Origin: Octopus sinensis | Lineage: Eukaryota | Assembly: GCF_006345805.1 (NCBI RefSeq) | Contig: NW_021836975.1 | Coordinates: 1-22,285, forward strand | Direction: 5' to 3' | DNA length: 22,285 nucleotides | Part shown: positions 1-22,285 of the stretch, piece after piece | Numbering within the stretch: the stretch's first letter is position 1 | How the letters are laid out: each line of letters begins with the position of its first letter | Made by a program: the position numbers and the translations under genes | Notes under the pieces: generated by a model | Database searches by the model: none | Told to the model about the DNA's origin: nothing | The model's input: the letters and a program-made list of their open reading frames with translations, nothing else

Positions 1-533
1 ACCCTCTCTCACGAACTTACTGGCCTTGGACAAAATTTACTAACCAATATTCTTTCAGTAGTTAAGGCGGCGAGGAAGTAGAATCGTTAGCGCGCCTTGC
101 AAAATGCTTAGCAGCATTTCATCTGTCTTTACGCTCTGAGTGCAAACTCCACCGAGGTTGACTTTGCCCCTCAGCATTTCGGGGTCGATAAAATAAGTAC
201 CAGTTGTGCACTGGTGTCGATTTAATCGACTACGCCCTCCCATGAACTTGCTGATTTTGTTCCAAAATTAGAAACCAATATTCTTTCAGACGTTAAGGGA
301 GACAAACTGGCAGTATCTTTAGCATGCCGGGTGAAACGCTTAGCAGCATTTTGTCTGTTCTTACGTTCTGAGTTCAAATTCCACCGAGGTTGACTTAGCC
401 TTTCATCCTTTCGGAGGTCGATAAAATAAGTACCAATTGAGAACTGAAAGTCTATGTAATCGACTGAACCCTTCCTAAGAACTTGCTGGTCTTGTGCCAA
501 AATTTGAAACCGGTATTCTGTCAAACGTTGACA
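1..533 (+). mobile_element. Head-to-tail tandem array of tRNA-derived SINE, here called type A (tail of one copy at 1-50, copies at ~65-273 and ~296-510)
   Basis: Heads AAGGCGGCGAG.. and GCAG..GTTAGC; B-box-like GAGTTCAAATTCC; central GCCTTTCATCCTTTCGGGGTCGATAAAATAAGTACC; tail CTTGCTGG(T/C)CTTGTGCCAAAATTTGAAACC. The spacer ACCAATATTCTTTCAG..GTTAAG recurs at 43, 274 and (degenerate) 509. Resembles the octopus tRNA-derived SINEs (OK/OR1/OR2 group); exact family not assignable by eye. Confidence 0.9.
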
Positions 534-699
534 TTCATGATCAAAATTTCATTTTGTTGGTAGCACATTTCTTCATTAACTCGGGTTGTCATGTTTAGAA
601 GTAGGTTAGTGATATGACTCCTCAGACTCAAGGTCTTAAGCCGTGTGTCGTTTTGAGCGTTTGGTTTCTATGGTAAGAAAACTAAGTTACATTGTTACA

Positions 700-2641
700 T
701 CCTGGACGCTGTGTATTCGCCCTCATATATTACATCACAGGAATCTGTTATTAGATCTAGTTTGTGGTTATTAAATTCTTTTAATGCTTCTCCTGATATT
801 TCTTCTACTACAGTTGCCTTCCCATCTTTCATTGACTTTTTTTTTCATATCTTTCTTACGTCTTTCAAATATTTTTTTATTTCATTAACAGCCTCGAAAT
901 TGGGAATAGAAAGTCAGTTCTCACCATCGAACAGTTCTTATGTATATTGATTCCATCAGGATGTAATCTGATCATGATCAAACAGTAAGTATCAAACATT
1001 TTTTCCTTAATGTTACCAATTTGTTTACTCATGCATTTTCTGTTCGCGATCTCGTTTATTTCACTGCTTATTTCTCTAGGTTTTTACTGGTTAGGTTTTA
1101 CAACAACTGAACAGTGACCAATTGATCATCCAACCATTTGGGTGTTTGCTCTTCTTACAACCGAAACAGATCTGTTTATTTACACTCCTGTATCTATCTT
1201 CACTTACATTCCTCTGTTTCTCCAATTTGCGATAGAAACTCATCATTAATACATTTTCTTTCCTCATCCATTTCAAGCAAAGTTCCTTCACTGATTAGAA
1301 TATTTCACTTTTGTATTTCGTTTGCAAGAATTTTGTTGTCAACACGTGTAGGGAAATAGATTTTGCTATAAATCCTGATGTTCATTACGCCAGTAATAAA
1401 TACACGCACTGGTTCTATTTCACATCTTTTAATTTCATTTTCCATTGGTCAACCGTTTCAGCAATTAAATAATAGATTCTTTGATTAATCGTTTGGCCAA
1501 TAAACCATTCAGCTAGGTTTGTTATAACTCCTGATACTCATTACGCCAGTAATAAATACACGCACTGGTTCTATTTCACTTCTTTTAATTTCATCTTCAA
1601 TTAGTTAACCGTTTCACCAATTAAATAACAGATTCTTTGATTAATCGTTTGGTCAATAAACCATTCAGCTAGGTTTGTTATAACTCCTGATGTTCATTAC
1701 GCCAATAATAAATACACGCACTGGTTCTATTTCACTTCTTTTAATTTCATTTTCCATTGGTCAACCGTTTCAGCAATTAAATAATAGATTCTTTGATTAA
1801 TTGTCTGGTCAATAAACCATTCAGCTAGGTTTGTCAAAGCCATTTCATCGCCAGTTTTGAAGCAGGTCTGGTGTAGAGAGGGCATTATGCTTGCACACAC
1901 GTTTTAATTATTCTCTATTTTTTCATTCAATTTGTTAAATTTATTACGCAGGACTTGTATTTTTTATTCATTGTTTCGCCATTCCACATTATATTTCCAT
2001 GTGCATCCTGTTTTAATAAGGTTAGATATAATACTCATTTATTAATCATTTTAATTTTCGTAAGTTCCATTTGTAATTTAATTAGCAGCGGATTATAATC
2101 TGGACTGATATATCAGCACTTGAGTATGTTTATGTAAATCTCACGCAATTCCTTAACCGCTGGCTTATCAATACAAACTCGATTTGATTACATATTATGT
2201 CACCGTGACATTTCCGCGTCCATAATCTTCAGCCGAGCGATTGCTGGAATAGAATGGTGAACGTTGGTGACAAATAAATTGTGTCTTTGATAAAAATCAA
2301 TCATTAGATCACCTTTTCCTTTCAGCAATTCTTTCTTTCACCATTTCTTCGCCCAAAACCATAATTCACTTTTTATGTTATTCGTATTTTTCACTCGCCG
2401 ATTTTTTCGCACTAAAATCTTCGGTTATAAATTTGGTTTCTTTAAGCTTTGGTGCGTCTTATCTCGATTCTGAATTTGTTTGTAGAAATCTTCTGACCTT
2501 CCATCATTGCGTTCTTGAGTAAGAACCAGTACCTGTACGATGCCGATGAAATGTTTACAGAACGATTTATGATTATCTTTCCGTGTCCAGAATCCAATTA
2601 GTGGTTTTCTGTCGGATTCCTCATTATGATTCCAACTCCTT
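700..2641 (-). mobile_element. Decayed RTE-clade non-LTR retrotransposon: APE endonuclease C-terminal half, linker and start of RT, with many stops and frameshifts
   Basis: Manual minus-strand translation gives colinear motifs: GVGII (~2625-2639), QVLVLTQ..EDFYKQIQ, EDFSAK (cf. GDFNAK), NYGFGRRN, GDLMIDFYQRHNLFVTN, RLWT..GDIICNQIEFVLISQRLRN (~2165-2190), SADI.SDYNPL, LLFDHDQI..WNQY..ELFD, KSMKDGKATVVEEISGEALK (~815-838), LDLITDSCDVIY. These match the BovB/RTE-type ORF layout. Confidence 0.88.
1374..1834. repeat. Tandem triplication of a 156-bp unit embedded in the RTE linker region
   Basis: Units start CCTGAT(G/A) at 1374, 1530 and 1686; the third copy is truncated at ~1834; the copies are highly similar. 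Confidence 0.97.
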
Positions 2642-2660
2642 CGCTATAATTATTTTCTAA

Positions 2661-2985
2661 GGCGCATGGCTCAGTGGTTAGAGCGCTGGGCTCACAATCC
2701 GGTGCTAATTAAATTACAAAAGGGGTTCGATTCCTGGATTAGGTTGTATGCTGTGTTCTTGAGCAAGACACTTTATTTCACGTTCACCCAGTTCAGTCAG
2801 CTGTACAAATGACTTACCAAGCTGTACTGGATTTTTGCCCTCTCTTGGATAACAGCAATAGCGTGGAGAGGGTAGGCTGGTATGCACGGGTTACTGCTGC
2901 CCGAACTTTTGTCTGGCTGAGTAATTTTCTAGGTGCAATCCCATGGTCATTCGTTACCGAAAGGTGGTCTAAACAACTTCCTGTG
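2661..2985 (+). mobile_element. tRNA-derived SINE (type C head) with CORE-like segment and long 3' tail
   Basis: A-box GGCTCAGTGG, B-box GGTTCGATTCC, then TGTTCTTGAGCAAGACACTTTATTTCACGTT..CAGTTCAGTCAGCTGTACAAATGA. The same head occurs at 6013 and 21832. Confidence 0.85.
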
Positions 2986-3004
2986 ACATCCCCTCGCAAA
3001 TCTA

Positions 3005-3043
<39 letters not shown>

Positions 3044-3189
3044 CACACCATCATCCACACGTCTATACATGCACACACGCACACCCCAAGGTCACTAATC
3101 CCCTTCCACACGCACATACACGCTCTCACATACACACGCACGTGCACCTTCGCTTTGGTATTACCACTGCTTTATTATCTCCCCTTCTT

Positions 3190-3430
3190 CCTAGCTCCCC
3201 TGTGTGATTCCTCTGTCCGGCATTCGCCATGATAGATCGTTAGCCACTATACCCTTTTATATTTTCTCTCCGTGTGTCTTACTTCAGCCTTTTCCCCATC
3301 CGGACCTTGTCTTTCTTCTCTTTCTGACGAAGTGTCAAGATCGAAACGTTATAGACCCACTCTCGTTTTTTCCATCTTATACTGGGCGCCCATGTGTAGG
3401 TCCTTTTGACTTTTGTTGTGTTTGTTCTTT
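3190..3430 (+). mobile_element. Probable Penelope-like element terminal fragment with degenerate minimal hammerhead core (3319-3355)
   Basis: TCTTT-CTGACGA-AGTGTCAAGATC-GAAAC-GTT-ATAGA in a pyrimidine-rich context similar to 22090-22285. Stem I has 4 of 5 pairs; stem II is largely disrupted. Confidence 0.55.
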
Positions 3431-3469
3431 TTTTAGTTGCTTTTAATTTTCCATTTGCCCATACATACA

Positions 3470-3500
3470 TTACATACATACATACATACATACATACATC

Positions 3501-3531
<31 letters not shown>

Positions 3532-3602
3532 ATATAATATATATATATGTATATATATATATATGTATATAATATATGTATATTATATATGTATATATAT
3601 AC
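3470..3602. repeat. (TACA)n/(TA)n compound microsatellite
   Basis: Direct reading. Similar (TA)n/(CA)n tracts at ~3004-3041, 4030-4255, 4740-5062, 8925-9245, 9925-10460, 13190-13545, 14270-14880 and 17915-18170. Confidence 0.97.
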
Positions 3603-3767
3603 ATTACATTATTCTTATAATTTACTTAATCTTTACTTTTTAATTGTTATTTTACTTTTAACTTTTCTATTATATGTAATTTTCTAGATGGTGTAATTTA
3701 ATTATTCATTTTGAATTGATAAAATATGTTTTTTTAAATATTTTATTATATGTAGTATATATATATA

Positions 3768-4029
3768 CTCCGGCAGGGATGGTGGTGATCCCTGCTGTAC
3801 TCTTTCACCACAACTTTCTCTCACTCTTACTTCCTGTTTCTGTTGTACCTGTATTTCAAAGGGCCGGCCTTGTCACTCTCTGTCTCACGCTGAATATCCC
3901 CGAGAGCTACGTTAAGGGTACACGTGTCTGTGGAGTGCTCAGCCACTTACACGTTAATTTCACGAGCAGGCTGTTCCGTTGATTCGGATCAACCGGAACC
4001 CTCGTCGTCGTAACCGCGGAGTGCTTCCA
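3768..4029 (+). mobile_element. Interspersed retroposon-like repeat (probably an RTE-type 3' end or RTE-tailed SINE) embedded between TA tracts
   Basis: GC-richer block ending ..GAACCCTCGTCGTCGTAACCGCGGAGTGCTTCCA and running into (TA)n. I recognise it as a common octopus repeat; class and orientation are inferred. Confidence 0.5.
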
Positions 4030-4062
<33 letters not shown>

Positions 4063-4087
4063 ATATATATTATATATATATATCTGC

Positions 4088-4122
<35 letters not shown>

Positions 4123-4262
4123 ATATATATATAGATATGCTATATATGTATAATATATATAATATAGATATATACAAATATATATATATATATATATATG
4201 ATATATATATATATTTGTGTGTATATATGTGTATATATGTATGTATGTATGTATGTTTTTAC

Positions 4263-4419
4263 ACGAGGAGCTTCTTTCTGTTTTCGTGTACCAATTCCAC
4301 TTGCAAGGCTTTAGTTCGTCCGAGTCTATAGTACAAGACACCTGCCTAAGGTGCCACGCAGTGGGACTGAACCCAGAAACCATTTGGTTGGGAAGCAAGC
4401 TTCTTACCACACAGCCACT
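4263..4419 (-). mobile_element. tRNA-derived SINE (type M), 5' half only
   Basis: Reverse complement reads AGTGGCTGTGTGGTAAGAAGCTTGCTTCCCAACC..GGGTTCAGTCCCACTGCGTGGCACCTTAGGCAGGTGTCTTGTACTATAG..GAAAACAGAAAGAAGCTCC, homologous to 5064-5452. Confidence 0.88.
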
Positions 4420-4873
4420 TACATATTATTTAAATATTTACCGTCTCAGCACGGTTTTACTTTCCATCACTGCAGCAGAATGTTTACGTGTTCACTTGTC
4501 ATTACACTAATCGGTAATGTCGTGATTAAAAACAAATAAATAATCTCCGTCGTAATTAACGGATACAACTGACATTTCGAATCAATGCCGCTGTAACGTG
4601 CGTAAAACGTTCATGATCACTTTTTAAAAATATTAACTTATAAAATATTAACTGAGGAAAATATTTCATAAAACATTAATGATAGAGAAAAATGTTCAGT
4701 AAATTTAATGAAGAGATGAATTTCTGATTCTCAATATTATATATATGTATATATATATATAATTTTAAAGTGATTTTGCTATGTCTGATATGAGAGAAAA
4801 TATATACGGCCATACATACATACATCAAAATTAGTATACATATTCTATATGCGTGTATATATATATCTATATC

Positions 4874-4941
<68 letters not shown>

Positions 4942-5063
4942 CTATATATATATATATCTAATCTATACATATATATATATATATATATTCATACATATAT
5001 ATATATCAATATCTATATCTGTACATATATATATATATATTTATCTATATCTATATATATATA

Positions 5064-5452
5064 CTCTTTTAGTCTTTTAGTTGTTTCAGTTATTTAACTG
5101 TGGCCATGCTGGAGCACCGCCTTTAGTCGAGCAAATCGACCCCAGGACTTATTCTTTGTAAGCCTAGTACTTATTCTATCGGTCTTTTGTCGAACCGCTA
5201 AGTTACGGGGACGTAAACACACCAGCATCTGTTGTCAAGTGATGTTGGGGGAACAAACACAGACACACAAACACATATATATATACATATACATATATAC
5301 GACGGGCTTCTTTCAGTTTCCGTCTACCAAGTCCACTCAGAAGGCTTTGGTCAGCCCGAGTCTATAGTAGAAGACACTTGCCCAAGCTGCCACGCAGTGG
5401 GACTAAACCCGGAACCATGTAGTTCATGAGCAAGCTACTTACCACACAGCCA
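5064..5452 (-). mobile_element. tRNA-derived SINE (type M), near full length, with internal (TA/TG)n and (AAAAGAGT)-like tail
   Basis: tRNA-like head at 5400-5452; conserved block TTGGTAGACGGAAACTGAAAGAAGCCCGTCG (possibly the Meta domain, unverified); 3' part GACCGATAGAATAAGTACTAGGC..GGGTCGATTTGCTCGAC resembles the type A centre. Confidence 0.9.
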
Positions 5453-5548
5453 TATATATATATATATATATATCAATCCAGTAAGAGTATTTTGGTTGGA
5501 GAAAAACTACACATCATATGCACTACGCAGGCACACACAAACACACAC

Positions 5549-5607
<59 letters not shown>

Positions 5608-6012
5608 GCAGACACAACTTATTTATATAGTAAAGAGATAAGGATAATGTATTCAGGCGGGTACCGTTGGAGCACTTAATTATAATCCATGGTATGTCTA
5701 ACCATTTGATTCGTAAGAAGGATATTTGAGGTAAGCAGTCCCGGTCGAGTACATTCTATGGGAAAATCCTCGATTCGCTTCACTGGATTATAAATAGTTT
5801 ACCCTGTGTCTATTCATGCGCATATTTAATGTTTCTACAGTTAGGTATACGGTACATTTAATTTAAATTTGTTCGACGCACGTTTCTGCGGCAAATGCAA
5901 TTGCGTTTCGTCTCGCAAATGAAATTGCGAGATAAACGTGCATAAAGGTTTCTGCAGCAGAAACGCGTGTAGGACAAATAATTTGATTTATGTGTATGCT
6001 TATATACACACG

Positions 6013-6265
6013 TGGAGGCGCGTGGCTTAGAGGTTAGGGTGTCAGCATCATGATTGTAAGATTCTGGTTTCGATTCCTGGACCGGGCGAGGCGTTGTGTT
6101 CTTGAGCAAAACACTTCATTTCACGTTGCTCCAGTCCACTCAGCTGGCAAAAATGAGTAACGCTGCGATGGACTGGTGTCCCGTCCAGCTGGGGAACACA
6201 TACGTCATAGAAACCGGGAAACCGGACCCATGAGACTGGCCAAGCTTTAAAAGGGCGCATTTATT
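6013..6265 (+). mobile_element. tRNA-derived SINE (type C head, alternative tail)
   Basis: GGAGGCGCGTGGCTTAGAGGTTAGG..TTTCGATTCC; TGTTCTTGAGCAAAACACTTCATTTCACGTTGCTCCAG..AAAAATGAGTA; tail GCGATGGACTGGTGTCCCGTCCAG, different from the 2661 copy. Confidence 0.88.
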
Positions 6266-6419
6266 TTATTAATTTTATATATACTCACACTAAAACACAC
6301 ACAAACACGCGTGCACGCACACACACAAACAAACACACATGTACACACAAACACACACACACATCTTCGTTTGTGAGACACTAGAAAGAACTTGAACAAA
6401 GGAAGCATGTCATTGATGA

Positions 6420-6578
6420 GGCTTCGAATAGCGGCGAAAAAGCTTTGACAACCGATTAGCTGTTTAGCCAACAAAACAAAGGATCGATTAGTTACTTGTC
6501 GAGCCAACCGAGAAATCACATACAAAAAAAGTGATATTGAATCAGTGCGTGTGTTTATCATTATTGGCGTAATGAACC
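6420..6578 (+). repeat. Diverged single copy of the same unknown repeat that is triplicated at 1374-1862 (opposite orientation)
   Basis: GCTTTGACAACC..AAAAGTGATATTGAATCAGTGCGTGTGTTTATCATTATTGGCGTAATGAACCTC versus the reverse complement of 1686-1862: GCTTTGACAAACC..AGAAGTGAAATAGAACCAGTGCGTGTATTTATTATTGGCGTAATGAACATC. Confidence 0.8.
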
Positions 6579-6584
6579 TCCAAA

Positions 6585-6800
6585 AAGGCGGCTAGATAGC
6601 AGAAACGTAAGCACGCTGGGCGAAATGCATACCGCTATTTCGTCTGTCTTTAAGTTCTGGGTTCAAATTCCGGCAAGGTCAACTTTGCCTTTCATTCTTT
6701 CGGGGTTGATAAACAAAGTATCAGTTGTGTGCTGGGGTCGATCTAATCGACTGACACCCCCACCCCAAATTTCGGACCTTGTGCCTAGAGTAGAAAAGAA
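6585..6800 (+). mobile_element. tRNA-derived SINE type A
   Basis: AAGGCGG..GCAGAAACG..GGGTTCAAATTCC..GCCTTTCATTCTTTCGGGGTTGATAAA..GGGGTCGATCTAATCGACT..GGACCTTGTGCCTAGAGTAGAAA. Confidence 0.9.
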
Positions 6801-7094
6801 AAGAAGGAACCTCCAAAAATACAAGATACATATATATACATACATACTTTGCAAGAGAAAAAATTAGATGAGAGGCAAACACAGATTTAACCCACGGTGG
6901 AAATATCATTGATAGTTTATCCTGAATTTTCAGTTGCATTGCCATAGTAAATTACATCGAAATTTAATTAACTTGTGACCTGATACCCAGTGCCCTAGCC
7001 GAAGAGCATACTGTGACATAAACTTGATGCCCTGAACCCAGTCTCTGCATCCCACCACATATATGTGCATGTATATATATATATATATATACTC

Positions 7095-7337
7095 TCAACA
7101 ATTGAGGGTAAAATTAATTAATTAATCAATTTCACCATGAGAGAGGTTTTCTTTAAGTATTAGAAATAGCTTTAAAAAAGTTTTTTAGCTGCTATTTCTA
7201 ATGAGTTCAGTATGCGGCAAAGTAATTTATTTTACTAAGCCCTTTTATATAGTGTCTATTTGAATTCGCTTAATTGGTCCCTTGCATACTGAATACTTGG
7301 TGAATTGATTAATTAATTAATTTTACCCTCTTGTTGA
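7095..7337. mobile_element. MITE / fold-back element with ~40-bp terminal inverted repeats
   Basis: TCAACAATTGAGGGTAAAATTAATTAATTAATCAATTTCACCA (7095-7137) versus TGGTGAATTGATTAATTAATTAATTTTACCCTCTTGTTGA (7298-7337). Confidence 0.88.
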
Positions 7338-7680
7338 AATTAAATTCTCTCTCTCTATATAATGCCTCGGATTTTACCGAAAAAAGCATAGTGTTTACGA
7401 TTTTAACCCACGCTGGTGTGGAAAGGGGAGAGCAGAAATTCTTCGCTTGCATTTTTAGTTTGCTGGCACTGTTAGTTTCGAGCAGATCTTCAGAAGCGAT
7501 AAGAAGCCGAAGGGTTATGCTCCCACTTCCGTGTTTTCAAATCAAAACAGGGAGTTCTGAGCTGATGATAGAAATGCGAGTTTGACTAATCTTGAAACGT
7601 ACGTTCTCAAATAACCTTTGCATTTGATTTTTTAATGTCTCTACCCCATACTTTCGTGAGTTGAATTGAGCAACACTATA

Positions 7681-7793
7681 TGAGAGAGTTTTCTTTAAGT
7701 ATTGAAATAGCTTTAAAACAGTTTGGTTAGCTGCTATTTCTAATGAGTTCGGTATGCGGCAAAGTAATTTATTTTACTAAGCCCTTTTATATA
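7681..7793 (+). repeat. ~113-bp segment directly repeated inside the MITE at 7138-7251
   Basis: TGAGAGAG(G)TTTTCTTTAAGTATT..GCTGCTATTTCTAATGAGTTC(A/G)GTATGCGGCAAAGTAATTTATTTTACTAAGCCCTTTTATATA at both sites, with a few differences. Confidence 0.95.
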
Positions 7794-7803
7794 ATATATA
7801 TAC

Positions 7804-7834
<31 letters not shown>

Positions 7835-8558
7835 TTGTGTGTGATTGTATGTGTGTGTGTGTGTGTGTTAATGGCAGGCAAGAATTCATATCGGTACTGA
7901 AAATTTCTTACTGATATAAACCAAACGTTGCATCCTTTCGACCCACGAATGCCAGAACCACCTGAAAAGCGAAGGCGAAGAAGAGGAGGAGAACCACAAA
8001 ACAAGAAGCATACATATTTGATATTTTTATATCAGCGTGAAACATCATAGGAAATAATAGGAATTCTCGATTTGATATCCTTATTTACTTTCATTGTGTT
8101 CACATACTCACGCACACATACACACACGTACATCTACACACATATATATAGACAGACACACCTCCATTTACATATACATACACATGCATACAGATGCACA
8201 CACACACACACACACACGCATATATAAATATATATATATATATATACACGAGCAAATATAGTCACAGCCCCATGTATAGATGTGTACAGATATAAATATA
8301 TATACATATATAAAATACATATATATATACATAGGTATGTGTGTCTGTGTGTCTTTATATCAATATATGAGGATGTCATTTCTGTATGTGTTAAGGTACG
8401 TAGGTGTAAGCAGAATTAGCAATAAATTAGCAATGCTTGCCAAAAATAATTAAATACAATACATAATAAGAAATAAATAGTGTATTGTTTTATATGAGAA
8501 TAAATACGGAAAACGAGATCAAAGATTTCACTGTTTATACACACACAACACACCAGAC

Positions 8559-8600
<42 letters not shown>

Positions 8601-8718
8601 TATATAATTATATATATACATAGAGTCAGAGAGAAAGAGAGATATAAAAAACTTAATCTCCTTAAATACATATAACACAGGCTCACATACATACTCACAA
8701 ACATGCATATATATATGC

Positions 8719-8758
<40 letters not shown>

Positions 8759-8930
8759 TTATGGCAGTATCCATTCATCTCTCCTTACATTCCATTTCAT
8801 ATTCTTTCCCTTTTTAATCCTTTCATTGCTTACATAAGCATTTTTATTTAATTTCCCAATCTATACACAGAAATATATACATAAGCACGAATGCGTCTGC
8901 GAGGCACTGTGCGCGTGTATTCATACATAC

Positions 8931-8967
<37 letters not shown>

Positions 8968-8995
8968 TCTATATATATATATATATTATATTATG

Positions 8996-9026
<31 letters not shown>

Positions 9027-9156
9027 CATTATATATATATTTATGTATATATCGGTATATATCCTCTATATAAATTGAGAATCATTCGTAAATATATGTC
9101 TGTGTGTATATATGTATGTATGTATGTATGCATGTATGTATATATATATATATGTT

Positions 9157-9189
<33 letters not shown>

Positions 9190-9519
9190 GCATATATATA
9201 TAATGATATCTATACATATATATATATATATATATATTATATACATAGTTTTATAACACCTCAACTAATCACCAAAGCGTATGTTTAATTTAATAGTTCA
9301 CTCTGAACTAAGTTAATTTCTCTAGGAAGCATATGTATATCACACACACACACATACACACACATACATACACACACATACACGCACACACACATATCAA
9401 TATTTATCTATGTATTTATCTATATACATACGTATATTTTTATATATATATATACACATATACATACATGCATACATACATACATACTACATATATATAT
9501 ATATATATATGTATGTATA

Positions 9520-9895
9520 TATATATTCATATAATGATGGCAGTGATAATGATGGTACCGTCAACGACGACAACCGCAAAACCAGAAGAAGAATAATAAG
9601 GATGATGATGAAGATGATTTCAGAAGCAGTAAAACAATAACAACAACAACAGCATCAATAGTAATAATAATCATCATGACAATAATCATAATAATAATAA
9701 TTAAAAATATTTGTTTACATGAAAGAAAAAAATAAAAGTGTATCAAATATAAAATTGTTTCGATTCGTATTTATGATAATTTTATCTTGAAGACAGCTTG
9801 CCAACAATGGCAGCACCAAAAAACCAACAAGAACATCAATATAAACTACAATAACAACAACAATATAATCATCAACGTCAATTTCCACAAGTGAA
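9520..9895. repeat. Compound (GAT)/(AAC)/(AAT) trinucleotide low-complexity tract
   Basis: Direct reading. Confidence 0.85.
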
Positions 9896-11041
9896 TAATT
9901 ATTCAGCAAAGGGAATAGAATGTTATATATATATATATATATATATATATACTATATATACAAACATATATATATATATTATATATAATATCTATTTTAT
10001 ATATATACATATATATAAATCTATATATATATATGTATATATACATATATACATATATATATATATATATGCATAACTACCTATTTATATATATATAAAT
10101 ACGTATGTGTATATGTAAATATGTATACGTAAAAATTATATACATCCCAAATATACATTTTTATTTAAGTATGTATATATATATATATGGACACATACAC
10201 ACTCATATATAGTTGTATATGTGTATATATTATATATTATATATATATATATATATATATTAGATATATAATAATATATATGTACACACACACTCATATA
10301 TATATGTATAGTGTATATATATAAATATAAATATATGTATATAAATATATGTATGTATATATGTGTATATATATAGTATATATATATATATATTATATAA
10401 GAAATATATAATATATATAATATATATATAATATATATATATATTATATATATATATATTAAATGGAGATAGATAGATATATAGATAGATATGTATTCAT
10501 ATACTTGTATGGGTGTATGAAATATGTATATATATATTTATGCACGCTCACGCTACACCACACATACACACACACCAAACACACCACACACGCACACACA
10601 CACACACCACACACACACCCCACCACACACACACCATATATATATATATACACACCTTAGAACTGTATTATATTTTCGTTCCAAAAATCAAAGCCACAAA
10701 TTTTCTGAAGTACAATTTCTTTTTTTTTTCCTTTTGAAACTTGGCAACAAGAGAATTACTGGAAATTCCCCCACCAGCGTCATCTCCATCACCATTCTCA
10801 TCACCATCAACTTTACCATCATCACCATCAACACCGCTGACACCATCATTAACAATCTAAAAAAAAAGAATAACACCACACGCACAAAAATTAAAGAAAG
10901 AAGGACAATATACCAAACCAAATATGGATGTTACTTGTATTGTTCGCGCCTTTATAACCTTGGGAACGTGATATCATTATAATATCCATGCTATATTCGG
11001 TAATTGTATTAAATATATCACAGCTATTGTATCTAGTTAAA

Positions 11042-11134
11042 ATGGCGGAGAGGCGTATTTTTATTTTCGGTTTGTCGTCATTGGATTTCTCTTCGCTCAC
11101 TTGTGACGTTTGTATACCATCCAAACTGCCAGAG
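11042..11134 (+). CDS. Candidate first exon of a host gene (MAERRIFIFGLSSLDFSSLTCDVCIPSKLPE, phase-0 donor); product unknown
   Basis: AAAATGGCGG (YY1-type motif with a good Kozak context) at 11039-11048; consensus donor AG|GTAAGT at 11133-11140; non-repetitive CpG-containing sequence; TATA-like TTTATAA near 10950. No homolog recognised and no downstream exon confirmed. Confidence 0.4.
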
Positions 11135-11389
11135 GTAAGTTTTGTCTTTCATGTTGGTGGGGTGTCGCTTAAATATTTACTAATTAGAAAGAGAGAGATG
11201 TCGAAGTGTTCCTCTGTTTCGTCTCCGTGTATTGTGGCATTGTTTAGAGACGTTAAAAATAAACAATTGTTACAATTGGTTCTAAATTCTGAGTTTGAAT
11301 CATCGGGGAGTCAGCTTCTGTGGACGATAAATAAAATGATGGAGGTCGCTTACATTGATGCTTACATAGACGTGCGGTTAAGAAGCTCG

Positions 11390-11495
11390 CTTTAAAACCA
11401 TGTGGTTTCGTGTTCATTAGTACTGCGTGGCAACTCGGGCGAAATTTTTCTTCTAAAGCTCAAGTCCGATTGAATTTGATACACAGAAACTCGGC
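11390..11495 (+). mobile_element. Degenerate type M SINE fragment
   Basis: AACCATGTGGTTTCGTGTTCATTAGTACTGCGTGGCAACTCGGGCGAA resembles the type M head ACATGGTTCCGGGTTCAGTCCCACTGCGTGGCACCTTGGGCAAG. Confidence 0.55.
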
Positions 11496-11661
11496 AAAAG
11501 GCCGTTGTGCATCCGGATGTGTGTTTTATGGAAACTTCTTACAAAATTCGGCTGTCTTCCAACCGCTTTAACTATCATTCGCAAATACCACGATTAATGC
11601 TAATCAGAGTCTCTCTCAGTGGAGCATCTTCAGAGCAATTCAATGTTAAATCGGGAGACAA

Positions 11662-12040
11662 AAATTTGAACTCAGACGTAACAGCAGACGAAATACCTAT
11701 TTCTTTAATACCCACAAGGGGCTAAACACAGAGAGGTCAAACAAGGACAGACCGCCGGATTAAATCGATTATATCGACCCCAGTGCGTAACTGGTACTTA
11801 TTTAATCGACCCCGAAAGGATGAAAGGCAAATTCGACCTAGGCCAAATTTGAACTCAGGACGTAATGACAGATGAAACACCGCTAAGCATTTCACCCGGT
11901 GTGCTAACGATTCTGCCAAGTCGCTGCCTAATAAGGAACAGTCGACCTCAGTGAAATTTGAACTCTGTGTAAGAATACGTAAGAAATGCCGCAAAGTATT
12001 TTTTCCGATTTGCTAGAGACTCCACCAGCTCGCCGCGTTC
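11662..12040 (-). mobile_element. Type B SINE (type A head and centre with LINE-like tail) at 11698-11930, flanked by partial head copies (11662-11697 and ~11940-12040)
   Basis: Plus strand TATTTCTTTAATACCCACAAGGGGCTAAACACAGAGAGG..ATCGACCCCGAAAGGATGAAAGGC..TTTGAACTC..GCTAAGCATTTC..GCTAACGATTCTGCC; a second TTTGAACTCAGACG..GACGAAATACC abuts the tail. Confidence 0.88.
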
Positions 12041-12189
12041 CTAAGCTAGAAATTATTAATAAGGAGGTCGTATTGGTAGAATTGTGAGAGAGTATGTCTT
12101 AATGCTTTGTGAGATTAGTCACGTCTCTTTGTCTTCTTTGTTTAAATCCTGACGAAGACGACTCTGCATTTCATTTTTTTATTTTGCAT

Positions 12190-12404
12190 TCTTTATTCAA
12201 CCACTACATCTCATCGGCCACGTTGGGGCACCCTCTTGAAGAATTTAACCGATTAACTTGACGCCAGTACTTCTTTTTTTGTTGCAAAACCTTGTTCGTA
12301 TTCTAGGGCCCCGTCGAATCGCTAAGCTACATGGACGTAAACATACCAACAATAGTGGAGGTCAAATACAAACACTCAGACACACTTACACACACACACA
12401 CACA

Positions 12405-12463
<59 letters not shown>

Positions 12464-12620
12464 CGACAGATTTCTTTCAGTTTCCGTCTGCCAGACACAT
12501 TTACAAGGTTTTGATCCACCAGAAACTATAATAGAAGACATTTGACCAAGGTGCCACGTATTGGGACTGAGCCAGGAACCATGTGGTTGCGAAGCGAACT
12601 TCTTACCACACAAGTGTGCC
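12190..12620 (-). mobile_element. Type M SINE, diverged near full-length copy
   Basis: TTCTTTCAGTTTCCGTCT, CAAGGTGCCACG..GGGACTGA..GAACCATGTGGTTG..CTTACCACAC; internal (CA)n(TA)n as in 5064-5452. Confidence 0.85.
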
Positions 12621-12629
12621 TATATTTGT

Positions 12630-13150
12630 AAAATCGATCGAATTTTATCATTCCAGGGTGTCGGATTGTGTGAATTTCTTAGCAAATCAGGCATGATGTT
12701 ATGCAGTGCCTTCTTCGTCACTCGGCAGTCTGGCGGCAATAACATTCTCACTTGTACCAAATGGTATAGACTTTGTTTCCTCCTTGAAAAAAGGTATATA
12801 AAAAGTAGTATATCGGTGACATAGGATGTGGAGACATACAGACTTATCTTCCAAAAGAAGTTTCAAAACGTTCGTCTATTCAGTAAGGCTCCAAGCCAAT
12901 ACTGTTCTATGATCCACTGCCCCTGTGATAGTTCTAAATTCTATTCTGTTCTATTTCTTCTTTTGTATTTCGAGTGTTTTCTCTTATTCGATTATGTAGA
13001 CTTTCAATCCCTACTAAACCTATTCCCAACACTGTATCTTCGGAGAATCTCACGGATGGTGAGATAAGCAGAGTTTGAAAATCCAACCAACAACTTCAAT
13101 CGCCTAAGGACCAAGCATGCGTAGCTCGGGGTTAATAACTGATGCGGACG
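12630..13150 (-). pseudogene. Possible highly decayed non-LTR reverse transcriptase fragment
   Basis: One minus frame gives PELRMLGP*AIEVVGWIFKLCL..EFRTIT..SENVIAARL..HHA*F..SIDFT, reminiscent of RT N-terminal motifs, but the spacing is not colinear and there are many stops. Confidence 0.3.
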
Positions 13151-13442
13151 GAACGTACACACACATATATACGCACACACACGCATGTATATATATATAT
13201 GTATGTATATATATATACATACATACATCTATCTATCTATATCTAGATATGTAAACACACACATATATATGATTCTATGTGTATATATATATTAGTTTAT
13301 ATATATATTTAAACACATACATTCATATGCGTATGTATGTAATTTAATATATATAATATACAGAGAGAGAGGAGGAGATAGAGAGACTCGTATATATGTA
13401 TATATAATATATATATATATTACTCATCTCATACATATTAAA

Positions 13443-13483
<41 letters not shown>

Positions 13484-14268
13484 TATATATATATATATAT
13501 GTATATATATGTGTATATATATATGTATGCACACACACACACTATGTAAACATTCATATACTTATACACGTGGCTTATTTATCATTGCCTGCTTGTTATT
13601 TGCATTTGTTGTTTTGCCGTTCCGTTTTAAGTTTATTAGCCTTTTGACAAAATATAATCAGATAAGCTCTGCAAACAACTAACAACAACACAAACACACA
13701 CAAACACAAACACACACACACACACGCACGTACAAACGAATTCGAGAAATAAACATAAGCCATAAACCATCTCTCCTCGTATGCGACATGCGAATTTCTG
13801 CCAGCGTTAAAATTCCGCTAAATAATATATATTTCCCTAAATATGACATAATTGGCAAACTTAGAATCGTTGCAAAGAGAATTTACGCTAAAATGAATTT
13901 TTAACGACGAAAATATTATTAAATTTTCGCTTGTATTTATTTATAGAATTAGCTGTTTTCCTGCTACGTAAGATAAGCAAAAACAGAAACAGGGGATAAT
14001 TTTTAAACCAGCAACAGTTATAATGAAAGCAAGCAAAGTTGTTGTTTGTTTTCGAAATTGACTTAGCTCGTGTATGTTTTTGTTTATCGCTTCTCCGAGT
14101 ATTCCTTTTGACATTTAAAACCCATTTGTCAACATGATTTAGTTATGCTCTGAGATATTCCAGCAGATTTTGCTGATTTCTGTTGCGGGTTCCTGCAGAT
14201 CAAGCTGATTAAGGCAACGCGGATTTCATTCGTACATATGTACTTACACATATACGTACGAACGAATG

Positions 14269-14302
<34 letters not shown>

Positions 14303-14659
14303 ATATATGTTGTGTGTGTGTGTGTGTGTATGTGTGTATTAACAAATGTACAATCATACATACATATATATATATATAAATATGCGTATGTATATAAACG
14401 CATATATTTGCAAGCACACGCACACATATAGAGTATACTTTTATATACATTCGCAAACACACACATGCACACACATACATGTGCATATTTACAAACCTGC
14501 ATTTTTAAAATTAAAAATAGTGTATGTATATATATATATTTATACATACAGACATATGTATACATATTCATATATACATATATGTGTTTATATATATATT
14601 TATGTATACACATACATAAATGTATATATTTACTGCATGGCTGTATATATATATATATA

Positions 14660-14714
<55 letters not shown>

Positions 14715-14824
14715 TGTGCCTGTGTGTGTGTGTTTATGCGTGCGTATATCTATACATATATATTCACACACATTACCCATTATATATATACATTATTTAC
14801 ATACATATGAGTGCCTGCATGTCT

Positions 14825-14856
<32 letters not shown>

Positions 14857-14881
14857 CTATATCTATATATATATTTATGAA

Positions 14882-15868
14882 TCTCTCTCTATATATAAAA
14901 CTGAGAAAGTGTGTCTCCTGTTTGTCTGTCTGTGTGTTTCCCTAAAACTTGAGAACTACACAACCAATTTCATTCAAATTTTACACATGCCTTACTTGGG
15001 GTCCATGTAGTTTCATGGGCAAAAAATGTTCAACTTCTTGCCTAGATCGAGCCCATAGCAATATCATATCTTCTCCACTATTTCAGTTTTACGTGTTAAA
15101 AGTGAAACAAAAACATTTCTCTATTTTATGTCAGATACTTTCACTTTAACAATAAAAATAATAAAAATAATAATAACAATTGAATTATATGTAGTAAGTA
15201 ATAATTAAAATCAAACTAAAGTATAATATAATCGTAACATAACAAAAGTAAAAATAGCAATTGCTATAAAATTTGCATCAATGATTTGAACTTGAATAAG
15301 TGGTTTCACATGAATGGGAATAAATTAAAAATAAAATTAGCGTGCAGAAATGGAATACTCCAGATGGATAATAAAAAATTAAATTAAAGAAAAGACTATT
15401 GTCTATAAGGTATACAATGTAGAGAAAAAAGAAGATTTGAACACCTGGAGGAAAGCACCATCGAAAAGTGTCTTGGTGCGACTATGAAAGATATCTAACC
15501 AGAGGCGGTAAATTCGCCACAATAGAAGCAAGGTTCGAGTCAACGGTGCGTGCAAGGGAGTACTCGACTCGAACTTGCAAAGTGGAAATATTATATTTTT
15601 GCCTTTATATCTGGGACGTAGGACGTGCCGGATAAAAATTTAAAATGCCCCCCCCCCCACGAGAAGTTGAGGTAGGCTGGATTGTAGCCATACTTCTATA
15701 CAAGAGGGAGGACAAGATACAATTGATCAAAATTGCAAGAGACAGGCTTTATATTTTGAGTATTGTTATCACTAGCGATATCAAGATATAACTTTGTATT
15801 TTGTATTTTATGTGTAGATGTATATATATAGATGTACATGACCCGGCAACGACGGGTCATAATGCTAG
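14882..15868 (+). mobile_element. Non-autonomous Helitron, apparently complete (987 bp)
   Basis: 5' A|TCTCTCTCTATATATAAAA followed by TGTCTGTCTGTGTGT..AAAACTTGAGAACTAC..CCAATTTCATTCAAATTTT, a typical Helitron-N 5' end. The 3' hairpin ATGACCCG-GCAACGA-CGGGTCAT (15838-15860) is followed by AATG-CTAG|T (CTAG 15865-15868). A|T target site, no TSD. Confidence 0.85.
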
Positions 15869-16136
15869 TATATATAAATATAGTTAGATTGATAGGTAGA
15901 TAGAAAGATAGATTTTCGCTATTTTTCAAAATACGTGTTACAAATATACTGACTTTCTCTGATTTGAACTGGCATGGTGAGTCTACTGCCGTGAGAAAGA
16001 ATCACTTCAAAACTTGGTGTTTAGGAATTTTCTTTTACATCAAGTTCAAAATTTTACGACAGCCGTTAAACTGCCAGTACATTGCTGTCCGTCGTTAAGA
16101 AGTTTTGAATGCCAGGCTCGGAATGTTTTGAATGCA

Positions 16137-16646
16137 AATCCTCGGAACATTCCAGGAAATACCCTAATCCTCGGAATTTTCAAGGAAGTAATTTTCCCTA
16201 ATCTTCGAAACTTTCCAGTAAATACCATAATCATCGGAACTTTCCAGGAAGCAATTTTCCTTAATCCTCAGAACTTTCCAGAAAATATCCCAATCCTCGG
16301 AATTTTCCAGGAAGTACCATAATCCTCGGAACTTCTCAGGATATACCATAATCCTCGGAACATTCCATTAAATACTCTAATCCTCGGAACTTTCCAGGAA
16401 GTACCCTAATCATCGGAACTTTCCAGGAAGCAATTTTCCTTAATCCTCAGAACTTTCCAGAAAATATCCAATCCCCCGGAATTTTCCAGGAAGTTACCAT
16501 ACCCTCGGAACTTCTCAGAAATACCATAATCCTCGAACATTCCTTAAATACTCTAATCCTCGGAACTTTCCAGGAAGTACCCTAATCATCGTAACTTTTC
16601 CGGATGTAATTTTCCCTAATCCTCGGAACTTTCCAGGAAGTACCCT
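16137..16646 (+). repeat. Minisatellite of 17 units of ~29 or 34 bp (consensus AATCCTCGGAACTTTCCAGGAAGTACCCT) with a higher-order 6-unit duplication
   Basis: Units start at 16137, 16166, 16200, 16229, 16263, 16292, 16321, 16350, 16379, 16408, 16442, 16470, 16501, 16528, 16555, 16584 and 16618. Block 16229-16407 is repeated as 16408-16583. Confidence 0.96.
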
Positions 16647-16840
16647 GTAGCCCCTTGTGGTGAGTAAAGAAATAAGAAACGTTAGCACGCCAGGCGAAAT
16701 GCTTAGCGGTATTTCGTCTGTCTTGACGTAATGTATTCAAATTCTGCCGATGTCGACTTTGCCTTTTATCCTTCCGGGAGGATCAATGAATTAAGTACCA
16801 GTTACTTAATTTCGGGCCTTGTGCCTAGAGTAGAAAACAA
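16647..16840 (+). mobile_element. LINE-like tail (16647-16674) joined to a head-truncated, internally deleted type A SINE (16675-16840)
   Basis: GTAGCCCCTTGTGGTGAGTAAAGAAATA|AGAAACGTTAGCACGCCAGGCGAAATGCTTAGCGG..TTCAAATTC..GGGCCTTGTGCCTAGAGTAGAAA. Confidence 0.88.
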
Positions 16841-17089
16841 TACACGTTATAGAACAACACCGAAAAGAATGAATAAAGAAGCTAGAGAAGAAGAATGCGA
16901 TAAGGGCCAACGCTTAATGCCACAGAGTCGATTAAGATACATCCACTGGAACCGTGACTATTAAATAACTATTGCTTTGCTTCCTCGTTTCTGTTTGTAT
17001 TAACGCCATATTTACTGTCAAGTATTGACTATCGAACTATCTGAGAATATTTATTTAACGAGATCTTTTTTTTTTGGTGGTTTATCAAT

Positions 17090-17242
17090 ATCGTTGTCAT
17101 CACCATCGTCATCATCGTCTTCATTATCATCATCGTCATCACCATCATCAAAATTATTTTTGTTGTTGCAGTTGTTGTTGGTGTTGTTCTTGTTATTGTT
17201 AAAAAAAATTGTCATTATTATTATTACTATTATTATTATTAC

Positions 17243-17281
<39 letters not shown>

Positions 17282-17541
17282 CAATATTATATTATTATTA
17301 TTATTATTATCATCATCATCTTCATCACCATCATTCTCATTGTTCTTATTGTTATTAAAATTAATATTATTATTATTATTAATATTATTTTGTATTTTTC
17401 GAAAATCATCATCATCATTAGCATTAATATTATTTCTATTGTTTACCGATGTTATTGTTATTATTATCATTAGTATTATCATTACTATTTTTATTATCAT
17501 CATTATTATTGATTTTCTTCTTCTTCTTCGTCTTATTATTA

Positions 17542-17590
<49 letters not shown>

Positions 17591-17692
17591 CGTCATTTCT
17601 ATTATTGTTGTTATTATTATTATTATCATCATTATCATTTCTATTATCATTATTATTGTTGTTGCTGTTATTGTTGTTGTTGTTATTTTGAT
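17090..17692. repeat. Long (ATT)n/(ATC)n/(GTT)n compound trinucleotide repeat
   Basis: Direct reading; it generates the spurious poly-I, poly-L and poly-N ORFs. Confidence 0.97.
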
Positions 17693-18369
17693 TTAGAAGT
17701 ATTCGATTTTTTTCTGCGTACCATTTGTTGCTTTTTTTTCATTTTTCTTCGTTAATATTCTTTTTTAAAAATGTCTTTTTTTTTGTTAGTGTTTTATCGC
17801 ATCAAACTACTGACTTCCTACGTAACATTCGATCGTTTGTAGTATTATCGATTACACATTGTCTATTGCAAATCAATATACATAACTGTTGTATATACAC
17901 ATATACGTCTACGTCAATGTATATGTCTATAAATATATATGCATATATTTATAAATATATACATATATAGATACATATATATATATACATATATACATAC
18001 ATACATATATATATACATATATACATATACATATATACATATGCACATATATATATATACATATACATATATATATATAAATAAATATATATATAGGTAT
18101 ATATATATATATGTATATATATGTATATAAATATATACATATATATACATACATATATATTAATGTATGTATGTGCATGGGGGAGGGGGTGAGACAAAGG
18201 GTGTGACTGAAAGACGGCGGGTGGGGAAACCGATAAAGAAAAATCTGTAATAAATATTTAAATTTACAGAGATCGAACGTCCATCACTTAAAGGCCACCA
18301 CGGCGAAGACCAGCTGTAGAGGTGGCGTCGCTGCCAATACCGCCCAGTGCTACGATCCTCTTTGTCATC

Positions 18370-18750
18370 ATTGCTGTCACCAGTCAGCAGTAGTAGCAGC
18401 AGCAGCAACGTCAGAAGCACTGTCAGCACCATCGTCACCAATGTCATAGCCTTCTCCGCTTCTACCACCACCGTCCTCACCATCATAAGCCATTCCATCA
18501 CCCCTACCACCACCACCACCACCATTACTACTGCCACTAAAATAACCACCCCACCCCCACCATCACTAACAACGACGCCATTACCACGACATCCACCTCC
18601 ACTACTACCACTTCCATTATCACTAACAATACCACCACCTATACCACCACCACTACTACCACCACCACCATTACCGCTTCTGCCACCACCGTCTTCCTCA
18701 TCATAAGCCATTCCATCACCACCACCATTACCACTACCACTATCACTTCT
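18370..18750. repeat. (ACC)/(ACT)/(CAG)-rich cryptic simple repeat with an internal ~65-bp duplication (~18455-18520 vs ~18675-18740)
   Basis: CCGCTTCT(A/G)CCACCACCGTC..CATCATAAGCCATTCCATCACC occurs twice. Confidence 0.85.
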
Positions 18751-18764
18751 CCCTCATACGAAAT

Positions 18765-19030
18765 TGCTGGCCTTGTGCCAAAATTGGAAATCAATATTTA
18801 TCCAGAGTTAAGGAGATGAGCTGGCAGAATCGTTAGTACGTCGGACAAAATGCTTAACGGCATTTCGTCCGTTTTCACGTTGTGAGTTCAAATTCCACTG
18901 AGTTCGACTTTGCCTTTCATTCTTTCGTGGTCGATAAAATAAGTACCAGTCGAGCACTGGGGTCGATTTAATCGAGTTAAACCTCACCCAAAATTGCTGG
19001 CCTTGTACCAAAATCTGAAACCAGTATTTA
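18765..19030 (+). mobile_element. Type A SINE (18810-19030) preceded head-to-tail by the tail of another copy (18765-18800)
   Basis: AAATTGCTGGCCTTGTGCCAAAATTGGAAATCAATATTTAT..GTTAAGGAGATGAGCTGGCAGAATCGTTAG..GAGTTCAAATTCC..AAATTGCTGGCCTTGTACCAAAATCTGAAACCAGTATTTAT. Confidence 0.9.
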
Positions 19031-19093
19031 TCTTCACTTAAAAGTGACCGTTGCATTAGAGCACAAAATACTACGTTATTAACCTCTTATATA

Positions 19094-19228
19094 GACTTGT
19101 GGTGCATATAAGCACGTGTGTTTATAACGTTAGTGGGAGATAATCGGCTGCAACCATCACCGGAACTACAAGGCCACGTGATTTTGGTCTACCTTTCGAC
19201 ACGAGTGCCTGAATAGACACTGGGATTA

Positions 19229-19271
<43 letters not shown>

Positions 19272-19426
19272 GACGGAGAAATCGCTTCTGTATCTAGCCG
19301 AGAACGTATATCATTGACAAGGTCAAGAAAGGTCGAAATCAGGTGACCTGGTTGCTCCGGCAGTGGTAGCAGACGATAACCTCCCGCTAGCGATATAAAC
19401 ACACCTACTTATATGCTCCACAAGTC
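19094..19426. mobile_element. Fold-back MITE-like element with ~110-bp imperfect arms and a central (TA)n
   Basis: GACTTGTGGTGCATATAAGCACGTGTGTTTATA versus the reverse complement of the right end, GACTTGTGGAGCATATAAGTAGGTGTGTTTATA (30 of 33 identical). Similarity continues inward (GGGAG..ATCG.CTGC.ACCA..CCGGA..CAC.TGATTT). Confidence 0.85.
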
Positions 19427-19446
19427 CACTTTTAAGTGGGGCTACA

Positions 19447-19809
19447 TATCTATTTCTTTACTGCTCAGAAGGGGCTAAACACAGAGGGGACAAACAAGGA
19501 CAGACAAAGGGATTAAGTCGATTACATCGACCCCAGTGCGTAACTGGTACGTAATTTATCGACCCCGAAAGGATGAAAGGCAAAGTCGACATTGGCGGAA
19601 TTTGAACTCAGAACGTAAAGACAGACGAAATACAGCTAAGCATTTCGCTCGATGTGCTAACGTTTCTTATTTCTTTACTGCCCACAAAGGGCTACAGGGT
19701 ATTCCCTGGAAAGTTCCGAGGATTAGGGTATTTCCTTGAAAGTTCCGAGGATTATGGAAAATTGCATCCGGGAAAGTTCCGAGGTATGGGGGTACCAGCT
19801 CGCCGCCTT
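19447..19809 (-). mobile_element. Type B SINE whose tRNA-like head is split by a 127-bp insert (19668-19794) made of 3 minisatellite units plus a LINE-like tail
   Basis: Sense reading: AAGGCGGCGAGCTGG|TACCCCCATACCTCGGAACTTTCCCGG..AATCCTCGGAACTTTCCAGGGAATACCCTGTAGCCCTTTGTGGGCAGTAAAGAAATA|AGAAACGTTAGCAC..body..TTTAGCCCCTTCTGAGCAGTAAAGAAATAG. Confidence 0.92.
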
Positions 19810-19909
19810 ATATCTTTAGCTAATAATACTGCTTCTGTCCAATAAATTATTTATGTTCAAAGTTTGGGTCTAACCGAAAGCAAAAAAAAAGAAAGGAAAG
19901 AAAAACCAG

Positions 19910-19993
19910 AAATCGTTGACCTTGATGTCCCACCTAAGATCGAACTTATGGCATCAAGATCGTGAAGTGAACGTCTTAACGGTTCGGTCATAC
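19910..19993 (-). mobile_element. Old tRNA-derived SINE head remnant
   Basis: Reverse complement GTATGACCGAACCGTTAAGACGTTCACTTCACGATCTTGATGCCATAAGTTCGATCTTAGGTGG has A- and B-box-like motifs at tRNA spacing. Confidence 0.55.
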
Positions 19994-20408
19994 AATACAA
20001 TATATCCGGTGCAATCCGGAGTGAGAATCGACAGAGGTCGTAACTGGCAATTCAGGCAAGAATTCGGTAAAATTACAAGCGGATATATCTGTATCAGCGG
20101 GAAGAAAGGCATAATGAAATGTGGAAATATCCCATTGTTCTTTTCCGTAAACAGAAAAGAAAAAAAAAGTCTCATTCTATTGTTCTCTTCTGTAAACAGA
20201 AATATCCATTCGATGAATCAACATTTTCTATAATATTTCAGTTCTTCGTGTTTACGCTGAGTATACATAAATCCGTAAAATGGGGGAATTATTCATATCT
20301 GCCGCAGATTGCGATACACGCCAAAAGAAAGACAAAATGAGAAAAAGACAGGACAATCAGTCGATGAAGAGGTCACGGAATGTGTGATGAAGGCACTCTG
20401 ACAACTGA

Positions 20409-20513
<105 letters not shown>

Positions 20514-20745
20514 TCGTTCGTTTATTGGCCACAAGGGCTAACAAAAATCAATTAAAACTTAAAGGGACAAAACACAGGACGAAAGTTACAAAGGGTTTTG
20601 TCCGTTTGAAAAAGGTCCATGTACAAAAGCAGGATGACAACGAAAAATAAGTAACAATTGAAACTCCCAATAGGGGGAGGCGCTTCGAAAGGTTTACTTG
20701 TGGAAAAACCCATAAAAGCCACGGGAGCCTGGTCAAAATAATAGT
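20514..20745 (-). mobile_element. Probable 3' UTR/terminus of a LINE ending in AATAAA plus (TTA)n
   Basis: Minus strand ends ..GTCCTGTGTTTTGTCCCTTT..TGTTAGCCCTTGTGGCCAATAAACGAACGAA(TTA)n; homologous to the type B SINE tail. No coding part is present, so the clade is not provable here. Confidence 0.6.
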
Positions 20746-20776
20746 AAAAAGAGTAAAGAGTAAAAGGAGTATATAG

Positions 20777-20800
<24 letters not shown>

Positions 20801-20807
<7 letters not shown>

Positions 20808-21465
20808 ATATTTCGGAATGGTCATTTTACGAGTTTACGAGTTTAGCCAATAAAAATACACGCACTATATATTTGGGGTTATTTTGCTTCAGTGTTATTT
20901 ATTTTTTACATTAATCTTAATCTAATTTCGGCCAGAGTTCTTTCGTCACACTCCTGTGACCGCATCAGTGGTCCTTTGTTTTCTTCTTTCTTATTTGTGT
21001 CTCTCCTTACTAACCGTCAGCCATTTTGTATTTCTATTGTATGTCTTCATTTGCGCATGCTTATATCTCTATGTGCGTCTATGTTTAGTTTTAGTGTGTG
21101 TAATGTGGGGGATGCCTGTAATATTGTATCTTCTGTTTATTACGTTCATGTAATTTGTATTTTGTTTTTGTTGTTGTTGTTTTTGTTTATTCTTAGTTTG
21201 TTCATGTGTTTACGATCCACTTATTATTAGTCATTTACTATGCGTTATTATGTAGTATGTATGTATGTTATATATGTATGTATGTATAACAACAATACTA
21301 GTAATAATAATAATAAATCGAATCGAAAAAATATATAAGAACACTGGCCGAATAAATTAAGATTAATGTAAAAAATAAATATCACTGAAGCAAAATAACA
21401 CCAAATATATGTGCGTGTGTTTTTATTGCTAAACTGGCAATATGACCATTCCGAATATAACAATA
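20801..21465. mobile_element. Element bounded by ~130-bp inverted repeats (MITE or PLE-derived)
   Basis: 20801-20935 TATTGTTATATTTCGGAATGGTCAT..TTTGCTTCAGTGTTATTTATTTTTTACATTAATCTTAAT..TCGGCCAG matches the reverse complement of 21344-21465. Confidence 0.88.
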
Positions 21466-21657
21466 TCTGTTTCAACACACGACTTCACATAAAAAATCTT
21501 GCACAACAAATATTTAAACATATATATATATATATATATATATATTATTATTATTATTATTATTAAGGTAGTTATTTGCAATTTACAACCGAAAGGCAAC
21601 CAGTATAGTCGTCACTAAAGTAATTGAGAACACTTTCTCTCCCCTTCTGTTCACGAC

Positions 21658-21830
21658 TGTGGCTGTGTGATAAGAAGCTTGCTTCCCAACAACATCGATC
21701 TTGGTTCAGTCCCACTGCGTGGTACCTTGAGCGAATGTCTTCTACTAAAACCTCGGACCGACTAAAGCCTTGTGAGTAGGTTTGGTAGACGGAAACTGAA
21801 AGAAGCCCGTCGTATATATATAAAATGTGT
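21658..21830 (+). mobile_element. Type M SINE 5' half
   Basis: TGGCTGTGTGATAAGAAGCTTGCTTCCC..GGTTCAGTCCCACTGCGTGG..TTTGGTAGACGGAAACTGAAAGAAGCCCGTCG(TA)n. Confidence 0.9.
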
Positions 21831-21831
21831 G

Positions 21832-22085
21832 AAGGCGCATGGCTTAGTGGTCAGTGTGTTGTACTCATGACTGCAAGATCGAGGTTTCGATTCACAGACC
21901 GAGCATTGCACTGTGTTCTTGAGCAAAGCACTTCATTTCACGTTTCTCTGTGAGCATTTCGTAATCTGACATGTGACACACGGTGCACCTCAACAGGTAA
22001 CGTCGATTTGATGAAGGGAGTGAGCTTATGTGAAATTAAACATTTGATCACTATAAACAATCATCTGTGTGGATCGTTGGCGATC
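21832..22085 (+). mobile_element. Type C SINE with a third tail variant, abutting the internal microsatellite of the type M copy
   Basis: GGCGCATGGCTTAGTGG..TTTCGATTC..TGTGTTCTTGAGCAAAGCACTTCATTTCACGTT, then a tail unlike those at 2661 and 6013. Confidence 0.82.
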
Positions 22086-22098
22086 TTTTTGCTCCGTC

Positions 22099-22208
22099 TT
22101 CCTCTGTCTCCTGTTTCTGAAGAAGAGCTTTGCTCGAAACATAAAACATCCTTGGACTTTCCTCTGTCTCCTGTTTCTGAAGAAGAGCTTTGCTCGAAAC
22201 ATAAGACA
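22099..22208 (+). ncRNA. Tandem pair (60-bp period) of minimal type I hammerhead-ribozyme-like motifs within a Penelope-like terminal fragment
   Basis: TGTTT-CTGAAGA-A-GAGC-TTT-GCTC-GAAAC-ATA-A(A/G)ACA twice (22112-22148, 22172-22208). Stem I UGUUU/AAACA (copy 2 has a G-U wobble), stem II GAGC/GCUC. Stem III reads ACAU rather than palindromic ACGU. Confidence 0.65.
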
Positions 22209-22285
22209 CCCTTCCTTTCCTTCCCTGAGCGTCTTATTAATACTTTGTATGTACCACGTCCTCGCGTTGTTGTTTGTTCTTGTTG

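What the first reader, a model, noticed from the sequence alone, without database searches (positions are those of the whole stretch)
16137..19809. Minisatellite+LINE-tail module joined to the same nucleotide of a SINE head at two loci: candidate SINE-targeting, SVA-like composite retroelement
Seen: both loci (16137-16840 plus; 19447-19809 minus) contain the same junction, [29/34-bp units]-TACCCT-GTAGCCC(C/T)TTGTGG..AGTAAAGAAATA|AGAAACGTTAGCAC. At the 19.7-kb locus the upstream part of the head (AAGGCGGCGAGCTGG) sits on the other side of the 127-bp module, so the module splits the tRNA-like head at GAGCTGG(C)|AGAAACG with no TSD. The arrays differ in length (17 vs 3 units), and the host SINEs have different tails but share the variant ATGTCGAC. 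The module's 3' end is the LINE-like tail also seen on type B SINEs and at 20514-20580. Established: 3'-tail sharing lets LINEs mobilise non-autonomous RNAs; some Tx1-clade LINEs are target-specific for small-RNA genes and repeats; the primate SVA element is a VNTR-containing composite. Inference: a VNTR-carrying passenger that either homes into SINE heads or travels with the SINE as a composite, with the short copy being 5'-truncated.
Basis: partly seen in the sequence, partly recalled or inferred. Interest (0 to 1): 0.75.

Follow-up and report, generated by a model that had tools for sequence, protein, structure and literature searches.

The report
Retroelement hotspot inside octopus SINE heads
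Two copies of a minisatellite that ends in a LINE-type tail sit at exactly the same nucleotide inside the 5' end of an octopus SINE, and the same tail-to-SINE joint recurs at eleven other octopod junctions, which points to a general insertion hot spot in SINE heads and not to a proven SVA-like composite element.

Summary
Both loci carry [29/34-bp units]-TACCCT-GTAGCCC(C/T)TTGTGG..AGTAAAGAAATA|AGAAACGTTAGCAC. At 19.7 kb the first 15 nt of the SINE head lie on the far side of the 127-bp module.

The window is octopus DNA; the SINE family occurs in Octopus bimaculoides.

I recovered about 112 kb of other octopod DNA through SINE-derived ORFs. The minisatellite was never seen again. The joint 'type-B tail | AGAAACG' (SINE model position 19) was frequent:
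- 13 of the 16 B tails that abut a SINE join at positions 18-20.
- Left partners vary: whole SINEs, truncated SINEs, tail-only scraps, the VNTR module.
- Right-hand SINEs carry A, A' or B tails.
- SINEs that start at position 19 never follow unique DNA. Full heads are never directly preceded by a B tail.

Best reading (0.45): RNAs with the B-type 3' end, the VNTR element among them, are integrated at a fixed site between nt 18 and 19 of resident SINE heads. The 3' junction is fixed and the 5' junction varies.

An 'SVA-like composite that travels as a unit' is not shown. Local copying between the two loci is not excluded either. A genome-wide census could not be run with these tools.

The parts
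16098..16646 (+). 29/34-bp minisatellite, about 17-18 units. The first units (16098-16136) are degenerate. It has a 179-bp higher-order repeat.
   Evidence: TRF (16137-16646, period 29 x17.0; period 179 x2.5, 91% match). Core motif hits. Sequence.
16647..16674 (+). 3' terminal 28 nt of the module: type-B (LINE-like) tail end GTAGCCCCTTGTGGTGAGTAAAGAAATA, preceded by TACCCT at 16641-16646.
   Evidence: 24/27 match to the type-B SINE tail at 11698-11724.
16675..16842 (+). Right-hand (host) SINE of locus A. It begins at model position 19 (AGAAACGTTAGCAC), carries an internal deletion of about 45 nt, and ends in an A'-type tail TTCGGGCCTTGTGCCTAGAGTAGAAAACAATA (16811-16842).
   Evidence: Alignment. 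nhmmer positions 18-145, 106 bits.
19795..19809 (-). Orphan 5' fragment of the SINE head, AAGGCGGCGAGCTGG (model positions 3-17). The T at 19794 may be head position 18.
   Evidence: It is the only zero-mismatch orphan head in 134 kb.
19668..19794 (-). 127-bp module of locus B: 3.3 minisatellite units (19696-19794), including TACCCT (19696-19701), then the tail end GTAGCCCTTTGTGGGCAGTAAAGAAATA (19668-19695).
19450..19667 (-). Remainder of the host SINE of locus B, from model position 19 to its own type-B tail (TTAGCCCCTTCTGAGCAGTAAAGAAATAG, 19450-19478).
   Evidence: nhmmer 137 bits. B-tail census.
11698..11933 (-). Comparator: a full-length type-B SINE. Its tail (11698-11725) is followed at once by a SINE fragment that starts at model position 52.
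20515..20542 (-). Comparator: a related but weaker tail, GTTAGCCCTTGTGGCCAATAAACGAACG, followed by (TTA)n(TAG)n. It is not in a SINE head.
   Evidence: No copy of this element in 62 kb of O. bimaculoides DNA.

Best explanation
What it is. The window is octopus DNA carrying an abundant SINE family. All members share one head and body but end in at least three different 3' tails (A, A', B).

Proposed mechanism. RNAs that end in the B tail (...TAGCCCCTTGTGGGCA[A/G]TAAAGAAATA) are copied into DNA preferentially at one site in resident SINE heads. These RNAs are presumably the 3' end of a partner LINE and of its dependants. The site lies between GAGCTGG(C/T) and AGAAACGTTAGC, that is between model positions 18 and 19, and the insert has the same orientation as the host.

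Consequences.
- The 3' junction is set by the first-strand nick, so it is fixed.
- The 5' junction depends on how far reverse transcription ran, so it varies.
- A whole SINE copied in can anneal to the host's own first 18 nt and gives a seamless 'full SINE + SINE starting at 19' tandem.
- A 5'-truncated copy leaves the host's head fragment stranded upstream.

The two loci. The minisatellite module is a 5'-truncated copy of one such B-tailed element: a 29/34-bp VNTR lying just upstream of the last 34 nt.
- Locus B shows the complete architecture: head 1-18, then a 127-bp insert, then head 19 to the end.
- Locus A shows the same 3' junction in a different host SINE. The stranded head fragment has been lost, and the array later grew in place by duplication of a 179-bp block.

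Status of each step.
- Shown: the anatomy of both loci, the recurrence of the junction, and its strict coupling to the B tail.
- Inferred: that the inserts are the newcomers, that target-primed reverse transcription is the mechanism, and that a LINE supplies the machinery.
For: 1. Locus B is a SINE split by an insert. The 15-nt head fragment (0 mismatches) lies 5' of the module and the head resumes at AGAAACG on its 3' side.

2. Census of 22 B-type tails in 134 kb of non-redundant octopod DNA. 16 abut a SINE, and 13 of those join at model positions 18-20: window A and B, L085, L087, L091 x4, L092, L094 x2, L097, L103. The binomial P is 2e-22. For the subset not selected through the query ORF it is 6 of 8, P 1.5e-10.

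3. Coupling to the tail. Of 14 SINEs that start at position 19, 13 are preceded by a B tail, 1 by an A' tail and 0 by unique DNA. None of about 31 full heads is directly preceded by a B tail (Fisher P 2e-10).

4. The left tail is always B, but the right-hand SINE ends in B (window B, L087, L094, L091), A' (window A, L085) or A (L103). This is expected if any SINE head can be the target and only B-tailed RNAs are the insert.

5. Left partners are heterogeneous: full SINE, truncated SINE, 25-nt tail scraps stacked on one another, and the VNTR. This fits variable 5' truncation and repeated hits at a site that survives each insertion.

6. The two host SINEs show no special kinship. They are 84% identical, within the range of B against any other copy, and share one private variant (P about 0.2).

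7. The junction occurs in the window's species and in a more distant octopod data set, where SINE copies are about 65% identical to the window's.
Against: - Locus A has no head fragment 5' of its array. An extra deletion must be assumed.
- The insert has no target-site duplication, whereas a type-B SINE in O. bimaculoides has a clean 11-bp one (TATAAGGCCTA; L084 40605-40900). The integration would therefore be atypical for that machinery.
- No LINE carrying this tail was found, so the enzyme and its specificity are hypothetical.
- In 97 kb of unselected O. bimaculoides DNA there is no B|19 junction, only one A'|19. Most junction examples come from contigs retrieved with a query that spans the junction, which is an ascertainment bias.
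- Some units within a cluster share small tail variants (L087 TGTAG; L091 TATGGGCAATAAAATGAT). This hints at co-synthesis or local duplication and not independent hits.
- The two VNTR copies lie 3 kb apart and no third copy was seen.
Confidence: 0.45

Rival explanations
1. Composite family. One ancestral event fused head(1-18) + VNTR + B tail + SINE(19-end). The whole composite is then transcribed and retrotransposed as a unit through the SINE's own 3' tail. Locus B is a full-length copy and locus A is a 5'-truncated copy.
For: - The junction is identical in both loci.
- Each array holds a single shared unit variant, CCGGATG(C/T)AATTTTCC.
- Both right-hand SINEs share the rare ATGTCGAC (2 of 35 copies).
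- Locus A lacks the head, as a 5'-truncated retrocopy would.
- Short direct repeats sit at the outer borders of both composites: CGTTA-AGAA/CGTTATAGAA at A and AGATAT at B.
Against: - The border repeats are not significant (P 0.15 and 0.24).
- The right-hand SINEs end in different tails, A' versus B. The tail is the part that would have to be recognised for mobilisation.
- The 34-bp units contain TTTT, so a Pol III transcript from the head would stop in the array. The insert also splits the best A-box candidate.
- No other copy in about 112 kb of octopod DNA or in 1.8 Mb of octopus transcript supplements.
- The same junction is formed with many non-VNTR left partners.
Confidence: 0.2
2. Local copying. 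Only one locus received the module. The other acquired it from its neighbour 3 kb away in inverted orientation, by one-ended homologous repair (synthesis-dependent strand annealing or gene conversion) primed from the SINE body. Slippage in the repeats changed the array length.
For: - These are the only two VNTR copies seen in 134 kb, and they lie 2.8 kb apart in inverted orientation.
- Locus A lacks the head fragment, as expected if repair synthesis ended in the array and was end-joined to unique DNA.
- The tails differ while the 5' bodies share ATGTCGAC.
- The array length differs six-fold.
Against: - Homology between the loci is 88% over 165 nt and stops at the element borders; the flanks are unrelated.
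- The SINE bodies are no more alike than B is to unrelated copies.
- This does not explain the eleven other junctions at the same position.
Confidence: 0.15
3. The right-hand SINE is the newcomer. Reverse transcriptase copies a SINE RNA whose 5' end lies at position 19 (processed or prematurely ended). It then jumps end-to-end onto the 3' end of a B-tailed RNA, making chimeric head-to-tail cDNAs in one integration event. Alternatively, new SINEs are primed next to resident B tails.
For: - End-to-end template jumping is an established property of non-LTR reverse transcriptases (my knowledge).
- SINE clusters are the rule here, and A-type tails usually abut position 1 of the next SINE (6 cases), as jumps from a true RNA 5' end would give.
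- No target-site duplication is expected at internal joints.
- Some neighbouring units share tail variants.
Against: - It cannot explain the perfect 15-nt head fragment 5' of the truncated module at locus B.
- SINEs that start at position 19 are never found next to unique DNA (0 of 14), although unjumped copies should be.
- Right-hand SINEs with A or A' tails would have to be started by one enzyme and then always jump to B-tailed RNAs.
- No tRNA-like fold or processing site could be placed at position 19.
Confidence: 0.12
4. SINE-derived tandem array (satellite-like). A slippage or unequal-exchange event between the AGAAA of the head and the AGAAA of the tail created a (19-end) repeat unit, which then spread by array dynamics. 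The VNTR is a rearranged unit.
For: - Arrays of 3 to 5 or more units joined tail|19 exist (L091, L094).
- AGAAA is present at both breakpoints.
Against: - Units within an array are no more alike (54-69%) than units on different contigs (60.7 +/- 6%).
- The joint keeps both AGAAA copies, so no microhomology was consumed.
- The VNTR has no detectable similarity to the SINE.
- Right-hand tails differ within and between loci.
Confidence: 0.05

Closest known systems
Target-site-specific non-LTR retrotransposons (R2 and R1 in rDNA; Tx1-clade elements in small-RNA genes and repeats; NeSL in spliced-leader genes). Named from my own knowledge.
   Same: The 3' junction is fixed to one nucleotide of a multicopy target. 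The orientation is constant. 5' truncation varies. There is little or no target-site duplication. Repeated hits occur at the same site.
   Different: The target here would be another mobile element's head, not a host gene. No autonomous element with this 3' end has been seen. A type-B SINE elsewhere has an ordinary 11-bp duplication, so any specificity is a preference and not absolute.
TE-in-TE insertion hot spots, such as Alu insertions into the A-rich tails and linkers of older Alus through the L1 endonuclease preference (my knowledge).
   Same: Non-autonomous elements pile up inside one another at a preferred short motif. The site here, CGTTTCT|G on the bottom strand, is a pyrimidine run followed by a purine.
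   Different: The precision is to one nucleotide within the head, not a loose preference for tails. It is also strictly coupled to one tail type.
SVA (the hominid SINE-VNTR-Alu composite, mobilised by L1).
   Same: A VNTR lies between SINE-derived pieces, its length varies between copies, and it has a LINE-dependent 3' end.
   Different: There is no evidence that the octopus composite is transcribed or moves as a unit. Only two copies are known. The VNTR carries Pol III terminators. The two copies end in different tails. The VNTR part alone already has its own LINE-type 3' end.
Complex (dimeric) SINEs and the quasi-oligomeric CHRS SINE (SINEBase, PMC3531059).
   Same: SINEs can fuse head to tail into new families. 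CHRS carries a motif of about 20 nt repeated more than 10 times, so internal tandem repeats in SINE-like elements are known.
   Different: A dimeric family has one fixed architecture and one tail. Here the left partners and the right tails vary from locus to locus.
Stringent LINE/SINE pairs that share a 3' tail, such as eel UnaL2/UnaSINE1 (Kajikawa and Okada 2002, listed in the references of PMC3531059).
   Same: Different non-autonomous elements (type-B SINE, VNTR module) share only the last 27 nt or so. This is the pattern expected of a reverse-transcriptase recognition site.
   Different: The partner LINE is unknown. The putative 4-bp hairpin in the tail has no covariation support.

Membership tests
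SVA-like composite retrotransposon | Several TE-derived modules, including a VNTR, in one element | tested here: met
   Head fragment + 29/34-bp VNTR + LINE-like tail + SINE body at 19450-19809.
SVA-like composite retrotransposon | Dispersed copies with the same architecture, each flanked as a whole by target-site duplications | tested here: not met
   Only two copies, 3 kb apart. None in about 112 kb of other octopod DNA. Border repeats are not significant (P 0.15 and 0.24). A genome-wide census was not possible.
SVA-like composite retrotransposon | One common 3' end used for mobilisation | tested here: not met
   Locus A ends in an A' tail and locus B in a B tail.
SVA-like composite retrotransposon | Transcribed as a whole | tested here: inconclusive
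   TTTT is present in every 34-bp unit, which would stop Pol III. Pol II read-through was not testable. The VNTR core is absent from the octopus transcript supplements of PMC9115989.
Site-specific non-LTR retrotransposition | 3' junction fixed at one nucleotide of a repeated target, in constant orientation | tested here: met
   13 of 16 SINE-adjacent B tails join at model positions 18-20, all co-oriented.
Site-specific non-LTR retrotransposition | Variable 5' ends of the inserts, with the target's upstream half retained 5' of the insert | tested here: inconclusive
   5' ends vary: 3 versus 17 units, tail-only scraps, whole SINEs. The upstream target half is unambiguous only at locus B. It is ambiguous at L087 and absent at locus A.
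Site-specific non-LTR retrotransposition | An autonomous element (RT plus endonuclease) with the same 3' end | not testable with these tools
   No RT ORF in the window or in L084. No octopus genome could be searched.
tRNA-derived SINE | Head homologous to a tRNA, with A and B boxes | tested here: inconclusive
   A B-box-like GAGTTCAAATTCC and two 6/9 A-box candidates are read from the sequence. ARAGORN and Rfam find no tRNA in the window heads. Rfam at E up to 10 finds none in a near-consensus O. bimaculoides copy.
tRNA-derived SINE | Short, dispersed, many copies, target-site duplications, LINE-like 3' region | tested here: met
   About 45 copies in 134 kb. 11-bp duplication at L084 40605-40900. 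Three tail types.
Dimeric (complex) SINE family | Fixed two-monomer architecture amplified as one unit | tested here: not met
   Left partners and right-hand tails differ between loci. Arrays of 2 to 5 or more units exist.
Minisatellite (VNTR) | Head-to-tail units of 10-100 bp with copy-number difference between copies | tested here: met
   TRF period 29 (with 34-bp variants), 17 versus 3 units.

The most novel reading that the evidence does not exclude
Octopods harbour a retrotransposition machinery (the unknown LINE owning the ...TAGCCCCTTGTGGGCAATAAAGAAATA 3' end) that is targeted to one nucleotide inside the head of a SINE family, within its likely Pol III A-box region. This LINE and all its passengers, including a minisatellite-bearing one, therefore home into and inactivate resident SINEs. 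Over time they would build the nested and tandem SINE clusters typical of octopus genomes. This would be a mobile element specialised on another mobile element's promoter.
Probability: 0.35. Interest if true: 0.7.

Novelty: new variant of a known kind. Interest (0 to 1): 0.5.

Why it matters
SINEs make up a large share of octopus genomes, and their expansion has been linked to cephalopod genome evolution. This finding could explain three things:
- why these SINEs sit in tandem and nested clusters;
- how new composite elements arise;
- how one element family can disable another by splitting its promoter.

It would also add a SINE head to the short list of targets of site-preferring retrotransposons. 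Finally, the fixed junction is a simple sequence tag that can be counted and dated in any octopod assembly.

Tried and rejected
Searches for more copies that found nothing:
- Word-indexed protein searches with the two junction-spanning ORFs gave no candidates.
- Exact look-up of ten window ORFs found none in the collection.
- Scans of metagenome and viral contigs for the VNTR core gave only single chance hits.
- Scans of prokaryotic genome contigs and viral contigs for the SINE core gave nothing.
- A full-text search for six sequence strings gave nothing relevant.
- The run accessions of the Logan contigs could not be tied to a species.

What did work: an index-free HMMER search with a junction ORF. 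This led to the retrieval of octopod contigs and two O. bimaculoides chromosome segments.

Ideas tested and rejected:
- The VNTR derives from the SINE body or tail. Local alignment is no better than shuffles.
- The tail's 4-bp hairpin is a conserved structure. 70% of cells pair, the same as in shuffles, and there is no covariation.
- The head is demonstrably tRNA-like, with position 19 as the tRNA 5' end. There is no tRNA model hit even at E up to 10.
- Arrays are recent local duplications. Within-array identity equals between-contig identity.
- The joint is microhomology-mediated. Both AGAAA copies are kept.
- Loci A and B are a simple inverted segmental duplication. The flanks are unrelated.

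Other negatives:
- Whole-window Rfam at a lax threshold returned only microsatellite-driven miRNA noise.
- ORF listing of L084 showed no reverse transcriptase.


Full report
**What is in the window**

The 22.3-kb window is AT-rich (about 34% G+C) and dense in microsatellites. It has no convincing genes.

It contains seven copies of one SINE family: 60-282+, 298-447+, 6582-6803+, 11698-11933-, 16675-16842+, 18806-19035+ and 19450-19667-. All share a head (TAAGGCGGCGAGCTGGCAGAA[A/T]CGTTAGCAC...) and a body. They end in different tails:
- Type A: ..CTGGCCTTGTGCCAAAATTTGAAACCAATATT..
- Type A': ..TTTCGGGCCTTGTGCCTAGAGTAGAAAAGAATA
- Type B: ..TTTGTCTGTCCTTGTTTGTCCCCTCTGTGTTTAGCCCCTTGTGGGCAGTAAAGAAATAG

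A second repeat family (4217-4412, 5253-5448, 12417-12612, 21660-21822) is one I recognise from memory as a common octopus SINE.

The organism is confirmed independently. SINE-derived ORFs from this family are annotated in Octopus bimaculoides. Window copies are up to 93% identical to O. bimaculoides copies. Family-2 copies are 84-88% identical. The exact species is not determined.

TRF gives 17.0 units of 29 bp at 16137-16646. A 179-bp higher-order period (91% match) shows that a block of six units was duplicated. Three units lie at 19696-19794 on the minus strand.

Both arrays end TACCCT-GTAGCCC(C/T)TTGTGG(TG/GC)AGTAAAGAAATA and are followed without a gap by AGAAACGTTAGCAC. This is the SINE from model position 19 onward. 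The last 27 nt of the module match the 3' ends of the two type-B SINEs in the window, 24/27 each.

At locus B the sequence 5' of the module is AAGGCGGCGAGCTGG. This is a perfect copy of head positions 3-17 and the only orphan head fragment in 134 kb of octopod DNA. Locus B is therefore a SINE split by a 127-bp co-oriented insert, with no target-site duplication. Heads reading GCTGGTAGAA exist, so the T at 19794 may be host position 18 and no base need be missing.

Locus A has no head fragment. The array fades into unique DNA near 16098.

**Getting related sequence**

No octopus genome is searchable with these tools, and several routes failed.

An index-free HMMER search with the 67-aa ORF that reads antisense across SINE, junction and VNTR (window 19536-19736) gave 24 SINE-derived ORFs. 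Seven of them carried the same joint in protein form (..ANVS|YFFT.HKGL..). Ten or so carried intact heads (..ANVSASSPP..).

Through these proteins I fetched:
- two O. bimaculoides chromosome segments, L084 (62 kb non-N) and L102 (34.6 kb);
- nine non-redundant contigs from sequencing runs SRR118693xx of an unidentified, more distant octopod.

Together with the window this is 133.9 kb.

**What the wider sample shows**

1. The minisatellite is absent from all 112 kb outside the window. It is also absent from 1.8 Mb of octopus transcript supplements.

2. SINEs of this family are very often clustered head to tail.

3. Of 22 genuine B-type tails, 16 abut another SINE. 13 of those join at model positions 18-20: window A and B, L085, L087, L091 x4, L092, L094 x2, L097, L103. 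The chance expectation is 3/225 per junction, giving P about 2e-22. For junctions that did not contribute to retrieval it is 6 of 8, P 1.5e-10.

4. The coupling is strict in both directions. Of the 14 SINEs that begin at position 19, 13 follow a B tail, 1 follows an A' tail and none follows unique DNA. None of about 31 full heads is directly preceded by a B tail, whereas about 20 of them follow unique DNA (Fisher P 2e-10).

5. A and A' tails usually abut position 1 of the next SINE: six cases, against one at position 10 and one at position 19.

6. The left partner at a B|19 joint can be a whole SINE (L092, L103), a truncated one (L087), stacked tail-only scraps (L091) or the VNTR module. The right-hand SINE ends in B, A' or A.

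7. Units within an array are no more alike than units from different contigs: 54-69% against 60.7 +/- 6%.

**Interpretation**

The pattern is a fixed 3' junction, variable 5' ends, constant orientation, any SINE subtype as right partner and only B-tailed left partners. This is the signature of site-preferring target-primed reverse transcription into the SINE head. The VNTR module is one 5'-truncated passenger.

This reading also explains the absence of position-19 SINEs next to unique DNA. They are not independent insertions but the downstream halves of interrupted hosts.

A whole SINE copied into the site can resolve its 5' end by annealing to the host's own first 18 nt. That would explain the seamless 'full + truncated at 19' tandems. 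This step is inferred.

The two host SINEs are not specially related. They are 84% identical, within B's range against all copies, and share one private variant (P about 0.2). This fits two separate hits: for random integration, 2 of 2 at this nucleotide has P about 2.5e-8.

**Weak points**

- Locus A lacks the stranded head.
- The insert has no target-site duplication, although a type-B SINE in O. bimaculoides has an 11-bp one.
- The partner LINE is unknown.
- Unselected O. bimaculoides DNA (97 kb) shows no B|19 joint, only one A'|19.
- Most examples come from contigs found with a junction-bearing query.
- The only two VNTR copies are neighbours.

For these reasons three rivals keep real weight:
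- a composite that moves as a unit (0.2);
- local one-ended repair copying between the two loci (0.15);
- template jumping in which the right-hand SINE is the newcomer (0.12).

The composite idea is weakened by the different 3' tails, by TTTT terminators in every 34-bp unit, by non-significant border repeats and by the lack of further copies. The template-jump idea cannot account for the perfect head fragment at locus B.

**Comparison with known systems**

It works most like the site-specific non-LTR retrotransposons (R2, R1, Tx1 clade, NeSL; my knowledge) and like L1-driven TE-in-TE hot spots. Membership in any such family cannot be claimed without the autonomous element.

It resembles SVA only in having a VNTR between SINE-derived parts. 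The defining property, mobilisation as a composite, was tested as far as possible and not met.

SINEBase records dimeric SINEs and a SINE with an internal motif of about 20 nt repeated more than 10 times (PMC3531059). Neither fusion nor internal repeats are new in themselves.

The claims that the head is tRNA-like and that the tail forms a conserved hairpin could not be substantiated.

**Verdict**

It is best read as a new variant of a known kind: an integration hot spot at one nucleotide of an octopus SINE head, used by elements that share a LINE-type tail, one of which carries a minisatellite. The SVA-like label is not earned. A census in an octopus assembly would settle the matter quickly.

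Noticed in passing
window 19025-19448: A foldback, MITE-like element of about 410 bp lies between the SINE at 18806-19035 and locus B. It has inverted arms at 19094-19195 / 19325-19426 (102 nt, 77%) and terminal arms at 19025-19046 / 19427-19448, around an (AT)19 core. Its end GTAGCCCCACTTAAAAGTGG abuts the B tail of locus B. No copy in L084.
   Followed up: partly
window 60-447, 18750-19035; L084 4215, 66059-66640: SINEs with A or A' tails are typically followed directly by position 1 of the next SINE (tail|full head). Neighbouring tails share small variants, such as AAATTGCTGG in both tails around 18806. This hints at head-to-tail co-synthesis or targeted insertion at the SINE 5' border.
   Followed up: partly
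window 11643-12042 (-): Three SINE pieces lie in tandem: model positions 4-108, then a full type-B SINE, then positions 52-87 directly after its tail. This is a different nested arrangement from the position-19 joint.
   Followed up: partly
L084 69649-69760: A SINE fragment starting at position 19 after an A' tail contains a short telomere-like run (TTAGGG)x4 inside its body (GCTTAGGGTTAGGGTTAGGGTTAGGGGTAG).
   Followed up: no
window 1362-1834: A 156-bp tandem repeat, 3.0 copies, 92% match. Unrelated to the SINEs.
   Followed up: no
window 4217-4412, 5253-5448, 12417-12612, 21660-21822: A second abundant SINE family, read on the opposite strand as TGGCTGTGTGGTAAGAAGCTTGC...GGTTCCGGGTTCAGTCCC. 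It is always adjoined by (TA)n/(CA)n microsatellites. There are more than 15 copies in L084 at 72-88% identity.
   Followed up: partly
window 2665-2736 (+): A sub-threshold tRNA model hit (22.8 bits, gathering score 29, E 1.1). It may be the head of a third SINE family or a tRNA relic.
   Followed up: no
window 18300-18760: A CCA/CCACCA-rich imperfect repeat gives long low-complexity ORFs on both strands (183 aa and 119 aa). It is probably not coding.
   Followed up: no
window 20800-20942 / 21337-21466; 22099-22213: An inverted repeat of 143 nt (84.6%) and a 60-bp tandem duplication (1.9 copies, 96%).
   Followed up: no
L084 40502, 41264 (-): Another recurrent 3' end, ..TACTGTAGCTTGCTGTCAATAAATAAATAC. 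It suggests a further tail type or SINE/LINE family in O. bimaculoides.
   Followed up: no
L084 about 28000-28330 (+): A C2H2 zinc-finger-like ORF fragment (..HTFECGVCQRVCKSNGGLKRHVRIH..) lies next to an assembly gap.
   Followed up: no
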